The notes below the pieces were generated by a model, which had not been told where the DNA came from, made no database searches, and worked only from the letters and a program-made list of their open reading frames with translations. 64,000 nucleotides of DNA, from the NCBI GenBank assembly GCA_048882325.1, contig JBHLRS010000005.1, positions 32,001 through 96,000 on the forward strand, given 5' to 3'. This document shows, piece after piece, positions 1 through 64,000 of the stretch; position 1 is the first letter of the stretch, and each line of letters opens with the position of its first letter. The stretch comes from Candidatus Thorarchaeota archaeon (GTDB lineage Archaea; Asgardarchaeota; Thorarchaeia; Thorarchaeales; Thorarchaeaceae). The position numbers were made by a program, and so were the translations under genes.

Positions 1-2719
1 CAAGCGGATTAAATCCATGTTGAATCTCCCAGAAATCAGAGTATCCATCACCATCAGTGTCAGCGAGACGTGGATTTGTTCCATGTGCTTCCTCCTCATA
101 GTTTAGAAGTCTGTCAGAATCAGCATCCTCGGCACCATCAGATGAATCCAATGGGTCGAAGTCATAGAGCACCTCCCAACTGTCACTTGCAAGGTCTGAG
201 TCTGTATCTGCACTTTGTGGAGACGTACCGAGTTGATATTCCAAGTAATTGCTAAGTCCATCAGAGTCTAAATCGTCATACGTGTCATTCGCCATAGCGT
301 TAAGACCGTTAGCCACCTCGTATGCATCAGGCATGAGGTCATCATCTGAGTCTGCCTTTGTTGGGAGCGTTCCATAGGTATGCACTTCTAACCCATCAGG
401 AAGTGAATCCGAGTCAGAATCTGAATTGTGTGGGTCGCATCCGTAGAGATACTCATCTATATTATCCAAGTCATCAAGGTCTGGATCCTCAAGTGCATCA
501 TCCGCGAGTGGGTTGAGGTTGTTGTTGTACTCCCATCCATCGGGCATCAAATCTGAGTCAGAATCAGGATTCTTCGGGTCAGTTCCAATGGCAAGCTCGG
601 TTAAATCAGGCAACTCATCTAAATCACTGTCTTTACCCTCCCCAATGTAACCAGGGTTGATGTCCATCAAAGTCCAAGTATCTGTATTTACATCATATGA
701 CCAACATGGATCTATCGGAAAGTCATCTTCATCGGTAATTGATGGATAAGGATAGGAAATACCACCATAGAGGATGACTCTATCAGATTCGGAGTCATAG
801 ACAGATTCTACTCGCACACGATTGCTAGGATGAGGATGAGCCAGAGACTGTGTCCAATTGTTTGTGTTGTAATCAAAGATCCATGTGTCGTCGAAATCTC
901 CCACTAAGTCATATCCACCAAACAACACAACTCTGTCTGACTCGATGTCGTACGAAAGTGAGTTAGTTCCTCGTGGAGCTGGACTTGTGGTCGCAGGGAG
1001 TGGTTCCCAAGTGTCCGTATTATAGTCATAGGCCCAGACATCTCCTAACGCGCCTCCACTTGGACCAAAAATCAAACCTCCGAAGAGAATTACTCGGTCG
1101 CTTTCAACATCATAGGTCATTGAGTGATACCACCTTGCCCCAGGACCAGTCGATGGACTCATCTCAGTCCAAGTGTTCGTTTCGAAATCATATGACCATG
1201 TGTCGTCCAGAAAGGTGATCCCGTCTGCGGCACGTCCTCCATACATTATGATACGATCGCTCTCTGAGTCATAGGCCATTCTATGTCCACCACGACCCGA
1301 AGGCGAGAGTGCGGGGAACACTTCAGTCCAGTTGTTTGCAGCAGCGTCAAAGATCCATGTGTCATCAGGGTAAGGTCCGTCAGGCCACATCTCAAGCCCT
1401 GAGAACATGACCGTCTTGTGACTCTGGGAATCATACTCCATGGCACTGATCTGCCTTGTGGGAGCAGTTGGATATGGAGCTAGATTGTAGAAGTTATCTG
1501 TATTGAAATCGTATGACCAGGAGTCTCCTATCGTTGTCGTTATCCATCCACCGTGGATGAGAACCCTGTCTGAATCAGAATCATACGTTATAAGAGGGTC
1601 ACCTCTACCCTGCGGAAAGCTAGGCGACATCTGTCTCCAATGGTTATGGTTCGTGTCGTAGGACCATAACGTATCGTTTACTAAACCATGTGAAGCACCC
1701 AACCGAGGGCCAAGACCGCCACCAATTGATATTATTCGGTCAGACTGAATATCATATACAAGTTCATGTCTGTGTCTCACGAATGGGGCATTCTCAGGAT
1801 TAACATAGTGAGTCCATAAGTTCATGCCATAGTCATATGTCCAAAGATCATCAAGTGGCTCAGTCCCGGTGTTACCAGCGAACAGAACCATAACCTGCGA
1901 CTCGTTGTCATATGCCATCGAGGGATTACTCCGTGCAGATGGTCGATAACTAGGGGTGAGTTCTGTCCATGTGTCTGTGTTATAATCATACTCCCATTGA
2001 TCAGATAAGCCGGATCCATCATATCCACAAAATAGAATCATTCTATCATTCAGTGTGTCATATTCCATAGTGTAATCAAACCGAGGACTTGGTGATACCG
2101 CAGGACTCATCTCAGTCCAGGTGTCAGTATCAACATCATAAGCCCACGTATCATTCATAAAACCACGACCTCCAGCTTCGTTACCACCGAAGAAGATGAT
2201 GACATCACTTTCGGAGTCGTATGCTAGTTGGAAACCATATCGCCAACTTGGATGAACCGAGGGAGAAGCCTGAGTCCAGTTATTCGTTGCATAGTCATAT
2301 ACCCAGGTTTCATCGAAGGTGAAATCAGGGACTTGACCTTCATAACCTCCAAACATTACTATCTTCTCACTCTGTGAGTCGTATGCCATACTACAAAGGA
2401 ACCTAGGTGAAGGACTCACATCCGGGTGCATGTTGGTCCAGGTGTTAGTGTCAAGGTCGTACGACCAAGTTTCACCTGTGGCATAATCGGGTGTTTCATT
2501 CCACCCGCCAAAAACTATGACCCTGTCCGCTGCTGAGTGGTATGCTGCTTGAAAGTCGATGTTATAGCTTGGATCAACCTCACCAGGTGCATCAGTCTTT
2601 ATCGCTTCTTGCCTAGACGAGCTACTCACGGTCACAGGATCTACCATAGTAACACGTGCAGTTGGCAAGATAAGCAAGATGAGCAGAAATCCTATCAAGA
2701 GGCCTATTCTAGTTCTCAT
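1..2719 (-). CDS. Secreted Kelch-repeat protein (12 blades) followed by DxDxDG (thrombospondin type-3-like) Ca-binding repeats; 3' end runs off the window
   Basis: Manual translation from the ATG at 2719: MRTRIGLLIGFLLILLILP (signal-like), 12 repeats of [AEVTS]Y[DH]xxxxxhhhhGG...W.YD...W, then repeated DSDxDxLPDxxE...GTDP units. The frame stays open to the window edge, so it is absent from the ORF track. Confidence 0.9.
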   Translation of the reverse strand, partial: MRTRIGLLIGFLLILLILPTARVTMVDPVTVSSSSRQEAIKTDAPGEVDPSYNIDFQAAYHSAADRVIVFGGWNETPDYATGETWSYDLDTNTWTNMHPDVSPSPRFLCSMAYDSQSEKIVMFGGYEGQVPDFTFDETWVYDYATNNWTQASPSVHPSWRYGFQLAYDSESDVIIFFGGNEAGGRGFMNDTWAYDVDTDTWTEMSPAVSPSPRFDYTMEYDTLNDRMILFCGYDGSGLSDQWEYDYNTDTWTELTPSYRPSARSNPSMAYDNESQVMVLFAGNTGTEPLDDLWTYDYGMNLWTHYVNPENAPFVRHRHELVYDIQSDRIISIGGGLGPRLGASHGLVNDTLWSYDTNHNHWRQMSPSFPQGRGDPLITYDSDSDRVLIHGGWITTTIGDSWSYDFNTDNFYNLAPYPTAPTRQISAMEYDSQSHKTVMFSGLEMWPDGPYPDDTWIFDAAANNWTEVFPALSPSGRGGHRMAYDSESDRIIMYGGRAADGITFLDDTWSYDFETNTWTEMSPSTGPGARWYHSMTYDVESDRVILFGGLIFGPSGGALGDVWAYDYNTDTWEPLPATTSPAPRGTNSLSYDIESDRVVLFGGYDLVGDFDDTWIFDYNTNNWTQSLAHPHPSNRVRVESVYDSESDRVILYGGISYPYPSITDEDDFPIDPCWSYDVNTDTWTLMDINPGYIGEGKDSDLDELPDLTELAIGTDPKNPDSDSDLMPDGWEYNNNLNPLADDALEDPDLDDLDNIDEYLYGCDPHNSDSDSDSLPDGLEVHTYGTLPTKADSDDDLMPDAYEVANGLNAMANDTYDDLDSDGLSNYLEYQLGTSPQSADTDSDLASDSWEVLYDFDPLDSSDGAEDADSDRLLNYEEEAHGTNPRLADTDGDGYSDFWEIQHGFNPL

Positions 2720-2995
2720 TTTTCTCCCTCTACTGAACCGTCGAAATCCGCAGTCAATGTTTTCAAATGACAGTTCTTTGATTACACATTGATAGTTTTC
2801 AATAGTTAACTATTATATAACTGAAGTACTTACCTTTCTGATACTCGGTATCTAAGTGGTAAGCATCTTAATTCAAAGGACAACAAAAACAGACTATTAA
2901 GATACTATAGGAAAATAGCTATAGTACTAAAGTGGATATAGTAACCGAGCTTGAAATAGGAGGGAGAAAATTCACATCGATCAGAACGTCCCTAC

Positions 2996-3035
2996 AAAAA
3001 AGGTGAAAGGGAGTGACGACGAACAACGTCACTCC
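2996..3035 (-). terminator. Hairpin plus U-tract, putative terminator
   Basis: GGAGTGACG (3010-3018) / CGTCACTCC (3027-3035) stem followed on the minus strand by CTTTCACCTTTTTTG. Confidence 0.55.
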
Positions 3036-3097
3036 GGGTGTACTTCACAGACGCATTCGATAAACAATACACTCGAGGAGAGTGAAGGTCTGCACCT
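2996..3097 (-). ncRNA. Candidate small non-coding RNA (~100 nt)
   Basis: Minus-strand TTATATA box at 3117-3123, a foldable body (GCAGAC/GTCTGT, CACTC/GAGTG, GTATT/AATGC) and a terminal hairpin with U-tract; no convincing ORF. Confidence 0.3.
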
Positions 3098-3170
3098 AAC
3101 CTATAGGATTCTTATCTATATAACTAGACAAGTGTCCTTTCAGATAGTTACTTTCCAACTGGTAAATGGG

Positions 3171-3198
3171 GGAGTGACGGGAGTAGGACCGTCACTCC
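3171..3198 (-). terminator. Hairpin overlapping the MFS stop codon
   Basis: GGAGTGACGG (3171-3180) / CCGTCACTCC (3189-3198) 10-bp stem; same stem sequence as the hairpin at 3010-3035. Confidence 0.45.
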
Positions 3199-4784
3199 GG
3201 GTTCAAAACAACTTGCTCGACTTCTTCAGCAAGCTCTTCTAGAAGCACTTTGGCTTCGGAAGCATGATCAACCTCGATGGGTGTGCCTACCACATCTTCG
3301 TCAGAGCCTTCAACTGCAACTACTGGTTTCTCAAGTGAGAGCGCGTATCGTATGATAAAGACGCCAACTAGAGAAATTCCCGCACACAGTAACAAGGTTG
3401 CAGGGAACCCAATTCTTGGGATCAACCATCCAAACACCACAATCTGGGGGGTCGATAGTATCAAGAGAATTGTCGGTTGCAGTGAATAGAGGGAGTTCCT
3501 GTTTCGATTGGGAATAGCATCCAGGAGTTCTCTCTGTGTCAGTATCTCCGCAAACCCTCCAAAGAACATTGTCACGGTGAAAAGAGAGAACAATGCGATT
3601 ATTGGCACTATATGTTGGATAGGTAGTTCGATGAGCACGATTGAGGTGAATGGTAAGTATACTGTCACCATAACTGCTGCATCACCCACTGGTGGAAAGA
3701 AGAACATCAAAGCGGCAAGTGCAATGTAGAATACAAAACCGCAAGCCTGTAATAGCCTGAATCTCGGAATCCACTTTTTCGGTTCGAACTTCTGTGACCA
3801 GACACCAGACCGCTCATTAGCTGCCACTCCAGGAATGAATGCTATTGTTCGATAGGAGGCAACTGCGACATCTGTGATGAGGTAGCTGAAGTAGAGTGGG
3901 AACAGAATCAAGTTACCCCATACGCTGATCGTACTTGCAGTCAACATTGAGCCAATGCACAGGTACTTGACAAAGGGTGTGTTCCAAAGGTAGCTCACTC
4001 CTTCTCTCAACAGGCTTGTGTACTCACTCATTGAGGGACGTTCAGCCCTCTGAGCTTCGACTTCAGGGAAGTCGCGGATGTAGCGCATCACCATCAATGC
4101 GAAAATGACTGCGCCAACAGCTTCCAATTGGAAGACGAAAGGTCTGTTGAAGACAGTTGCTAATAGACTCCCGGGAATGAGTGCAGCTGTAGATGCGATC
4201 TGGCCAACCATTCCCATTCTGCCCCAAAAGACACCATACTGTTTTCGCTCCTTATCATTAGGCATTGCGATTCTGTAATTATTATCGAACCATGCGCCCC
4301 ATGCCCCGCTGATTTGAGACTGAGCAATTCCTTGAATCATATAGACAATGCATAGATAGTAGAATGGGGTTTCTGAAGTCACAAAGGAGACCATAAAGAA
4401 CATGACGCCATAGAGAATATTGCCGATTGCAATGACATACCGTTGACCAATCGCGTCGCCAAGCGCTCCAGATGGATAATCAAGAATCGTCTGGGTGATC
4501 ATCATGATAGCAACAAGGACTCCCAAAAGACCTAACCCTTCAATGAAATGCCCACCACCTATGGCCTCAGCTACGAAGATAGTGTAGAATGTTGTGCTGA
4601 GAGTGAAGATGATGTTCGCAGCGGGGATTAGTATCATTAGCACTCTACCCAAATGGAGTGCCTTTTCGTCGGCATCAGTGAAGCCCATAAAGCTGGAGGT
4701 CCTACTCATAGTACCAAATCCCATTGTCAATTGTATAATAACTATCACAACTACGTAAGATTGGAGTATATAATGGAAAGGCAC
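3192..4784 (-). CDS. MFS transporter (true start probably near 4709)
   Basis: About 12 hydrophobic segments; DYPSGALGDAIGQR MFS motif-A-like; acidic C-tail. Confidence 0.85.
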   Translation of the reverse strand: MPFHYILQSYVVVIVIIQLTMGFGTMSRTSSFMGFTDADEKALHLGRVLMILIPAANIIFTLSTTFYTIFVAEAIGGGHFIEGLGLLGVLVAIMMITQTILDYPSGALGDAIGQRYVIAIGNILYGVMFFMVSFVTSETPFYYLCIVYMIQGIAQSQISGAWGAWFDNNYRIAMPNDKERKQYGVFWGRMGMVGQIASTAALIPGSLLATVFNRPFVFQLEAVGAVIFALMVMRYIRDFPEVEAQRAERPSMSEYTSLLREGVSYLWNTPFVKYLCIGSMLTASTISVWGNLILFPLYFSYLITDVAVASYRTIAFIPGVAANERSGVWSQKFEPKKWIPRFRLLQACGFVFYIALAALMFFFPPVGDAAVMVTVYLPFTSIVLIELPIQHIVPIIALFSLFTVTMFFGGFAEILTQRELLDAIPNRNRNSLYSLQPTILLILSTPQIVVFGWLIPRIGFPATLLLCAGISLVGVFIIRYALSLEKPVVAVEGSDEDVVGTPIEVDHASEAKVLLEELAEEVEQVVLNPE

Positions 4785-4877
4785 TTGAGAGGGTCACTAT
4801 AAGCGGTCACACGTTGTGACTTTTTACTTAATCCCGTTAATCAAAACGAATCATTTTTCGGTAACCAAGCAGTTGAC

Positions 4878-5600
4878 ATGACCATGACTGATACATTTGG
4901 TAGAGTTATGCAAGCAGCGGTTGAAGGAAAGGATGCAAGTTATATCATCGAGAGAGATGATGGGTTCATCCGCCACACCTCTGGTTACAACTATCTAAAG
5001 CCATATGATGAGTGGCCAGAAGCTGAGAAGAAGGCGCTTCTGGAAATCAAGGGACCTCTCTTGGATGTAGGATGTGGATTAGGACGAGTAGGTAGTTATG
5101 TAACGGAAAAGGGAATTGAATACTATGGCGTGGACCTCTCGCCAACTGCAGTTGACCTTTGCCACAGGCGTGGATTCGAAAATGTCTATCTCATGTCAGC
5201 GGATGATATTAAACTGGACCGCTCAGACTTCCGGACAGTGGTCCTCTTTGGAAACAACTTCGGATTAATGGGTACTCCCGAGGGAGTAGTCAAGATGCTG
5301 AAGGGGTTCCATCATGTCACTGCAGATGATGCAATAATCTTGGCTGGGTCAAGAGATCCTGCTAAAACGGACAACGAGATGCATCTTGCGTATCATGCAA
5401 AGAACAAGTCTAAAGGAAGACCAATAGGTCAAGTGAAACTCAGAAATAGGTTCAAGGATGAAATTGATGATTGGTGGTACCTACTTATGTGTGGGAAGGA
5501 GTTAATGTCAGAACTTGCAGAGGAAGCAGGTTGGTATCTAGAAAGATTGATTGTGGGAGAAAGGTATAATGTTGGAGTCTTGAGGAAGAAAAGGATGTGA
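4878..5600 (+). CDS. Class I SAM-dependent methyltransferase
   Basis: LLDVGCGLG motif I, GVDLS motif II. Confidence 0.9.
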   Translation: MTMTDTFGRVMQAAVEGKDASYIIERDDGFIRHTSGYNYLKPYDEWPEAEKKALLEIKGPLLDVGCGLGRVGSYVTEKGIEYYGVDLSPTAVDLCHRRGFENVYLMSADDIKLDRSDFRTVVLFGNNFGLMGTPEGVVKMLKGFHHVTADDAIILAGSRDPAKTDNEMHLAYHAKNKSKGRPIGQVKLRNRFKDEIDDWWYLLMCGKELMSELAEEAGWYLERLIVGERYNVGVLRKKRM

Positions 5601-5667
5601 AAAAGGTCCCAAGGGTGATATGAGAACCAAGAAAGCTTTTGATAGATTTCTTCCAATATATTAACTA

Positions 5668-6750
5668 GTGAACAAGATGGAAAAGGTTCCGCCAAGACTC
5701 CTGTCATATCATTATGTCCCAGCGGGTTTCGAAATAGTGATCAATGACATGTCAATGCATACAGATAGAGGAGGAGGGATCTGGAATCTCTGGTGGAACG
5801 TCCAAGTATCAGATGATCCTGGGACATGGGATAATGAGATTCGTGCATTGAACACAATGCAGAAAGAATCAGGACACCTCACTAAGAATCATCGATATGT
5901 AAGGATACACATAGCTGAATGGTGCAGAAATGATGACACATTCCCAACCAGCCTTGATATCCTCTGTGCTGAGATTGGTAATGAGAAGATTACTACACCA
6001 TGGACGTTAGGGTGTGAGGGAAGAGGTCTTAGGGATTCATTGGGGATTCACGCCTCGCCCGATGATAGACTTGAACAAAGGGTGTTTTTGTTTAACTCAT
6101 ATCAGATTGCATTCAAGGCTTGGATCAATCAGAGAGAACCTGAGACCCTGCTTGAGGCAAAGGTTCGAAGATATCTTGGCGAGGTGACACGAGAGAAGAT
6201 CGCACTTGTGGATTTGCTTAGACGCCAGCTTATTCCTACAGTTTCTTCAACTGCATCATTGAAGGAAATCTATAAAGAAAAAACTCAAGGAATTTCAGCT
6301 GAGTCCTTGTCTCAGTGTCTTGATTGTGGTAACTGCACAGACATTGAGAGTGAGCGAATCTATCCAGAGTGCTCTTGTTGTGAACGATTCTATATTGACT
6401 CACTTCTTCTATTTCAGAGATTTATTGAACCAAATGAGATATACAGGGAGATGTTTCGCTTTCATCAGGAATGTCTTCTTGGATACATGTATGCTGTAAA
6501 TGCTTGGCTGATAGATGAAGAACCGACGCTTTTGACTGATGTTGTTACTCCAGTCTTTCTCAACCAGCAACTAGCTGAGCAAATTCCAAAACAAGTCAAG
6601 AGACTCCTGGGCATCCGAACCCCTGTTAAGGAATGGTTAGCTGGATGTTTACTCAAGACACTAAGAGGAAACAGAAGTTGGAAAACTAACCATCAAATGA
6701 TAGACAATTATCCTGAAGCCAGCTCCTGGCTTTCATTCATAAGAGTCTAA
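5668..6750 (+). CDS. Hypothetical protein with a Cys cluster
   Basis: 360-aa ORF; CLDCGNC...CSCC; no family recognised. Confidence 0.7.
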   Translation: MNKMEKVPPRLLSYHYVPAGFEIVINDMSMHTDRGGGIWNLWWNVQVSDDPGTWDNEIRALNTMQKESGHLTKNHRYVRIHIAEWCRNDDTFPTSLDILCAEIGNEKITTPWTLGCEGRGLRDSLGIHASPDDRLEQRVFLFNSYQIAFKAWINQREPETLLEAKVRRYLGEVTREKIALVDLLRRQLIPTVSSTASLKEIYKEKTQGISAESLSQCLDCGNCTDIESERIYPECSCCERFYIDSLLLFQRFIEPNEIYREMFRFHQECLLGYMYAVNAWLIDEEPTLLTDVVTPVFLNQQLAEQIPKQVKRLLGIRTPVKEWLAGCLLKTLRGNRSWKTNHQMIDNYPEASSWLSFIRV

Positions 6751-6762
6751 GCGACCTGAGAA

Positions 6763-7065
6763 TCACTTTCTCTTCAGGTTCAAGAACTTTCCATCCTTGA
6801 CCTGAGCTAGATACCTTCGACCTTGCATCACCCACATTATCTGATGCCCTTCCTGTGCTAGCTTTGCCCAGCGGGAGTCCTTGTGAGGGTTTTGTTCGAT
6901 GTAGGTGTAGCCATCTCGCTCAACCAGCCGCACCTTACTTCTAGACGTTTTCTTTATCGGATAAACTTCTCCCTCAATCACCACTGAATCTGACTCATCA
7001 AATATCGCGTCGAAAATGACCCTTGCAACATCTTGAATTCTATCAAGCTCTTCTGCCTCTGACAT
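6763..7065 (-). CDS. Hypothetical protein (start taken at MSEAEE, 7065)
   Basis: Track ORF 6763-7095; the upstream extension is only the translated GT microsatellite. Confidence 0.7.
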   Translation of the reverse strand: MSEAEELDRIQDVARVIFDAIFDESDSVVIEGEVYPIKKTSRSKVRLVERDGYTYIEQNPHKDSRWAKLAQEGHQIMWVMQGRRYLAQVKDGKFLNLKRK

Positions 7066-7068
7066 AGG

Positions 7069-7082
7069 CACACACACACACA
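7069..7082. repeat. (CA)7 dinucleotide microsatellite
   Basis: ggCACACACACACACAtaca, 3 nt upstream of the minus-strand ATG at 7065. Confidence 0.85.
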
Positions 7083-7287
7083 TACAAAGAACCACTCTGT
7101 ATTAGTTCTTCCGAGAGTATCGAATCCGTAACCGCCAATTCTATCTGGCAAGAAGACGAAGGAGCTAGAGTACAATTATAGATGCTTCTTATGGAAATGT
7201 CATAACGAATACCTGATAACAGCATTTGAGCAAATATCAATGCAACGTGGTGCGTTTTTTCATTGAAATAAATAAGGTGAACTAAGC

Positions 7288-7608
7288 ATGATATGTAGAT
7301 TTTGGAGAGGATGGACTACGCATAGTAATGCAGACAACTATGAAAATACGTTGAAGGACTTGATATTCAAGGAAACTGAGGAAAGAGAACTTGAGGGGTA
7401 TGAACGTTTCCAATTATTCCGGAACGACAAGAATGATGAAGTTGAATTCATCACAATCATGTACTTCAAAACCCTCGAAGGAATTAAGCAGTTTGCAGGA
7501 GAGGACTATACTCAAGCTTTTCTTCCTGAGATAGAGAAAAAACTTCTCTCTAGATTCGATGACCGTGTCAAAATCATTGAGCTAAAAATAGATCAGGATT
7601 TCAAGTAA
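7288..7608 (+). CDS. Antibiotic biosynthesis monooxygenase-like (dimeric alpha-beta barrel) protein
   Basis: MIxRxWRGWT...NADxYE...EFITIMxF...IKQFAGEDY pattern typical of this family. Confidence 0.75.
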   Translation: MICRFWRGWTTHSNADNYENTLKDLIFKETEERELEGYERFQLFRNDKNDEVEFITIMYFKTLEGIKQFAGEDYTQAFLPEIEKKLLSRFDDRVKIIELKIDQDFK

Positions 7609-7701
7609 CTGAGTGTGAATGAGAATGAAAGAGTATAGCAAAGAGATAGTTCTAAAACAGGAATCAAGAGAGTAATAATCTCAGGAAACCCTATTCAAGA
7701 T

Positions 7702-9144
7702 ATGCGTCCCGAAAAAGAGCGAATTGGAGGGGAGTATATGAAACTCAATCAGAAGTTCTTTGGACAGGAACACTTCGAAAAGGGGACTCCACAACGTGAA
7801 TTCTGCGCATCTCTATATAAAATCAAGCCTAGTATGCAGCAGTATGGATTCTCGGACAGAGACCTAGTGCCAGACCTACCTGATGATAGAAGTGGTATTG
7901 TTCAAGTGAAGTACAATGGAATGCTTACTGTAATTCTCTGGGATGCAGAGATGGAGAGATTTATGGGATGGAGTCGAAATGGAAGACGCTATTTCTCACT
8001 GGATGTGAATAGGGAACATCCAGTAACCAAGATCTTTGACAATGACTTTTTGGAGTACAAAGACACAGCCTTCATTGGAGAAACCTATGCTGCCAGATTG
8101 ATACGAGAGAAGGCACATATGACCGAGTTCAACAAGAGTATGAGTCTCATTAAGAACCCAAAATCTTCGGATGAAGTTAATAGAATCAGATTGGCAGTCT
8201 TTGATTTAGCTATAAGAAACAGGGATGATGAATTAGAAAGAAAGGGAACGCCGATTGAGAGGTTCAAGTTGCTAACAAACAACTTTGACTTTCCGACACA
8301 CAGTGATAGTGGAGTTGTTCACCTAGCAGATCACCTAGTCTATAATGATGCAATAGGAAAACATCAGCACGAGGTTCAATCGTTCTGGAATGAGTACATC
8401 AAAGAGAGAGGATTTGAAGGACTGGTTCTCATACTCGATGATGGAGAGAGGTATAAACTGAAGTACAGAGACACTCTTGATGTCGCAATCATCGCATTTC
8501 GAATCCCACAAAGAAGTACAAAGATCCGTCCTGTCTGCAGTGAATGCAACACCCGATTTGATTCGTTTTGGTTGAAGAAGCTTGTCAGGGATGATGTCAT
8601 AAAAGCAGAAGACTGGTTCAAAGATAGCGTGAGACTCAAGGAGGGAACAGGCACCTGGGACATGTATTCGAAAGGTCTGAAATCGTGTCCTTTATGTGGT
8701 GGAAGTATAGACTACACTGATGGTCCAATCCTTGGAGCCAAGATAGCTCTCATGACTGAGAAAGGCGAGTTTGTAGATATTGCTAATGGGTCTCAGATTC
8801 CTCCCTCCTCCCCGGTCCTTGATATCATAGAACCACTGTATGAAAATGAGGGGTATCTGTGGGTCAGACCCGAGGTTGTAATTGAGGTTTCATACCAGGA
8901 TTTGTACATCGACAGGATGAGACCACTCTTGCGATTCGAGGAAGAGAAATACAGACAAGTAGGTGAAATCAAAGCTGTTTCACTTAGACCATATGGAGTG
9001 ACTCATAGACCTGATAAGGACATTAACTCTGATGACCTTAGATTAGAACAGATCTCTTACTTTGTAGGGAGGTCCCAGAGAATAAGGAAACTCTGGGAGG
9101 AAGAGGATGAAATGCGAACCACAACTCTTGATGAGTGGATTTGA
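7702..9144 (+). CDS. ATP-dependent DNA ligase-like nucleotidyltransferase with OB domain and inserted Zn ribbon (start probably 7738)
   Basis: Motif I VKYNG, III IGE, IIIa VFDL, IV FEGLV, V YKLK; OB-domain WVRPEVVIEVSY and SLRP...RPDK; CSEC/CPLC. Confidence 0.8.
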   Translation: MRPEKERIGGEYMKLNQKFFGQEHFEKGTPQREFCASLYKIKPSMQQYGFSDRDLVPDLPDDRSGIVQVKYNGMLTVILWDAEMERFMGWSRNGRRYFSLDVNREHPVTKIFDNDFLEYKDTAFIGETYAARLIREKAHMTEFNKSMSLIKNPKSSDEVNRIRLAVFDLAIRNRDDELERKGTPIERFKLLTNNFDFPTHSDSGVVHLADHLVYNDAIGKHQHEVQSFWNEYIKERGFEGLVLILDDGERYKLKYRDTLDVAIIAFRIPQRSTKIRPVCSECNTRFDSFWLKKLVRDDVIKAEDWFKDSVRLKEGTGTWDMYSKGLKSCPLCGGSIDYTDGPILGAKIALMTEKGEFVDIANGSQIPPSSPVLDIIEPLYENEGYLWVRPEVVIEVSYQDLYIDRMRPLLRFEEEKYRQVGEIKAVSLRPYGVTHRPDKDINSDDLRLEQISYFVGRSQRIRKLWEEEDEMRTTTLDEWI

Positions 9145-9268
9145 TTGTAGCTGATATCTTGGAACATAAATGGATTAAGCGTCAGCCTCTATACGTCTGT
9201 TGCTAAATGGTATAAGATTTGCATTAATCCCTCCTATAAACAGAACCAATCGAAACTTGGTAGTGATG

Positions 9269-10138
9269 TCATAGGTATTGATTTCTATGAGCATCCAAGA
9301 AACGGACATGGATAAACTTAGCAAGACTGAACATTGAGTTCAAAGCCATTATCAAGCGTGTACGTACACCCCAGTCAGAGTTCTTTTCCACTCGTGAGAA
9401 AAATGGAAACCAGTCAATGATCTGCAGTTTATTTGACCAGCTTTCTATTTGGTTCCTGTTCTTTGCTTCGAATTTGTGATCTATTCCAGTGACCCCATAC
9501 TTCCTAAATCGACGGTTGATTAACCAGTTCCCTCGGGATGAGCTACTATCAAAGATGATCTCTCCGCCAGGGAAGTGTTTAACCATTGTCTTGAAGAGCT
9601 CAGAAACCTCCATTTCCTCGAAATAGGCGAAGAGGCCCCCTGCAAAAATTAACAGACCATTATCAGATTCGAAGTCAACATCCTTCATCCATGAGAAGTC
9701 AAAGATCGACTTTGGGATGCATGTGCTCCGATCAGTTTCAGGGATAAGCTGTCTACGATACTCAATAGCATCAGGAAGATCAAGGTCATACCAAAGAATT
9801 GTTCCATTATCAACCCGGGAGAAAGTTGTATCAAGTCCACAACCAAGGTTGACAATAGAGGCTTGTGGTTTATCTTTGATATATGTCATGATCACATCAT
9901 CAAAGGTTCTTGCCCTTATGGCAAACGAAAGACCCAGCAATTCATCTAGAAACTCATCAAGAAAGGCAAAATCATAATCGGGATGTAGATCTTTCACCTT
10001 TTCCAAGATGACCCCTGCTTGGTCGTCCTTCAATAATTCTGGATACAGCTTGGTATACTTGGCACGCGCCCACAAAGGACCTAACATTGTCGACTGAATG
10101 GTTGCTGTAGCCAACTCATCTCCCATAGACGAACACAA
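9269..10138 (-). CDS. SAM-dependent O-methyltransferase, TcmP/LCM-like family
   Basis: TMLGPLWARA, RARTFD, VNLGCGLDT, WYDLDLPDAIEYR motifs. Confidence 0.85.
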   Translation of the reverse strand: MCSSMGDELATATIQSTMLGPLWARAKYTKLYPELLKDDQAGVILEKVKDLHPDYDFAFLDEFLDELLGLSFAIRARTFDDVIMTYIKDKPQASIVNLGCGLDTTFSRVDNGTILWYDLDLPDAIEYRRQLIPETDRSTCIPKSIFDFSWMKDVDFESDNGLLIFAGGLFAYFEEMEVSELFKTMVKHFPGGEIIFDSSSSRGNWLINRRFRKYGVTGIDHKFEAKNRNQIESWSNKLQIIDWFPFFSRVEKNSDWGVRTRLIMALNSMFSLAKFIHVRFLDAHRNQYL

Positions 10139-10190
10139 AGTTCTCCTAGAAAAGCGATCATATTCGTCTTTCGGATTAGAGGTATAACTC

Positions 10191-11171
10191 TTGGTTCTAA
10201 CATCCAGTGGAAGATGGTTTGCGTCAATACTGATTTCGGAATCTTTTAGTTCAGGTCTAGCTGTGAAAAGTCATCAGATGCAAACCTCAACAGACATTCT
10301 CATTGGAAGCATGATTGGACTTCTTGCCGCATTTTTGTGGGCGATGGCAACAAATGTCTACAAATCTCAGAGTGATGAAGCGACACCACTATCCATTGCC
10401 GCTATAAAGACATGGTTGTCCTTCTTTGTGATGTCTGTGTTGGTGATCTTACCATTCAGACCCACTCCTTTCTTCATACCACCCGAAGCTATCCTGTATC
10501 TTGCATCATCTGTAACTATAGGTCTGATTATTGGAGATCTCCTGTTCCTAACCTCACAAGAACGGATTGGAGTGTCGTACGCGTATCCAATAGCAGCAAC
10601 CTATCCTATTTTTACTTACATCATTGCGATCTTTGTTGTTCAAGAAGTCTTACTTCTAACCAGATTTCTTGGAATCCTATTGGCTGTAGGAGGAATCATC
10701 CTGATATCTAGAGAGCAATCATCTTCTGAAGGAGATATTTCAAAGTTCGATAAAGTGGGACTAAGCTTTGCTCTTCTAGCAGCAATTTGCTGGTCGATTG
10801 GAAGTGTCTTGCTTCAGATTGGTGTTACAGATGTTGAACCAGTAGACGCAAATTGGGTCAGAATGATTTTTGGAGCAGGCGTCATAGCACCAATCTATTT
10901 TGGGTATGTGAAACGAGGGATGCCAAAACCCTCTAGAAGAGCAACCAAGATAGTTCTCGTTGCTGCATTCTTTGGTATGGCGTGGGGGTCGCTACTCTAC
11001 ACAATGGCTGTAAAGCTGATTGGAGCTACAGTAGCTTCTGTTGTGGGATCTGTTTCTCCCTTATTTGCACTGCCAATCTCTATATTCTTCTTAAAAGAAG
11101 AGTTCTCACACTGGTCCATTCTCGGAACTCTCTTGACAGTGTCAGGCGTCATTATAGTTGTTCTTACCTAG
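10191..11171 (+). CDS. EamA/DMT family transporter (start probably 10278)
   Basis: Two EamA repeats, about 10 TM, GLLAAFLWA / LLAAICW. Confidence 0.88.
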   Translation: MVLTSSGRWFASILISESFSSGLAVKSHQMQTSTDILIGSMIGLLAAFLWAMATNVYKSQSDEATPLSIAAIKTWLSFFVMSVLVILPFRPTPFFIPPEAILYLASSVTIGLIIGDLLFLTSQERIGVSYAYPIAATYPIFTYIIAIFVVQEVLLLTRFLGILLAVGGIILISREQSSSEGDISKFDKVGLSFALLAAICWSIGSVLLQIGVTDVEPVDANWVRMIFGAGVIAPIYFGYVKRGMPKPSRRATKIVLVAAFFGMAWGSLLYTMAVKLIGATVASVVGSVSPLFALPISIFFLKEEFSHWSILGTLLTVSGVIIVVLT

Positions 11172-11191
11172 TGACGCCTGACAAAGTCGGA

Positions 11192-11608
11192 TCATACTAG
11201 GTACCGGATGTAGATTCCAGATACACAGAGTTTGAAACCAGGGGTCAGATTTTCAACACGAATACCAAGGAACTCGCCTTCATCTACCTGTAGATTCTCG
11301 AAGAGCTTGTCCCTCTGTTGCAAATCACTACCTTCAACTGGAAGAGTCATGTTTCCACTTGGTGGTAGCCAAGTTTCTTGGAAATCCAGGCGTCCCTTGA
11401 CATAGCCTCTAAAGATTTGACAGTTTGGACTAGGACTATTCCCTGAGAAATTGATATGGACACTAACTGGTCCACTTTTTGGAATAATGAGGCTGGCATT
11501 AAGCCACTCATTTGTTTCCAGGTTAATACCCGCCTTACCAACACCTTTAGCGGCTACTCCACGGCTCTGCATGATTGGTACGGAAAAGAATCGTTGCATC
11601 TTTTTCAC
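11192..11608 (-). CDS. Hypothetical protein (beta-rich)
   Basis: 138-aa ORF directly downstream of corA on the same strand. Confidence 0.55.
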   Translation of the reverse strand: MKKMQRFFSVPIMQSRGVAAKGVGKAGINLETNEWLNASLIIPKSGPVSVHINFSGNSPSPNCQIFRGYVKGRLDFQETWLPPSGNMTLPVEGSDLQQRDKLFENLQVDEGEFLGIRVENLTPGFKLCVSGIYIRYLV

Positions 11609-11665
11609 CGAATACAGTCAGCTAATTTCTAATATTAGCATTGTTTGTAGGTTGTGGCATCAATT

Positions 11666-12739
11666 CTATACCCAGCTAATCCTCCTGAAGTAGACAACCA
11701 AAATCACTGTCACTATCATCATAGCTGTCAAGAATATCGGGTAACCAGCCGCGCCCAAAATCTCGATCTCAGGAATCCATCGCCAGTTCATCCCGTAGAT
11801 ACTTGCCATCAGTGTAAGAGGGATGAAAATCGTTGATACGACAGTGAGGACTTTCATCACTTCATTCATTTTGTTATTGATGCTTGAAAGATAGATATCT
11901 AGCATACCTGATATTGATTCACGATATGTCTCAACATGGTCAGTTACACGAATCACATGATCATAGAGATCTCGTAGGAAGACCTGCGTGCTTTCATTGA
12001 CCAAAGAAGGAGTCTGTCTCTGCATCTTCATGACAACCTCGCGTAATGGCCAAATGTGTCTCCGAAAAGAAAGGAGGTCTCGCTTGATCCTATATATTCG
12101 ATTGAGCATATCACTTGTCGCTTGTTCTATTAATTCGTCCTCAAGGTCCTCAATCATATCACCAACATTCTCTAGAACGACGAAGTATTTGTCAACAAGC
12201 AAGTCAAGAATCGTGTAAGCTAGATAGTCAGGTCCGCATGAGCGTATTCGACTTCCGGAACGTCTCGCTCTGTCTCTAATAGAAACGAAAATATCATCAG
12301 AAGACTCTTGAAACGAGAGTACGAAGTTCTTTCCAAAGACCACGGACACCTGTTCAGAGTGAAGCTGGCTGTCTTCAGGCGTAAAGTCATACGCACGCAT
12401 GACGATGTACACACTCTTTGGCATAATCTCAAATTTGGGTCTCTGACCTACACTGGGGATATCTTCAACCACGAGCGGGTGTAACCCGTAGTACTCACAA
12501 ACTTTAGTTACTATGTCAACGTCATGGACACCTCTTACGTGAACCCACTTGTTTGCTTTTGGATCCAGTGGTGGACTGCAGTCGTCCATGGAGTCTGCGA
12601 TGTACTCTCGCATCTGATCTCCTGCAAATTCCATTATGCTGATTGTTACTTCTTCAGTCCGTTCTTCGCCGGTGTGTACAACCGTACCTGGAGGTAGACC
12701 AACCTTATCAGAAATATCATCCTGACTCATCTGGACCAC
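11666..12739 (-). CDS. corA: Magnesium/cobalt transporter CorA
   Basis: GLPPGT N-terminus, LHPLVVEDI..QRPK, YGMN signature, two C-terminal TM. Confidence 0.95.
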   Translation of the reverse strand: MVQMSQDDISDKVGLPPGTVVHTGEERTEEVTISIMEFAGDQMREYIADSMDDCSPPLDPKANKWVHVRGVHDVDIVTKVCEYYGLHPLVVEDIPSVGQRPKFEIMPKSVYIVMRAYDFTPEDSQLHSEQVSVVFGKNFVLSFQESSDDIFVSIRDRARRSGSRIRSCGPDYLAYTILDLLVDKYFVVLENVGDMIEDLEDELIEQATSDMLNRIYRIKRDLLSFRRHIWPLREVVMKMQRQTPSLVNESTQVFLRDLYDHVIRVTDHVETYRESISGMLDIYLSSINNKMNEVMKVLTVVSTIFIPLTLMASIYGMNWRWIPEIEILGAAGYPIFLTAMMIVTVILVVYFRRISWV

Positions 12740-12870
12740 AGGAATTTAGGACCTTTCAGAATATTAGAAAGTGAGGATTACGTGCTGTAGCGAATTATGA
12801 ATCAGAGTGGTATTCCTTATTAGGAACATAGTGAAGGTATTATGATTTAGTCTATTCGAGGATAATGTAA

Positions 12871-13422
12871 TTGAGGCAAACATCAACAACCGGTGGAACA
12901 TGGAAAGCCGTTTTGATTGGAGATCCTGCAGTAGGGAAAACAAGCATACGAAGGAAATACCTAGGAGAGGGATTTCTCACAAGCCATATAGCAACATTGG
13001 GGGTTGATTTTGCACAGAAATATGTTCACCACCGAGGAAAAACTCATCGATTAATAATCTGGGACCTCTCTGGGCAAGCAAGCTTTGAAACAGTTCGAAA
13101 GCATTACTATCAGGGATGCAGCTCGATTATACTTGTCTATTCCATCTCTGACCGACAATCGTTTGACAACGCATCAAAGTGGCTTGTTGAAGCATACAAA
13201 TACTTGAAAGAACTGCCCACCATCATCATAGTTGGCAACAAAATCGATCTCCGTGTTACTCAGCCTGAGGAAACCTATGTATCGACTCAGGAAGGAACAG
13301 AGTTCACCGAGTATTTCAAAGAGAAACTAAAGGTGGAGCCGATATTCATTGAAACAAGTGCTAAGACAGGAGAGAACATTCAGAACGCATTTGGTAAATT
13401 ACTAGACATTATGATTGGATAA
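12871..13422 (+). CDS. Rab-like small GTPase
   Basis: G1 GDPAVGKT, G2 TLGVDF, G3 WDLSGQ, G4 NKID, G5 ETSAK. Confidence 0.93.
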   Translation: MRQTSTTGGTWKAVLIGDPAVGKTSIRRKYLGEGFLTSHIATLGVDFAQKYVHHRGKTHRLIIWDLSGQASFETVRKHYYQGCSSIILVYSISDRQSFDNASKWLVEAYKYLKELPTIIIVGNKIDLRVTQPEETYVSTQEGTEFTEYFKEKLKVEPIFIETSAKTGENIQNAFGKLLDIMIG

Positions 13423-13429
13423 TACCTAC

Positions 13430-13624
13430 TCAACTGCCATGTTCTTTAGAGCCTTCTTCTTGTGAAGAGCGCTCTTGCCAAAAACTGATGACACTGACAC
13501 GAACTGGATTTCTGTGACTCGGTTTTCCTTCCTCTGTTAAACAGAGATTGCAGTAGTACTCATCTTTCTGATTATTCTCCTCATTGCTCTCCAATGTTTT
13601 GCCACAAGATTGGCACTTTTTCAC
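13430..13624 (-). CDS. Small zinc-ribbon protein
   Basis: CQSCG...YCNLC..EG pattern. Confidence 0.6.
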   Translation of the reverse strand: MKKCQSCGKTLESNEENNQKDEYYCNLCLTEEGKPSHRNPVRVSVISFWQERSSQEEGSKEHGS

Positions 13625-13772
13625 CTTGGATTGCCCCCATATTTATCACGTCTACATGATAATAAGAGACATTATTGACGCATGATTAGGTCTTCATTCT
13701 TTTTTTCGATATATTACGTGAAACGTCTTAGTATTAAGTCACCCATGCGATTTCTATCTCCATTGAGGTTTT

Positions 13773-14624
13773 GTGATGAAACCAGCCAGATCTGAATTGA
13801 TAAGAAAGATACTATTGGAGTTGAATGGGAGTCCGTCATCGATTTACGATATCCTTTACTCAATGTCTGGCTATATTGATCCTCGTCGAACAAGACTACC
13901 TAAGTTGTTGAAGGCAATGGAAAGTGATGGCCTCGTAACTAGTGCACTTCAGCCTGGTCCATTGGGACCTTACAGAAGAATCTACGAGATTGGACCCCAG
14001 GCTGAGATACATCTTCGAGAGACCCTTAAGAACAGTATTGAAACGATTCTGCACTTCTATGATGCATACAGGCAAGTAAATCCACAGAAGCTGTACTCTT
14101 TCTCAGAAGAGAATCACTCACGGAAGGGAAAAGGCAACATCCTCTATTCAGCGTTCCCACACATGAAAACCAATGACCTTGAGATAATTCGTGAACTCCT
14201 GATGACCTCAGATGAAACTAGTCTATCGATTGTTGGCTCGGATTTGATACTCAAGAAGACAGGAATCAGTTACGATGTAGTTGGCGAGGATATCACTAAA
14301 CTCACAGCAGAAAGCAAAACTTTCTCTGAAATTCATCTACATGGTGTACCCCCATTAGAAAAGCTCTCAGATGCAATATCTGAATGCAAGAGAGTGCTTG
14401 CGCGAAAAGGACAATTAAGAATCTATGCACCATTTGCATTCTTTGAGGAACCCAAAAAACCAACACTTGGTGAGTTCATTAGAATCACATCAAGTGAACT
14501 GTTTCCTGAACTGGGAGTTGTAGAAGGCAAGCGTGTCAAGAAGGTAGTCGAGAAGCATTTTCCAAATTCCGAGGTCTTCGAGACACGACTTGGCGAGGTG
14601 ATCTTCTTTGCGACCAAGTTATGA
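13773..14624 (+). CDS. PadR-like winged-helix protein fused to a degenerate methyltransferase-like domain
   Basis: LLKAMESDGLV...GPYRRIYEI wing; C-terminal ISECKRVLARKGQL resembles the class I MTase post-II motif, but no GxG motif is present. Confidence 0.65.
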   Translation: MMKPARSELIRKILLELNGSPSSIYDILYSMSGYIDPRRTRLPKLLKAMESDGLVTSALQPGPLGPYRRIYEIGPQAEIHLRETLKNSIETILHFYDAYRQVNPQKLYSFSEENHSRKGKGNILYSAFPHMKTNDLEIIRELLMTSDETSLSIVGSDLILKKTGISYDVVGEDITKLTAESKTFSEIHLHGVPPLEKLSDAISECKRVLARKGQLRIYAPFAFFEEPKKPTLGEFIRITSSELFPELGVVEGKRVKKVVEKHFPNSEVFETRLGEVIFFATKL

Positions 14625-14719
14625 TATCATGACTTGTTGATAACCCGCGCTCTGGCGGCACGGAAGGGAAAAGACATATGGTCTCATGTCTTGCGTGCCA
14701 AGTAGGATGTGGCTGAAAG

Positions 14720-15151
14720 TTGTCGGATAAGAAAAGCGAACTAATCAGACTCATTATGAAGGAGAATGTCAGTGCTGTAGAGATACTTGTCGACAGAATG
14801 GAAATCTCATCCGACGAAGTGGTGGAACTCATCAAGGATCTAATTGTGTCTGGAGAGTTGAATGGAACCCTCACTGAGGATGAAAAACGGTTCTTCAAAA
14901 GTGATGTGAAACTCTCAGACGCTCCGACAATTGAGAGAGAAGAACCACCCCCTAGCTTCTTGAGCTTCAATGCACGACCTGCTATCGCTGTGACCATTTT
15001 AGGATTCATTGTTCTGGGATCAGGATTTGTGGTGAATTCATTTGCAATTGATGAAGCAGAGCAAAGCTTTGCCACCATTTTGATTTTTCTTGGACTAATG
15101 ATAGCTCTGTCTGGTTGCTACTGCATTTCCCAACGACAAACACCAGCGTAG
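14720..15151 (+). CDS. Winged-helix domain protein with two C-terminal TM helices
   Basis: ILVDRMEISSDEVVELIKDLIVSGELNGTLTED wHTH-like segment; two hydrophobic segments. Confidence 0.65.
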   Translation: MSDKKSELIRLIMKENVSAVEILVDRMEISSDEVVELIKDLIVSGELNGTLTEDEKRFFKSDVKLSDAPTIEREEPPPSFLSFNARPAIAVTILGFIVLGSGFVVNSFAIDEAEQSFATILIFLGLMIALSGCYCISQRQTPA

Positions 15152-15215
15152 ATATGCACTATAGGACGCCTTAAGTAGTGGTCTGAGCGCCGGGCCATTA
15201 ACGGAAGGACTAGCA

Positions 15216-16193
15216 ATGCAAGAACTGATGATAGAAGCAGTCCTCATAGCGATTTATGCCATTGGTGTTGGAACGATTTCATCAATGGTTGGTATTGGCG
15301 GTGGAATCTTTAACACACCACTGTTGTTGATTGTTTTTCTCTTGAGTGAGCAGTTTGCTCCAGCAACCGCACTCGTTGCTGCTCTATTTCTTGCAGTGGC
15401 AAGTAGTATTGCGTACTGGCGACAAGATCCTCGACCAATCATTCCAAGGGTGGGTCTTTTTCTGGCTATTACAACAGTACCGGGGTCTCTCATCGGAGTT
15501 ACTCTTCGGACGATGATTCAAAGTCCATATGTACTAAGAGTGATCTTTGGACTTGCATTGATGCCTGTAGCAATCAGGATGCTCTTTGCAGTCAAGCGGG
15601 AAAAGGGAGACATCGCTTCCGAGTTAGCTGAGTATGATATGTCGAACCTTACTGACAAGAGATTAGCCATCTCTCTCTTTGGTGGTTTCATTGGGGGAAT
15701 CTCTGCTGGCCTCCTAGGCATTGGTGGCGGCGCTGTAGTTGTTCCTGTCCTTTCTGTCTTGATGGGTCTACCAATGCATGCAGCTGTTGCGACATCAATG
15801 TTCACCATGATGTTTACTGCTTCTGCGGGCACAGCGATGAACTACATTCAGGGCTATATCAATCCGTACTACGCTATTGCACTAGGTGCGGGTATGCTGA
15901 TTGGTGCACAGTTTGGATCAAGGTTTGCCTCCAAGGTAAACTCAGTTCAGTTGAAGAGAATCTTTGGTGTTATTCTTGTATATCCTCTAGTCAGAATGAT
16001 GAAACTGGGGCAGCTATGGCTCGATCCTGCTTCCTTCTTTGATCCTCTTGTAAATCAAAACATCTTGATGTCAACAATTGGTGACCTCACAATCTGGTTG
16101 GTCATTGTCGTACCAATCGGTCTCTTCAGACTCTACCAACTCCGAACCCAACAGGCTGCTTCAATGGAACCATCCGAAACTTCCTCAGAGTGA
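15216..16193 (+). CDS. Sulfite exporter TauE/SafE family protein
   Basis: Duplicated GIGGG..P motifs, AVATS, multi-TM. Confidence 0.9.
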   Translation: MQELMIEAVLIAIYAIGVGTISSMVGIGGGIFNTPLLLIVFLLSEQFAPATALVAALFLAVASSIAYWRQDPRPIIPRVGLFLAITTVPGSLIGVTLRTMIQSPYVLRVIFGLALMPVAIRMLFAVKREKGDIASELAEYDMSNLTDKRLAISLFGGFIGGISAGLLGIGGGAVVVPVLSVLMGLPMHAAVATSMFTMMFTASAGTAMNYIQGYINPYYAIALGAGMLIGAQFGSRFASKVNSVQLKRIFGVILVYPLVRMMKLGQLWLDPASFFDPLVNQNILMSTIGDLTIWLVIVVPIGLFRLYQLRTQQAASMEPSETSSE

Positions 16194-16260
16194 CAAGTTG
16201 GTACTTAATAGGGAGTCTGCATTTGTGGTATGACCAGAGTGAATATTGCAGGTGTAATGA

Positions 16261-17028
16261 ATGGTAAAGTATAATCTAGACAATAAGGCTGTGATTATCA
16301 CCGGCGCCTCAGCAGGGCTTGGAGAGCAGTTTGCCCATGCTTTTGCTGAGTCAGGTGCAAACGTAGCTTTGGGAGCAAGAAGAGAAGTTTTGCTGAAGAA
16401 GATTGCTGATGATGTGTCTGACAAATATGGTGTGAAAGCCCTACCAATCAAAACAGATGTTACTAGAGAAGTAGATATCATCAACCTCGTTGATACCACT
16501 GTTAAAGAACTTGGAACAGTTGATGTACTTGTAAACAACGCAGGGATGTACATTGTAAAACCATTGATTGAGCAGACGTTGAAAGATTGGAATAAAGTCA
16601 TGGATGTCAATCTTACATCAGCTTTCCTTGGAACAAGAGAGGTGGCGAAAGTTATGATTCCAAAGAAAGCAGGATCCATCATCAATATCACATCAACATT
16701 TGGCTTTGGTGGAACCGAGTTCACTGAGATCAGTTACTACGTATCGAAGGGAGGGATGGTGACATTGACAAAAGCTCTGGCAGTTGAACTTGGCAAGCAC
16801 AACATTCGTGTAAACGCGATTGCTCCAGGATTCTTCCCGACTGCTATGTCAATCGAAGCAATGAGAGACAAGAAGATCAGTGATAGAGTAATCCGACCAC
16901 GCACCGCACTTCCCATGTTTGCAGAGAATGAATGGATACGTGGTGCTGCTTGTTTCCTTGCCAGTGATGATGCAAAGTATATCACTGGCCATACTCTCGC
17001 TGTTGATGGTGGATGGTTAGCATATTAA
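16261..17028 (+). CDS. Short-chain dehydrogenase/reductase
   Basis: TGASAGLG, NNAG, YYVSK, IRVNAIAPG, VDGG. Confidence 0.95.
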   Translation: MVKYNLDNKAVIITGASAGLGEQFAHAFAESGANVALGARREVLLKKIADDVSDKYGVKALPIKTDVTREVDIINLVDTTVKELGTVDVLVNNAGMYIVKPLIEQTLKDWNKVMDVNLTSAFLGTREVAKVMIPKKAGSIINITSTFGFGGTEFTEISYYVSKGGMVTLTKALAVELGKHNIRVNAIAPGFFPTAMSIEAMRDKKISDRVIRPRTALPMFAENEWIRGAACFLASDDAKYITGHTLAVDGGWLAY

Positions 17029-17042
17029 AAAGAAAGTGAAAA

Positions 17043-17067
17043 GGAAAGCAAGTCAGACCTGCTTTCC
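17043..17067. terminator. Hairpin between convergent genes
   Basis: GGAAAGCA/TGCTTTCC 8-bp stem with an A-rich flank (U-rich on the minus strand). Confidence 0.5.
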
Positions 17068-17077
17068 AAGATTCTAT

Positions 17078-18187
17078 TCAGTCATCCCAATCCATAGCTT
17101 CAAAGTCACGTAACTTCTTCCACTGAGCACCACCACTAACTGCGGCGATAACCAGTAGTGAAACTAGGAAGACTGCAAAGTTCTGATATGGATCAAAAGA
17201 GCCAGCAAGGAACCAGAACCAGATCGCCAGGAAAATAACCCACAGAAAAGCAAGTATAATGGCCCACCAGTTCTCAGGACCTTCGCCTCTACGGCGTGCC
17301 CAAGGTAGCCACATTCCAAGAAGGATTGCAGCAAAGACTGCAAATGAAATCAGAAGTATAGCTACATTTTGGTTACCTGTTAAAGCAAGACCTGGATCAC
17401 CTGCAAAGAACCACATCCAGATTATTATGAATAAGAGCCACAGAAGGAATAACCCTAGCGACCCTTTTGCACGGATTCCGCCTCCTGAAGTATCGCCGTC
17501 AATGCTAATCGTGATTTCTCTCCTCCAGGGAGCTATCGCGACGAGTACCATCAACAAGAATGAAGCTAGGATTATTGCGATGTTCTTGTATGGAAATATC
17601 GTGTAAATCTCGTTGACATCATTTGCAAAAGGTAGCCATAGCACCAAGAAGGTTAACCAACCTATACCACCAAGTGCGCTGATTCTGCCTCCACCCTCAT
17701 CACCATGAGATGGTACCCATAGTAGTACATTGATTGCTCCTATTATCAAAAGAGATGCAAGTGCAATACCAATGTTCTCATAGATACCAAAACCACTAGC
17801 AAAGAACACTATCCAGACAATCAAGAAGATAATCCAGATTACACCACTAATTGTGCTTGAGCGTGCTTTCCAACCTTCATCCAAAGGTATGTACATGACA
17901 GCGTTTGCGGCTATTGCAATCAGAAGAGCAATAAAAACAACTGCAACATTCTGAAAGAATTCATAGATACCCGCTTGGAAGAACAACCAGTAGATCAAAA
18001 ATGCCATCCATGCAATCATACTGCCAATCGAGAAATTCTGTTGGAGTTTCGACCTTCTGCGTCTTCTTCCGCTTCTTCGGGGTCTACGTCTAGCCGCTTC
18101 TTCTTCTTCAATTTCAGACTCCACTTTTTCGACATCATCAGGCATGTCTTCAGGTGGTGGAGTTTCATCTTCATCAATCGGTTTCAT
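17078..18187 (-). CDS. Polytopic membrane protein built from five internal two-helix repeats
   Basis: Five copies of W..F...W..F....[QEK]N.[AG].....[SA]..; acidic then Arg-rich N-tail. Confidence 0.8.
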   Translation of the reverse strand: MKPIDEDETPPPEDMPDDVEKVESEIEEEEAARRRPRRSGRRRRRSKLQQNFSIGSMIAWMAFLIYWLFFQAGIYEFFQNVAVVFIALLIAIAANAVMYIPLDEGWKARSSTISGVIWIIFLIVWIVFFASGFGIYENIGIALASLLIIGAINVLLWVPSHGDEGGGRISALGGIGWLTFLVLWLPFANDVNEIYTIFPYKNIAIILASFLLMVLVAIAPWRREITISIDGDTSGGGIRAKGSLGLFLLWLLFIIIWMWFFAGDPGLALTGNQNVAILLISFAVFAAILLGMWLPWARRRGEGPENWWAIILAFLWVIFLAIWFWFLAGSFDPYQNFAVFLVSLLVIAAVSGGAQWKKLRDFEAMDWDD

Positions 18188-18415
18188 TACATCAAACCCA
18201 AATTCAACACATCATGACGTTGAAATGTTCTCCAAAGTCCTCTGCGTTGCGTCTTTCTACATACATCCAATCATTTCTGGTATATAAAGGAGTGTCACAA
18301 AATAGGGTCACATTATGTTACTATCGTGAACTCCGAAATCCATTGGTGACTGTTGTCTTAGCATATTTAACAATAGTTAAATATATATCCAATGAGCTGT
18401 TTTCTCAATTAGGAG

Positions 18416-18904
18416 ATGAAGCAAATGTCAGATGACGAAAAGATGACATTGAAGGAATTTCATACTAAGATAGCAAAGCAGACTAACAACGGGATATGGC
18501 CTACTCTGGATAACGAGAATCCAAGTGAAGAAGAACTTGAAGAAGCCATGCACATGGCGCACACAGCAAGATATCATTGGAGTAAAGTCGGAACAACAGT
18601 CAATGCAGTCAGAGCTGAATATATGCTCGCAAGAATCTACGCGCATATGGACCGGAGCGAGCCCGCGCTATTCCATGCAAACAGAGGGCTCGAGTTGGCG
18701 ACGGAGGCTGAGAAGACTGATGAGAATTGGAAGGACTGGGATATGCCTTTCATCTACGAAGCTCTCGCACGAGCTCATGCGGTGGCAGGGAACAAGAGTG
18801 AGTGCAAGAAGTGGGTAGAAAAAGCTCAGAAAGCCACTGATTCTGTTGAAGGGAAAGAAGACAGAGAGATTTGTCAAGGTGAGCTTGACAAGGTCAAGTG
18901 TTGA
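18416..18904 (+). CDS. Hypothetical helical (TPR-like) protein
   Basis: AHTARYHW...RAEYMLARIY...FIYEALARAHAVAG helical repeats. Confidence 0.75.
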   Translation: MKQMSDDEKMTLKEFHTKIAKQTNNGIWPTLDNENPSEEELEEAMHMAHTARYHWSKVGTTVNAVRAEYMLARIYAHMDRSEPALFHANRGLELATEAEKTDENWKDWDMPFIYEALARAHAVAGNKSECKKWVEKAQKATDSVEGKEDREICQGELDKVKC

Positions 18905-18955
18905 ATTCTTTCGTAGACCGCAACTAGCATAAGATACGTAGGTTCTTGCACGCCC

Positions 18956-19861
18956 ATGCGAGAGCTTCCTTATGTCCAGACTAGTGTGTTTGTTGACGAC
19001 CGAATGTCTTTTGGTGGTAATCAGTTAGCCACTTATTGGAATTCCGCGGTGAATAGATCTCTGAGCCAGAGTGAGATGCAGGGAATGGCCTTGGAGATGA
19101 ACTTCTCGGAATCAACATTTCTAGAAGAATCAAAAGAGAAGAATTGTCTGTCCAAGGTTCGAATCTTTACTCCAGCCGCTGAAATTCCATTCGCTGGCCA
19201 TCCTACTCTAGGGACAGCTTTCGTTGTGAAGCATAAGGGACTTCTTGGAAGTGATAAGGAGAGTGCATTCCTGGAACTTGGTGTAGGACCAATTCGAGTT
19301 GATTATCTCGAGGATGACAACATTCGCATGGTCCAACCAAAGCCTGATTTTAGAAACATCGTTAATGACGTATCTAGAGTGTCCGAGGTCATTGGCATCG
19401 CTGAGGAAGACGTTGACCAAGATAGTCCAATTCAAATCGTCTCGACAGGATTTCCGTTCATCATAGTTCCGTTGAAGAGTATTTCAGCTGTCAAAAAAGC
19501 AGAACCAATACCCTCACTATTCGGTGAGAACCTCTCCAACCTCGAAACTCAACAAGTCCTGATATTCTCTACTGAAACCACACACACTGACTCTCATGTT
19601 CATGCCAGAATGTTTGGTCCAGATGTTGGTGTAGTTGAGGATCCAGCGACTGGAAGTGCTGCTGGGCCCTGTGGTGCCTACTTGGAGAAATATGAAATAC
19701 TCAGCAATCACAAAATAGGAGAGCTAATCTATATAGAACAAGGCTATGAGATGGAACGACCTAGTAGACTTGTTGTTCGAGTCCCTGACGATAGCTTCTC
19801 AGAGGTACAGGTTTCCGGGAAAGTCCGTCTTGTAGCTGAAGGAACGTTCTACCTACCCTGA
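18956..19861 (+). CDS. PhzF family isomerase
   Basis: FGGNQLA, EMNFSESTF, RIFTP..EIPFAGHPTLG, EDPATGSA, EQG.EM.RPS. Confidence 0.93.
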   Translation: MRELPYVQTSVFVDDRMSFGGNQLATYWNSAVNRSLSQSEMQGMALEMNFSESTFLEESKEKNCLSKVRIFTPAAEIPFAGHPTLGTAFVVKHKGLLGSDKESAFLELGVGPIRVDYLEDDNIRMVQPKPDFRNIVNDVSRVSEVIGIAEEDVDQDSPIQIVSTGFPFIIVPLKSISAVKKAEPIPSLFGENLSNLETQQVLIFSTETTHTDSHVHARMFGPDVGVVEDPATGSAAGPCGAYLEKYEILSNHKIGELIYIEQGYEMERPSRLVVRVPDDSFSEVQVSGKVRLVAEGTFYLP

Positions 19862-20448
19862 TGTGTACAGAGCATATGGACCAAGAACGTACATATGTAG
19901 GAATTCAACAAATCTCCCCGGTGCTGCAGAGCTTGAGTACTAGGATACCTGTCTACAAAACCGTACTTGTAGGTGAGGGCGGGGTAGGCAAAACAAGCAT
20001 TGCAGTCAGATATACCGAAGATCGTTTTGATCAGAAGATGAAGATGACCATCGGTGTGAATTTTGCCACCAAGAAGGTTCGAGTTGGGGGAACTGACATA
20101 ACTTTGTTGATCTGGGACCTTGGGGGGCAACCTCGATTCCAAGATGTTATATCAGACTACTTTATCGGTTCGAAACTTGGTATAGCAGTTTATGATGTAA
20201 ATCGAATCTTTACACTTCATAAATTGAAGGACTGGATCTCACGAATTCACGGAACAGTACCAAACTGTGATATTTTCTTGGTTGGAAATAAGATAGATGA
20301 ACGCATAGAAGGGATGGGAGTACCTATAGAAGATGCAGAAGAATTCGCCGAGGAATTCAATGCTCAAGTTTTTGAAGTATCAGCAAAGACAGGCAAAGGT
20401 GTCTTTGAGTTGTTTGATAATGCTGGAAGGCTACTTGCTGATAGGTAA
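19861..20448 (+). CDS. Rab-like small GTPase
   Basis: GEGGVGKT, TIGVNF, WDLGGQ, NKID, EVSAK. Confidence 0.92.
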   Translation: MCTEHMDQERTYVGIQQISPVLQSLSTRIPVYKTVLVGEGGVGKTSIAVRYTEDRFDQKMKMTIGVNFATKKVRVGGTDITLLIWDLGGQPRFQDVISDYFIGSKLGIAVYDVNRIFTLHKLKDWISRIHGTVPNCDIFLVGNKIDERIEGMGVPIEDAEEFAEEFNAQVFEVSAKTGKGVFELFDNAGRLLADR

Positions 20449-20487
20449 TATCCTCATCTTTTTATCCCGTCCATCAAAGAAACTCGT

Positions 20488-21222
20488 ATGCAGTTTGAGA
20501 GCGTGGTCATTCGCATCTTTGATGTTGACTTCATGCTGTTTGACCTGCTATTCACAGCCATCTGGATTTTCTTTCTCCTCAAGAAGGGATACATCAAGCC
20601 GTTAATCTTTGGTTTCTTTGGAATCTTGATAAACATGGTAGTGGACTATGGGATATGGTACAATGTTCAGGGAATCCGGACAATAGAGAACCTCCCCCTA
20701 TGGATGTCGCCATTCGCATTCTTTGTATACTTTTCAATTACGTATGGGATGATTGAGTACTCATATGTACAGGTGATGTTCTCAATCGATACAAAGAAAG
20801 AAAATGCGAGGTTGGAAATGCTTCGTTGGTCTCTGTTTCTGTCTGGAGGATGGCTTGTGTCTGGTCTGTTGTCATTCTTCATACCAGTAAATGACGCAGA
20901 AGTGACAGTTCAAAGGATTATGACAGGACAACGAATATACCAAGTGTATGGAATTATTGCAGAGTTTGTGCTGCTGGGGATTCTGGCTTACATGGGTAAG
21001 TACAATCTAAGTGCAAAGAAGATTCTGTATATTTTCTTAGTGGGTTTCTTCGTTCACTTCTCAATGGAACTAACGCTTTTACTTGCAGGGATACGGGTTC
21101 TCGATTGGTTCAATCTCATATTCAATAGTATTATCGAATTCAACACCGGTGCACCCATATTGTACCTTCTTCTATTTACAGTGATTCCGCGTATTGAAAT
21201 GAGATGGACCAAAGGAGATTAA
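20488..21222 (+). CDS. Integral membrane protein of unknown function
   Basis: About 7 hydrophobic segments. Confidence 0.75.
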   Translation: MQFESVVIRIFDVDFMLFDLLFTAIWIFFLLKKGYIKPLIFGFFGILINMVVDYGIWYNVQGIRTIENLPLWMSPFAFFVYFSITYGMIEYSYVQVMFSIDTKKENARLEMLRWSLFLSGGWLVSGLLSFFIPVNDAEVTVQRIMTGQRIYQVYGIIAEFVLLGILAYMGKYNLSAKKILYIFLVGFFVHFSMELTLLLAGIRVLDWFNLIFNSIIEFNTGAPILYLLLFTVIPRIEMRWTKGD

Positions 21223-21226
21223 TGAG

Positions 21227-21724
21227 TTAGATTAGTGACTTCCGGAAAATTATCTCCCCGATGTCCCCTTCATTGATGCCACATATAATGCCTGATTCAA
21301 CGAAACCAACCGACCGATGCCAAGCCTGAGGTTCAGGTTCATTAGCCTGCGAAGAACTGTAAAGCGCGTCGTGACCTCGTCCTCTGAGGTAATCCTCAAG
21401 AAAGGAAAGAATCTTCTGACCTATACCCTCTCCACGATACGATTCAATCACCCAGATAACACCAATATAAGGAATGTTAGACCAAAGATACTCGAGTCTC
21501 AGGTAACCGATTGGTTGACCATCAAGTTCAGCAATAATGATCTCATCATTGACAATTTTGTGCCTGATTACCTGTTCAGTGACGTAATCATCATTAACAA
21601 CGCACCACTCTAGAAGCTCAGGTCCGGCAAACCTGACTATGACGCGCTCATTCACACTCATGTACACACGACCTCGATAGATTATCAGAGTCTTCAGCTG
21701 CTGAAGTATTTTCCGAATACCCAT
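21227..21724 (-). CDS. GNAT family N-acetyltransferase (start probably 21661)
   Basis: V..SYRGEGIG acetyl-CoA motif A; WHRSVGF. Confidence 0.88.
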   Translation of the reverse strand: MGIRKILQQLKTLIIYRGRVYMSVNERVIVRFAGPELLEWCVVNDDYVTEQVIRHKIVNDEIIIAELDGQPIGYLRLEYLWSNIPYIGVIWVIESYRGEGIGQKILSFLEDYLRGRGHDALYSSSQANEPEPQAWHRSVGFVESGIICGINEGDIGEIIFRKSLI

Positions 21725-23112
21725 TATGTTTCTAGTTCAGGTTCACTAGTTGCATATTCTTCCTTCAGCATATCAAAGTCAGGATCGATATCAACTTTGA
21801 AGAGCACTAACACTGATAGAAATATGAAAAGGGCGGCTATCGGGCCCCAGATATTGTAACCCAGTGATAGGGGATCTGCAAGGGGGTCACTTGGGACAGG
21901 AACAATCTTGGGCAATTCAAATATGAAACCCCACAAGAAGGCTGAGAAGGCATTCATTCCATTCAGAGGGATTGAAGGGAAGCTTGTATAGAAACCTGCT
22001 CGACCTTCTCCGGTTATGATTTCGTCTTTATGCGCAAAGTCTGCATAGACTATGTAAGGAAAGAGATAGTATCCTGCAACTCCAGCACCTACAAATGCAA
22101 GAAGAGTAAACCCACCGAACGATGTCGTAATGAAAAGTGTGAATGGAAGGGAGATTACAGTCAGCATCATTGAGAGTTGTAATGTGAACCGTTTACCTTT
22201 CTTCCTGATCGCAACTTGGTAAATGAGGAAGAAGATGACGACTACTGAAAGCAGCTCAACTCCAAAAATGATGAACTCAGTTACACCAAAAGTCAGGTAA
22301 TCATTGATGTAAGGAAAAGCTGTCCTCACAACCATTGAGATACCCACAGACAACAGACCCTGAGCTACAAGCCAACCAACGAAGTCGCGATTCTCGAGCG
22401 CTTTTCGGAGATCTTTTCTGATATTTGGTTGCGGAATGAACTTTCCTTCCTGATGAAGACCTCGAAGCGAGGGCAGGAATCCTAATAGCTGGATGGCAAT
22501 AAATGCCAAGATCATGTAAAGAATCTCAGGCGGTAGTCCCCATCCAAGAGACTCAACTGCTAGAAGAGCAGACCCAAAGGTGCCGATCACAAATCCTAGA
22601 AAGTTTGCGATATTCTGCCAAGATGAAACAGCAGGACGCTCCTCAGGTTCTGTGAGTTCAGGCATCCAAGATTGGAAAGGGGTCATGGTCATTCCGTAGA
22701 ACACTTTGAATAGACTCAAGGAGATCGTCGCATAGAAGAAGAGCCCAATCAAATTTCCTTCTGCGATGAAGAGATGAGGGCTGAAGACCAATAGGAATGA
22801 AGCCGCCATTAAAGGAGCTCCAACCATGACAAATGGTTTCCGCCGGCCCCATCGCTTTGTGGGGATTCTATCACTCAGGTTTCCAAAAGTTACTTCAGAG
22901 AAAATGATTGACAGGTAACTGAGGGCTATAGCAGTTCCTGTAAAGATTGCTGGTAGAGCTTGAATCGAGAAGTAGAACAATGTAGTTGAGAGGTCCAACA
23001 TGTCTAGCATCATACTTGGACCGAGTCTGGCCATTCCAAAGTAGACCTTCTGAAACCGTGTGAGCAATGTGATACCCCCATGCGGTGCAAATCGAATCGT
23101 TGCTAAAACCAT
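21724..23112 (-). CDS. MFS transporter, GPH/MelB-like
   Basis: GNLSDR..TKRWGRRKPF motif, 12 TM, R.GFY. Confidence 0.88.
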   Translation of the reverse strand: MVLATIRFAPHGGITLLTRFQKVYFGMARLGPSMMLDMLDLSTTLFYFSIQALPAIFTGTAIALSYLSIIFSEVTFGNLSDRIPTKRWGRRKPFVMVGAPLMAASFLLVFSPHLFIAEGNLIGLFFYATISLSLFKVFYGMTMTPFQSWMPELTEPEERPAVSSWQNIANFLGFVIGTFGSALLAVESLGWGLPPEILYMILAFIAIQLLGFLPSLRGLHQEGKFIPQPNIRKDLRKALENRDFVGWLVAQGLLSVGISMVVRTAFPYINDYLTFGVTEFIIFGVELLSVVVIFFLIYQVAIRKKGKRFTLQLSMMLTVISLPFTLFITTSFGGFTLLAFVGAGVAGYYLFPYIVYADFAHKDEIITGEGRAGFYTSFPSIPLNGMNAFSAFLWGFIFELPKIVPVPSDPLADPLSLGYNIWGPIAALFIFLSVLVLFKVDIDPDFDMLKEEYATSEPELET

Positions 23113-23228
23113 CTATTAAGTATCGTCATGTCTTCTCGGGACTTAATGAGAAAATGATATATTGTTCAGCTATGAATCCGCGGGAGATTCATTCAATCTC
23201 TGATAAGTGATGATGATTCCTTTGGTAA

Positions 23229-25310
23229 GTGGTTAGTATGCATCTGTATGGAAAAACTTGGGTTTTAATCATCTTCATGCTATGTATACTATGTACTTTT
23301 CCGAAAGTCACTTCAAATCTCGCTAATGTCACAATAGAGAGTTTTGAATCAACTGATAGCCCGAGTCTTGCTTACGTCGAACATGATCCAATAAACATTA
23401 CATCCGATTTGGACTTCAGCTCACAGAAAAACGTGGAAGGTTGGAGCGGTAACGGTAGTGCATCAAATCCCTACTTTATTGAGGGGTATAATATCACTTA
23501 CAGAGGATACAGTATAACAATCACAAACATTACATCACATTTCGTAATTCGAAACTGCTATCTCGCATCAAATCTGGGAATGGCACTATCAGATCCATAT
23601 GATGACGGTATTCAGTTAATCAATGTAGCAAATGGAGAAATTGTGAATAATACAATTCTCAATAACGGAGACGGAGGAATCTATGCTGAACTGTCTAACA
23701 TATCTGTGTCCAACAACACAATTATCGGAAATCGACTTGGAGTGATTTTTGTTAATTCATCAGGAAAAGTGTCCTCCAATAGAATTCAGGATTCAAGTGA
23801 ATACTCTTTATATTTCTTGGACTCAATACATTGCGACATTCGGAGTAACCGTTTCTTATCAGCTCCAATCAGTGAATGGTTGATTCAAAATTCCGCATAC
23901 ATCACAATTGAGGATAACACATTTCAGGCAACCAAAATCATTTTACGAGCTTGGAATACAACAGTTGCCTATAACAATCTCTCTTCGGGCTCAGCCATTG
24001 GGATTCAATTCTGTTCAAATGTTATTGTCGAGCATAATAATATCATCAATCCATCCTTAAATGCAATCGAAGTAGGTTACTCAAATCAAATCAGAGTAAC
24101 ATACAATACTATCCTTTCTGATATTCCTGTGTTCGATAACGGCATTATGGCGTTCGACTCAGATAATTGTCTTTATAGCGGAAACATCATATCGACATGT
24201 CTTAATGGTATCGATCTTGCGTATGCAAATTCATCTGTGGTCACATACAACTATATTGTTGGACAGCAAAACTATGGAATTAACATCTACGAAGGTTCTG
24301 AATATCTCATCTACGGAAACCTATTGACAAATGAAGGAATAGGACCTGCAAGAGACTCGAGTACTGACAGCCAATGGGACGATGGATCTCATATTGGCAA
24401 TTTTTGGGAGGCAATTAGTGATACGTTTGTAGAGATTCCAGGAAGTGCAGCAAGTGTAGATCGATTAGGACGGTCCATTGGACAAACAAATCTTACATTG
24501 CCTTTAGTCTATGAGTCTCCTATCATTAACATTATTGAGGAGGACAGAGCTGAGGTAAGATGGATTATATGGAGTAATCAAGGGACATATTCATTATATA
24601 GAAATGGATTTGAACTAGAAAGTCGAGATTGGGAAGGTTCTGGATTAATCTACTTTGAAATTGGCAACCTTCCCAATGGTTTCTACACCTACTCGATTCT
24701 GCTACAAGATTCTGTAAATGGAATTGTTTCAACCTTATACTCCATCGAGATTCCAAATCTGTGGTTTGTTGATTCTGATATGGACGGAATGCCAGATGAT
24801 TGGGAAATAGACAATAACTTGAATCCGTTCTTTGATGATGCAGGTTGGGACCATGATTCTGATGACCTGTTCAATATTGATGAGTATAGAATCGGTACTG
24901 ATCCTAGTAATCCAGATTCAGATTTTGACTCCATCTATGATGGTTGGGAGGTCCATTTCGGACTAGATCCATTGAATGCCTCCGACGCCTTGATGGATTT
25001 AGACTCAGACTCTTTGACGAATCTTCAGGAATTTGAGATTGGCACAGATCCCACAAATCCAGACAGCGATCTAGACAATTTCCCAGATGCCTGGGAGGTC
25101 AAGAACGGGTTTGATCCGACAAACCCAGCTGTGTCCTTCATGCAGTATTTTGTAGCTAGTGCAGCTTACATAGCCATTGCGTCATCGTTAGTGATTCTCT
25201 TGATGAGCATTCTCTATTTAGGAGTCTTTGATAAGCGCTCTCGGATGGACGCGCAGGTCAGGAAGGAAGAGGAGGATGAACAAGCAGCGTTAGAAGAACT
25301 GCTTGAATGA
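23229..25310 (+). CDS. Cell-surface protein: right-handed beta-helix (NosD-like), Ig-like segment, DxDxDG repeats and C-terminal TM anchor
   Basis: Signal-like N-terminus; GNGSASNPYFIEG; parallel beta-helix repeats; GNFW; DSDxDGMPDxWE repeats; TM followed by a charged tail. Confidence 0.85.
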   Translation: MVSMHLYGKTWVLIIFMLCILCTFPKVTSNLANVTIESFESTDSPSLAYVEHDPINITSDLDFSSQKNVEGWSGNGSASNPYFIEGYNITYRGYSITITNITSHFVIRNCYLASNLGMALSDPYDDGIQLINVANGEIVNNTILNNGDGGIYAELSNISVSNNTIIGNRLGVIFVNSSGKVSSNRIQDSSEYSLYFLDSIHCDIRSNRFLSAPISEWLIQNSAYITIEDNTFQATKIILRAWNTTVAYNNLSSGSAIGIQFCSNVIVEHNNIINPSLNAIEVGYSNQIRVTYNTILSDIPVFDNGIMAFDSDNCLYSGNIISTCLNGIDLAYANSSVVTYNYIVGQQNYGINIYEGSEYLIYGNLLTNEGIGPARDSSTDSQWDDGSHIGNFWEAISDTFVEIPGSAASVDRLGRSIGQTNLTLPLVYESPIINIIEEDRAEVRWIIWSNQGTYSLYRNGFELESRDWEGSGLIYFEIGNLPNGFYTYSILLQDSVNGIVSTLYSIEIPNLWFVDSDMDGMPDDWEIDNNLNPFFDDAGWDHDSDDLFNIDEYRIGTDPSNPDSDFDSIYDGWEVHFGLDPLNASDALMDLDSDSLTNLQEFEIGTDPTNPDSDLDNFPDAWEVKNGFDPTNPAVSFMQYFVASAAYIAIASSLVILLMSILYLGVFDKRSRMDAQVRKEEEDEQAALEELLE

Positions 25311-25472
25311 CTTGTTCCTGAAATCTTGACCCTTGTACTGCTTTGGATCCTTGCCAAAGGTCTCTTTACAATAAGGATTGCAGGAATAGTACGTCTTCCC
25401 CTCGTAACCACTAACGAGTATGGCTGTGGCCACATCCTCGTTGCAGATTGGGTCAACCGCAACTTCAGGAAT
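25290..25472 (-). pseudogene. Cryptic second YHS domain in frame after the copA TAG stop
   Basis: Translation past TAG gives IPEVAVDPICNEDVATAILVSGYEGKTYYSCNPYCKETFGKDPKQYK..., a copy of the copA terminal YHS domain; no obvious own start codon. Confidence 0.75.
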
Positions 25473-28160
25473 CTAGGATTCAGTTGCATTTACTTCCTTG
25501 TATTGCTCAGGATTGGCTTCGAAGTTATCTTTGCAGTTTGGATTACAGAAGTAATACCGTTTGCCTTCATAGTCACTATAGAGGTCAGCAGTAGCGATGT
25601 CGACTTCCATTTTGCAGATAGGATCGACTGCAACAGCTCCTTCCTGATAAGCAGCAGGTGGGACTCCACTCAAGGGTGCAGTTGTCTGTTCAGGTGTAAA
25701 TCGGTTCAAAGTCAATGCATTGGTAACTACACTTACACTTGATAACGCCATGGCAAGGCCAGCGAACTCAGGACGCAGTATTAGACCGATTGATGGAAAT
25801 AGAATTCCTGCCGCAATTGGTAGAAGCGCAATGTTGTAGATTAGCGCCCAGAAGAATCCTTGTCGAATCTTTGACATTGTCCGACTGCCTAACTGGATTC
25901 CTGTAACCACATCAAGGAGGTCATCTTTGACCAGGACAATGTCACCAGTTTCAACTGAAACGTCTGTTCCTGACCCTAGCGCAATTCCAACATCTGCCTG
26001 AGCCAATGCAACAGCATCATTTACGCCATCTCCGGCCATGGCAACAGTCTTTCCTCGACTCTGCAATTCCTTGATTTTCTCAGCTTTATCAGCTGGTAGA
26101 ACTTCACCGAGAACATTATTAATTCCGACAACATCTGCTATTGCATGCGCTGTTTCTTCCTTGTCACCTGTTATCATCCAGACTTCTATGCCCATCTTCT
26201 GTAAGCTTTGAACAGCTTGGACAGAGGTCTCCTTCAGCTTGTCTGCAATTGCTATGAGTGCAAGGGGATTTCCATTGATAGCTGCAAAGACCGTTGTCTT
26301 TCCTTTCTCCTGCAACATTGTACCCTGTGCTTCTGCATTTGAGATATCAATTGAATTCTCACTCATGAATTTGTCATTACCAACAAGAATCTGATGACCT
26401 TCAACAATCGCTTTTACTCCTTTTCCAGTTACAGACTCAAAATCGGTGCTGGATGGAATATCAATGTCAAGATTCTCGGTATATTGAACAATTGCCTCGG
26501 CTAAGGGATGCTCACTGTTCTTTTCAACAGAGGAGATAAGACGCAAAGCTTCTCCGTCACTGAAATCGCCATACATGATCATATCAGTAACCGTCGGCTT
26601 GCCAATTGTGAGGGTTCCAGTCTTGTCGAATACAATTGCATCAACTGTGGGGATAACTTCCAGACCTTCTCCTGCCTTTATCAGGATCCCGTGCTGTGCT
26701 CCTTTTCCGATGCCGACCATGATTGCGGTGGGGGTTGCTAAGCCCAGTGCACAGGGACACGCGGCGACCAGCACTGCAATACTAAAGGTCAAAGACTGAG
26801 TGAATTCAACCGGTAATCCTGTGATTGGTGAAACAATACCCAAAGCAGGGGAAACCCAGAACCAAAATATGTAGGTCGAGAGGGCCAAAATAATGACCAC
26901 AGGTGTGAATCTATTTGCAATCGCATCAGCCTTGCGCTGAATCGGAGGCTTGTTTGTTTGGGCTTCCTCAACAAGTTTGACAATCTGTGACAATACGGTA
27001 TCCTTGCCGACCTTTGTAGCTCTTATCTTGAGTACTCCGTTCTTATTGATTGTAGCACCCACTACGTTGTCGCCTACCTTTTTCTTGACTGGAAGTGGTT
27101 CCCCAGTAATCATCGATTCGTCGACGCTTGATTGGCCTTCTATGACTTCACCGTCCACAGGGACTTTGTCTCCAGGTTTGATGAGCACAATGTCTTCAAC
27201 TTCAACATCCTCTATTGGCAGAAGCAGTTCTTCTCCATCTCGTACGACAGTTGCTACTTTTGCTTGCAGGTCCATCAGACTACGCATTGCTTTGGAGGTC
27301 CGCCCTTTTGCGACTGCTTCAAGCGTCCTTCCAAGAAGAATGAAGCTTAGAAGAAGTACAGCTGAATCGTAGAATGGGGTGTATATACTCCATTCGGGCA
27401 AAAATGTTGCTGCTACAGAATACAAGTATGCAGCGCTTGTCCCCAGGATAATTAAAGTGTCCATGTTTGTTGTAAAGTGACGAGCTGCTTTTAGAGCAGA
27501 CTTATAGAATGGGTATCCTGCAATAAACTGCACAGGTGTTGCAAGAATGAACATAATGTATTTCCGTACTTCCTCAGATGGCACTAAGGTCGAAAACACA
27601 CCAAAGTGGATCAGTACAACAGGGATTGTCAACAAGACTGAAAACGCTAAAAGTCGAGAATAATATCGAATTTCATTCTCTCTGGCGAGAGATTCTCGAT
27701 CGGCATCAATACCCTCTGCTTCTGAGATTGTTACTCCAATGCTCTGAAGCGACTTCTTCACAATCTTATATGTGATCACGTCATCATCATATTCTATCAA
27801 TACGCGGTTCGATTCTTCAATTGAGTGAACAGATATGACCCCATCAATAGATTCCAAAGTCTTCAGGATTCTGTTCCAATCCAAAGGTGATTCGGATTCA
27901 TCTAGAGTGATTGACATGGATGGTCGTCGTGCACGGTATCCCGTATCCTCGATAGCCTTCTCTAGTGTAAATCTATTCACAGAATCAGGTTCGTATTCAA
28001 CTACAGCTTTTTCATCTAGGAGACTGACATTAGCCTTAATTACGCCATCTTGACCGACTAAGGCACCTTCTATCTTTGCCACACAAGATGCGCAATGCAT
28101 CCCTTCAATACGCAGTGACATTCTGGATGCGGTAACCCTTTGTTCAGATTTCTGACTCAT
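25473..28160 (-). CDS. copA: Copper-translocating P1B-type ATPase with N-terminal HMA and C-terminal YHS domains
   Basis: GMHCASC, TGE, CPC, DKTGT, SEHPL, GDGVND, YN and MALSS (Cu+ type) motifs; C-terminal DPIC...YYFCNPNC. Confidence 0.96.
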
Positions 28161-28202
28161 CTCTTTTCACCGTTTTTGAAATTCGAAATAATGTTTTTTA
28201 CG

Positions 28203-28222
28203 ATATATCGTACTCGATATAT
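28203..28222. promoter_or_regulatory. Palindromic operator ATATATC-N6-GATATAT upstream of copA
   Basis: ATATATC gtactc GATATAT, overlapping a minus-strand TTATATA box. Confidence 0.75.
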
Positions 28223-28267
28223 AAGATTTGTGATTGGACCGGCTTCAATCGGAAACCATATTGTCAA

Positions 28268-28783
28268 CTATAAACTCTGTTTGAACGCTTTAGCACAATG
28301 AACACAACAAAAAGTCATGGTTGTACCATTGACTTCCTCATGGTGCGCACCTTCGAAAACCCTAGCTCCACAACTTGCACATGCCGTAAGACTGGATCCG
28401 AGAGCAGATACTGTGATCGCAGCAAAACGTTTGAATAACTGGTCACTAAATCGCTTTCCCTTCCTCGTCATTGAGTACACGATCCTGCGTTTCTTCCCTA
28501 TGTCTTCCTGCTTCTGGGTGACTAGCTTCTTTTCTTCGAGTTCCTGCAAAAATGGATAGAGTGTTCCTGGACTTAATTTTTTCCCAGTTCGGTTTTCATA
28601 TCTTTTCATAAGACCATAACCATGCAATGGTTTTTCGTTCAACATCAATAAGATATAGAAATGCGAGAAATCAGCCAGTATTTCTTGTATGTCAGGATTG
28701 GGTGTTTTCATGTCTTGAATTGCATTTTCCTTTGTCATTTTTCGTGTCATCCCAATATAGCTCGAATGTTGTGAGTCACACAA
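28268..28783 (-). CDS. PadR-family regulator with C-terminal TRASH-type metal-binding domain
   Basis: ILLML...HGYGL...SPGTLYPFL..LEEKKLV...RRIVYSMT.KG (PadR); CASCG...FCCVHC (TRASH). Confidence 0.9.
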   Translation of the reverse strand: MCDSQHSSYIGMTRKMTKENAIQDMKTPNPDIQEILADFSHFYILLMLNEKPLHGYGLMKRYENRTGKKLSPGTLYPFLQELEEKKLVTQKQEDIGKKRRIVYSMTRKGKRFSDQLFKRFAAITVSALGSSLTACASCGARVFEGAHHEEVNGTTMTFCCVHCAKAFKQSL

Positions 28784-28927
28784 ATAAGGAATCGAGGAGT
28801 TTCCAGGTGTGACATATAGCCCATTCCGCGAAGCAGTTTCCTATAATAGTTGCTTGTTGACTAGATTCTTCCCAATCACTCTGAGAAATGGACTACACTA
28901 AAAGAGATTTAGATTGTATCAATATAA

Positions 28928-28961
28928 ATGTATCTTATGGGATATATCCATAGGGATAATT
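28928..28961. promoter_or_regulatory. Two overlapping operator copies upstream of the PadR-TRASH gene
   Basis: ATGTATC ttatgg GATATAT (28928-28947) and ATATATC catagg GATAATT (28942-28961). Confidence 0.65.
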
Positions 28962-29157
28962 GATACGATACTCTTCGGAACCCAAGAGATTCATGGCATC
29001 TATAAGACGCTCCCTATCGATACTATCGACCTCGATTTCAACAACAACCTTGACGTTTTGAAGACTTACTTCAGCGCCTTTTATTCATTCCTAATAAAGA
29101 TGGGCATTCTTAATTCTGTCAGATTAGTCAATATAGAGCAGCAGACAGAAGGTTTAT

Positions 29158-29220
29158 ATATATCGAGTAGGATATATCTGATTAGATATTATTGTTTTCG
29201 ATATATCTCAATAGAAATAT
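29158..29220. promoter_or_regulatory. Three operator copies upstream of the YHS-Lon-NIF3 operon
   Basis: ATATATC gagtag GATATAT (29158-29177), ATATATC tgatta GATATTA (29172-29191), ATATATC tcaata GAAATAT (29201-29220); TTTATATA box at 29153-29160. Confidence 0.72.
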
Positions 29221-29239
29221 ATAGACAGAGGCAAAGGAA

Positions 29240-29395
29240 ATGGCTAGAGATCCAATATGTGGAATGATAGTAGATGAGAACACAACCAAGCTAAAGTCGG
29301 TTCACAAAGGAGAAACTTACTACTTTTGTATGATGAGATGCAAGAAAGCCTTTGACAGTGATCCAGATCGCTTTGCCATCGAATCGACACATTAA
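29240..29395 (+). CDS. YHS/TRASH domain metallochaperone-like protein (51 aa, not in ORF track)
   Basis: Manual translation MARDPICGMIVDENTTKLKSVHKGETYYFCMMRCKKAFDSDPDRFAIESTH. Confidence 0.9.
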   Translation: MARDPICGMIVDENTTKLKSVHKGETYYFCMMRCKKAFDSDPDRFAIESTH

Positions 29396-29416
29396 TGATA
29401 AAACAGGTGCGTATCT

Positions 29417-31870
29417 ATGAAGAAACTGACATCAGGAGAAATCCGGGTTCGTTGTGATGATAGGGAGTTTGCATGCAGAACTAGTGCGGAGCTTTTCCCC
29501 CTAGATAATATCGTTGGGCAGAAGCGTGCTCTTGAATCGTTGCGATTCGGACTAATGATAAAGGACAAAGGATTCAATGTCTACGTTGCTGGTATTCCAG
29601 GAACTGGTCGTACAACTGCAGTTTCAAAATTCCTTCAAAATCTTGCAACAAAAGAATCTAACGCATCAGATTGGTGTTATGTAACCAATTTCGAGGACCA
29701 GTATCACCCACGAGCTCTTGAGCTGCCATCAAGCAGAGGGTTGCAATTAGAGCAGCAAATGGAGAGTTTCATTGAACTTGCTCAAATAACGCTTTCTGAG
29801 ATGCTAGAAAGTGAGGAATATATCATACAGCGAGATGAGCTTTTGAGGATTTTCAAAGACAAACAGCAGGAAATAAGCAATCAAATGGAAGATGAAGCCA
29901 AAAGACACGGGTTTGTATTGCAAGGTTCTAAGACTCGATTACTCCTGCTACCACTAATCAATGGTGAGCCTCTCAATCCTGAAACAGACACTCACCTGCC
30001 CAAGGAAATCCGGGACAAAATCGCAGAAAATCGCAAAGTTGTGGAAAAGCAAATGGGAGTGTTTTTCCGTCAATTACGTCTTATTGAACGTGAACTTCGT
30101 GCTGCTCTTCAGAATAAAGAACGTGATGCTGTGCTTTATGCCCTCTCTCCACTTATTGATGACCTTAAGGAGAAGTTCAGGGATTTGCCAAAGGTTACGC
30201 AATGGTTTCAGGACGTTGCGGAGGATATCACCGAACATCTTCAAGAATTCATCGGACTCTCAGAAATTGATTCATCAGATGAGCTGAATTTATCGCAAAC
30301 GGGATCAATTCTACAGGAAGAATTCACTCATAGATATAAAGTAAATCTGTTTGTTGATAATTTGGGAGCGGATGGCGCTCCTGTTGTTATCCTTGCAAAT
30401 CCTTCTTATAACAATCTATTTGGCATTATTGAGAAAGAACCACGATATGGCGGACTTAGAACAGATTTTTCTATGATTCGCCCAGGGGCCCTTCACAAGG
30501 CAAATGGTGGATATCTAGTGGTTCCTGCAATGGAACTTCTAACTTCTCCACATGTATATCAATCTTTGAAGAGAGCACTTGAACATGGCGAGATAGTCAT
30601 CGAGGAACCTCAGGAATCAGTCAGCTTCTTTACTGTGAAGAGTTTACGTCCTGAACCAATCCCATTGGACCTCCAAGTAATTCTAATTGGTGAGGAAGAG
30701 ATTTACCGAGAGCTATACAATAAGGATCCCGAATTTCGTCAACTTTTCAAGGTAAAGGCAGAATTTGATATTTCGATGGATCGCACACCTGAAAACATCC
30801 ATGTATTCGGCTCGTTCATTTGTATGATTCATACAAAGGAAGGTCTGAGACCTTTGAAAGCGGAAGCTATAGCAGAAGTAATCGATTATAGCTCTCGTCT
30901 AGCAGAAAGTCAAAATAAACTCTCTATAAGATTCGACATAATAACTGACATCATACGCGAAGCAAACTTCTATGCGAGCGAAGAGAAAAGTGTCACGATA
31001 GAAAGAGATCATATCAAAAAAGCCATCCGTCAAAGAATATACCGATTGAATCTTTACTCTGAGAAGGTTCGTGAGCTTATTAAGAAGAATATAATTTTTA
31101 TCGATCTTGATGGGGAAACTGTAGGACAAGTAAATGGACTTTCGGTAGTCTCTCTTGCAGGTCATGCTTTTGGACAAACATCTCGAGTTACAGCTAGTAT
31201 ATCACCTGGACACCAAGTTGTAATAGATATTGAACGTGAATCCAATCTTGGTGGTCCGATTCATACAAAAGGAGTACTCATACTTGGGGGATATCTAGCT
31301 AATCGATATGGAAGAGAAAAACCGCTTAGTCTTTCAGCGCGGGTTGTTTTTGAGCAGAGTTATGGAGGTGTTGAGGGAGATAGTGCAAGTAGCACGGAAC
31401 TGTATGCGATTTTATCTGCTCTTTCAGGTATACCCATTCAACAGAGATTTGCTGTAACTGGCTCTGTCGATCAACATGGAAGAATACAAGCTGTGGGAGG
31501 AATTAATGAAAAGATTGAAGGATTTTACGAACTTTGCAAAGCAAAAGGTTTGACAGGACATCAAGGAGTCTTGATACCGAAAGCCAATATTCAGAATTTA
31601 ATGGTATCAGATGAAGTAGTCGAAGCTGTCAGAGCAGATTCATTCCATATTTATGCAATAGAAAATGTGGACGAAGGCATTGAATTGCTGACGGGTGTAC
31701 CAGCAGGTAGAATTCAAGAGAATGGCAATTATTTGCCAGGATCAATTAATGCAGTGGTGGATGAGTTTCTAGTTCGAATGGCTAGAATTATGGAAAAGTA
31801 TTATTCAACTGAAAATCACAACAAACAAGAAATCTCTACAATACCCCAAGTGACGTCCTCTGGAGTGTGA
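29417..31870 (+). CDS. Lon-family protease, LonC-like (long coiled-coil insertion, no TM)
   Basis: GQKRA, Walker-A-like GIPGTGRT, PGALHKANGGYL, GQVNGL, FEQSYGGVEGDSAS (catalytic Ser), EKIEGF (catalytic Lys). Confidence 0.92.
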   Translation: MKKLTSGEIRVRCDDREFACRTSAELFPLDNIVGQKRALESLRFGLMIKDKGFNVYVAGIPGTGRTTAVSKFLQNLATKESNASDWCYVTNFEDQYHPRALELPSSRGLQLEQQMESFIELAQITLSEMLESEEYIIQRDELLRIFKDKQQEISNQMEDEAKRHGFVLQGSKTRLLLLPLINGEPLNPETDTHLPKEIRDKIAENRKVVEKQMGVFFRQLRLIERELRAALQNKERDAVLYALSPLIDDLKEKFRDLPKVTQWFQDVAEDITEHLQEFIGLSEIDSSDELNLSQTGSILQEEFTHRYKVNLFVDNLGADGAPVVILANPSYNNLFGIIEKEPRYGGLRTDFSMIRPGALHKANGGYLVVPAMELLTSPHVYQSLKRALEHGEIVIEEPQESVSFFTVKSLRPEPIPLDLQVILIGEEEIYRELYNKDPEFRQLFKVKAEFDISMDRTPENIHVFGSFICMIHTKEGLRPLKAEAIAEVIDYSSRLAESQNKLSIRFDIITDIIREANFYASEEKSVTIERDHIKKAIRQRIYRLNLYSEKVRELIKKNIIFIDLDGETVGQVNGLSVVSLAGHAFGQTSRVTASISPGHQVVIDIERESNLGGPIHTKGVLILGGYLANRYGREKPLSLSARVVFEQSYGGVEGDSASSTELYAILSALSGIPIQQRFAVTGSVDQHGRIQAVGGINEKIEGFYELCKAKGLTGHQGVLIPKANIQNLMVSDEVVEAVRADSFHIYAIENVDEGIELLTGVPAGRIQENGNYLPGSINAVVDEFLVRMARIMEKYYSTENHNKQEISTIPQVTSSGV

Positions 31871-32766
31871 TTAGTATGACCAAGCAAAATTACATAAAGA
31901 ATCTGGAGGGATTGACCAAATCTATTTCCTTAAGAACAATAATAGCCCCATTAGAACCTCAGGTAGTAAAGTCAGAAATAGTACAAACTAAGCAATTCAT
32001 AAATTCCGACAGCATCATAGAGTTTCTAGAAAATCGTACATACTTACCTGAGTTTGATTATATTGGTTATGAAGTAAACACTGTTGATCGTATTAACGCA
32101 GTATATTTGATGATAAATCCAGACCCTTTGAATCTTAATTATGTACCAAAAAACAGCCTTGTTATTTGTCATCACAAAATATCTACACACAATAATCGTA
32201 TCTACGAAAAAATGCTTGACCATGCAAGAGATTCAAACTTCAACATTTACAATTTCCATCTTGGGTGGGACATTATGGAAGATGGAATCACAGATTCATT
32301 TCTATTTGACTTTGGGTTAGCTCATCACGATTTCGAAAAAGTTGATCTTACATATCGAGGTCATCTAATTCCTCATCTAGGAGCTATTTTCAAAAAAAGA
32401 TTAACAATGGAGGACATAATCAATAGACTTTACATGATGAATGTCCAGCCATCAATTATCATTAATCCACAATGCAAGGTGTCCAAGATTGGATATATAC
32501 CTGGTGGTGGTTTTGTTGATGATATGGTCCTAGAGATGGCGGATTTAGGTGTCGATGTTCTCATTTCATCAGACCATAATTGGGTTGTTGAAACTGTTGC
32601 TAGAGAAGTAGGTATGACCCTAATTGAAATTGACCATTATCGCAGTGAACGCCATGGTTTGCGAACAATGAAGACCCTTCTTGAGAACTCATTTTCAAAC
32701 ATATCCATCAATATCCTAGAGAATGTTGATGGAATGAGACGAGCCCCATGCGATTGTAATTCTTGA
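31867..32766 (+). CDS. NIF3/YbgI-like dinuclear metal-binding protein (divergent)
   Basis: ICHH, YNFHLGWD, PGGG, ISSD, IDHYRSE match NIF3 metal ligands; GTGA overlap with the Lon gene. Confidence 0.7.
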   Translation: MISMTKQNYIKNLEGLTKSISLRTIIAPLEPQVVKSEIVQTKQFINSDSIIEFLENRTYLPEFDYIGYEVNTVDRINAVYLMINPDPLNLNYVPKNSLVICHHKISTHNNRIYEKMLDHARDSNFNIYNFHLGWDIMEDGITDSFLFDFGLAHHDFEKVDLTYRGHLIPHLGAIFKKRLTMEDIINRLYMMNVQPSIIINPQCKVSKIGYIPGGGFVDDMVLEMADLGVDVLISSDHNWVVETVAREVGMTLIEIDHYRSERHGLRTMKTLLENSFSNISINILENVDGMRRAPCDCNS

Positions 32767-32861
32767 GGAATGATCATCCAAGAAGAACTCTTGTTGCATA
32801 CTAGCTTAAGCACACCACTTCTATGATCGTTTCTTCAATTTACTCATTTTTAAACCATCTT

Positions 32862-33749
32862 TCATTGAACTCTCCGAGCCCGAACAAGCTCTACATTGAC
32901 AACAATGTGGCCAGGGTTAGAACGTTCTTGAATCCTGGTTTTAATGTAAAAGAGTAAAATCAAAGAGATATATCCAACATATGCAATGACCTCAATGGCT
33001 GAAGGGTTCCCATTGTAACCGAATAGAGCTTTTGCAAGTCCACCAATGAGACCATTCTCATGCAGAAGTGGATAACTGCCATCTGGGAATAATGGAGGAT
33101 TGATGTTCCAAAGTTCACTTGGACCTAATGCCAAGAAACCTATTTCTTGAAGCTCATGAATACCATAAGCAATCATTCCAGCGGCGAATAATACCAAAAG
33201 GATAGAAGTTGAATTGAAGAATGATTTTAGACTGACTCGCAATGAGCCTTGATAAATTCCCAATCCGACAAAGAATGCGAATATTAATCCCAAAGCAGCT
33301 GCAATGAAAGTTGTATATCCTTCTTGAATTGCTAAGGCAACTATGAACAGGACTAACTCGACACCCTCCCGCAAAACAAGAGCAAAAGCAAGAATCGGTA
33401 GACTGAGATTTCCTCCCACAGCCCTCTCCTCAACCGATTGTTTGATTTCAGTGGTTAGGTTTGTACTCGCCTTTCTCATCCAGAATATCATAGATGTCAA
33501 GAGGATCGCAGCAAATAACACAACTGACCCCTCAAAGACCTCCAGCATTGGTCCTTCAAATGACCCCCATATCACCACCAGCACTGAAGCTAATCCAATA
33601 CTCGTGATTATTGCAAGTAATGTGCCGCTGATGATACTGCGATTCAATTTCTCTCTGCCAGTCTTGCGTAGATAAGAGAACATTATTGCAATGACAAGGG
33701 CAGCTTCAATACCCTCACGCAATGAAACAATGAATGGTGCAATGACCAT
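32862..33749 (-). CDS. FTR1-family iron/lead permease
   Basis: Two REGxE motifs (REGIE, REGVE), HELQE, 7 TM. Confidence 0.93.
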   Translation of the reverse strand: MVIAPFIVSLREGIEAALVIAIMFSYLRKTGREKLNRSIISGTLLAIITSIGLASVLVVIWGSFEGPMLEVFEGSVVLFAAILLTSMIFWMRKASTNLTTEIKQSVEERAVGGNLSLPILAFALVLREGVELVLFIVALAIQEGYTTFIAAALGLIFAFFVGLGIYQGSLRVSLKSFFNSTSILLVLFAAGMIAYGIHELQEIGFLALGPSELWNINPPLFPDGSYPLLHENGLIGGLAKALFGYNGNPSAIEVIAYVGYISLILLFYIKTRIQERSNPGHIVVNVELVRARRVQ

Positions 33750-33763
33750 TATAGAATCCCCCC

Positions 33764-33907
33764 ATCATGGATTGATTCGTTTCGTCTAGCAGAGATTTTA
33801 TTCAGATAATGCAACATTACATATTGTCTTTGGTGCTTCCCTGGTCTACGGATAAACAATCTATAAGGTTCATTGATCTCCTCCTTTTGATCCAATACTA
33901 TGCTCAT
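33764..33907 (-). CDS. Possible 47-aa small protein between the ubiquitin-like gene and FTR1
   Basis: ATG 3 nt after the upstream stop; MSIVLDQKEEINEPYRLFIRRPGKHQRQYVMLHYLNKISARRNESIP fills the gap; no motif. Confidence 0.3.
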
Positions 33908-33910
33908 GAT

Positions 33911-34342
33911 TCAACCTCCTCCTATAGCAACCATAAACACAATTGTGTCACCTTCATTGAGTATTCTTTTCATTGATTCTTTAGAATCGAGTTCCATTTT
34001 TAGTTTCCAACCTGTTATGATTATTTTACCATTGACTATGATGATTGTTTCATTACTGAGGATTGGGTTTTTCTTCTCATCTAGATACGCATCCATTGAA
34101 TCACCAAACACACTCATCAGCTGACCAATCAGATCAGTGAGTGAAGTTCCTTCTTGAATTTGAAATTGAAATTTGTTGTAGTTTGATTCTCTAAGTCCCT
34201 TATTCAACAGCTTGATGAAAACTTGAATCACTGAGTTTTCCCTCTTCGACAGTTGTTGCCAAGAAGACAACTTTGACATGTAGGAAATTTCCGAGAGTAT
34301 CATTCTGTAGAATTCCTTCTTTGATATGCATCTCTTAACCAC
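33911..34342 (-). CDS. MoaD/ThiS/SAMP-type ubiquitin-like protein (start possibly GTG at 34231)
   Basis: IIIVNG...LNEGDTIVFMVAIGGG beta-grasp C-terminus with di-glycine. Confidence 0.85.
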   Translation of the reverse strand: MVKRCISKKEFYRMILSEISYMSKLSSWQQLSKRENSVIQVFIKLLNKGLRESNYNKFQFQIQEGTSLTDLIGQLMSVFGDSMDAYLDEKKNPILSNETIIIVNGKIIITGWKLKMELDSKESMKRILNEGDTIVFMVAIGGG

Positions 34343-34517
34343 AACAACCTCGTCGGCGCATTGATACTAATCTACGCTGTGAATAGAAATATGGGGAATC
34401 ATCAAACCTTGTTTTGCATGACTGCTTGCAAAAATAGTATCTCTGTCCCATATAATCAGAATAAAATTCTGTTACTTTTTCGTTTACCTCTAATCCACAA
34501 ACTGGATCGTTTACCAT
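34335..34517 (-). CDS. YHS/TRASH domain protein with GCCG tail
   Basis: DPVCGL...YYFCKQSC...F...P; C-terminal RRRGCCG; AGGTGA RBS. Confidence 0.88.
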   Translation of the reverse strand: MVNDPVCGLEVNEKVTEFYSDYMGQRYYFCKQSCKTRFDDSPYFYSQRRLVSMRRRGCCG

Positions 34518-34628
34518 CGTTAAATCACCTTCAGTTCCGGTTTTACGCTTTTGGCTCTAATATTCAAGATGTTGGTGAACGAGTATCTCTATCCAATAGA
34601 CCAATTGTTCACCAAATCTCCAGATTGT

Positions 34629-34717
34629 ATATTACCACAAGGATATATCGGAACTGTATTATTAAAGGCGCTCGGATATATAAATATATCGGTCAAGATA
34701 TATCCATTATGATATAT
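34629..34717. promoter_or_regulatory. Operator cluster upstream of the YHS-Ubl-FTR1 operon
   Basis: ATATATC ggtcaa GATATAT (34684-34703), ATATATC cattat GATATAT (34698-34717); degenerate pair at 34629-34662. Confidence 0.72.
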
Positions 34718-34735
34718 ATTGGTGTTTGCCATTTG

Positions 34736-34771
34736 AAAGAAAAAAGAGAGGAGAAGTGGGAATCTTCTCCT
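34736..34771 (-). terminator. Hairpin plus U-tract downstream of the third YHS gene
   Basis: AGGAGAAG (34749-34756) / CTTCTCCT (34764-34771); the minus strand continues CTCTTTTTTCTTT. Confidence 0.55.
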
Positions 34772-34812
34772 GCCCGCATAAGAATTGTACAGGATTCCTT
34801 AGGCTACTCTTC

Positions 34813-34965
34813 CTATTCTCGAATTCCCACTTCTAAGTTAAATTTCTCTGGATTGGCGTCGAACATCTTTTTATGCTCTTCATTCATAAAATAGTATGTT
34901 TTCCCCTTGTAAACGGATTTGATATGGGGTTTACCCATCATTCCACAAACAGGACATTTTGCCAT
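34813..34965 (-). CDS. YHS/TRASH domain protein, Met/His variant (50 aa)
   Basis: MAKCPVCGMMGKPHIKSVYKGKTYYFMNEEHKKMFDANPEKF...; AGGTGA RBS before the ATG at 34965 (the track ORF over-extends to 35118). Confidence 0.85.
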   Translation of the reverse strand: MAKCPVCGMMGKPHIKSVYKGKTYYFMNEEHKKMFDANPEKFNLEVGIRE

Positions 34966-35078
34966 TTTTGTCACCTTTTTTCCCGATTGTATATTCCTAT
35001 TAGATCGTTCATTTGACTCTCCAGAAACACCCCGAATAAATGGAGAAACGGAGACTCCAATGAAACACTCGATTATAT

Positions 35079-35167
35079 TTATATCCATAGGGATATATCG
35101 AGATTGACCTATAATCACATCATTGTAATATAAATCTATCGCTTTCGATATATCTACGTAGATTTAT
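35079..35167. promoter_or_regulatory. Two pairs of overlapping operator copies upstream of the third YHS gene
   Basis: TTATATC catagg GATATAT (35079-35098), ATATATC gagatt GACCTAT (35093-35112), ATCTATC gctttc GATATAT (35134-35153), ATATATC tacgta GATTTAT (35148-35167). Confidence 0.7.
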
Positions 35168-35272
35168 CAATCAAATTTAAGCAAATAAAATTGCGATGAA
35201 TAGCAGTTTCTGTTCGCCCAGATAATTTAGACTCACCTCTCCGTGAGAATCAGCTGTTGTTTCAGAGTGATA

Positions 35273-35959
35273 TCATCCCATGTAGATGCCTGTTTCTTCG
35301 CCTTTTAGGGCTTCAGTCATCATACGCATGAGTTCATGAAAAGTATCCTGGATGTTCTCTCCAGTCTTTGCGGAGGTCTCTCGAAAGATGGCAGGAACCT
35401 CTAATTTCTTGATGAAGTACTCACAGAAGGCTTGACCCTCTTCAGTTGTGACGAATTTGGACTTGTCATTGCTCTTGCGAAGGTCAATCTTGTTCCCAAT
35501 GATCACGGTTGGTGGTAGTGGACCCATGTTCTTGTATGCCTCGACCAACCACTTACTTGCATTATCGAATGTCTCTCTGTCAATCACTGAATAGACCAGT
35601 AGTATTCCGTTGCATCCACTGTAGTAATGTCCTCTGACCTTCTCGAAGGTCGGTTGACCTGCGAGGTCCCAAATAATGAATTTGACCACATCTTGCTCGA
35701 AGAGCACTCGCTTCGTAGCGAGGTCAACGCCAATTGTTGCAAGATGTCCCTCGATGAAGTCTTCGCCCAAATAGTTGCGGCGTATGCTAGTCTTACCTAC
35801 GGCTCCGTCACCGATCAAAACAGCTTTCATGATTTTGCTGCCATCATCTTGGTCACGCATGGTGTTTTTCTCCTGAAGCACATGTCCGCATTCTCGTGTG
35901 ATGTAGTCAGGTGGCCCTCCCGTGTTACTTGACCACAGAAGAATCACAGCTTTACCCAA
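35273..35959 (-). CDS. Rab-like small GTPase (start probably 35860)
   Basis: GDGAVGKT, TIGVDL, WDLAGQ, NKID, ETSAK. Confidence 0.93.
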   Translation of the reverse strand: MGKAVILLWSSNTGGPPDYITRECGHVLQEKNTMRDQDDGSKIMKAVLIGDGAVGKTSIRRNYLGEDFIEGHLATIGVDLATKRVLFEQDVVKFIIWDLAGQPTFEKVRGHYYSGCNGILLVYSVIDRETFDNASKWLVEAYKNMGPLPPTVIIGNKIDLRKSNDKSKFVTTEEGQAFCEYFIKKLEVPAIFRETSAKTGENIQDTFHELMRMMTEALKGEETGIYMG

Positions 35960-36030
35960 AATAAAGTTGGTGATAGATTATCAAAAAGGAATCTAATGAT
36001 TACAAATCATGTATTTTACTTACCAAAGAG

Positions 36031-36621
36031 TCAAATTTTGAAATCAGATTTACTCTTAGACCACCAGTTTTTCCACTCTTGCTTCATCTTCTGACGACCA
36101 GGCTCATGTATCCCTCCTACGAATGTCGGACCGGGATTACCTAAAGCACGACGCAGTAGAACGATTTGACCCATATGACCTGTATAATGAAGCGCGATTC
36201 GCTGAATGCTCTGTAGGAGGGTTTCATCGAGATCTGGGAAGATTATCTTCCCAAAATCCTCATCATTCAGTGTTTGAAGATATGAAAAACTAGATTCGGA
36301 GATCTTTAGATATTCATCAATGAGATCTTCAAAGGTCAAAGGTGCCGCAGTTGCAGAGATCTCTTCCTTCGTTGTTCCATATCTGAAATATTGAGAAACA
36401 CCATCCGAGATCATATCATCCTGTTGGCAAGTACTGCAAAGAACCATGTGAAAATGCGCAAAGCAGTGACCAAGTATCCACATGATACTGTTGAATTCAG
36501 GATGTGCCTGTTTGTATACATCATCCGGTCGAACCTTGAGGAATGAGAATAGCAGGTTTGTTTCAGCAGTCTCAAGGAGACTGATTGCGATAGATTTGGA
36601 TCCGTGAGTCATATGATACAC
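36031..36621 (-). CDS. DinB/YfiT family protein
   Basis: NSIMWILGH...H and HYTGHMGQI..LRR.LG motifs. Confidence 0.85.
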   Translation of the reverse strand: MYHMTHGSKSIAISLLETAETNLLFSFLKVRPDDVYKQAHPEFNSIMWILGHCFAHFHMVLCSTCQQDDMISDGVSQYFRYGTTKEEISATAAPLTFEDLIDEYLKISESSFSYLQTLNDEDFGKIIFPDLDETLLQSIQRIALHYTGHMGQIVLLRRALGNPGPTFVGGIHEPGRQKMKQEWKNWWSKSKSDFKI

Positions 36622-36707
36622 CGCTGGTTAGACCAAACAACATCCCAGCTTAATCATTCTTCCCAACAGAGTAAATCCGATTAGATAAAAAGGAGGGAAA
36701 GTTCTCA

Positions 36708-37148
36708 GTGTTCAAAGGGAGACCCATGAAGAACCAGACACCTTTCGCCCTATGCATAATCGGAGGAATCTTCCTGATTGTTACTGGGTATAATCATGGA
36801 ATCAGCACCCTTTTCCTAATCTATGCAGTTGTCCACACTATTGCTGCGTTAGCACCGTTCTACTTCATCGTAGATACAATCCTGATAGTTCTTGGTCTGA
36901 TAGCATGGACGGGTGGGTATGCAGTCCTTATTGGAGGATACCTACTTACTACATCACATGTGCGGCTCGGGAAGTTCCTCATCATGATAGCTGCAGGATT
37001 TGGCCTCATCAGCTTTATTCTCACAATTCTGTGGTTCTTTATCGTAGGTGGATGGTTGGGAATTTTGTTCCTTACATGGCTAATTCTAAACACAATATGG
37101 GCACTCGGACTTGTATTGACCATCATTGCCAGAAGCATGGCAAAATAA
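36708..37148 (+). CDS. Small four-TM membrane protein
   Basis: Four hydrophobic segments. Confidence 0.7.
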   Translation: MFKGRPMKNQTPFALCIIGGIFLIVTGYNHGISTLFLIYAVVHTIAALAPFYFIVDTILIVLGLIAWTGGYAVLIGGYLLTTSHVRLGKFLIMIAAGFGLISFILTILWFFIVGGWLGILFLTWLILNTIWALGLVLTIIARSMAK

Positions 37149-37150
37149 GA

Positions 37151-37849
37151 CTACCACTCCACGAGGTCAGGGAGTGTCCTAGCAGTAGTAATGGCTCCCA
37201 GAGCTTCCTTTGGGAGTGGAGCAATCCCATCGAACCTAGTCTGTTCAACAAACTCCTGAGTTATCCGAAGGAGATCCTCCTGCGAAACATTTCTCAATTT
37301 CTCTAAAGTGTCAAAACCTGCATCATAATACAAACGGGCCCGAATTGCCTTTAGACCCTGAATCCGTGCTAGATCCGAGAGCTTGACCAGTTCTTCAATG
37401 ACTTCTATGTTCAATCCTGATTTGGCGGCTAATGACCCTCGCATTTCCGGAGTCTTCCCAACCTCAAGCATTTTGGCTACATCAGTAACACCGAGTGCAG
37501 CAAGTGCAGCAGAATGTTCAGGTAAAATCCCCCTGAAGTCCTTTAGTTTGAATGGTTTCCGTTTCTTCTTCACATTTTGTTTTCGGATACTATTAGCTAC
37601 TCGAAGAAGATCATCACGCTTCATGAATGTGAAGTAATAGCTAAGACTCCATAGGAACTTGGAAGTCCTCTTTGGTTCTAAATACTCGGAGATGAACATG
37701 TCCAACTCCGACACAGATACCTTGTCCAAGGAACTGCTATTCTTCTCAAGATACTTTTCGAATTCACCTGCAGCTTCAAGACAGCTAGTAGTTGTAGTCG
37801 CGGACTTCCTTTTCTTCTTCATAAACGTCCTGAAACCTTCTCCATCCAA
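37151..37849 (-). CDS. DUF4332-like HhH protein with N-terminal integrase SAM-like helical domain
   Basis: LVKLSDLARIQGLKAIRARLYYDAG.DTLEKL pattern; N-terminal FEKYL...ELDMFI...YYF.F. Confidence 0.7.
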   Translation of the reverse strand: MDGEGFRTFMKKKRKSATTTTSCLEAAGEFEKYLEKNSSSLDKVSVSELDMFISEYLEPKRTSKFLWSLSYYFTFMKRDDLLRVANSIRKQNVKKKRKPFKLKDFRGILPEHSAALAALGVTDVAKMLEVGKTPEMRGSLAAKSGLNIEVIEELVKLSDLARIQGLKAIRARLYYDAGFDTLEKLRNVSQEDLLRITQEFVEQTRFDGIAPLPKEALGAITTARTLPDLVEW

Positions 37850-37962
37850 GATTCTTCAACCTCCGCGGAGTATGTTCATTGATGAAGAATAGGTTTCTGG
37901 TCAAATTTATTCTCATAAATTCCGAGAGACTGAAATATACTCAGGATGGTGACTTAGTTTGA

Positions 37963-40900
37963 GTGTTGTACGGGATGGATATCCGAATTAGAGGTGCCTG
38001 TGAGAACAATCTCAAGTCAGTGGATGTCGATATAGGTGATGGTCTGACTGTGGTCACAGGTGTTAGCGGATCCGGAAAAACTTCTCTTGTCTTTGACACA
38101 CTATATCATGAAGCAAGGAGGAGGTTCCTGGATGTCTTTCGTTCCAGTGGTACACGCTTCAGAATGCCGCCTGCGGACGTTAGGTCAATCAATGGAATAG
38201 GACCAACCATTGCTGTTGGACAAAACCTTCTCAACCTTAATCCAAATTCCACCTTAGCCTCTGCCTCCGGACTACATCCATTCTTTCGATTACTCTTTGC
38301 GAGATTCGGAACCCGCTCCTGTCTGACATGCGGCACGGACCTTCAGGTACTTACAGAGGATGAGATTGTAGGAACAATCAGACAGAATTTGAAGAAGGGC
38401 GCAGTTGAGGTCTCGTCTATCCTCATCCATCAGGCAAAGGGGAGTCACAAGACACTCTTAGAACTACTAGTTTCAGAATTCGATACAAAACAAGTCATTG
38501 TTGATGGAACACTGTGGAATCAGAGGAAACTGCCGCCAAACAAACCTCATGATATCTCGATACTTATTGGTAGATTTGACCAAGACACAGACACCTCTGA
38601 GCTTAGAGAAGCAGTGCAGACAGCGAGAGCTCTTGGTGCTAATTCGGTCACTATCATAGATGACATGTCCAGCAGAACGGTATCAATGAGCAGTATCTGT
38701 GCTCAGTGTGGAACATGGTTTGGTGAGGTTGAACCAAAGCACTTTGGGATGAAATGTATTCACTGTGATGGCAAGAGATGTGAGAAGTGTAAAGATACGG
38801 GACTTCATGAGAAAGCAGCCTCTGTGAAATGGAAAGGGATGTCTTTTCCAGAGTTGATGTCTCTGTCAGTTGCTGAGACTAATCAGCTCTTTGCGGACAC
38901 GGATTTGCCGTCTACAGCAAAACGCCTTCAGACAGAGATAACACGTCGACTTGATGCGTTGATGACTGTAGGGTTGGACTACATCCAGCTTAATCGCTCA
39001 TCTCCAAGTCTCTCACGGGGGGAGTCTCAACGTGTACGACTTGCAGTTTCATTGACGAGTCGTTTGGAGGACATTGTGCATGTGTTAGATGAACCCACAA
39101 TTGGGCAGCACCCAGCAGATGTAGAACGATTGATGCCATCGTTTAGGAAACTAATGGGCCCAGTGATTTTTGTTGAGCATGACAGGGTTGCAGCAGCGCA
39201 GGCGGACCGAGCTATCGACATTGGACCCGGCGCGGGTCAGAAGGGTGGTGAGATTGTCTTCACTGGCACACCCGATGAACTCTGGAATGCACCCACAACT
39301 ACTGGACAATTCTTCAGTCTGGAGAAACGAGTACCTACCTTGGAACCACGCGATCCGCCAGAGGAGTTCATCTCAATCAAGAAGGCAGTTCAACATAATT
39401 TGAAGGCAATAGATGTGGAGATACCCATTAGTCGCCTCACTGTGATCACTGGAAGAAGCGGATCGGGAAAGAGCACACTTGTAGAACATGTTCTGGTACC
39501 ATCTCTTGAGAAAGACCAACCCATTGGGTGCAAGGGTATCATGGGCAGGAAACTCAGTCCTGTCTTAGTAGATCAAAAGCCAATTGGCAAGAACCCAAGA
39601 TCTAATCCAGGGACCTACACAAAATTGTCAGACATTGTGAGAGACCTCTATGCATCTGAAACAGGTTTCTCCGCATCTCACTTCTCATTTAATCGACCAG
39701 AAGGTGCATGTCCAACTTGCAGTGGGATGGGGGCTGTTGAGGTCAAAATGAGATATCTCCCATCAATCTGGATAACATGTTCCGACTGTGAAGGAAAGCG
39801 ATTCAAAGAGGAGGTCTTGGAGTCTCAGGTTAAGTTTGGAGATCTTGAACTCTCGATTGCGGATTTCTACAATCTCTCAATAACCCAGGTTCATTCCATT
39901 CTGTCAGAGGACTCACGACTCAGCGAGAGTAAACGGAAGTCTGCAAAGAGTATCCTTGACGCCCTGGTCACAGTTGGTCTTGGATATCTGAAGTTGGGAC
40001 AGAGCAGTCCGAGCCTTTCGGGAGGGGAAGCTCAGAGGGTCAAATTGACCAAGTATCTCGGAAAGAAGTCGCTAAAGACAAAGTTGCTTATTCTCGATGA
40101 GATTTCAACTGGACTCCACCCTAGAGACCTGTTTGGCCTCCTCACTGTGTTGGACAGGCTCGTCAAAGAAGGAGCTACGATCGTTGTCGTAGAACATAAC
40201 ACAGACATCATCAAGTCAGCAGATTGGATTGTTGATCTTGGCCCCCTAGGAGGTCCTGCTGGTGGAGAGGTTCTATACTCAGGCCCTCCATCCGGTCTCC
40301 GTGATATTGCAGAGTCATATACAGCACAGGCATTGAAGAACGAGGAAAAAGTGAAACCTCGGAAAAAGCCTGTGAAGACCAACATTATGACTGATCTCAT
40401 CAGAATCAAGAAAGCACGAGCCAACAATCTCAGGAACATTAGTGTTGATATCAAGAAATCAAAACTCACAGTTGTCACAGGTATTTCAGGATCGGGAAAA
40501 TCATCTCTAGTCAGGGACGTCTTACAGGCTGAAGCTGAAAGAAGGTTCTTGGAATCACTTTCAGTCTATGAACGTCAAGGAACCAGCGAAGGTCCAGAAG
40601 CACCTGTTGATAGCGTGAGTGGTCTTGGAGTATCTGTGGCTATCTCATCGCGCAGACGACGAGGCGCTGGTTGGTGGGCAGTTTATGAGACTCGTTCCAC
40701 AGTTGGTTCGGTAACTGAGATTTCGCAACAACTCAATGTCCTATACGCAGCAATCGCAGATCGGCTCTGCATGAAATGTGGAACACAGATGGTCCGTTCT
40801 GAGAAGTGGTCATGTCAGAAATGTGGTTTGGAACAGCCTCTTGCTAGTCCACGACTGTTCTCGCCAGCAGTTTATTTCGCAGCCTGCGGGAAATGTAGTG

Positions 40901-42864
40901 GTGTTGGTCATATCAACACACCAGCGGTCGAGAAACTCATCGTCGCACCTGACAAACCACTGTGCAAAGGCGCGATGTATTCTCCCGGTTATTACCCTGG
41001 CAAGTATTTTTGTGATCCAAAAAGCGCAGCCGCTGGATTGTTGATCGCTTTAGGGGAAAAACATGGATTCGATCCACACTCGACTCCTTGGAACGAGATG
41101 TCTGATGAAGCAAGAGATGTGTTTCTCTTTGGAGATTCAGAAAAACTAGCATACTCGTATCTGGGAACACATCGGGGCAAGAGGACGAGGGTTTCTGGCA
41201 AGGGAGCATGGCGAGGTTTTTACCGACTTGTAAGTGACTGGGATGTTGGTCAGACGTTTACAACTCGCATCACCTGCGAACTATGCAATGGAACGGGTCT
41301 CAAGCAGGAATATCTTTCCTTCAAAATAAAGGGTTTCAATGTGCATGAGATGAAGGACAAGACAGTGAGTGAGCTACGCGAAGTTCTGGAAGACGTCGCA
41401 GTTCCAGAGTCAGATGCATTCTATGTATCAGACAATCTACAGACAGCCCTCAAGAGGTTGAGGTTCTTAGAGCAGGTGGGTCTTGGTTATATTCATCTGA
41501 ACAGACAAGCCATAACCCTTTCAGCCGGAGAATCTCAACGCATTGTCCTCTCTAGTCTGTTAGGGAGCGGTCTCACATCACTCACGATTCTCTTGGACGA
41601 ACCATCTCGAGGAATGCATCCCTCTGAAATTAACAGTCTGGTTCAGGCACTGCAGGAGCTGAAGAAAGAAGGCAACACTCCAATTGTTGTTGAGCATGAC
41701 CTAGGAGTTATCATGGCGGCTGATGAGCTGATTGACATGGGTCCAAGAGCTGGGACTGGGGGAGGGAGGATTGTTGCAATCGGCAGTCCTACGGATGTGG
41801 CAAAGGGAGATTCTATCACTGCAAAGTGGTTGAATGGAGATAGGAGGATTGACATATCCGACAATGTGAGAACACCAATTGCATGGATGAAAATCAAAGG
41901 AGCAAGGGGTAATAACCTCAAGAATCTGTCAATCGACATTCCTTTGGGAGTCCTTGTTGGTTTTTGCGGAGTGTCTGGTTCAGGAAAAAGCACACTTCTA
42001 ATTGACACACTCGCTCGTGCATTAGCTCCGAAGAAGTTCACAACCTCAGTCGCATATGAGGAAATTGAACCTGAGGATTATGACAGGATTTCTGATTCTC
42101 CTGACAGTGTAATAGTACTAGATCAAGGTCGGAGAGGAATTCGTTCACCAGGACAGGCTTTGGGAGTCCTGAAATCACTAGTTGATGTATATGCTGACAG
42201 TGAGGATGCTGTTTCCCTTGGTATGGACAAAAAAAGACTCTCTGAGCCTTGTTCATTGTGTGAGGGCACCGGGCGGCTGCGGACTGACCTTGGGTTTCTA
42301 CCAACAGTGTATACGACATGTGAGGTATGTAGTGGAAGTGGTAGGTCCCCCGAAACTTGGGATGTGAAGATGTTTGGTGTTTCTCTTCCTGAATTAAACA
42401 GTCTGACTCTGGGAGAGATATACGAACTCTTCAAGTACGATGAGCGTATCGAGAAAAAACTCCGACCTGCACTCGACGTTGGACTTGACTATCTTGTACT
42501 CAGACAACCAAGTTGGACTTTGTCAGGGGGAGAGATTCAACGGTTGAAGATAGCACAGGAGTTGACCAAAAAGACTCAGAAAGGTGCACTCTTCATCCTT
42601 GATGAACCCACTGTTGGTCAGCACCTCGAGGATGTTAAACGTCTGATTGAAGTGCTGCAACGATTAGTGACTGCTGGCAACAGTGTTTTTGTCATAGAAC
42701 ATCACCCACATGTCCTTGCCGCGTGTGACTGGTTGATCGAGCTTGGTCCAAGGGGAGGTCCGAAAGGGGGATACGTGATCGCAGAGGGGAGTCCGTGGGA
42801 AATTAGGAAAATGATGACGCCTACAGCTCCATATATACAAGAGGTTCTGGAGGGATTGTTATGA
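37963..42864 (+). CDS. Double-length UvrA-like ABC ATPase (two fused UvrA units)
   Basis: Four Walker A motifs (GVSGSGKT, GRSGSGKS, GISGSGKS, GVSGSGKS), four signatures (LSRGE, LSGGE, LSAGE, LSGGE), multiple CxxC fingers, NPRSNPGTY, FSFN..EGAC. Confidence 0.92.
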   Translation: MLYGMDIRIRGACENNLKSVDVDIGDGLTVVTGVSGSGKTSLVFDTLYHEARRRFLDVFRSSGTRFRMPPADVRSINGIGPTIAVGQNLLNLNPNSTLASASGLHPFFRLLFARFGTRSCLTCGTDLQVLTEDEIVGTIRQNLKKGAVEVSSILIHQAKGSHKTLLELLVSEFDTKQVIVDGTLWNQRKLPPNKPHDISILIGRFDQDTDTSELREAVQTARALGANSVTIIDDMSSRTVSMSSICAQCGTWFGEVEPKHFGMKCIHCDGKRCEKCKDTGLHEKAASVKWKGMSFPELMSLSVAETNQLFADTDLPSTAKRLQTEITRRLDALMTVGLDYIQLNRSSPSLSRGESQRVRLAVSLTSRLEDIVHVLDEPTIGQHPADVERLMPSFRKLMGPVIFVEHDRVAAAQADRAIDIGPGAGQKGGEIVFTGTPDELWNAPTTTGQFFSLEKRVPTLEPRDPPEEFISIKKAVQHNLKAIDVEIPISRLTVITGRSGSGKSTLVEHVLVPSLEKDQPIGCKGIMGRKLSPVLVDQKPIGKNPRSNPGTYTKLSDIVRDLYASETGFSASHFSFNRPEGACPTCSGMGAVEVKMRYLPSIWITCSDCEGKRFKEEVLESQVKFGDLELSIADFYNLSITQVHSILSEDSRLSESKRKSAKSILDALVTVGLGYLKLGQSSPSLSGGEAQRVKLTKYLGKKSLKTKLLILDEISTGLHPRDLFGLLTVLDRLVKEGATIVVVEHNTDIIKSADWIVDLGPLGGPAGGEVLYSGPPSGLRDIAESYTAQALKNEEKVKPRKKPVKTNIMTDLIRIKKARANNLRNISVDIKKSKLTVVTGISGSGKSSLVRDVLQAEAERRFLESLSVYERQGTSEGPEAPVDSVSGLGVSVAISSRRRRGAGWWAVYETRSTVGSVTEISQQLNVLYAAIADRLCMKCGTQMVRSEKWSCQKCGLEQPLASPRLFSPAVYFAACGKCSGVGHINTPAVEKLIVAPDKPLCKGAMYSPGYYPGKYFCDPKSAAAGLLIALGEKHGFDPHSTPWNEMSDEARDVFLFGDSEKLAYSYLGTHRGKRTRVSGKGAWRGFYRLVSDWDVGQTFTTRITCELCNGTGLKQEYLSFKIKGFNVHEMKDKTVSELREVLEDVAVPESDAFYVSDNLQTALKRLRFLEQVGLGYIHLNRQAITLSAGESQRIVLSSLLGSGLTSLTILLDEPSRGMHPSEINSLVQALQELKKEGNTPIVVEHDLGVIMAADELIDMGPRAGTGGGRIVAIGSPTDVAKGDSITAKWLNGDRRIDISDNVRTPIAWMKIKGARGNNLKNLSIDIPLGVLVGFCGVSGSGKSTLLIDTLARALAPKKFTTSVAYEEIEPEDYDRISDSPDSVIVLDQGRRGIRSPGQALGVLKSLVDVYADSEDAVSLGMDKKRLSEPCSLCEGTGRLRTDLGFLPTVYTTCEVCSGSGRSPETWDVKMFGVSLPELNSLTLGEIYELFKYDERIEKKLRPALDVGLDYLVLRQPSWTLSGGEIQRLKIAQELTKKTQKGALFILDEPTVGQHLEDVKRLIEVLQRLVTAGNSVFVIEHHPHVLAACDWLIELGPRGGPKGGYVIAEGSPWEIRKMMTPTAPYIQEVLEGLL

Positions 42865-43898
42865 CTTGGGTTCCTCTTCTGCTAGCGGACAGGTCTCCCA
42901 GCCTTCGTTACTTGGTTCTCACGGAGCTACTAGGTCGAGATCCTGAGGATACAGAGGTTCAAGAGCTCAAGAAACTCAGAAGCGAGGATGCATTAATTGC
43001 CACACTCATTAGCCTTCAGAAAGAAAAAGGTAACTGGAAGAATCTAGATCAAGCAGGGTATACTATTGGGGGTTCTGTGAGAGCAACAAGTGCAGCACTC
43101 ATGCGACTAGGTTACCTAGGATTGGGAAACGACAATCCAGTTATCGAGAGAGCTGCAGAGTATCTTTTCTCGAAGCAACGAAAAGATGGATCATGGCCAC
43201 TCCCTGAGAGGGTCTCTGATTATGAATTTACACAAGGTCCTTACACAATGACACCCGTCCAGACATCGATCCCACTTCTTGGACTAGTCATGTGTGGTTA
43301 TGGTGGAGATCCACGTGCAGAGCTGGCCTTCGATTGGCTGATGGAAAAACGCAATGATGACGGGACATGGCCTGCTGGTAAGGTGGGAGAGGTCAATGTG
43401 CGGATTGCAGGATATAGAAGACTCTCACATTCAAAATTAGGTTGTCGGACAAACACAACAAATGCACTCCTTTGTCTGGCATATCACCCAGTACGACGGA
43501 GAAGTTCAGAGGCACGTCAGGCACTTGATCACCTTCTTGGTAGGGAAACCCGAGAGCGAAACAACCTTGGATTCAATGTTGCGAGATATATCGGAGTGGA
43601 ACCTCATCGGGGAGCTCTGACATATCATGCCAAGTTCGATCTCGCATTGATTCTTGATATCTGTTCAAAGGTCGGTGCCAACCGATCCGACCCACGAGTC
43701 GAGGACCTTATCGATTGGATTTTAGAGCAGCAAGGACAGTACGGTCTGTGGGAGTACACACCACATCCGGAAGTTACTCGCTGGATTTCTTTTGACATAC
43801 TTAGGACACTTGGCAAAATTGATGACTCAACGGATTGGATCAGCACTAAAAAGAGGAAACACTTTGCAGCTTATCCACACAAAAAGAGACGGTTCTAG
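42861..43898 (+). CDS. Prenyltransferase/squalene-cyclase-repeat (alpha/alpha barrel) protein
   Basis: QW repeats QKEKGNW, QRKDGSW, RNDDGTW, QGQYGLW; ATGA overlap with the UvrA-like gene. Confidence 0.8.
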   Translation: MTWVPLLLADRSPSLRYLVLTELLGRDPEDTEVQELKKLRSEDALIATLISLQKEKGNWKNLDQAGYTIGGSVRATSAALMRLGYLGLGNDNPVIERAAEYLFSKQRKDGSWPLPERVSDYEFTQGPYTMTPVQTSIPLLGLVMCGYGGDPRAELAFDWLMEKRNDDGTWPAGKVGEVNVRIAGYRRLSHSKLGCRTNTTNALLCLAYHPVRRRSSEARQALDHLLGRETRERNNLGFNVARYIGVEPHRGALTYHAKFDLALILDICSKVGANRSDPRVEDLIDWILEQQGQYGLWEYTPHPEVTRWISFDILRTLGKIDDSTDWISTKKRKHFAAYPHKKRRF

Positions 43899-43951
43899 TG
43901 CAATCATTTTTCAGAGATGGTGTCAGGTCAAATCAGGGAGAGCTCAACACA

Positions 43952-44269
43952 ATGAGTATTCAGGATAAGTTCGAAGACGAAATGAAGGATATCTGCTCAG
44001 AGTATGCAAACTTACTCAGGCAGAAGAAACTGATTGATGAGCAGTTGGAAACGCTTCATGACTATCTCGAGGTCACCATGCGTAAGTATGATAAAGATGA
44101 GTACGATGACCCAAAGATTCCAGTGGTAGTAGACAAGATAGTCTATACAAGTGAAAGGATGAGAAAGGGAGGGAAAATCAAACTCAAGGAGATACTAACT
44201 CCAAAACAATGGACTGAGATCTACAAAGAAAAGGAGGTTGTCAGTTACAGGGTTTCACTTCGAGAATAG
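43952..44269 (+). CDS. Hypothetical protein with N-terminal coiled coil
   Basis: Track ORF 43898-44269; ATG at 43952 preceded by GGGAG. Confidence 0.6.
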   Translation: MSIQDKFEDEMKDICSEYANLLRQKKLIDEQLETLHDYLEVTMRKYDKDEYDDPKIPVVVDKIVYTSERMRKGGKIKLKEILTPKQWTEIYKEKEVVSYRVSLRE

Positions 44270-44807
44270 AGAGATGGTGTTGATGAGTGTTAATCGAATT
44301 GCAGAGCATCTTATCGACCAGTTCAACAGAAGTTGGAAGATGCTGCGACAAGCTATTGAAAACGTGCCAGAGGAGAAATGGACTGAACACGTCGAATCCA
44401 TTGACGTGCCCTGGAACGAAACAAAAGGAATGAATGTCTGGTATTTTTCAAATATCGTCTATCATGTCATACAAACGGTCGAGTTCTACGCTTTGGATGA
44501 TCCTGATGACATGAGATGGGGACATAGGATTGGTGGGATTGATTGGAAATCAGAGAGTCCAGAGGTGACATCATCGAAAATCAAGAAGAATGACATGCTT
44601 GAATATATGGAGGAAACTATGACATTCTTGAATGATAAATTGAGGTCCTTCTCAGAGGACGAAATGTTTGAGGCAGATGGGTTTAGTGGATGGCAAGACT
44701 CTCGTTTGATGAAGTTCGTCTATACTCTACGACACAGTATGTGGCACATAGGTGAACTTGGTAGGTCCTTGAGAAACTTTGAGTGTAATCGAATCACATG
44801 GCATTAG
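44238..44807 (+). CDS. DinB family protein (start probably 44283)
   Basis: QF..SW.ML..AIE..P...W, YH, LRHSMWHIGEL. Confidence 0.8.
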   Translation: MSVTGFHFENREMVLMSVNRIAEHLIDQFNRSWKMLRQAIENVPEEKWTEHVESIDVPWNETKGMNVWYFSNIVYHVIQTVEFYALDDPDDMRWGHRIGGIDWKSESPEVTSSKIKKNDMLEYMEETMTFLNDKLRSFSEDEMFEADGFSGWQDSRLMKFVYTLRHSMWHIGELGRSLRNFECNRITWH

Positions 44808-44895
44808 ATATTAGATGATGTGCTAGGTACAATCATGGATTGATATCATTTCCCTTCTTTCTCTTCATAAACAGGCACACAAGTAGATACTAGGT

Positions 44896-46011
44896 TTGAT
44901 AAGGAGTCTGAGGTTAAGTTTGATGAGGAGAAATAATATGGCGAGATATGAGTTGGAGAATAAAGCAGACTTTGTCCCAGCTTGGATATCATATCTCTCA
45001 ACAGCAACAGGGATTCTGAAGGCGCTGGGAGTGAAAACGGATCTTGTTGATGTTGGTGGTTACACTGGGTATGCATTTCATCTTAACACTGCAGAACACT
45101 CAACGTGTCCATCCGCTCCAACTGTAGCTCCCTTTGACAAGTTCTCTGAAGGTTTGGAATCATTCGGGTGGAAAATAAAGCAAACTTGGGACAGACCAGG
45201 CAAGGATTATAGCCCAAGTGACAATGAAAAGCAGAAAGAGAGAGCAAGGAACTACTTTTCAGAGGTTAAAGACACTATCAGGAAAACTGGAAGACCTATC
45301 GGGATCTGGGGGATACCTGAGATACCGGAGTTTGGTATTGTAAATGGATTTGATGATGATAATTACATTGTGAGCACATTTCGAAGTCTACCACACATTC
45401 CTGTGGATGATAGTCCAATACATCACTTGAATCTAAATGCGCCAGGTGGTCTCTTCAAGATGGTCTTCGGTGATTCCTTTAAGGCTAGGGGTGATGTGAT
45501 TCGAGATAGAGAAGCTGTTGCTCGAGGTATTTCCATAGCCAAGGGTCTGGAGAAAGTTGAGGGATACATTTCAGGACCAGAAGCATTTGATGACTGGGCA
45601 AATACATTAGAAGAAGGGATTGTCGCTGGGTCAGAGAAAGAAAGCAAGGATATGAGGGGAGCAACCCAACTTATGTACCATGGAAACGCGTATGTAGCGC
45701 AGTGTACACAAGAAGGTCTTAATCTTGCGTCTGTTTTCCTAGAACGATTAGCGGATAGACATAGGAACCATTCATTTAGCAAGAACCTAGCCAAAGCCTC
45801 AATTGAATATAGGAAAGCTGCAGTTGCGATGCAGGATTTCACTGAGTTATTCCCATTCAGCCATGATAAAGACTGGAAGCCTGATGAGTTCCCAGATGAT
45901 AAAAAGCAGAAAGGAGCTAGAAGTCTAAGGAATGCCAAACCTCATGTTGAATCAGCTATTCAGCATATGGAAGATGCACTGAAGATGTGGAGTAAGAAAC
46001 CTCTCAATTGA
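44896..46011 (+). CDS. Hypothetical protein, BtrH-N-like (start probably 44938)
   Basis: GYTGYAF...CPS, I...GRP...WG..PEFGIVNGFDD, SG.EAFD.W pattern. Confidence 0.6.
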   Translation: MIRSLRLSLMRRNNMARYELENKADFVPAWISYLSTATGILKALGVKTDLVDVGGYTGYAFHLNTAEHSTCPSAPTVAPFDKFSEGLESFGWKIKQTWDRPGKDYSPSDNEKQKERARNYFSEVKDTIRKTGRPIGIWGIPEIPEFGIVNGFDDDNYIVSTFRSLPHIPVDDSPIHHLNLNAPGGLFKMVFGDSFKARGDVIRDREAVARGISIAKGLEKVEGYISGPEAFDDWANTLEEGIVAGSEKESKDMRGATQLMYHGNAYVAQCTQEGLNLASVFLERLADRHRNHSFSKNLAKASIEYRKAAVAMQDFTELFPFSHDKDWKPDEFPDDKKQKGARSLRNAKPHVESAIQHMEDALKMWSKKPLN

Positions 46012-46018
46012 TACTCTC

Positions 46019-46915
46019 TTGAATGCGCAAAGGATTCAGGTACCTCTGAATGTCCTCAATCAACTCGGTTTTACTGAGAGAGGTAAACTTTACACAGAGT
46101 TCTTGCAAGCGTCGATAGGTGGTAAGCCATTGAGTGATGCTTCAATCAGAATAGCTCCAGCAGAACTTGAAGATGCTGAAACTCTTACAGACATCTGTAT
46201 CAGAGCGTTTCATAGTGATATTGATTTTGGGACAGATGGGGAAGGTGGCCCCCCGGGTTACGACTCTGTTGATTGGAACGGACAACGAATCGTAGGGAAA
46301 TTTGTTGACTACTACAAAATTCTGCTTGATGACACCATTGTTGGAGGATTCATCTCAGGCTGGAGGAGGACAGGATATAATGTCTGCGAGCGAATATATG
46401 TTGATCCTGAAACACAGAGAGAAGGAATAGGTAGTCGCACTTTCGAACTCATATGGGACCGCTATCCAAGAGCTCAGAGGTGGACACTTGGGACTCCGGA
46501 ATGGAACACTCGAACTAAGAACTTCTATGAGAAGGTCGGGTTCACTCAGATTGGATTCACATATGATGTACCAGACTGGAGAGGTCGTTTTTATGAAAAG
46601 ATCGTGTCTAGTGAGAGTCCCCTACAGGTCACAGCAGACCTTGAGGAGGGGATGAATAGAGTAGTCATTGATGGGGAGATAAGAAACCTGTCATCGACAA
46701 GAGAGGTCCGCTCGAGGTCTGGAGATCCGCTCCAAGTAGCAGAAGCAGAGTTGGTCGATGATGAAGGCTCAATATCGCTTGTGCTTTGGAATGAGCATAT
46801 ACGTCAGGTCAATTCTGATAGAGTGCGAGTGGAAAGCGGGTTTGTCAAGAGGTATAGAGACAAATTGCAATTGAGCATAGGAAAGTGGGGTCTAATTATC
46901 TCATTAATTTCATAA
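46019..46915 (+). CDS. GNAT acetyltransferase fused to an SSB/RPA-like OB fold (start probably near 46130)
   Basis: IYVDPETQREGIG, NFYEKVGF; C-terminal REV...VAEAELVDDEGSISLVLW...V.VESGFV..YR.KLQLSIG. Confidence 0.85.
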   Translation: MNAQRIQVPLNVLNQLGFTERGKLYTEFLQASIGGKPLSDASIRIAPAELEDAETLTDICIRAFHSDIDFGTDGEGGPPGYDSVDWNGQRIVGKFVDYYKILLDDTIVGGFISGWRRTGYNVCERIYVDPETQREGIGSRTFELIWDRYPRAQRWTLGTPEWNTRTKNFYEKVGFTQIGFTYDVPDWRGRFYEKIVSSESPLQVTADLEEGMNRVVIDGEIRNLSSTREVRSRSGDPLQVAEAELVDDEGSISLVLWNEHIRQVNSDRVRVESGFVKRYRDKLQLSIGKWGLIISLIS

Positions 46916-46953
46916 TGAGTGACAAAGAATAGAGGATTGTGAGCTGATCATAA

Positions 46954-48183
46954 ATGTTTGAGGTACCGATTGAAAAGGCTCGGAGATTCATCCTTGATGT
47001 ACAAGGTCTCAGAACTTCAAAACCCTGTAAGTCTGTGATGGATGTAGCTAATCGTATTCACAACATCCAGATAGATACAATATCTGTAGTTTCACGTAGC
47101 CATAACCTTATCACCTTCAATCGATTCCCGAACTACAAGGAAGGAGATATCTGGAAGCTTCAGAAAGAGGGAAAGCTATTCGAGTATTGGTCCCATGCGG
47201 CATGTCTAATGCCGATGGAAACATATCCGTTCTACGCTTGGAGGAGGTCATTCTTCCCAGAGGAACTATGGGATTCTTTCAGAAAGTGGGGTGAAGAGAA
47301 TAAGGAGGTCATTGAAGAAGTATACAAGAAAGTGAAGAAAGAGGGTGTAATCAATAGCGCCTCTGTAGGAGAACGCAAGACAAAGTCAAGCGGATGGTGG
47401 GATTGGAAGATTGAGAAACGAGCTCTTGAGTATCTCTATACTAATGGAAGACTAATGGTTGCATATAGAAATAACTTCCAGAAGCATTATGACTTAGCAG
47501 AGAGGGTTATCCCAGCAGGTATCAGCACAGAACCTCTGACGGATGATGAAGCTGCAGAATTTCTTTTGGACACAATATTGGGTTCCCTGGGTCTTGGCAG
47601 TCAGATGGATATGAAGTCGTATCTCGGTAGACTTCCAGCTAGGAAACTATGGAATGGCAAAAAGTCAGAGATAGAATCATTTCTTGAGCAAAAAATGAAT
47701 GAGGGACGCATTGAGGAGGTCTCAATCGAAGGCATGAATGAACGATTCTTTATTCATAAGAATCATGAGAAACGATTGAGGTCGATTGCTATCTTACCAC
47801 AAGAAGAGGACCCAGTTAAGTTTCTGAGTCCCTTCGATAATATAGTCCGTGAGAGACACTATCCTGGGCAGATGTGGAATTTTGAATACAAGATTGAATG
47901 CTATGTACCTGAACCTCGGCGAATCTATGGGTACTTTGTTCTACCGATTCTTGATGGGAATAATCTTTCTGGCAGGATGGATGCAAAAGTGCATCGTAAC
48001 ACTGGGGTTCTAGAGATCAAGTCTTTGTATTTAGAAAAAGAAACCATCCAGAAGGAGATGGGCCTTGATCGTTTCAGAAGAGGTGTTGTTGACTTCGCAG
48101 AGTTCCATTCATGCGAGGAAGTAAAGGTGGGTAAAGTGAGTCCGAGGAAGTCAACTAACACTGTCCGTTCACTCTTCACTTGA
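46954..48183 (+). CDS. YcaQ/AlkZ family (HTH_42) DNA glycosylase
   Basis: IQIDTISVVSRSH (QxD), FEYWSH.AC, GWWDWK, LSPFDN, YKIECYVP...R.YGYFVLPIL, GRMDAK. Confidence 0.92.
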   Translation: MFEVPIEKARRFILDVQGLRTSKPCKSVMDVANRIHNIQIDTISVVSRSHNLITFNRFPNYKEGDIWKLQKEGKLFEYWSHAACLMPMETYPFYAWRRSFFPEELWDSFRKWGEENKEVIEEVYKKVKKEGVINSASVGERKTKSSGWWDWKIEKRALEYLYTNGRLMVAYRNNFQKHYDLAERVIPAGISTEPLTDDEAAEFLLDTILGSLGLGSQMDMKSYLGRLPARKLWNGKKSEIESFLEQKMNEGRIEEVSIEGMNERFFIHKNHEKRLRSIAILPQEEDPVKFLSPFDNIVRERHYPGQMWNFEYKIECYVPEPRRIYGYFVLPILDGNNLSGRMDAKVHRNTGVLEIKSLYLEKETIQKEMGLDRFRRGVVDFAEFHSCEEVKVGKVSPRKSTNTVRSLFT

Positions 48184-48186
48184 GGA

Positions 48187-48876
48187 CTATATCTTCTTAG
48201 AACCTTCACGAGCGACTAACTTGGTCATTCTAGCTTGATTCTTTTCATAGTACGACCTAATTAGTTCCGGGTCACGCTTACTCAACTCGCGTAAAACCCA
48301 TCCAGCAGCTTTGCCCACAAAGAACTCGTCATCCGATATGTGGGGAGTGACTGCCTCGAGAATCTTGTTGTTGTATTCTGGTTTATACTGGGACTTCAAT
48401 GCAAGATGAAGGAATGGTAAGACTGAGGCTCTTCGGCGCCAGAAGTTGTCAGAAACTCGCCAAGATCGTAAGACAGCCTCTACTCTTTCATCACGTAAAA
48501 TCATAGAACCAATAGTAGGAGAACAAAGTGGATCAATTAATCCCCAGGTGTCAGCATCACTGACCCACTTGTCTGCTAAGTCTAGAGCTGTCTCAATGGA
48601 CCCTTTCTTCGCGTAAACCTTCAAGATGTCAATTGCTGCAAGTCTAATTTCAAACGATTCATCCATCCAGAGAGCTCTCATAATGCTAGGGAGTTCTCCA
48701 AGGCCCAAACCTTTGATGATTCTTTTCACTATCCTGTGTATCTCAGGAAGTTCCACTCCTATGAAGTTCAGTGAGGAGGTCTTCATGTATTCTGCGATCT
48801 TTTCTTTGCGTTCTGCCTTTCCTAGAGTTCTGAGTTCCTTGACGATATTTTTCACAATTTCTCCAGACATAGTCAA
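48187..48876 (-). CDS. AlkD-like DNA alkylation repair protein (HEAT repeats)
   Basis: YMK...FIGV..P, WGLID, W..SDNFWRRR, EFFVGKAAGWVLRELSK, REGSK. Confidence 0.88.
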   Translation of the reverse strand: MTMSGEIVKNIVKELRTLGKAERKEKIAEYMKTSSLNFIGVELPEIHRIVKRIIKGLGLGELPSIMRALWMDESFEIRLAAIDILKVYAKKGSIETALDLADKWVSDADTWGLIDPLCSPTIGSMILRDERVEAVLRSWRVSDNFWRRRASVLPFLHLALKSQYKPEYNNKILEAVTPHISDDEFFVGKAAGWVLRELSKRDPELIRSYYEKNQARMTKLVAREGSKKI

Positions 48877-48949
48877 TCAATCTACGTGGTTGGATTTAAT
48901 CATAATCATGGATATGTTCGATTCCGATATCCAACAGAAATTGAATTAA

Positions 48950-49573
48950 ATGTCGAAAACATCATTCTCAGCGAGGATTATCATGACAGAGATTCCCATG
49001 CCAGCAGGTGATTCATATGAACAGCCAGCTCCAAAGAGCTCGACTTCCTCTGATTGTTGCAAGATTGGGTTAATCATATGTGTCATTCTGATTATCGGAA
49101 TGATTTTGATTGCTGTAATTTTCTTGGGAAGTTTTGCTAGTTGGTTTGGCGGTTTTACTGGAACAACCTACGAAACTAGAACCATTGCGAGCAGTACACA
49201 AGATGTCCAACTCTTCAGCATTTATTATGCAGAGGAGTTTAGTGTGTCTAGCCTTGAAACGCAGACCACCACAGCTCCAGATATTGACTTTAACATTGAC
49301 GTGCTTTCAACAGGCTCCGATGTAGTGACGGTCACAATTCACTTTGCAATCTATGAAATAGATCAGACTACGTTCGATTCAATACCTACATGGTCAGGTG
49401 TTGCGCCATACCTCATGGACTCGGGAAATTATACTGACAACGCATCAGACTTCTTTAATCTAAACAATTATGCTGACACATATGTTTGGGTTCTTTGGTT
49501 TGAAGCTTCATCTAAGACATCTACATGGAGCGTTGATATCGACCTGACACTTAGATACAACTGGAATCTATAG
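48950..49573 (+). CDS. Single-pass membrane protein with extracellular beta domain
   Basis: CC before one TM helix; Thr/Ser/aromatic-rich C-terminal domain. Confidence 0.7.
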   Translation: MSKTSFSARIIMTEIPMPAGDSYEQPAPKSSTSSDCCKIGLIICVILIIGMILIAVIFLGSFASWFGGFTGTTYETRTIASSTQDVQLFSIYYAEEFSVSSLETQTTTAPDIDFNIDVLSTGSDVVTVTIHFAIYEIDQTTFDSIPTWSGVAPYLMDSGNYTDNASDFFNLNNYADTYVWVLWFEASSKTSTWSVDIDLTLRYNWNL

Positions 49574-49608
49574 TCATCAACAAAGTATGAGGAGGACACT
49601 CCTCATAC

Positions 49609-50642
49609 TCATGCTTTTTCTAGAAGATATCTCATATCAGCTTTCTTGAATCTCAAGAATGCTCTCGTTCCAAATTCTCGATTGAGTTCGGTTCCATATG
49701 AACTGAGTAGCTTTAGAGAATCAAGACCTCCAAGATCCCTGTGGAAGGATACATGCAGATAGTAACCCGGTTGTTTTGCTCCTCGTAATTGTTCTCGCAA
49801 CCAACCAACAGGTGTGATCAGTTCAGATCTGTCAACGGGTGCAAGTTTCAATTCTCCATAGATTCCAACCTTTGATAGTATTCCCAACCATCTTGTCCAA
49901 ACGCCCTCAGTTGTCGTAAATCCGGAGGTTCCTTTCTTATGAGTATAGATCGTGATGGAATCCACAGTGAGAGATTCTCCATCTAGCTTGCCATAAGCAG
50001 CCAAGATCCATAATGTTCGATTTAACAGAGAACTTCGTCCTTCAAGCATCTCCTGTCCCGCTATTGTATCTATGTCTGAAATCCTTAGACTTGATGTAAG
50101 AATCTGCGAAAGAACATTGTGAAGTGTTTTGTATTTCATATACTTCTTTTTTACATCAGGAAACGGCACAATCTTTGGGTGTTTCTCCTCGACAGTTTTG
50201 ACCTCTTGAATTTGACTAGGACTCAGATTCTCTTTGATATCATCAAGTGTCTTCATGCCCTCAAAGATTCTTATGTATGCTTGATATTTGTCATCAGGAA
50301 TATGGTTACCTATTCTTCTCTCTGCATCCGCACGACTGTTGTTGATGTTCTGTATCATGATCTTGTCACATAGATATCGTGAGCAATAGGCACAGTTTCG
50401 CACCTCCGTGCAGAACAACTCCGAAGGAAATTATGTACACCCACATCCTTTGATAGATTCTCATTGGGAGTCTGACATCCATGGCACGGATTCTTAGTTG
50501 GTGAAAACCCTACATACTTCTTCACATCTTCAACATAGGAAGCCCATTCATCTTCACTTTGTTCTCTCCGAACCCACACACCCCATGGGCAGCTGGAACA
50601 CATATTGCCACATTTGCTAATGACTGGCTTCACTGTTATCAT
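49609..50642 (-). pseudogene. Frameshifted DUF3795-like Cys-rich protein
   Basis: CG..C..CP...C.GC...C.AR.C in one frame continues as V.NCAYC..Y.CDK in another; junction at about 50400. Confidence 0.75.
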
Positions 50643-50751
50643 AATAACATAGGCAGACTTGCTAATTAGTTCATTCTCTTATTGCGCTGAATTAATTGCT
50701 TATAACTGTTCAAACAAAAATACAATCTGGAGAACCTCTGGGGATATTTAG

Positions 50752-51522
50752 GTGTCAAATGGTATTCATATTCAGACTCAGGGCCTTTCAAAGAATTTTG
50801 GTCCTGTAGTTGCTCTGAAGAACCTCGACCTTTCTGTACGAAAAGGTAGTGTCTTTGGTTATCTTGGTCCAAATGGAGCAGGGAAGACAACAACTGTCAG
50901 AATTCTGTCCGGACTGTTGAAACCCACAAGTGGGGATGCTATTGTCTGTGGGTTTGATGTACATAATGAACGAAATGACATAAAGAGAGTGACTGGTCTC
51001 TTACCAGAATCACCCGGTCTCTACTCTAAATTGTCAGCAGTTGAGTTTCTTGAGTTCATAGGAGCATTGAACAATCTGAGTGGGGAGTCACTTCACAAAC
51101 GTATAGAATCGCTTCTCGGAATTTTGGGACTCGAAGGAAGACAGAATGACCTGCTTGAGAGCTACAGTAGTGGTATGAAGCAAAAAGTGCTAGTTGCTTC
51201 AACTGTGCTTCATGAGCCAGAGTTGGTGTTCCTTGATGAACCAACATCACGCCTTGATCCTGCAGCAAGCGTACTTGTTAGAGAAATAATCTTGGCAATG
51301 GCTGAAGAAACTAACACGACCTTCTTCATCTGTACTCACATGACGGACTTCGCTGAGGATGTATGTGAAATCATTGGAATCCTGAATGAAGGTGTACTAA
51401 CAACTCTCGGAGCCCCCGATGAAATCATTGAGCAGACTAAAGCCAAAGACCTTGAGGATGCATACCTCAAGATTGTTGGCGGAGAGATAGACCGTGAGAC
51501 GCTTCTCAGCTGGAGGCAGTGA
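50752..51522 (+). CDS. ABC transporter ATP-binding protein
   Basis: GPNGAGKT, YSSGMKQK, FLDEPT, H-loop. Confidence 0.95.
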   Translation: MSNGIHIQTQGLSKNFGPVVALKNLDLSVRKGSVFGYLGPNGAGKTTTVRILSGLLKPTSGDAIVCGFDVHNERNDIKRVTGLLPESPGLYSKLSAVEFLEFIGALNNLSGESLHKRIESLLGILGLEGRQNDLLESYSSGMKQKVLVASTVLHEPELVFLDEPTSRLDPAASVLVREIILAMAEETNTTFFICTHMTDFAEDVCEIIGILNEGVLTTLGAPDEIIEQTKAKDLEDAYLKIVGGEIDRETLLSWRQ

Positions 51523-53170
51523 TTTGGTCAGGGTCTGGCAAGCTATTGCTAAGGCTGAGTTTCTTGTAAGAACTGTCAAGCTCCACAAATCGCGAAAGGT
51601 TCTATACCCAATGGTAATTGGAATCGCACTAGCGTGGGGATTGTTGCTAGTTCCTCGAATCTTGGGATTCTTTTTCGCAAGATATGGGGACGCCTTTGAA
51701 GCTTTGTTAGCGACATCATTTCCAGGATTGCTCAGAACAATTATGATGGTCATCTGGATGTTCATTCTGATTGTTCCGATTTCGAATAGTCTTGAGAATG
51801 TTAAAATTGGTCAATGGGAGATCCTCTTCAGCAACAATGTGAAGACAAGAGACCTCCTCTTTGGCACCTTTGTGGGAAGAATCCCAGTCTATGGCATTTT
51901 CGTAATCGCACTAGCACCTATTGTGGTGTCACCATTTGTTTATGCATATAATGTGTCAATGACAGGTCAGTTGATGATGTACTTGGTCATATTCGTATTC
52001 TCGATTATAACAATATGGATCTCAACTGTGTTCAGTACTGCAATCCATGCAAAAATAGGGAGATCACCACGGGGTGATGATATTGGAAAGGCATTAAGCT
52101 GGGCTCTTGTTCCTCTTGTTGTACTCCCTGCAATGGGATCAATGTATTGGATGAATAGTGTTGTATCACTCTTCAATCTAAATGCGTCCATGATACTCCC
52201 TTCAACTTGGTGTGCAGATATTCTGACTTGGATAGCCATGCATACAGGAAATCTTAGACCATCCTCGGTATTGAACCTAGGACTCTATTGGTTTGCTGTA
52301 AGTCCTATTGTTGACCTGATATTATTAGGGGTATTCTCGCTTGCTGTTCTTGTGCTTGGTTTCAAAAGTGCAGGCAAAGTGTTTGAATATGGGGCTAGTC
52401 CAGGAAGTCAAAAGATCGCTCGCGCAGGACCAGAGAACCTCTTCATCAGAGGAGTTCGCAGAATATTTGGAAGGAAATTTGGAACGATAGTCGCTACTTC
52501 ATTCAAAGACTACGCTCGAAAACTGCAGAACATTGCAAAGCTCTCATATGGGCTATTCTTGGCTTTTCTCATACCTTTACTCCTTGGATTTGGTCCACTC
52601 TCTGCAACAATCGATGATCCGATATTCGTTCCAGTTATGACATCGCTTATGATGGGTATGATGTTGGGCATTTTCTCTGGAGTCATGTTTGGCGGAGTGG
52701 GATTACTTGACAGTCGTGATCAGCTTTGGATTCTGAAAAGCGCACCTAATGGTGTGCCAAAGTTCGTCGTAGCCCGAGTGCTTTCTTACATGATGGTCGG
52801 TCTACCATATGCCATTCTACCAGCAATGTTCACAGGGTACTTGCTCAATTTTGCTTTCTTCGACATAATCCTCATGTCTGGATTTGTTTACTCGATTGTT
52901 TTGGGCGGAATCTTTGTTGGTGTAGGTGTCACTGCTGCCAATCCCTCATATGAGGATACATCCAGTGGTGCGTTCATAATCAATCAAATCGTCACCGTCA
53001 TTGTCCTTATGGCATGTGTCTTTTTTTCATTAGTACAAGGTATCTTAATTGCCATCAATCAAGGCGTTTTTGGACCTGCAATGATCATGTCCAGTATTCC
53101 AACACCTATCGTCGGATTTGTCGTATTGATGTTGGGACTGATACGACTGAATGTATCGGAGGTGGACTGA
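51494..53170 (+). CDS. ABC exporter permease (duplicated multi-TM)
   Basis: About 12-14 TM in two similar halves; follows the ABC ATPase. Confidence 0.8.
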   Translation: MRRFSAGGSDLVRVWQAIAKAEFLVRTVKLHKSRKVLYPMVIGIALAWGLLLVPRILGFFFARYGDAFEALLATSFPGLLRTIMMVIWMFILIVPISNSLENVKIGQWEILFSNNVKTRDLLFGTFVGRIPVYGIFVIALAPIVVSPFVYAYNVSMTGQLMMYLVIFVFSIITIWISTVFSTAIHAKIGRSPRGDDIGKALSWALVPLVVLPAMGSMYWMNSVVSLFNLNASMILPSTWCADILTWIAMHTGNLRPSSVLNLGLYWFAVSPIVDLILLGVFSLAVLVLGFKSAGKVFEYGASPGSQKIARAGPENLFIRGVRRIFGRKFGTIVATSFKDYARKLQNIAKLSYGLFLAFLIPLLLGFGPLSATIDDPIFVPVMTSLMMGMMLGIFSGVMFGGVGLLDSRDQLWILKSAPNGVPKFVVARVLSYMMVGLPYAILPAMFTGYLLNFAFFDIILMSGFVYSIVLGGIFVGVGVTAANPSYEDTSSGAFIINQIVTVIVLMACVFFSLVQGILIAINQGVFGPAMIMSSIPTPIVGFVVLMLGLIRLNVSEVD

Positions 53171-53173
53171 GGG

Positions 53174-54673
53174 ATGAGAGTTTCGAAGTGGCAGATATCA
53201 TTCCTCCTCATCATCTTGGTGTCGTTGGCATCAATGCCTATAGGTGCAAATAATCATCAACAAACCACCACGACCAGATCTGCTTTTACTGTAAGTGAGG
53301 AAATCACTAATGTTCCATATGTTTGGCAAGAGGTCAATGGATTTTGCCTTCCGTCGTCACTTTCAATGGTCCTTCAGAGCATGGGACTTGATCTTAGTCT
53401 CTATGATATTCTCGCGGCATCTGGTACTGGTTTCTCAGTAGTATCGATTAGCGTTGATGAATCGATGACGCTCCTACCCGGAGTATTGGTGCGTCAGATT
53501 CCATGGCTAGAGTTCCTCACGGACCTTTATGGTTTGGAGTTGCAGATTTATCTGAATTCAAGCACAGATTATGGGGAAAACGCAATGCAGATTCTGGCTT
53601 CTTTGAGTTCTGAGATCATCGACTATGCAAATTCTGACTTGATGGCTCCTCTTGATGTTATGCGTGATTCAATTGATTCTGGATATCCTCTCACAATCGG
53701 TGTTGATACATATTATTTACCTCCAGCTGATTGGAACATCATCAGAGACTATGTTGGACCACTGCAACCTGGGGGTATAGGACATGCCATCGTGATAGTT
53801 GGGTATAATGACACGTCTGCTACTGTTAGTGTTTTCGACCCAGGAGTTGGTTTGTTAGAACCATATGTTGGATATCCTAATGATGGTCGTTGGAACTACA
53901 CTATGCCTTATTCCATGTTGGACAACGCTTGGAAAGGTGCGGGTTATGCAACATTCAGATTATCAAATGTTACTGGTAAAGCGGACAACTTTGAGAAAAG
54001 ATTAGCATCCTACATCTCACAGAGATTATTGGGAAATCGATCCTCGTATTTTGAGGGGCTCGAGAACTTTTTCTATCTCGGGACTGGCGCAGACGCCTTC
54101 AGAGGGATGGGACTTGACATGAATCTAGAAGCAATAAAGGACTACTGTACCTACTACCTCGAAGCAGACAAGCCAACAGCAATCAGACTTCTTGGTCACA
54201 ACCTCGAAGCTATGATGACGATGCAATACATGGCGTATCGGAGTGCACTCGACTCACTTCCAGATCTCCTTCCATCATATGACCTGACTGAGTTCATCGA
54301 TGCCGCGTCAGAAGCACTTCCACATATGGAAGTGCTCAGTCATAATGCTTCGATGACAAGTGTGATCACCATTGTTCCACGGAATACCCTCTTGTACAAC
54401 ACTTTCTTCGATATGGCCTCCACATTTGAATCATCACACGATCTTGATGGCTCGATTGCTGAACATTCAGAGGAGTTGGATGAAATAGCAGCTCATCTCA
54501 TTTCTATTGCAGATGCATGGAAGACAGCTGGCCAAGCATTGGCCAGTGAAATTGCGGAATCGGAGCCACTTCCATTCAATAATCTCATTGTAGTCATAGG
54601 TGGGGGAGCTGTTGTGTTGATTATTGCCATAGTGTTTGCTACGAGAAGAAGAAATGCCGTCAAGGAATGTTGA
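53174..54673 (+). CDS. Membrane-anchored C39-like (papain-fold) cysteine peptidase
   Basis: Signal-like N-terminus; VPYVWQ..GFC, GHAIVIVGY, FDP (Cys/His/Asp); C-terminal TM followed by RRR. Confidence 0.78.
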   Translation: MRVSKWQISFLLIILVSLASMPIGANNHQQTTTTRSAFTVSEEITNVPYVWQEVNGFCLPSSLSMVLQSMGLDLSLYDILAASGTGFSVVSISVDESMTLLPGVLVRQIPWLEFLTDLYGLELQIYLNSSTDYGENAMQILASLSSEIIDYANSDLMAPLDVMRDSIDSGYPLTIGVDTYYLPPADWNIIRDYVGPLQPGGIGHAIVIVGYNDTSATVSVFDPGVGLLEPYVGYPNDGRWNYTMPYSMLDNAWKGAGYATFRLSNVTGKADNFEKRLASYISQRLLGNRSSYFEGLENFFYLGTGADAFRGMGLDMNLEAIKDYCTYYLEADKPTAIRLLGHNLEAMMTMQYMAYRSALDSLPDLLPSYDLTEFIDAASEALPHMEVLSHNASMTSVITIVPRNTLLYNTFFDMASTFESSHDLDGSIAEHSEELDEIAAHLISIADAWKTAGQALASEIAESEPLPFNNLIVVIGGGAVVLIIAIVFATRRRNAVKEC

Positions 54674-55568
54674 ACATGAACCAAGTACTATCAACTATTG
54701 ACGCTGATGTAATCAAAGAAATTCATGAGATGATAGGAGAAGAGATTCCGAAACTCAGGAGTATCAAAGGCGGAACAACAGGTGTCTATAGTTTTGGCTT
54801 TGAAGTGAATAATGAACATATTGTTGCTCTGAGCATAAGGGGAAAGGACTCAATACACTACCTTCAACAGTTGCTAATCTGAGTCGTCTTGAGAGGTTAT
54901 ACCTGAGGGATAATGACCTTACGACAATCCCTGAAAGTATCTGTAAACTTCCAAGACTTGTTTACCTCGATGTGTTCAATAACAAAATCAAAGCAATTCC
55001 CAGGTCCATAGGTCAATTGCAAACCTTAGAGAGGGCTGATCTCTCGAGTAACTTCATAAAAACACTTCCAGAAACCATCGGGAATCTCCAGAACCTGAAG
55101 CGGCTAGGACTGATGGATGTTAAACTGGAGTCTTTGCCAGAATCCATTGGAAAACTGAAGAAATGTTGGGATCTAGCGATTTTCATCAATAATCTGACTA
55201 CACTTCCAGCTTCCATTGGTGAGATGAAGGGACTCACACGCTTACCAGTCCATTAAAATAAACTCTCGAGAATTCCTGAATCGATAGGGAATATTCCAAA
55301 CCTGAAGGAATTGTCTCTACATGACAATCAACTAACATCATTACCTGACAGTATTGGAAATCTATCAAAGCTAGAGAGTCTTAGGCTAGAAGGTAATCTA
55401 CTCACCAGCCTACCAGAAGCTATTACAAACCTAACCCACCTCCGTGCTCTTGAGATCAGGCGGAATAAATTCTCATCGTTTCCCTCAGGGATGAAGAGAT
55501 GGGTAGGAAACTTAGAAACTTCGGGTGCCAGAGTGAGAATGACAATGACACAAAGACAACTTCTGTGA
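54667..55568 (+). pseudogene. Leucine-rich repeat protein disrupted by a -1 frameshift (~54845) and an in-frame TAA (55254-55256)
   Basis: Continuous 23-aa LxxLPxSIGxLxxLxxLxLxxN repeats run across three track ORFs and the gaps between them. Confidence 0.85.
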
Positions 55569-55611
55569 TAGTTCCAAAAGAGCTCCTACATGATTTCATG
55601 TTACCTTGAAC

Positions 55612-57873
55612 TCATTTCTGCTTCGCTGAATCAAGGTATACTGGCACATAGAACTCCATTTCCCATTCAACAATGAAGCTCGTGGTCCATACTGGCTGTG
55701 AAGGTTCAGTTCCTTGATCCAACATGTCTTGCCAGGATTCGTCAGTGGGCCGGTCATTCATTGGCCAGGTGAATTCATAGTAAGAGAAGACAGCACCCCT
55801 GGTGAGGATGACATCTCCCTCGATTTTAACAGCTACAAGAATCACCATCGGACGTCCCACTGCTTCCTCAAGAACTTCACCAGAGTTGGGGTCTGTGTGA
55901 ACATCGGCAATTACTGCCATGTCCTTATCTTCATTGGACAGTAACTCGCTATCATGTGGGAACGTCACAATTTTTTCAAGAATATAGCCGCTATTCTGAA
56001 TCACACGATACTCCGTATCATTCAGTGTGGTTCCTTCAAGTTCCTTGATCGATATTGCTTGTAGGCTAAGTAAGAACTCTAAGAGGTCTCCTAACTTCTC
56101 GCTGATGAGCGATGAGAGTAGACTTCGAGAATCAAGACCTGTAATCATCATCTGACAAAGCGAAGCAAGTCTTGCGTACAGATTAGGAACCGGTTCGACA
56201 TATCCCTTAATCTGGGGAGGTAGTCCAGTCAGCGTGCCATAAGACTGCTTGGCATAAAGGATAGTGTCGTGTCTCAGTTCAGTCCAAGAGGCCAACGCTG
56301 TGGAGAGTTGCTTGTCGACCCATGCATCACTCTGCATGAAGAAGGGATAACCCTCTCCTGGCTCTGATAAAAGTGGGAGCAGTGAATATAGCCAGAGATA
56401 GTAGAGGTTCTGGGTCCATTCATCCGCTGTCATGTTTCCAATCTGATTCCAGAGCATCTTCATCTGCGAAACATAGTTTACATAGTTTTTATCATCCTCC
56501 AGGAGATCCCAAGCCCGATTAGAACCAAATGCGGCCATCACGTCGAGTCCCTTTGGCATCAATCGAGGATTAAGGAGAGTCCCAACATTGTCATAGACAA
56601 GTTGGCTGAGGATATAGCTGTCTGGAATATACCGCTGACCCATGAACCTCAGTCCCATTGTCTGCGCCAAGTCGTCCCCAGGCATCATTGGGTGACCAAG
56701 AATGAGTGGTTCCCGCAATTCCAAAGCTTCCTCAATGAACTGCTCCAAAAAAGTCTCATTATCAAGATCAGCAATATCGATTTCAGTGCCATAGATACTC
56801 TCTATGAGTGATAGATACTCAGCTGGAACCAAGTCATCCGCTGCACCTACGAAGAACGCAGTGGGCTCATATAGAGCATCCCAGATATCAAGACCCACTG
56901 GAGTACCTGAAATGCCTGAAACATTGTGAGTTAAGGCCAAGGAGAGGAGTATAGCTTGAGCTGTGTAGTCCTTTCCAGCCTCATTCAGCGTAGGCGGTTT
57001 TTCTGGCTGAAGTCTAAAGGATACTCGACCATACCACATCATAGCTTTGAAGTATCTTTGAAGAGTAACACTTCTAGTGTAGTGACCTCTTGGCACAAAC
57101 TGCGTGAAGTCCTCCAAATATCCCATAAACCAAGCAGCAGTCATTGACGAGTGGCCTTCGATCAATGTAAGAACATTTTCAACTGCAGGTTCCACCTCTG
57201 CAGGAAATGTTCCGGGAATCACCCACTCATTATCTATCAAACTCATTGCCACGGCAAAGAACATCAGGTTTCGAAGGGCGGCGTCCTGCCATCGACCCTC
57301 AGATGCAGTTTCATACTGGGAGAAGGTCACATCCAGTAATGAATCTGTTAGGTTCCTAAGAAGATCCCAGAAGGAGTAGACCTCGATCTCTCGTAGCGCT
57401 AGGTCATAGAGAACATGATAGGCGTGCAAAACAGCATCGGATGAAACAAAACTTGGTATTCCTCGTTCATCATTGTAAACCAAGATCTCATGAATATGTT
57501 TGAACGGAGATTGGGATGTAACAGCAAATCCATTTTCAACAATCATCTGCGAAACTTCACTCGGCAGCGATGAGTATTGATCTAAATTCACTACGTTTGA
57601 CAGTCCAGGATTCACGACATATGTTGGCGAGTTAGGTGTGAATGGCTTTTCATATGGGATGAAGTCAGCAAACTCGCCAGACACGATGCTATCAATTGTG
57701 AATGTGAGCTCACTTGGATGACCAGTAGGAGGGATATAGAAAGCTCCGGTCATGAACCCAAGGGTGGTGACAATACTAACAGCCAACAGCGCCGAGGTCA
57801 TTCCTGCGGCTGTAATCTTTCTTTTTGTTTTGCCATCAAGAGCCCTGACTATCACGGAAAACATGTATACCAC
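55612..57873 (-). CDS. DUF3160-family secreted/membrane-anchored protein
   Basis: FVSSDAVLHAYH, F.PRGHYT...YFKAMMWYGR, FMGQRY.PDS, LASWTELRHDTILYAKQSY, GYVEP, ADVHT, GAVFSYYEF. Confidence 0.85.
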   Translation of the reverse strand: MVYMFSVIVRALDGKTKRKITAAGMTSALLAVSIVTTLGFMTGAFYIPPTGHPSELTFTIDSIVSGEFADFIPYEKPFTPNSPTYVVNPGLSNVVNLDQYSSLPSEVSQMIVENGFAVTSQSPFKHIHEILVYNDERGIPSFVSSDAVLHAYHVLYDLALREIEVYSFWDLLRNLTDSLLDVTFSQYETASEGRWQDAALRNLMFFAVAMSLIDNEWVIPGTFPAEVEPAVENVLTLIEGHSSMTAAWFMGYLEDFTQFVPRGHYTRSVTLQRYFKAMMWYGRVSFRLQPEKPPTLNEAGKDYTAQAILLSLALTHNVSGISGTPVGLDIWDALYEPTAFFVGAADDLVPAEYLSLIESIYGTEIDIADLDNETFLEQFIEEALELREPLILGHPMMPGDDLAQTMGLRFMGQRYIPDSYILSQLVYDNVGTLLNPRLMPKGLDVMAAFGSNRAWDLLEDDKNYVNYVSQMKMLWNQIGNMTADEWTQNLYYLWLYSLLPLLSEPGEGYPFFMQSDAWVDKQLSTALASWTELRHDTILYAKQSYGTLTGLPPQIKGYVEPVPNLYARLASLCQMMITGLDSRSLLSSLISEKLGDLLEFLLSLQAISIKELEGTTLNDTEYRVIQNSGYILEKIVTFPHDSELLSNEDKDMAVIADVHTDPNSGEVLEEAVGRPMVILVAVKIEGDVILTRGAVFSYYEFTWPMNDRPTDESWQDMLDQGTEPSQPVWTTSFIVEWEMEFYVPVYLDSAKQK

Positions 57874-57895
57874 TAGGTTACGATTATACTTAGTA

Positions 57896-57931
57896 CCATG
57901 TTTTAGAACACACTGTCCATACTTTAGAACA
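57896..57931. promoter_or_regulatory. Imperfect 15-bp direct repeat with 21-bp period
   Basis: CCATGTTTTAGAACA (57896-57910) and CCATACTTTAGAACA (57917-57931) between divergent genes. Confidence 0.45.
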
Positions 57932-57981
57932 GAAGCATGATTGAGAATAGTTTAATGGGAAATTGTTGACCTGTTATACTA

Positions 57982-58443
57982 GTGGATAGGATGAGAGACC
58001 AATCCGAAGAGAGTGCTATAGAATCTGAACTCAGGGGAAATACTCTCCGTGTATATTGGTACATGCTCTCACAGAATGAACCAGTTGGTGTCAGGGAGGT
58101 CCAGAGGGCCATTGGAATGTCCAGTCCATCTGTTGCCAGTCACCATCTCTCAAAACTAGTTACATTGGAGCTCGTGGAGAAGAGGTCTGACAACTCATAC
58201 CATGTGAGTCGGGTAGTCAAGGTGGGAGTATTGAAGAACTTCATCGATTTTCGGGGGAGATTTCTTCCTCGCTATGTGTTCGTCGCGATATTCTTTTCCG
58301 CATTCACACTTTCCTATGTTGCGCTTTCTTACATAGCTCAGCCAGGTATTTACGACAGGCTCATCGCCATTGCGATTGGCGTTATAGGAGCACTATTCGC
58401 ATGGATCGAAAGTATTCGGCTCTGGAAGCTGAGGCTCTCATGA
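57982..58443 (+). CDS. Winged-helix regulator with two C-terminal TM helices
   Basis: GNTLRVYWYML...GVREVQRAIGMSSPSVASHHLSKL...LV; two TM. Confidence 0.85.
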   Translation: MDRMRDQSEESAIESELRGNTLRVYWYMLSQNEPVGVREVQRAIGMSSPSVASHHLSKLVTLELVEKRSDNSYHVSRVVKVGVLKNFIDFRGRFLPRYVFVAIFFSAFTLSYVALSYIAQPGIYDRLIAIAIGVIGALFAWIESIRLWKLRLS

Positions 58444-58458
58444 TAATCAGTAAACCTC

Positions 58459-59280
58459 ATGAGGAGGTTCCTCTCACTATTCTCCATGACAGACCAATCT
58501 GTTTCAGACATTGTTCTCAAGGTGATTCATAACAGACGTTCAGTCAGAGAGTACCTGGATAAGGATGTGCCTGATGACATCCTTACCAAAATTCTCGCGG
58601 CTGGTTTCAGAGCACCCTTCGCCGCTCAACTTTGTTCTGTGGTTTACACTCGCAGTCGTGAGAGAATGAAGGAGGCTGGAGTAAGTGTCTATCCAACTGC
58701 TCCAGTACACATGATATTCTTCATTGATTTCTGTAGGCTTGAGAAGATTATGAAACATCGCGGACACGAGTATGGCTATGATGATATGATGGCAATCTGG
58801 TTAGGCATGCAGGATGTGGTCCTCATGATTGAAAACCTGACAATCGCAGCAGAGTCATTTGGTCTTGGTTCAGTACTCTATGGTATGACTCCGTTGAAGG
58901 CCGATTCAATCGCCAAGACATTCAAGGTTCCGAAACGTGTCTTTCCCGTAGTGGGCATAAGTGTCGGTTATCCAGATCCCGCAGAAGACACTGAGATTCG
59001 GCCGAGGTTTCCACTTGAAATGTCAGCATTTGAGGATGAGTACCGAGACCATTCGGATGAGGACATCAAGATATGCATGAAGGGGATGGATGAGGGATTC
59101 ATTGCTCAAGGATACTATATCAAGAACAAGACAAAGGTGAAGTTGGTTGATAAGAAGGACACAATTGGTTTCGATAAGTACTCATGGTCTGAGCACATCT
59201 CACGGAAGTTCAGAAGTGCGTTTCGAAGGGGAGACCCTCTCATTGAGGTCCTAAGGCGCCATGGATTTGACCTGAGGTAA
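58459..59280 (+). CDS. Nitroreductase family protein (NfsA-like)
   Basis: NRRSVREY, RAP, AAESFGLGS, VFPVVGISVGYP...RPR. Confidence 0.9.
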   Translation: MRRFLSLFSMTDQSVSDIVLKVIHNRRSVREYLDKDVPDDILTKILAAGFRAPFAAQLCSVVYTRSRERMKEAGVSVYPTAPVHMIFFIDFCRLEKIMKHRGHEYGYDDMMAIWLGMQDVVLMIENLTIAAESFGLGSVLYGMTPLKADSIAKTFKVPKRVFPVVGISVGYPDPAEDTEIRPRFPLEMSAFEDEYRDHSDEDIKICMKGMDEGFIAQGYYIKNKTKVKLVDKKDTIGFDKYSWSEHISRKFRSAFRRGDPLIEVLRRHGFDLR

Positions 59281-59322
59281 ATTGTTAAGTTTCAACACGA
59301 ACTAAGAAACACCGCGTTTAGG

Positions 59323-60177
59323 ATGTGGAGACAAGTGAGTGTTGAACTTCCTGAAGCACAGATTCTAGCTGAACAAATGTCAGACACCTTGCTTGAAAAG
59401 AAAATCAAAGCAGTTGATACACAAGATTCTGAGAAACTGCAAAAAATAGGCTTCATGAATAAGAAACTGAAGGACTACCAGAAACTTGTTGGTTGCAAGA
59501 TTAAATCAATCTCACAGCGAGGAAATGTCATTCGTGTTTACATGAACAAGAAAATGAATCTGGTATTATGTCCGGATTATGGCGCAAAGATTCTCTATCA
59601 TAAGAATGAAGATACATTACCAAAGAAACATCACTTCAAAGCAGAATTCACTGATGGTACATTTCTTACTGTTCGACAGACTGGAATGGGAGTTGTTTAC
59701 TCAGCAACGGACGAAGAGACAAAAAACCTGTATGTCATCAAACGTGACTTTTCAGATATCCCCTCTCCAATCGGAGAACATGACTTCACCTTCGAGCGTT
59801 TTGTAGAATTACTTGACGCAAAAGATCAGAACATCAAGGCAGCCATTGTTGGAAAGAGTGCTGTTGTTGTGGGATTGAGTAATGCAGCATTTCAAGAAAT
59901 CATTTACAAGGCAGGCATCCATCCAAAACGTAACACATCAACGTTGACAGATGATGAGAAACATGATGTTTATGATTCTATGAAAGAGATTCTCAACGAA
60001 CGAATCTGCTCTGGTGGGAAAGACAACTGGGTCAATCTCTATGGAGAATCAGGACGACACACTCCAGTCATGGGTCCAAATATGAAAGACAAGAACTGCC
60101 CTAGGTGTAATGCTGCTGTTGAAAAGATTGCACATGGGGGTGGACAGGTATACTTCTGTCCTCGCTGTCAAAGGTAG
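59323..60177 (+). CDS. Fpg/Nei-family DNA glycosylase-like protein (divergent)
   Basis: ELPEA, GLSN...EIIYKAGIHP (H2TH), CPRC...FCPRCQ zinc finger. Confidence 0.85.
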   Translation: MWRQVSVELPEAQILAEQMSDTLLEKKIKAVDTQDSEKLQKIGFMNKKLKDYQKLVGCKIKSISQRGNVIRVYMNKKMNLVLCPDYGAKILYHKNEDTLPKKHHFKAEFTDGTFLTVRQTGMGVVYSATDEETKNLYVIKRDFSDIPSPIGEHDFTFERFVELLDAKDQNIKAAIVGKSAVVVGLSNAAFQEIIYKAGIHPKRNTSTLTDDEKHDVYDSMKEILNERICSGGKDNWVNLYGESGRHTPVMGPNMKDKNCPRCNAAVEKIAHGGGQVYFCPRCQR

Positions 60178-60185
60178 CTTGTTCA

Positions 60186-62282
60186 TCATGTTGTAACATC
60201 AAGTGTCTCCAAAATGAACGAGAATACGAAAGCCAGCTCTTTCATGTAGTCATAGCGTCCACTCGCACCACTATGTCCACTCTCCATCTTTGTCTTGAGA
60301 AGAAGGAGGTTATCATCTGTCTTTAATTCACGCAATTTAGCAACCCACTTTGCCGGCTCCCAGTATTGGACACGAGGGTCGTTGTATCCTGCTGTGATGA
60401 GAATATTAGGATAATTCTTTGCCTCCACTCTGTCGTAAGGAGAGTATTCGTACATCCAGTTGAAATCCTCCATGAGGTTTGGATTGCCCCATTCTTTGTA
60501 TTCAAAGGTTGTAAGTGGTATTGAGTCATCAAGCATTGAATTAATCACATCAACAAACGGAACTGCAGCATAGACTGAATGAAAGAGATCAGGTCGAAGA
60601 TTGAGGATAGCACCCATAAGAAGACCTCCTGCACTTCCGCCGCCAGCACATAGTCTTGAGGTTGAAGTGAATCCCTCTGAAATCAAGTACTCAGCACAGT
60701 CGATGAAATCAGTAAAGGTATTCATCTTGTTGGAGAGCTTTCCTGCATAGTACCATGGTTTCCCAAATTCTCCACCACCTCGAACATGCGCTATCGCAAA
60801 AATTACACCCCTCTCCAGAAGACTCAATCTGGTTGATTTGAATTCGGGATCCAGTGAGATGCCATATGAGCCATATCCATAGAGGTACAATGGAGCTGTT
60901 CCATCCAGTTGGACTTTTTTACTGTAAGCAAGAGAAATTGGGACCATCGTACCATCACGGACTTTCACATAGCGTCTTTCAGTAATGTAACCGGCTGGAT
61001 CATGTCCTTTGATTTCATCAATTTTCTTAAGAACCAACTTGCGTGATGCCATATTGTAATCGTAAACACTTCTCGGGGTTATGGGTGAGCTGAAAGCATA
61101 TCTGAATAGATCGGTTTCAAAGACAGGATTTTGTACTAAGTCAAGACCGTAAATTTTCTCAGGTTGCTCAATATCATGAGTTTCACCTGTCTTCACGTCA
61201 TAGACCATGAAATTTGCATATCCATCTTGACGCTTAGAAATCATCAGATAATTCTTGAACGCCCAGATATTTGTCAAACGGACCTCTACTTGATGGCCAA
61301 TCAGAAGCTCCCAGCTGTCAACTGAAACATCTATGTCTGAAGTTCTCATCATTTTGAAATTGATAGCACCATCATTGTTTACGAGTAGGTAGAAGTAGCG
61401 GTCATGGTGCTCTAGAGTGAGTTGAACTCCTTCGGTTCTTGGGAAAAAGAGCTGTAGTCCAGCTCCTTCCCTTTCAAGATCCAGAAAATGTATCTCACTG
61501 GTTTCAGCAGTCGAGTAGCTTGAATCCAGAAATAGGAACTGCTTGTCCTTCGATTTTTCAATGCTTACATAAAACGACTTGTCAGATTCCTCGAACAAAC
61601 GTTTATCCTCAGATTGATCAGTCCCAAGTGCATGATATGTCAGGGTGTAAGGTCGGTGAATGTCATCAAGTTCTGCGTAGTAGATTCCATTGTTATCATT
61701 TGTCCATTCAGGACCACTCCATCCAGTGGCATTAGATACTGTGTCGATGACCTCACCTGTTGTTAAATCTACAATCCTTATGTCATAGGTTTCGCCTCCA
61801 GTAAAATCAACTGAGTATGCCATCTTTGTATGATCTGGACTAATTTTGAGTGCCGCAACTTTCGTATACTTCTTGCCTTCTGCCAAGACATTGATGTCAA
61901 GAATAACTTCTTCTGGCGCATCTAGAGATTTGAGTTTTCGACAGTGTATATTGTAATTCTTGCCTTCAACTGTTCTGTGATAGTAGTAGTAATCGCCAAT
62001 TTTCATGGGAACGCTTTCGTCAGTTTCTTTGATTCGTCCCTTCATTTCTACAAAGAGTGCTTTTTGAAGAGGTTCTGTATGAGCCATAATGGAATTGGTG
62101 TAATCATTCTCTGCATTGAGGAACTCTTCTACCTCACTGGTGCCCTTGTTTCGTAACCAGTAATAATCATCCTTGAATTTCACACCATGAATCTCAAACT
62201 CGTAAGATTCCTTCTTTGCAACAGGTGGATTTGCCATAAACAAGCATTCAATGAACAAGAGATAAACGTTACAGTTGAACAC
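60186..62282 (-). CDS. ptrB: Oligopeptidase B (S9A)
   Basis: DDYYWLR, YGYGSYG, HVRGGGE, GGSAGG, VPFVD, EWGNP, DPRVQYWEPAKW, GH. Confidence 0.93.
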   Translation of the reverse strand: MFNCNVYLLFIECLFMANPPVAKKESYEFEIHGVKFKDDYYWLRNKGTSEVEEFLNAENDYTNSIMAHTEPLQKALFVEMKGRIKETDESVPMKIGDYYYYHRTVEGKNYNIHCRKLKSLDAPEEVILDINVLAEGKKYTKVAALKISPDHTKMAYSVDFTGGETYDIRIVDLTTGEVIDTVSNATGWSGPEWTNDNNGIYYAELDDIHRPYTLTYHALGTDQSEDKRLFEESDKSFYVSIEKSKDKQFLFLDSSYSTAETSEIHFLDLEREGAGLQLFFPRTEGVQLTLEHHDRYFYLLVNNDGAINFKMMRTSDIDVSVDSWELLIGHQVEVRLTNIWAFKNYLMISKRQDGYANFMVYDVKTGETHDIEQPEKIYGLDLVQNPVFETDLFRYAFSSPITPRSVYDYNMASRKLVLKKIDEIKGHDPAGYITERRYVKVRDGTMVPISLAYSKKVQLDGTAPLYLYGYGSYGISLDPEFKSTRLSLLERGVIFAIAHVRGGGEFGKPWYYAGKLSNKMNTFTDFIDCAEYLISEGFTSTSRLCAGGGSAGGLLMGAILNLRPDLFHSVYAAVPFVDVINSMLDDSIPLTTFEYKEWGNPNLMEDFNWMYEYSPYDRVEAKNYPNILITAGYNDPRVQYWEPAKWVAKLRELKTDDNLLLLKTKMESGHSGASGRYDYMKELAFVFSFILETLDVTT

Positions 62283-62355
62283 CTGATTGGTCCTCAGGGG
62301 TATCGAAGGTTGGATTCATAAGACCAGTGGCATTTCTCAACTGTAAGGAGCTGAG

Positions 62356-63264
62356 TTGATGTTCGAGTACAGAAGTGATCAAAGAACATTGAACATAGGA
62401 GGTGTGAGAATTGGAGGACCACTCGGATTAATACCTACAGTCCTCATACCTTCACTCTTCTACAACAAGGATCGGCTTGTAAAGAATGCAACTACTGGTG
62501 AATTTGACAAGGACAAAACTGAGAACATGATCAATATTCTGAGTGACCTAACCGAAAGAACTGGTTTAGGTACTATGCTTGATGTAGTTGCCATGACAGA
62601 GGAAGCTATGGTGAAGTATCTGCAGTTTCTTGTAGACAGAACAGATTTCCCTTTGCTAATAGATGGTTCTGATTCATTGGAGGTCAATGCTGCAGGCATC
62701 AGGTATGCAATGGATTCTGGTTTTCTTGACCGTGTAATTATCAACTCACTCACACCAGACTCTGATGATGATCTCTTTGTTGTTGTTCAAGAGACTGGCT
62801 TGAAAAACGCTTTAATTCTAACTTTCAATTCAGCATCTTTGGCATCTAGCTCAAAACGGGTTGAGATTGCTGACAACTTAATCAATAAAGCTCAAAGCGT
62901 GGGAGTTTCAAACATACTGATTGACACTGGTGTCATGGACCTTCCAACATTGGGAATTGCATGTAAAACACAGAACTTGTTGAAAGACAAGTATGGATAT
63001 CCAGTAGGAAATGGAGCTCACAATGCGGTTAGCACTTGGACGGGATTGGTACCCAAGTTTGGAAGAGAAGCAAAGAAACCTGCTGTGGTTGGTTCCAGTC
63101 TGATGCCGGTTTCGTTGGGAGCAGACTTTGTGCTAATGGGTCCAGCTAGAGATGCTCCATTGGTTTATCCGTCTATTGCTATGATTGATGTTGCTTATTC
63201 GGGAATCTTGATTGAGGAAAGAATCCGTCCAGACAAACCACATCCAAGATATCTAGTAGGTTGA
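62356..63264 (+). CDS. mtrH: Tetrahydromethanopterin S-methyltransferase subunit H-like methyltransferase
   Basis: IGGV.IGG..G..PTVL..SLFY, GEFDK, P.LIDG, INS, GYPVGNGAHNA...W, GADFVL.GP. Confidence 0.88.
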   Translation: MMFEYRSDQRTLNIGGVRIGGPLGLIPTVLIPSLFYNKDRLVKNATTGEFDKDKTENMINILSDLTERTGLGTMLDVVAMTEEAMVKYLQFLVDRTDFPLLIDGSDSLEVNAAGIRYAMDSGFLDRVIINSLTPDSDDDLFVVVQETGLKNALILTFNSASLASSSKRVEIADNLINKAQSVGVSNILIDTGVMDLPTLGIACKTQNLLKDKYGYPVGNGAHNAVSTWTGLVPKFGREAKKPAVVGSSLMPVSLGADFVLMGPARDAPLVYPSIAMIDVAYSGILIEERIRPDKPHPRYLVG

Positions 63265-63351
63265 TGTATCGATAACATATATCTGAGACTCCGTTATCGC
63301 CACAGATAACAACAGATAGATTTCTGAATCAATAAGGAAGTAAGTTCACTA

Positions 63352-64000
63352 TTGAAGTTGACAGCTAACTATACAATCGTTTTGACAGTGATTCTGATTC
63401 TGCTTTCGCAATCATTCACCCAAACTCAGTCGCATGTACAACCGGATTCGGCCTTTAGTCTAGCGCAGATGACCACAGCAAAAATCATGCAGGGAGAGGT
63501 TGTTGTTGAGAGGAGGCCAACCGCCTTTGACGGATACAACATGTTTGTACTGAGAGAACATGACAACGTCAATAGTAAACACAATCAGACACTGATAATT
63601 ACTGATATGGAGGGAAACGTAGAGTACGAACGAATTCTCACGCCCGAAACACTTTACGAACTAGCAGACCTTTCAATGGATTTTGTCAGTCCAACAACAA
63701 TCCTTGTAGGGTACCAAAGAGATGTTGCATTGGTGAACCTATACAATGGTTCAGTTAGGTATCTCGGATTTTTCGGTCATCATGATTACGAGTACAATCA
63801 TAACAATAATACTGTGTTTGTATTCAAGTACATGACAAAGGACATCAATGGGAGCTCCTACCTATATGATAGAATTGAAGAACACAACCTAAATGGAGAG
63901 CTTGTATGGAGTCTAGATACAAGCGATTTCATCTCCCCGGACATGCAATGTCCATACGAAGATTACTTCATGGGCTCACCAGACATGACTCATTCGAATA
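63352..64000 (+). CDS. Secreted arylsulfotransferase (ASST)-like protein, partial
   Basis: Manual translation from TTG at 63352: signal-like N-terminus, FDGYNMF, GHHD, D.IEE...GELVW, DMTHSN at the window end. Confidence 0.75.
   Translation, partial: MKLTANYTIVLTVILILLSQSFTQTQSHVQPDSAFSLAQMTTAKIMQGEVVVERRPTAFDGYNMFVLREHDNVNSKHNQTLIITDMEGNVEYERILTPETLYELADLSMDFVSPTTILVGYQRDVALVNLYNGSVRYLGFFGHHDYEYNHNNNTVFVFKYMTKDINGSSYLYDRIEEHNLNGELVWSLDTSDFISPDMQCPYEDYFMGSPDMTHSN

Follow-up and report, generated by a model that had tools for sequence, protein, structure and literature searches.

A likely copper-stress regulon of an uncultured Thorarchaeota archaeon with a PadR-TRASH regulator and a shared palindromic operator

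A copper-type gene block of about 10 kb from an uncultured Asgard archaeon, a member of the Thorarchaeota, is likely to form one metal-stress regulon, copper being the most plausible metal. Behind copies of a single putative operator it brings together a copper-exporting ATPase, a regulator with PadR and TRASH domains, three YHS mini-proteins, a LonC-type protease, a NIF3/DUF34 protein, a candidate ubiquitin-like protein and an FTR1-type iron permease. The identities of the genes, the specificity and conservation of the operator, and the confinement of both dyads and YHS domains to the locus are direct observations. LonC and NIF3, which are poorly understood proteins, gain a testable role in copper stress, and the neighbouring, putatively metal-sensing PadR-TRASH regulator is unstudied; a search of the literature found no paper pairing the terms PadR and TRASH domain.

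Results

Every gene named at the locus by the first-pass annotation was recovered in a Pfam profile search, namely copA, padR-TRASH, the YHS genes, lonC, nif3, the gene of the ubiquitin-like protein (ubl) and that of FTR1 (Table 1). YHS domains (PF04945) were accepted at the Pfam cut-off of 30.3 together with conserved Cys ligands, and all five that a genome-wide profile search found in the 3.6-Mb genome fall within this locus.

Table 1. Genes, gene remnants and putative operators of the locus, numbered from the first nucleotide of the window
Feature	Position	Strand	Description
Second CopA YHS remnant	25290..25475	-	Follows in-frame TAG (25473-25475), copA frame
copA	25473..28160	-	P1B-1 copper-exporting ATPase, 895 aa; N-terminal HMA (CxxC), C-terminal YHS
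copA operator (putative)	28203..28222		Single perfect dyad (ATATATC-N6-GATATAT) at 43-62 nt before ATG
padR-TRASH	28268-28738	-	156 aa; PadR subfamily-2 winged helix, long C-terminal helix, TRASH domain
padR operator (putative)	28928..28961		Three chained octamers, then invariant TTTATAT (putative TATA box)
copZ-like HMA remnant	28980..29123	-	Pseudogene; stops in N-terminal part, CxxC lost
yhs1/lonC operator array (putative)	29158..29220		Dyads at 29158, 29172, 29201
yhs1	29240..29395	+	51 aa; Cys7, Cys30-x3-Cys34, flanking Met; Pfam YHS 49.9 bits
LonC-type protease	29417..31870	+	817 aa; degenerate ATPase site, intact Ser-Lys dyad
NIF3/DUF34	31867..32766	+	299 aa; start overlaps lonC stop
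FTR1/EfeU-type iron permease	32862..33749	-	Two REGxE motifs (REGIE, REGVE)
ubl, putative ThiS/MoaD family	33911..34342	-	Ends GGG; conserved core of ~105 aa, 33914-34228
yhs2	34335..34517	-	60 aa; C-terminal GCCG tail; Pfam YHS 50.9 bits
yhs2 operator (putative)	34629..34717		Two blocks; GATATATC cores at 34642 and 34697, 55 bp apart
Terminator-like hairpin and T-run	34735..34771	-	3' of yhs3; sequence kept in G013 and G003
yhs3	34813..34965	-	50-aa YHS variant; N-terminal CxxC; Pfam YHS 32.2 bits
yhs3 operator (putative)	35079..35167		Two blocks; cores at 35092 and 35147, 55 bp apart

CopA scored 72 bits for HMA, 204 for E1-E2, 129 for Hydrolase and 54.0 for its C-terminal YHS domain, as well as 609 bits against the NCBIfam Cu-ATPase model TIGR01511 (cut-off 397), and its translation displays the CPC, YN, MxxSS and DKTGT motifs and the CxxC of the N-terminal HMA domain by which P1B-1 ATPases are recognized, CPC being expected in TM4, YN in TM5 and MxxSS in TM6. 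A separate YHS gene of 47 codons had also been proposed at 25290-25433, and was rejected as the remnant of a second YHS domain of CopA lying past an in-frame TAG. Both domains are found in a single CopA ORF in five relatives; in G213 the second one has decayed, and G013 lacks it. The other gene remnant, of a copZ-like HMA gene, was aligned by tblastn with the intact HMA protein of L055 (58% identity, residues 26-73).

The regulator scored 61.1 bits for the Pfam PadR domain (PF03551, cut-off 27) and 24-26 bits for TRASH/Ta0938, slightly under the cut-off of 27, whereas a paralogue in G153 has a TRASH score of 33.5. Its cysteines are spaced C-x2-C-x20-C-x3-C, in accordance with the definition of the TRASH motif (C-x2-C-x19-22-C-x3-C), and the Cys/His set C-x2-C-x20-C-C-x-H-C is unchanged in 47 homologues with identities as low as 38%. 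The fold predicted by AF2 (pLDDT 81) is that of PadR subfamily 2, in which one long helix for dimerization lies C-terminal to a winged helix-turn-helix, and Foldseek matched this model to TA0346, Rv3488 and LmrR at a probability of 1.0 and TM-scores (by target) of at most 0.85.

Judged by its sequence, the LonC-type protein is an ATP-independent Lon-like protease. It scored 173 bits for AAA_32, 84 for LonB LID, 47.5 for LonC_helical and 37 for Lon_C, and its top PDB match is MtaLonC (4fwd, E 1e-94); the Walker A position reads GTGRTT, with Lys replaced by Arg, the Walker B position reads VVPAME, without Asp-Glu, and Ser656 and Lys699 are invariant. The copper-linked proteins form their own clade in a tree, separate from a second Thorarchaeota paralogue encoded away from the cop locus, and neither YHS genes nor dyads were found alongside the other LonC homologues. 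NIF3 scored 72.9 bits for PF01784 (cut-off 23.4) and its HH, H..D and HY..E motifs align with those of M. jannaschii MJ0927, but its NCBIfam equivalog score of 64.8 is under the cut-off of 130, and it is therefore regarded as a divergent member of the family.

The profile scores of the ubiquitin-like protein were weak, 21 bits for ThiS (cut-off 22.5) and 23 bits for moaD_arch, both sub-cut-off. Its GDxVVFM..GGG motif is conserved, including the C-terminal GGG, and its AF2 model, with a pLDDT of only 64.5, has the order of elements of a beta-grasp fold; the top Foldseek matches, ubiquitin, Urm1, MoaD and ThiS, were weak (E 5e-3 or worse). Proteins of the ThiS/MoaD/Urm1 type are defined by a beta-grasp fold and a Gly-Gly exposed at the C-terminus. 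Relatives of this protein are annotated as MoaD/ThiS, more distant ones carry PF02597 and PF09138, and E1-like enzymes are encoded elsewhere in the genome. FTR1 scored 163 bits for PF03239 and has the pair of REXXE motifs that its family carries in transmembrane helices; its 214 bits against NCBIfam EfeU are under the equivalog cut-off of 255. Since the FTR1 gene lies 160 nt downstream of ubl without an operator of its own, we infer that the two are co-transcribed. As for the YHS mini-proteins, yhs1 has six orthologues (67-92% identity), each immediately 5' of lonC, yhs2 overlaps the start of ubl and has a GCCG tail also kept in L053, and yhs3, which is 82-90% identical to its versions in relatives, carries Met/His instead of C-x3-C in the alignment.

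The first-pass annotation had placed the same palindrome before five units, and this could be defined as a 20-bp dyad, ATATATC-N6-GATATAT, a putative operator upstream of copA, padR-TRASH, yhs1-lonC-nif3, yhs2-ubl(-ftr1) and yhs3. Its further statement that each unit begins with a TRASH/YHS-bearing gene had to be corrected for copA and padR, because in both the domain is C-terminal. The octamer GATATATC occurs 10 times in the 64-kb window (the whole stretch of DNA analysed) against 1.2 expected, a count matched by 0 of 100 shuffles, and eight of the copies lie within the five intergenic regions. All four perfect dyads of the 3.6-Mb genome, and five of the seven with one mismatch, are at the locus in a span of 7 kb. 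Each octamer is itself palindromic and dyads are therefore frequently chained at a 14-bp offset; a genome-wide dyad scan gave no matches at the locus with N5 or N7 spacers, and those with N4 and N8 are the expected by-product of self-palindromic, chained octamers. The upstream regions of yhs2 and yhs3 have a common two-block design, and a paired-block spacing of 55-56 bp is also found in relatives. GGTGA-type ribosome-binding sites precede the ATGs, and at padR, yhs2 and yhs3 a distance of 125-220 nt separates the operator from the start codon downstream, which makes these promoter positions guesses.

Co-location in relatives had been set in advance as a test of the regulon, and the full set with conserved dyads was found in G013, G213/L055, G236 and G153, assigned to three genera. 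The proposed reach of the module beyond the cop core is thus supported, YHS-LonC, NIF3, YHS-Ubl and FTR1 recurring in three genera; partial sets are found in L053 (yhs-ubl) and in L057 and G227 (yhs-lonC). The extension belongs to a minority of genomes, copper-linked LonC being present in 6 of the 77 sampled from the family, whereas the core, padR-TRASH followed by copA, is found at every locus. Corresponding promoters carry the dyads in 14 related loci, relatives being non-independent samples in this and the other conservation counts, and all 23 perfect dyads in the genomes of five relatives are on the cop contig. The copA dyad is kept at all orthologous loci, with two copies in several, and the yhs1/lonC array in G013, G213, G236, G153, G227 and L057. 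Dyads are preserved where the flanking intergenic sequence has diverged and regulator identity is down to 63%, and also in another family, at 46-52%; next to a 45%-identical PadR-TRASH adjoining copA the half-sites are the same and the spacer is N7. In G153 the same operator is found upstream of three further units as well: an HMA gene, a copA-padR pair additional to the first, and an ABC exporter of the MacB type with a YHS domain fused to its ATPase.

Discussion

The operators are probably read by the neighbouring PadR-TRASH protein, which is best explained as a repressor, probably Cu(I)-sensing, of TATA-overlapping sites. We hypothesize that a PadR-TRASH dimer binds the 20-bp dyads, which would overlap or abut TATA boxes at the five promoters and, in yhs2 and yhs3, the transcription-start region too; given this position on or next to TATA boxes, the metal-free regulator would block TBP/TFB. 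Cu(I) on the invariant Cys4/His site of the TRASH domain would release it from DNA and induce CopA for export, while the three YHS mini-proteins may act as Cu(I) buffers or chaperones, the presumably ATP-independent LonC protease/chaperone and NIF3 may remove or re-metallate copper-damaged proteins, and the ThiS/MoaD-like protein and FTR1 may re-supply iron; the regulator itself would be within the induced set. We infer which protein binds the dyads, that it acts by repression, which metal it senses, and what LonC, NIF3 and the ubiquitin-like protein contribute; the response could, as the first-pass annotation had suggested, export copper, clear mismetallated proteins and restore iron.

Repression is favoured by the near structural matches, since LmrR and Rv3488 are dimeric members of the PadR family and LmrR, as PadR itself does, represses until its ligand releases it. 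Likewise, some copA promoters have a single TATA-like sequence, which coincides with the last half-site (in G005 none was found between dyad and ATG, and the TATA box is therefore placed inside the operator), and the second dyad of yhs2 and yhs3 lies at the predicted start site. These features speak against a copper-dependent activator or dual regulator that would stay bound to DNA and change conformation, with the same regulon and operator. We regard this alternative as unlikely, although candidate TATA elements lie downstream of several dyad arrays (a TTTATAT follows those of padR and yhs3), the pairing of blocks at 55-56 bp hints at a higher-order complex, and a mode of this kind has been put forward for P. 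furiosus CopR, an Lrp-type protein (PMC7830388).

Co-regulation might also be real and follow another logic, if a duplicated cassette of paired operator and yhs gene had captured unrelated downstream genes; in that case LonC, NIF3, ubl and FTR1 would be passengers specific to the lineage, or else the role of FTR1 and yhs2 would be metal uptake, not repair. The likeness of the yhs2 and yhs3 upstream regions is consistent with this, as is the independent gain and loss of modules across 15 loci, six of those mapped in this genus being minimal and without the extension. Nevertheless, YHS-LonC adjacency is maintained in seven loci at identities down to 67%, NIF3, although no YHS gene leads it, has gained dyads of its own in G236 and G153, two of the three genera, and LonC relatives from another family likewise adjoin P-type ATPases, and as an overall reading we consider such capture unlikely.

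If the signal were a thiophilic metal other than copper (Ag, Cd, Zn or Hg) or the oxidation of thiols, the locus would be a general regulon for soft-metal or redox stress. The cysteine sites of TRASH and YHS domains are not metal-specific from sequence alone, the three YHS paralogues differ in their ligand sets, and a 41%-identical PadR-TRASH homologue adjoins a pyridine-nucleotide disulfide oxidoreductase, not copA. However, the regulator is invariably partnered by a P1B-1 ATPase that bears the Cu(I)/Ag(I) signature CPC, YN, MxxSS, and HMA/CopZ-like genes enter the regulon in relatives, which renders this reading distinctly unlikely. It is highly improbable that the dyads, AT-rich and TATA-like as the motif is, are bound by some factor different from the neighbouring PadR-TRASH, since they strictly accompany padR-TRASH, its own promoter included, at every mapped locus, were not found around a 31-33%-identical homologue (L041), and have their sole other cluster in the genome, of a related dyad, beside another PadR paralogue.

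The predicted PadR-TRASH repressor has a bacterial counterpart in the CopY/CopZ/CopA/CopB system of Enterococcus hirae, in which the repressor CopY, a winged-helix protein of the BlaI/MecI type whose C-terminus holds a Cys-rich metal site, binds a palindrome, the cop box, that overlies the promoter, and a small chaperone, for which copper-dependent proteolysis has been reported, passes Cu(I) to the repressor. The two systems are alike in the winged-helix regulator, the C-terminal Cys-rich site and the palindromic operator, here predicted; that of E. hirae differs in that CopY is not a PadR protein, the cop box has another sequence, and the operon carries no protease, NIF3 or FTR1 gene.

The archaeal cop clusters (CopR/CopT-CopM-CopA of S. 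solfataricus, CopR of P. furiosus) share with the present locus a TRASH sensor fused C-terminally to a DNA-binding domain, a small protein of the TRASH/YHS type, a P1B ATPase and autoregulation, which is predicted here. CopR of P. furiosus (PF0739), the characterized archaeal TRASH regulator, activates copA under copper, other than by simple derepression; its copper regulon includes iron transporters, and the copper response of this organism also covers ferritin and Fe-S assembly (PMC7830388). In contrast to the Lrp-like octamer and weak extended motif of CopR, the Thorarchaeota scaffold is a predicted dimer of PadR subfamily 2 and the operator a sharp 20-bp dyad, and LonC, NIF3 and a ThiS/MoaD-like protein are added, most of the added units being led by a YHS mini-gene.

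MtaLonC of Meiothermus taiwanensis is an ATP-independent Lon-like protease/chaperone with a known structure and in-vitro activity (PMC3391209, PMC13069640), for which our literature search found no physiological context. The same domain order, degenerate ATPase site and Ser-Lys dyad are found in the LonC clade described here, which stands behind a copper-type operator with a YHS gene directly 5'. For NIF3/DUF34 the published family hypothesis is that of a metal chaperone or insertase (PMC8469502), and the literature search found no report that places the family in a copper regulon; the protein of this locus retains the metal-site motifs of the family and is translationally coupled to LonC or, in relatives, has its own operator. 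An FTR1-family permease is clustered with a YHS-domain protein in fetMP-fetABCDEF of C. jejuni, where the YHS domain belongs to FetA, a membrane protein of large size, in a cluster that is periplasmic and under iron regulation (PMC10783030), whereas here YHS forms a separate protein of 60 aa, accompanied by a ubiquitin-like partner and behind a copper-type operator. The iron arm of the regulon accordingly has precedents both in CopR of P. furiosus (PMC7830388) and in the YHS-bearing FetA of C. jejuni (PMC10783030).

Gene content of the cop locus

The genes that the first-pass annotation had named from the sequence were all recovered by ORF listing and by Pfam/NCBIfam scans of the window, which stems from a metagenome-assembled Thorarchaeota genome of 3.6 Mb (the first table lists coordinates of selected features). 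CopA consists of an HMA domain, a P-type ATPase and a C-terminal YHS domain, with CPC, YN and MxxSS, the motifs that mark Cu(I) pumps, readable in its translation, and the regulator is a PadR protein of 156 aa which carries a C-x2-C-x20-C-C-x-H-C domain at its C-terminus. The locus further holds three small YHS genes, a NIF3 gene that overlaps the stop codon of lonC, and an FTR1/EfeU permease with two REGxE motifs. The least secure of the assignments is that of the ubiquitin-like (ThiS/MoaD-like) protein, Ubl, which has a core of about 105 aa and a GGG terminus: its family scores fall below the cut-off, its AF2 model has a pLDDT of 64.5, and its Foldseek matches (ubiquitin, Urm1, MoaD and ThiS) reach an E-value of 5e-3 at best. 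A 52-codon ORF ('orf52') fills the gap between ubl and ftr1 and overlaps the start of ftr1, but its identity among relatives is 54-63%, against 74-89% for its neighbours, and it is unrecognisable in the relatives G236 and G153; given this poor conservation, it is probably untranslated spacer and was rejected as a gene.

Features of the cop locus and of related loci (G, genome, with G000 the window's own; C, contig; L, locus)
Feature	Sequence	Position	Strand	Remark
Second YHS domain of CopA	window	25290-25475		beyond in-frame TAG
padR leader	window	28739-28927		between operator and ATG
copZ-like HMA gene remnant	window	28980-29123	-	between padR and yhs1 operators
yhs1	window	29240-29395		ligands Cys3 + Met
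orf52	window	33749-33907	-	rejected as a gene
yhs2	window	34335-34517		ligands Cys3 + C-terminal GCCG tail
yhs3	window	34813-34965		N-terminal CxxC; C-x3-C replaced by Met/His
Ras/Rab-like small GTPase	window	35273-35959	-	flanks the cop locus
L052 dyad cluster	G000:C57	3637-3693		beside PadR-domain paralogue
L088, LonC relative of family f12	G085:C2	6037-11339		
L097, extended cluster	G153:C16	5823-16852		

All five matches to the YHS domain in the genome lie within the cop locus. The ligand sets differ among the three paralogues, and each set is kept in the respective orthologues. A 47-aa YHS sequence was rejected as a separate gene, being a domain cut off from CopA: copA ends at an in-frame TAG, beyond which the same frame runs on into another YHS domain that keeps its three cysteines. 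Two YHS domains are found in a single copA ORF in five relatives (G003, G005, G011, L053 and G236), while the second copy is decayed in G213 and absent from G013. The second domain looks to have been lost recently through a nonsense mutation, with readthrough of the TAG as a possible alternative.

LonC has MtaLonC as its closest solved relative (E 1e-94). Arginine stands in place of its Walker A lysine and its Walker B motif lacks Asp-Glu, and the protease serine and lysine are invariant, a combination that matches the ATP-independent LonC proteins described in PMC3391209 and PMC13069640. A quick maximum-likelihood tree separated the LonC sequences into two clades. The first is scattered across families and holds a second Thorarchaeota paralogue, with neither YHS genes nor dyads nearby; the other joins the copper-linked Thorarchaeota LonC (support 100) and the LonC of another Asgard family (f12, for example L088), which is 53-56% identical. 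In most f12 genomes a P2-type cation ATPase directly follows LonC, and in one of them, G092, LonC has copA on one side and padR-TRASH on the other. An older association of LonC with P-type ATPases is thereby hinted at, the f12 cases counting as few independent events on account of their shared ancestry. A related-locus search with LonC returned two near relatives only.

A shared operator and the promoters it marks

The palindrome GATATATC, which had been proposed to precede each transcription unit, has ten copies in the window, where 1.2 would be expected. The aligned promoters resolve the functional unit as a dyad of 20 bp, ATATATC-N6-GATATAT; because its octamer reads as a palindrome on its own, successive dyads can be chained, each offset by 14 bp. 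All four perfect dyads of the whole genome, and five of its seven one-mismatch dyads, fall within window positions 28203-35167. In a genome-wide scan of spacers, N5 and N7 gave no hits in the locus, and the N4 and N8 hits there were those expected from chained, self-palindromic octamers. Whole-genome scans of five relatives found 23 perfect dyads, every one of them on the cop contig. The genome has one other dyad cluster, L052, with the gene of a 259-aa PadR-domain paralogue on one side and that of an aldo-keto reductase on the other. Its operator (GTATC-N6-GATAT) resembles the cop dyad but is distinct from it, and counterparts are seen on G013:C75 and G003:C111. The place of this cluster beside another PadR paralogue fits the view that the dyad has the geometry of a PadR-type operator.

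At copA the dyads end 36-42 nt upstream of the ATG, which has a GGTGA-type ribosome-binding site in front of it, and the last half-site probably doubles as a TATA box, because G005 has no TATA-like sequence between dyad and ATG. The arrays at padR and the distal block at yhs3 run directly into TTTATAT, which at padR is invariant in seven loci. The yhs2 and yhs3 promoters each have another block 55-56 bp farther downstream, roughly at the expected transcription start.

The padR leader spans about 190 nt and contains blocks conserved in seven loci, such as CAACTATTATAGGAAA and GTCACA...TGTGAC. Neither a conserved upstream ORF nor a convincing RNA structure was found in it: a 22-25-aa frame present in the window and in G013 is interrupted by stops in G213, and RNAalifold returned -3 kcal/mol, the covariation contribution being unfavourable. 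The neighboring HMA remnant has lost its N-terminal part, including CxxC, to stop codons; in L055, the locus of G213, this gene is whole, encodes 78 aa and has its own dyad.

Distribution of the modules among relatives

Fourteen related loci were mapped. They come from the window's own genus, from two other genera of its family, from a single genome outside the family and from public assemblies; the genomes are incomplete metagenome assemblies, and the relatives are non-independent samples. The expectation that the genes would be co-located in relatives was supported: the extension modules recur with their dyads. Six loci of the window's own genus carry none of them.

Modules of the regulon in the related loci
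Module	Loci	Remark
padR-TRASH followed by copA, both with dyads	every locus	regulator identity down to 63%, and 46-52% in another family; in the retrieved portion of the G153 cluster, copA not seen beside padR
yhs-lonC, oriented divergently from padR	seven: window's genome, G013, G213 (L055), L057, G236, G153, G227	
NIF3 after lonC	window's genome, G013, G213, G236, G153	own dyad pair in G236 and G153
yhs-ubl	six, one of them without FTR1	in L057, ubl without adjacent yhs
FTR1	five	
No extra modules	six	all in the window's genus

In G153 (L097), further dyads stand before an HMA gene, another copA-padR-TRASH pair, a DUF6114 membrane protein and a MacB-type ABC exporter, the ATPase of which has a fused C-terminal YHS domain. 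On another contig of this genome, G153:C7, a radical-SAM/SPASM gene has two one-mismatch dyads some 200 nt upstream. A 45%-identical PadR-TRASH protein beside copA in an unrelated metagenome is accompanied by the same half-sites, here 7 nt apart. Taken together, the pattern of modules and the conservation of the dyads among relatives indicate that the regulon is real, modular and variable between lineages.

L055, from a genome placed in another genus, carries the cluster in full, with proteins 80-91% identical, but in other surroundings, where an MFS transporter and a flavodoxin take the place of the GTPase. The comparison suggests that the cop block may move laterally, including into G213; it stays a suggestion because the 462-aa neighboring protein used as a yardstick of between-genus identity turned out to belong to a multi-copy family. 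The Ras/Rab-like GTPase itself borders the cop genes in most of the Thorarchaeota relatives whose loci were inspected and, lying upstream of the operators, is probably outside their control.

Discussion

The model of PadR-TRASH (pLDDT 81) comprises a winged helix of PadR subfamily 2, a long C-terminal helix and a small beta-rich TRASH unit; its structural neighbors are TA0346, Rv3488 and LmrR, and the Cys4/His set of the TRASH domain is invariant in 47 homologues. PadR-TRASH is probably a repressor that would sit on the dyads and block TBP/TFB until released from the operator by Cu(I). The promoter geometry points to repression, given that the dyads overlap or abut putative TATA elements at copA, padR and yhs3 and that the second block of yhs2 and yhs3 is near the expected start. 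By analogy with CopR of P. furiosus, an activator or dual regulator is a possible alternative. Copper is favored as the signal by the constant P1B-1 ATPase partner and by the HMA/CopZ genes that join the regulon in relatives. Going by what is known of the respective families, LonC would clear copper-unfolded proteins, NIF3 may re-insert metal (PMC8469502) and Ubl-FTR1 could re-supply iron.

It is also conceivable, though we consider it unlikely, that the YHS mini-proteins, together with the YHS domains fused to CopA and to the ABC ATPase in G153, constitute a modular Cu(I) input tying copper status post-translationally to each effector, YHS1 licensing or feeding the ATP-independent LonC and YHS2 acting likewise on the Ubl carrier and FTR1, while NIF3 re-metallates damaged centres. 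On that reading, a physiological function would for the first time be defined for LonC and NIF3, namely proteostasis and repair after copper damage in an Asgard archaeon.

The combination of PadR and TRASH would represent a second architecture of archaeal copper sensor, with an unusually sharp dyad that predicts the whole regulon from sequence alone. The regulon grows by modules, several of which are headed by a YHS gene and its operator. Its putative metal-stress switch now covers LonC and NIF3/DUF34, which are widely distributed and without settled function, as well as a Thorarchaeota-specific, putatively ubiquitin-like protein, and vague hypotheses (a protease/chaperone for unfolded proteins, a metal insertase) become direct experiments.

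In our literature search no paper pairing 'TRASH domain' with 'PadR' was found, nor anything tying LonC or NIF3 to a copper regulon; the new content is the operator-defined extension to LonC, NIF3 and a ubiquitin-like protein. For the iron module, copper-induced iron transporters have been reported in P. furiosus (PMC7830388), and a YHS domain within the FTR1 cluster of C. jejuni (PMC10783030). The closest known systems are the archaeal cop clusters governed by TRASH regulators, and the closest by mechanism is CopY/CopZ of E. hirae.

Follow-up and report, generated by a model that had tools for sequence, protein, structure and literature searches.

The 64,000-nucleotide stretch of Thorarchaeota DNA analyzed here (the window) carries a copper locus in which the palindrome ATATATC-N6-GATATAT recurs at five promoters, and this palindrome is very probably the operator of a PadR-TRASH protein encoded within the same locus (28268–28750, minus strand), a candidate pairing that rests on sequence comparison. 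Operator arrays at five promoters under a local regulator had been proposed in a sequence-only reading of the window, and comparative evidence strongly supports that proposal. We consider it likely that PadR-TRASH dimers bound to these dyads repress the copper genes, and that Cu(I) relieves this repression.

Counted from an ATG at 28750, the regulator has 160 amino acids; the start at 28738 given in public gene calls yields 156 amino acids. Its neighbor copA (25473–28160, minus strand) encodes a P1B ATPase of the Cu type (609 bits against TIGR01511, cut-off 397 bits) that carries an HMA domain at the N-terminus and a YHS domain at the C-terminus. On the plus strand, behind operators, lies a putative YHS1-LonC-NIF3 operon (29240–32766), in which YHS1 (29240–29395) is followed by a LonC-like protease (29417–31870) and NIF3 (31867–32766). 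The minus strand holds a putative YHS2-UbL-FTR1 operon (32862–34517), composed of YHS2 (34335–34517), a ThiS/MoaD-like ubiquitin-like protein (UbL, 33911–34342), and an FTR1/EfeU permease (32862–33749), and including a 52-amino acid ORF. The same strand also encodes YHS3 (34813–34965), a 50-amino acid YHS mini-protein, after which a terminator-like hairpin is found at 34771–34749.

Domains and fold of the PadR-TRASH protein

The regulator is sub-divided into a PadR winged helix-turn-helix (wHTH), a long dimerization helix, and a C-terminal C-x2-C-x20-C-x3-C domain. The PadR profile PF03551 matches residues 44–112 of the 171-amino acid frame with 61.1 bits (cut-off 27 bits). PadR and HTH_34 are the only DNA-binding models that match, and the profile search returned no AsnC/Lrp model. 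An AF2 model (pLDDT 86) places the long C-terminal dimerization helix at residues 92–116, and the best matches in a fold search are the PadR-s2 structures 5h20, Rv3488, TA0346 and LmrR (Z 12–14). As modeled, the architecture is thus that of PadR subfamily 2, a wHTH and a long dimerization helix, to which a Cys4 TRASH metal-binding tail is added.

The fold searches are dominated by the wHTH and barely probe the TRASH fold, and a sequence comparison with solved structures gave no match for the TRASH part. A closer look at the cysteines shows six residues that do not vary across 24 orthologues: C145, H147, and the four cysteines of C120-x2-C123-x20-C144-x3-C148. This spacing fits the TRASH signature C-X2-C-X19-22-C-X3-C, which Ettema and colleagues are said to have described in 2003. 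Two TRASH-clan profiles, PF11494 (Ta0938) at 25.9 bits and PF24273 at 24.1 bits, fall just under the 27-bit cut-off, and precomputed Pfam annotation lists PF11494/PF24273 for many orthologues. The classical CopR-type TRASH domain (PF08394) was not found in the genome. In the literature, we found no paper mentioning PadR together with a TRASH domain, and a search combining PadR, TRASH and copper led to unrelated papers only.

The candidate operator motif and its geometry

With up to two mismatches allowed, the window contains 14 matches to ATATATC-N6-GATATAT where 0.35 are expected, and none of 100 shuffled windows gives 14; the motif is therefore not equally frequent in other AT-rich DNA. All matches lie within 28203–35167, with none elsewhere in the window, as the sequence-only reading had noticed. 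The 12 good copies that it listed were all recovered, of which four match the consensus perfectly (28203, 29158, 34684 and 34698), five have one mismatch (28928, 29201, 35079, 35134 and 35148), and three have two (28942, 29172 and 35093). Its additional degenerate pair at 34629–34662 stands only in part: the copy at 34629 has two mismatches, while the copy at 34643–34662, with a perfect left arm but three mismatches in the right arm (read by eye), is weak. Adjacent copies do overlap in a common central GATATATC, and the spacer CATAGG does occur in two distant copies, 28942 and 35079.

The specificity of the motif extends to the whole 3.6-Mb genome, where a spacer of 6 gives four perfect and seven one-mismatch matches, and spacers of 0–12 other than 6 give no perfect match. 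Exact half-sites are numerous (260 ATATATC and 230 GATATAT), and among spacers of 0–19 only spacer 6 yields pairs, four in all, which confirms the proposed fixed 6-nt spacing and its enrichment. All four exact pairs fall in 28203–35167. Another 21 two-mismatch singletons, a mixture of intragenic and intergenic sites, were not counted as regulon, as their number is close to the background at other spacers.

PadR operators are reported as ATGT-N8-10-ACAT, with spacers of 8–10 nt (PMC3506622; PMC5050560). Read in register, the present site is ATAT-(C-N6-G)-ATAT, or ATAT-N8-ATAT, a 4-N8-4 dyad. The sequence-only reading had set this site apart from the PadR site ATGT-N8-ACAT; the bases do differ, but the geometry, judged from the sequence, is that of a canonical PadR operator and no departure from PadR sites.

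Conservation of the candidate regulator-operator pair

We surveyed 87 genomes of the order for a perfect motif and a PadR-TRASH orthologue. Both were present in 29, the regulator alone in 3, the motif alone in 2, and neither in 53, such that 29 of the 31 perfect-motif genomes carry an orthologue. Motif and regulator are both found in the same 8 of 17 genera, with a patchy distribution inside one of them (g1). Half-sites are kept and spacers vary beside 26 of 30 orthologues (52–90% identity), and 46 of 61 adjacent-site offsets (offsets of up to 120 bp, 30 loci) equal 14 bp; the 14-bp overlap period first noticed in the window is thus real and conserved. PadR-TRASH adjoins copA and YHS genes in most Thorarchaeota loci examined and in Bathyarchaeia. 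Remote copies are always upstream of a copA-like or a YHS gene: perfect ones are found there in G004, G005, G010, G011, G013, G015, G016 and G033, and in G003 remote one-mismatch sites are also upstream of copA-like/YHS genes. The Bathyarchaeia orthologues (44–49% identity) retain the same arms with an N7 spacer (4-N9-4), and the shared-center array persists even though the spacer differs (7 nt instead of 6), suggesting selection for the shared centers themselves.

A different factor, either another of the PadR-like proteins (~15 in all) or a regulator from outside the family, could bind the palindrome while PadR-TRASH only travels with the island. G010, a single-contig genome, fits this reading in having two sites before copA and no PadR-TRASH orthologue, as do the 15 PadR-family matches in the present genome and a second PadR paralogue (contig C57) that uses a similar core. 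The paralogue's site, ATATCA-N4-TGATAT with the core TATC-N6-GATA, lies upstream of its own gene, and it is present whether or not a genome carries PadR-TRASH, so this type of dyad appears to be a PadR property. We nevertheless consider a different factor highly unlikely. Over the 87 genomes the motif follows PadR-TRASH and not the paralogue, which is found in many genomes without any perfect motif; the two types of site differ at the inner flank, where the first spacer base is A in 39 of 46 paralogue sites compared to 21 of 274 PadR-TRASH sites; and the motif-regulator pairing is kept in Bathyarchaeia. The C57 cluster, the sole other motif cluster in the genome, was rejected as a remote regulon member, since the PadR paralogue to which it belongs is a separate one and is also conserved where PadR-TRASH is missing. 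The base beside the shared TATC-N6-GATA core could be what keeps two such paralogues insulated within one cell.

The five promoters and a proposed mechanism

The copA operator is a single perfect site (28203–28222) at −62 to −43 from the ATG, whose distal arm forms TTATATAT, with a BRE-like AAATC in front of TTATATAT. In ~10 orthologous promoters the site sits equally far from the ATG (42–46 bp). Upstream of the regulator gene, an operator pair at 28928 and 28942 (28928–28961, offset 14 bp) abuts a minus-strand TTTATATT box that is conserved; in the ~150-nt padR leader, no consensus RNA structure or conserved small ORF was found. The YHS1-LonC-NIF3 operators (29158–29222) are conserved in two other loci (L035 and L036) and comprise the pair 29158/29172, whose distal arm overlaps TTTATATA, and a third site at 29201 (−39 to −20 from the ATG), for which an alternative shifted by 2 bp, at 29203, ends at 29222. 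Before YHS2-UbL-FTR1 (34629–34717), the perfect pair 34684/34698 abuts TTTATATA, and the degenerate 34629 site, next to its weak partner at 34643, is conserved. The YHS3 operators (35079–35167) consist of the pair 35134/35148, abutting TTTATATT, and the pair 35079/35093, ~22 bp downstream of that box.

Operators thus overlap or abut TATA-like elements at all five promoters, in keeping with the TATA overlap described earlier. The TATA assignment is ambiguous because the half-sites are themselves TATA-like, and three promoters would require leaders of 110–150 nt; both points count against the repressor model proposed below. Rfam identified no RNA family over 25000–36500, and a sigma-70 promoter scan, which has no meaning in archaeal DNA, was disregarded. 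The motif could also be taken for no regulator site at all, but for a TATA/BRE arrangement of a specialized, strong kind or an AT-rich repeat that arose by chance: its half-sites have the TATA-like core ATATAT, and it is found at −40 to −60 from start codons, where TATA-like words are most frequent across the genome. This reading is nearly excluded: conservation is highest at the inner C7 and G14, neither of which is typical of a TATA box, the dyad symmetry and the fixed spacing are both strictly kept, no perfect copy occurs in 53 related genomes, and sites are also found downstream of TATA-like boxes.

Given that the operators lie on or beside TATA-like boxes, copper-relieved repression seems the best reading. 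PadR proteins place their helix in the major groove and their wing in the minor groove (PMC5728393). One PadR-TRASH dimer would occupy each 20-bp dyad; its recognition helices, spaced by about one helical turn, would contact the inner TATC/GATA cores, and its wings would enter the AT-rich minor grooves further out. As the sites abut in a 14-bp register, neighboring dimers would share the central GATATATC. Without metal, arrays over or flanking the TATA boxes would occlude TBP, TFB and RNA polymerase, and the genes repressed would be copA, the metallochaperone genes YHS1, YHS2 and YHS3 together with their operon partners (LonC-NIF3 and UbL-FTR1), and padR-TRASH. Once Cu(I) is bound by the TRASH cysteines, the hold on DNA would weaken and repression of the locus would be lifted. 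From the position of the sites we infer cooperative binding, repression, and blocking of TBP.

The sign of regulation is not transferable by analogy, because the characterized TRASH regulators, of the Lrp-type CopR, are activators or dual regulators, as in Saccharolobus, Halobacterium and Pyrococcus (PMC7830388). PadR-TRASH may likewise bind its sites as a copper-dependent activator or dual regulator that stays on the DNA and remodels the promoter upon metal, as proposed for CopR of Pyrococcus and Saccharolobus, and the operator pairs of padR, YHS2 and YHS3 do lie directly upstream of the TATA-like box, where activators usually bind. We find this unlikely, as the operators of copA and YHS1 coincide with the TATA-like box and run towards the start, YHS1, YHS2 and YHS3 carry additional sites downstream of the box, and characterized PadR and LmrR are ligand-released repressors (PMC5050560; PMC3506622; PMC5728393).

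A tentative and rather doubtful extension of the repressor model is that the dimers polymerize on the arrays. Two wHTHs from neighboring dimers would sit on opposite faces of one 8-bp palindrome, GATATATC, with a rotation of ~120° per dimer, and the resulting short filament would sandwich the TATA box. Such a filament could act as an ultrasensitive copper switch that links copper export to LonC proteolysis, a Urm1/ThiS-like modifier, and the FTR1 iron permease in Asgard archaea.

To our knowledge, archaeal copper sensing is known solely from Lrp-type CopR, which a PadR-borne TRASH sensor appears to replace in Thorarchaeota and Bathyarchaeia. The content of the regulon suggests that copper stress is handled jointly with protein quality control and iron uptake. 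The 20-bp dyad is unusually sharp for an operator, with essentially no genomic background, and offers a clean readout of copper regulons from metagenomes. Together with its previously unstudied regulator, it forms a precisely defined candidate pair in an uncultured Asgard lineage without genetics, and one of the few Asgard transcription factor-operator pairs directly testable in vitro.

Comparison with known systems

A close parallel is found in the archaeal copper regulators CopR/CopT (P. furiosus PF0739, T. onnurineus TON_0836, S. solfataricus SSO2652), in which, as in PadR-TRASH, a TRASH-type cysteine domain is fused to a DNA-binding domain. In both systems the gene adjoins copA and a small TRASH/YHS-type chaperone, and the cop promoters hold several sites, with autoregulation implied (PMC7830388). 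The DNA-binding modes differ: CopR uses an Lrp/AsnC HTH, forms octamers wrapping ~150 bp, and recognizes TTNNCAWWWTGNNAA upstream of BRE (PMC7830388), a motif with no match in the window, whereas PadR-TRASH has a PadR domain, a strict 20-bp dyad, and 14-bp arrays.

With the bacterial repressors B. subtilis PadR, L. lactis LmrR and M. tuberculosis Rv3488, PadR-TRASH shares the PadR wHTH, a PadR-s2-like fold, a 4-N8-4 dyad, and a regulator gene beside its target. It differs in the arms, which are (C)ATGT in the bacterial operators and ATAT with an inner C/G and an outer AT here, and in the effector module, where a C-terminal Cys4 TRASH domain takes the place of an aromatic-ligand pocket. Its host is also an archaeon with TATA/BRE promoters, unlike those of the bacterial repressors.

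AspA of Sulfolobus pNOB8 is, like PadR-TRASH, an archaeal PadR-s2 protein, and has been solved on DNA (5k5o; Z 11.9 against the PadR-TRASH model). It is an unusual member of the subfamily, with a short wing that makes no minor-groove contact (PMC5728393). Unlike the proposed PadR-TRASH regulator, AspA is a centromere-binding segregation protein without a TRASH domain, and not a metal-responsive transcription factor. AspA reportedly spreads along DNA as contiguous dimers, which would provide a precedent for PadR dimers that abut one another.

Operator copies in the window

A scan of the window for the 20-bp dyad ATATATC-N6-GATATAT, allowing up to two mismatches, returned 14 matches, all within 28203-35167, compared with a mean of 0.35 in dinucleotide shuffles, where 0 of 100 reached 14. 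Four copies are perfect (28203, 29158, 34684 and 34698). Across the genome (3.6 Mb, 44% GC, 89 contigs; the window is C5:32001-96000), a spacer of 6 nt gives these 4 perfect and 7 one-mismatch sites, while each spacer of 0-5 or 7-12 nt gives between 0 and 5 one-mismatch sites, some of them true sites read in a shifted register, and never a perfect one. The exact arms ATATATC and GATATAT occur 260 and 230 times; over spacers of 0-19 they form four pairs, all with spacer 6. This 7-kb stretch holds all of the perfect and five of the seven one-mismatch sites of the genome. The motif is therefore neither equally common in other AT-rich DNA nor indifferent to its spacing, and the copies stand where a sequence-only reading had placed them, although in what it called a degenerate pair the second member (34643-34662) is weak by eye, with three mismatches in its right arm.

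Neighbouring copies in the window overlap in a common central GATATATC, giving an offset of 14 bp. This offset accounts for 46 of the 61 adjacent-site offsets of at most 120 bp in 30 loci, and the remainder cluster at 16, 41-43 and 53-56 bp. A neighbour at 14 bp is not a by-product of a single site, because a third, exactly phased arm is required.

Genes of the locus

Five promoters bear operators. The copA gene (25473-28160, minus strand) encodes HMA and YHS domains and passes the Cu-ATPase model TIGR01511, and padR-TRASH (28268-28750, minus) encodes a PadR winged helix-turn-helix (wHTH; 61 bits) followed by CASCG-x18-FCCVHC. The third unit comprises YHS1, a LonC-like protease and NIF3 (29240-32766, plus), the fourth YHS2, a ThiS/MoaD-like protein, a 52-aa ORF and an FTR1/EfeU permease (34517-32862, minus), and the fifth YHS3 (34813-34965, minus). 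The 52-aa ORF (33749-33907, minus) is unannotated, occupies the gap from the ubiquitin-like gene to FTR1 and ends in a stop that overlaps the FTR1 start. A terminator-like hairpin with a T-run (34749-34771, minus) is located just 3′ of YHS3, consistent with a monocistronic YHS3 and a YHS2 with its own promoter.

A Ras-family small GTPase gene (35273-35959, minus) lies directly beside the operator-bearing region, a synteny kept in many genera, where Ras is followed by the operators and these by padR-TRASH or copA. None of the operators is attributed to the Ras gene. The window also carries a decayed copZ-like HMA gene (28941-29123, minus) with two in-frame stops and without the N-terminal GMxCxxC part; the 3′ end of this gene runs into the padR operator pair. 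Over 48 aa it shares 58% identity with a relative's HMA protein that is still intact (78 aa; L036:9431-9667) and whose gene has an operator pair of its own.

Predicted promoter anatomy

Genome-wide, Shine-Dalgarno-like words stand at -15 to -10 from start codons and TATA-like words peak broadly at -40 to -60. The copA operator occupies -62 to -43, where a preceding AAATC-TT makes the distal arm TTATATAT; about 10 bp further downstream stands a conserved GACATT, at the place where transcription would be expected to start. This layout recurs in about ten orthologues, and that of YHS1 is similar, plus a further site at -39 to -20. At padR, YHS2 and YHS3, the operator pair adjoins a conserved TTTATAT box (operator arm and TATA-like box read GATAYAT-TTATA in ten loci), and at YHS2 and YHS3 the TATA-like box is followed, 22-36 bp downstream, by additional sites. 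Operators thus stand on, beside or around a TATA-like box at all five promoters, and repression is therefore favoured. Most likely, we infer, the mechanism is repression relieved by copper.

The padR, YHS2 and YHS3 promoters imply predicted leaders of 110-150 nt. Between the padR operators and TATA-like box and the padR ATG, a stretch of roughly 150 nt (28751-28927, minus) is kept in nine of ten aligned related loci and contains a block around 28838-28857 with an invariant-looking GCAACTATTATAGG. This stretch has no Rfam match, consensus RNA fold or conserved small ORF, and may serve as a leader or as a second promoter that is not regulated.

Conservation and linkage to the regulator

The arms are kept in 26 of 30 orthologous loci, with spacers of 6 nt that vary in sequence. 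In a matrix of 137 non-identical sites, information is highest at C7/G14 and T6/A15 and near zero in the spacer, except that A is avoided at the first spacer base (21/274). Two close relatives (L035 and L036) keep all five operator-bearing promoters, and more distant relatives keep padR-TRASH and copA. In other genomes, every perfect site remote from the regulator gene precedes a copA-like ATPase or YHS gene. One genome (G060) has a 28-kb metal island (C16:6500-34600; L099 and L100) with two PadR-TRASH genes, three copA-type ATPases and about 20 sites; it also carries many YHS genes, LonC, NIF3 and FTR1. In Bathyarchaeia, orthologues of padR-TRASH (44-49% identity) and a divergent YHS-copA unit flank ATATATC-N7-GATATAT sites, which again share the central GATATATC and are offset by 15 bp, so that both arms and array principle outlast a change in spacer length.

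A search for the perfect motif and for the PadR-TRASH protein covered 87 genomes from this organism's order. An orthologue (52-100% identity) occurs in 32 and the motif in 31, both together in 29, and neither in 53, where there are zero perfect copies; as the genomes share kinship, the Fisher value for this co-occurrence is not to be read as a probability. A reversed-pattern control matched in two genomes. Gene and motif are found in the same 8 of 17 genera, and within the window's own genus in only 9 of 27 genomes, a patchy distribution from which it follows that they were gained and lost together. Among the three genomes with the gene alone, G003 and G006 have one-mismatch sites, which in G003 precede copA, and G038 has only a gene fragment. 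Two have the motif alone: G071, a 510-contig MAG with its sites on short contigs, and G010, the real exception, which is a single contig with two sites before copA, no PadR-TRASH orthologue and a best PadR match of 40% identity. The G010 sites (C1:265671-265704; L093/L105) are flanked by the Ras GTPase gene and copA. Either recent loss of the regulator or takeover by another factor may account for G010. Comparative genomics provides good support for PadR-TRASH as the predicted owner of the operator.

Upstream of the gene for a 259-aa PadR paralogue, divergent from an aldo/keto reductase (locus L001:2829-4802), stands the sole other motif cluster in the genome (C57:3637-3691). The wHTH of this paralogue is 30% identical to that of PadR-TRASH. 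Orthologues of the paralogue are present in 44 of the 87 genomes, many of which lack PadR-TRASH, and ATATCA-N4-TGATAT is kept in 24 of 26 upstream regions examined, in arrays with offsets of 14, 21 or 12 bp depending on genus. These conserved sites indicate that, in these archaea, TATC-N6-GATA is a core of PadR type. The paralogue's sites differ from those of PadR-TRASH in the inner flank (first spacer base A in 39/46, last T in 42/46) and the outer AT extension. The C57 cluster thus belongs to a separate paralogue with its own conserved operator and was rejected as a PadR-TRASH site; the PadR-TRASH regulon in this genome is confined to the window.

Comparison with known PadR and TRASH systems

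In the AF2 model of PadR-TRASH (pLDDT 86), a wHTH and a wing are followed by a long helix (92-116), after which comes a small beta/helix domain (118-155). Its best structural matches are of PadR subfamily-2 (5h20, Rv3488, TA0346 and LmrR; Z 12-14), and the AspA-DNA and B. subtilis PadR-DNA structures also match. Cys120, Cys123, Cys144, Cys145, His147 and Cys148 are invariant in 24 orthologues. Public records name the family merely "PadR family transcriptional regulator", and a literature search found no paper with both "PadR" and "TRASH domain". The classical CopR TRASH model PF08394 has no match in the genome, and the CopR recognition motif was not found in the window.

Published PadR operators are ATGT/ACAT repeats 8-10 nt apart (PMC3506622; PMC5050560), and the structure of B. 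subtilis PadR on DNA shows helix α3 reading the major groove and the wing the adjacent minor groove (PMC5728393). Read in register, the Thorarchaeota site is AT-ATAT-C-N6-G-ATAT-AT, or 4-N8-4, and the Bathyarchaeia site is 4-N9-4. The sequence-only reading, whose observation of the motif is confirmed, had set it apart from the ATGT-N8-ACAT site of some PadR proteins; this holds for the bases but not for the geometry, which is canonical. The locus is not a new category, as PadR operators and TRASH copper sensors are both of known kinds.

Follow-up and report, generated by a model that had tools for sequence, protein, structure and literature searches.

To our knowledge, what is known of archaeal copper sensing comes from a few thermophiles and halophiles in culture, and each of these employs Lrp-type CopR/CopT regulators. 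In Enterococcus hirae and Lactococcus, the cop operon is headed by CopY, a BlaI/MecI-type winged-helix protein with a C-terminal CxCx4CxC motif, whose repressor dimer holds Zn while on DNA and leaves the operator once Cu(I) replaces Zn. CopR combines an Lrp/AsnC-type helix-turn-helix with a TRASH domain, and its octamers, Lrp-like in kind, have some 150 bp of DNA wrapped around them (PMC7830388). PadR proteins of subfamily-2 comprise the form of about 110 aa in which dimerisation relies on one C-terminal helix (PMC11566425). In LmrR of Lactococcus lactis, Rv3488 of M. tuberculosis and Ta0346 of Thermoplasma the chain stops after this helix, and the ligands, drugs or phenolic compounds, are taken up where the two subunits meet. 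A plain PadR of Halobacterium is induced by copper and nickel, and its deletion was without phenotype (PMC6978704). Members of the TRASH/YHS/eL24/MYM superfamily (Ettema et al. 2003; Pfam Ta0938, TRASH_HVO_1752_C and YHS) display the pattern C-x2-C-x20-C-x3-C on two beta-hairpins and a helix. No description of a PadR-TRASH fusion was found in the 8.4 million full texts searched (subscription literature lay outside it), and the name Ta0938 occurred there in a phylogenomic list only.

In this study, a gene encoding such a fusion was analyzed in the window, that is, the whole stretch of 64,000 nucleotides of Thorarchaeota DNA under investigation. Like the CopR/CopT proteins of Saccharolobus solfataricus, Pyrococcus furiosus (PF0739), Thermococcus onnurineus (CopR) and Halobacterium (VNG1179C), the product is a small archaeal factor that begins with a winged helix and ends in a TRASH domain; its gene lies beside copA and that of a small TRASH/YHS metal-binding protein, and it presumably responds to copper (PMC7830388, PMC5328820). 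It differs from them in its PadR subfamily-2 module, assigned by HMM and fold and set apart from CopR by the published Lrp/AsnC description of the latter, in an extra invariant Cys (FCCxHC), and in having a discrete 20-bp palindrome as its likely site, probably bound by a dimer, where the CopR octamer wraps DNA; it is also more likely a repressor, whereas CopR activates or acts dually. With LmrR, Rv3488 and Ta0346 it shares the winged helix-turn-helix and the single long C-terminal helix, but a predicted metal domain of 40 aa is appended and its genomic partners are copper genes. The likeness to CopY would lie in the working principle, and the differences in the winged-helix family and the fold of the Cys domain. 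Compared with the TRASH/YHS/eL24/MYM superfamily, whose Cys pattern and predicted fold it displays, it adds an invariant Cys and a His (CC-x-H-C) and the fusion to PadR in a regulator. The protein is very probably an unstudied kind of archaeal TRASH copper regulator, built on a different DNA-binding scaffold.

The maximal open reading frame at 28268..28783 on the minus strand was confirmed and corresponds to 171 aa, the TTG at 28783 being merely the earliest possible start. The true start is probably the ATG at 28738, because databases call the gene there (P0001) and conservation with close relatives begins there; in an alignment of the upstream DNA of the window with that of seven close relatives, protein-level conservation sets in at this ATG. 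Residues are numbered on the resulting 156-aa protein, and the gene and its parts are as follows.

28268..28738, minus strand: padR-TRASH gene, 156 aa from the ATG, stop codon at 28268-28270, product 100% identical to P0001
28448..28654, minus strand: PadR winged helix-turn-helix, residues 29-97 (PF03551, PDB profile matches, AlphaFold2/Foldseek)
28391..28465, minus strand: long C-terminal helix, the dimerisation helix of PadR subfamily-2 type, residues 92-116 (predicted secondary structure)
28271..28390, minus strand: predicted TRASH-fold metal-binding domain, residues 117-156, C120-x2-C123-x20-C144-C145-x-H147-C148

The first-pass annotation had read this gene as a PadR winged helix-turn-helix joined to a TRASH-type Cys domain, which was borne out for PadR by the HMM search and the predicted fold, and for TRASH by the Cys spacing and the predicted fold. 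In the domain scan, PF03551 (PadR) reached 61.1 bits (cut-off 27, E=9.9e-17) over residues 44-112 of the 171-aa frame (Pfam) and was the top match, and no Lrp/AsnC model was present among the 15 Pfam families found at E<=1. Penicillinase_R reached E=0.15 and 12.9 bits, under its cut-off of 22.6, and the Cys motif is not CxCx4CxC. Two TRASH-type models, Ta0938 (25.9 bits) and TRASH_HVO_1752_C (24.1 bits), matched at 133-169 of the 171-aa frame, both just below their 27-bit cut-offs. When 60 diverse relatives, down to 26% identity, were examined, all 60 matched PF03551, and of the two TRASH-type models one matched 34 and the other 39 of them at E<1e-3. The motif itself runs exactly as annotated (CASCG, 18 residues, FCCVHC, with HH in the loop), and C120-x2-C123-x20-C144-x3-C148, which is kept in 59-60 of the 60 relatives, follows the TRASH spacing pattern C-x2-C-x19-22-C-x3-C. 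An hhalign comparison with YHS1, a YHS protein of the window, aligned C123, F143-C144 and C148 with the YHS Cys residues, at a probability of just 9.7%. In databases the regulator is labelled 'PadR family transcriptional regulator' or 'TA0938 family protein'. The annotation had also stated that CopR and CopT pair TRASH with another type of helix-turn-helix, and this is supported by the PadR match and the lack of an Lrp/AsnC match here, set against the published Lrp/AsnC assignment of CopR (PMC7830388).

Structure prediction recovered a PadR subfamily-2 core fold together with an eL24/MYM-like TRASH fold. The AlphaFold2 model, built on 60 homologues (pLDDT 89.8), consists of three helices, a two-stranded wing, helix 92-116, short hairpins and a final helix. 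Over its first 100 residues or so, Foldseek retrieved LmrR, Rv3488 and Ta0346 at target-normalised TM-scores of 0.7-0.85, and alignments spanning about 103 residues of LmrR/Rv3488 are, along with the predicted secondary structure, the basis for helix 92-116. The family profile, searched against PDB sequences, returned PadR proteins only (Ta0346 at 1.5e-13, B. subtilis PadR at 1e-11, Rv3488 and LmrR). The fold search with the whole model likewise gave PadR matches alone, and the TRASH fold became visible after the C-terminal 49 residues were modelled separately (pLDDT 84.8). The Foldseek top 50 for this C-terminal model contained eL24/Rlp24 plus 2das, the 'TRASH domain of ZMYM5', with rmsd of 1.4-2.2 A over 41-42 residues and query-normalised TM-scores of 0.54 for 2das and 0.59-0.68 for the others; with so short a domain, the E-values reach no better than 0.04-0.2. 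Both eL24/Rlp24 and the ZMYM5 TRASH domain are classic structural kin of TRASH.

Among the 60 relatives, C120, C123, F143, C145 and C148 were found in all, C144 in 59 and H147 in 49, and CxxC...FCCxHC was kept in 74 of 75 genomic copies, the exception (L019) having Tyr at the second Cys. The Cys residues of CASCG...FCCVHC thus stood as the conserved site, to which C145 and H147 belong as well, but the HH pair that the first-pass annotation had pointed out did not: H132 is present in 36 of 60 (Tyr in 19) and H133 in 14 of 60, so that the pair is a feature of Thorarchaeota only and was rejected as the ligand set of the family. In many members from outside Thorarchaeota, the stretch C-A-H-C-G-C supplies one more His and brings the Cys to six. 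The conserved set of five Cys plus one His offers one thiol beyond the need of a structural Zn site, and the TRASH domain is a candidate metal site made up of the five Cys and H147.

A total of 105 PadR-TRASH matches were found among 185,579 species genomes, and clustering of the family gave 111 groups at 90% identity and, for full-length proteins at 50%, roughly 90; since the same two-domain architecture recurs to this extent, the fusion is not a chance open reading frame. The best 80 of the 105 come from Asgard archaea (Thor-, Hermod-, Heimdall-, Loki-type (Promethearchaeota), Odin-, Njord- and Hodarchaeota) and from Bathyarchaeia, Hadarchaeota, Nitrososphaerota, Woesearchaeota and Hydrothermarchaeales. 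In the phylum of the window, about 100 of 301 sampled genomes have a full-length copy (117 matches minus 17 that cover the PadR part alone). By tblastn, 62 of the best 80 of 105 loci have a CopA-like ATPase no more than 6 kb away, and in 54 of them the distance is at most 700 bp; the ATPase gene is co-directional and downstream in 23 of these 80 (Thorarchaeota) and divergent in 35. The remaining 18 of the 80 are without a nearby CopA. Some of the copies that lack copA, mainly those of Bathyarchaeia, face a gene resembling FAD-dependent pyridine-nucleotide-disulfide oxidoreductases.

The position directly upstream of copA, noted in the first-pass annotation, was confirmed in the window, where copA follows the regulator on the same strand after a gap of 107 bp, and the linkage is kept across phyla, as the count of 62 in 80 loci indicates. 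HMA, E1-E2 ATPase, HAD and a C-terminal YHS domain were assigned to copA by Pfam, and CPC, YN and MxxSS were read from the translation; these membrane motifs mark Cu(I)/Ag(I) pumps of the P1B-1 type. The copper-related genes around the regulator are as follows.

25473..28160, minus strand: copA, P1B-1 copper ATPase with HMA, CPC, YN, MxxSS and C-terminal YHS, the presumed main target
29240..29395, plus strand: YHS1, 51-aa YHS/TRASH mini-protein, first in a unit that also comprises LonC-like and NIF3-like genes
34335..34517, minus strand: YHS2, 60-aa YHS mini-protein
34813..34965, minus strand: YHS3, 50-aa YHS-like mini-protein

All five YHS domains of the 3.6-Mb genome fall in the window, namely the copA tail, a remnant just past the copA stop and the three mini-proteins. 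The genome contains a single PadR-TRASH gene and ten further PadR paralogues without TRASH. No second TRASH-bearing transcription factor was found in it, a weak match to the TRASH models at C9:94137-94778 being rejected as an MBF1-like zinc-ribbon/HTH protein, and CsoR was looked for in the genome and not detected. Judging from these gene searches, the genome appears to hold no rival candidate copper sensor besides PadR-TRASH.

A palindromic candidate operator was recognized next to the regulator and at several further promoters, at the following places.

28203..28222, no strand assigned: perfect palindrome ATATATCG-N4-CGATATAT, between the regulator stop and the copA start
28928..28961, no strand assigned: pair of overlapping operator-like copies, some 190 bp before the ATG of the regulator and followed by TTTATAT in gene direction
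29158..29220, no strand assigned: operator array upstream of YHS1, in which 29158-29177 is perfect at 14 specified bases and weaker copies lie at 29172 and 29201
34684..34717, no strand assigned: two overlapping perfect operators upstream of YHS2
35079..35167, no strand assigned: two pairs of overlapping operators, four copies in all, in front of YHS3

With up to three mismatches allowed, ATATATCG-N4-CGATATAT occurs ten times in the window, against 0.22 expected, and the palindromes often form overlapping pairs with a 14-bp offset. The pattern ATATATC-N6-GATATAT, searched in the 3.6-Mb genome with up to one mismatch, gave 11 sites, nine of which lie within 28203-35167 and precede five promoters' worth of genes: copA, the regulator, YHS1, YHS2 and YHS3. 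The remaining two, C57:3637 and C57:3651, were rejected as part of a copper regulon; they belong to a separate ATCA-N6-TGAT array in the intergenic region between a PadR paralogue and an aldo-keto reductase, which may be read as the paralogue's own operator. A site with two mismatches at C2:185604, solitary and without a paired second copy, was taken as chance. At copA, the copA-distal arm of the palindrome at 28203..28222 is part of the TATA-like box TTATATAT, and at YHS1 the distal arm belongs in the same manner to a TATA-like box, TTTATATA; at both, the remainder of the site runs downstream. The block at 28928..28961 is conserved among eight aligned relatives. At this promoter, the regulator's own, the TATA-like box comes after the sites, an arrangement that would also fit activation.

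Related loci retain the palindrome in positions that follow the gene arrangement. In loci L001-L013 the spacer between regulator and copA measures 110-140 bp and always contains the palindrome after CTTATATAT, while the flanks diverge. In loci L015-L021 the two genes are 33-76 bp apart and the spacer has no site; perfect sites are located 85-110 bp upstream of the regulator, as predicted from an operon arrangement. A variant, ATATATC-N7-GATATAT, was found beside the orthologous regulator in 14 loci (Bathyarchaeia, Hadarchaeota, Heimdall and others), and another, ATATATAC-N6-GTATATAT, in 20 Loki-type loci, so that about 60 of the 80 loci have the palindrome or a variant of it up to 300 bp upstream or 200 bp downstream of the regulator. 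The predicted recognition helix also varies by group (S[AP]GTLYPFLQ; SPSLVYPFL or SAGQIYPLL; SPTYVYDFLK). That helix and palindrome variant differ together is consistent with co-evolution, though confounded by phylogeny. The operator of B. subtilis PadR is ATGT-N8-ACAT; on that footing, the half-site spacing here, roughly one helical turn, would be of the same order.

Within the genus of the window, the regulator was present in 7 of 25 sampled genomes and a CopA orthologue (61-83% identity) in 26 of 28. The seven regulator-positive congeners have 5-13 operator copies and the 18 negative ones 0-2, a count that in the latter is not above that of a reversed-pattern control. These counts indicate that the presence of the palindrome goes with that of the regulator and not with that of copA, which speaks against a general promoter element. 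In six negative congeners, the roughly 3 kb upstream of copA lacked PadR-TRASH, any YHS gene and the palindrome alike, and a Ras-like GTPase gene immediately precedes copA; the window homologue of this GTPase lies at 35273..35959. Since GTPase and copA are adjacent in these relatives, the stretch 28161-35272 of the window represents a cassette of about 7 kb between them, which contains the regulator, the operators, YHS1-LonC-NIF3, YHS2-Ubl-FTR1 and YHS3. Sites and regulator thus share one cassette, so the association is strong but partly reflects co-inheritance and is no proof of binding.

Observed features are the two-domain architecture, the conservation of the Cys residues, the proximity to copA, and a palindrome that is restricted genome-wide and occurs together with the regulator; that a dimer binds this palindrome, that its ligand is copper and that it represses, not activates, is what we infer. 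We consider it likely that the regulator is a Cu(I)-released homodimeric repressor acting on ATATATC-N6-GATATAT palindromes at copA, at its own gene and at the YHS units. The homodimer would have a PadR subfamily-2 core, formed through helix 92-116 in the manner of LmrR and reading both half-sites, with the TRASH domain joined directly to the end of the dimerisation helix. Without copper, the dimer would occupy the palindromes, which at copA and YHS1 would place it on or against the TATA-like box (an overlap judged from the sequence alone), and would thereby keep TBP, TFB and RNA polymerase off these two promoters; the overlapping sites with their 14-bp offset may admit more than one dimer at a promoter. 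A rise in cytoplasmic Cu(I), or Ag(I), would lead to binding of the metal by the thiolates of C120, C123, C144, C145 and C148, with H147, and metal at the TRASH domain on the end of the dimerisation helix could re-orient the winged helices so that the DNA is released. De-repression of copA, the regulator's own gene and the three units, in each of which a YHS copper-binding mini-protein comes first, would follow. A CopY-like swap of resting Zn for Cu(I), to which the fifth Cys prompts us, is speculation.

The same sensor and operator could also serve a copper-dependent activator or dual regulator, the DNA-bound, Cu(I)-loaded form of which would aid recruitment of TBP/TFB, a mode proposed for CopR of Pyrococcus and Sulfolobus. 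Known TRASH regulators, CopR of Pyrococcus and of Sulfolobus, activate or act dually and remain DNA-bound (PMC7830388), the multi-site arrays with 14-bp offset recall extended CopR footprints, and at the regulator's promoter the sites stand just upstream of the TTTATAT box, which is the position of an activator site. However, the palindrome at copA and YHS1 includes or abuts the TATA-like box and extends downstream, a placement that normally excludes basal factors, and PadR proteins are as a rule ligand-released repressors (PMC11566425). On balance, activation or dual control seems unlikely. It is more improbable still that the TRASH domain holds structural Zn only and that the regulator is metal-independent or senses another signal, such as thiol oxidation or disulfide stress. 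Such a role would accord with the fold, that of eL24/MYM zinc fingers which bind structural Zn, with the Ta0938 family, a Zn-binding protein for which we know of no further role, and with those members that adjoin the gene for a disulfide-oxidoreductase-like FAD protein in place of copA. It fits poorly with a fifth invariant Cys and a conserved His, which exceed the four ligands of Zn, with a steady linkage to Cu(I)-type pumps and YHS copper-binding proteins across many phyla, and with the use of the same domain type as the copper-sensing element of CopR (PMC7830388).

Hardly probable at all is a reading in which the palindromes are recognized by another factor, or are plain TATA-like promoter elements of the cassette, and PadR-TRASH targets something else. 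The half-sites are indeed AT-rich and TATA-like, and the similar ATCA-N6-TGAT array at the promoter of the C57 PadR paralogue means that related specificities exist in the genome. Against this, the cassette has no further conserved transcription-factor gene, the palindrome goes with the regulator and not with copA across congeners, lineages with differing palindromes have orthologous regulators with differing recognition helices, and the rest of the genome is free of the motif beyond the C57 array, hence it is not a general promoter element.

Beyond the repressor model favoured above, a broader picture may tentatively be drawn, though we regard it as rather doubtful as a whole. PadR-TRASH might be the main copper sensor in Asgard archaea, Bathyarchaeia, Hadarchaeota and DPANN, replacing the Lrp-type CopR and working in a way that is not known to have been described for archaea; its operator arms might constitute the TATA box, with direct competition against TBP; a Cu(I) thiolate cluster in the five-Cys/one-His TRASH variant might replace a resting Zn in a convergent, CopY-like manner; and the regulator, operators and accessory genes (YHS, LonC, NIF3, ubiquitin-fold protein and FTR1) might move as a cassette that turns a constitutive copA inducible and enlarges the regulon.

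PadR-TRASH would bring copper sensing to Asgard archaea, about one third of whose sampled genomes have the family, as well as to Bathyarchaeia and other uncultured groups. TRASH would then be a portable metal-sensing module, found attached to winged helices of two or more unrelated families, and the different scaffold with its compact 20-bp candidate operator makes an easily tested sensor-operator pair. The clean predicted regulon of nine sites at five promoters would allow a wider copper-stress response to be read, comprising a LonC protease, NIF3, a ubiquitin-fold protein and an FTR1 permease.

In the six congeners compared (other genomes of the same genus), a Ras-like GTPase gene immediately precedes copA, the gene for the P1B-1 copper ATPase. 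Relative to these genomes, and as judged by sequence comparison, approximately 7 kb of the window is an inserted cassette, the content of which was as follows.

28161-35272: PadR-TRASH (the putative copper regulator gene), all operator sites, YHS1-LonC-NIF3, FTR1-Ubl-YHS2 and YHS3

The copA gene ends at a TAG stop, and the reading frame beyond it encodes another YHS-like segment, the motifs of which (ICNEDV and YYSC) are degraded.

25326-25475 (minus strand): second YHS-like segment, directly 3' of the copA stop and in frame

Among the best 80 of 105 PadR-TRASH loci from species genomes, at least 11 from Thorarchaeota relatives (L004, L005, L008, L010, L011, L015-L017 and L019-L021) carry both YHS domains in a single unbroken ORF, and a decayed remnant was present in L002 as well. 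For the segment behind the TAG, we prefer a sequencing error, or a second domain that is truncated or in decay, to programmed read-through.

The Loki-type CopA proteins encoded beside PadR-TRASH end in a conserved, Cys/His-rich extra tail following one or two YHS domains, with the pattern KLKC-x-ECG ... PMHCG ... LVCWMG-x-CG ... HHG (seen in L056, L058, L062, L065-L067, L069-L072, L075, L077, L079 and L080). A PadR-TRASH/copA locus was also contained in a contig labelled 'Candidatus Nanopelagicaceae bacterium' (L064, DATKTW010000024.1), the upstream palindrome of which is identical to that of the Loki-type loci L063, L066 and L080, and the DNA upstream is closely similar to L066 and L080; this contig is probably archaeal and mis-binned.

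Family members with the following features were found in two sampled genomes of the window's phylum and in one Thorarchaeota genome.

G096, C42:93818-94228: PadR-TRASH match closing a 356-aa open frame
G043, C30:14987-15397: PadR-TRASH match closing a 356-aa open frame
L019 (CP070658.1), 6277-6423: invariant second Cys replaced by Tyr (CASYG)

Because the match ends a 356-aa open frame in both G096 and G043, longer fused forms of PadR-TRASH exist. In the one genome with the CASYG variant, either the sensor has been disabled or the assembly is in error.

A PadR paralogue of 259 aa, with its PadR domain located C-terminally, is encoded on another contig (C57) of the same genome.

C57:2829-4802 (outside the window): divergent pair of the PadR paralogue gene and an aldo-keto reductase gene

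The tandem ATCA-N6-TGAT array between the two genes resembles the predicted copper operator (ATATATC-N6-GATATAT) and is probably the paralogue's own operator.

In four Bathyarchaeia loci (L032, L033, L036 and L040), PadR-TRASH is present with no copA nearby, and a FAD-dependent pyridine-nucleotide-disulfide-oxidoreductase-like gene is divergent from it; in L033, the two ORFs after this gene matched no Pfam family. The oxidoreductase-like neighbour may represent a second target type of PadR-TRASH.
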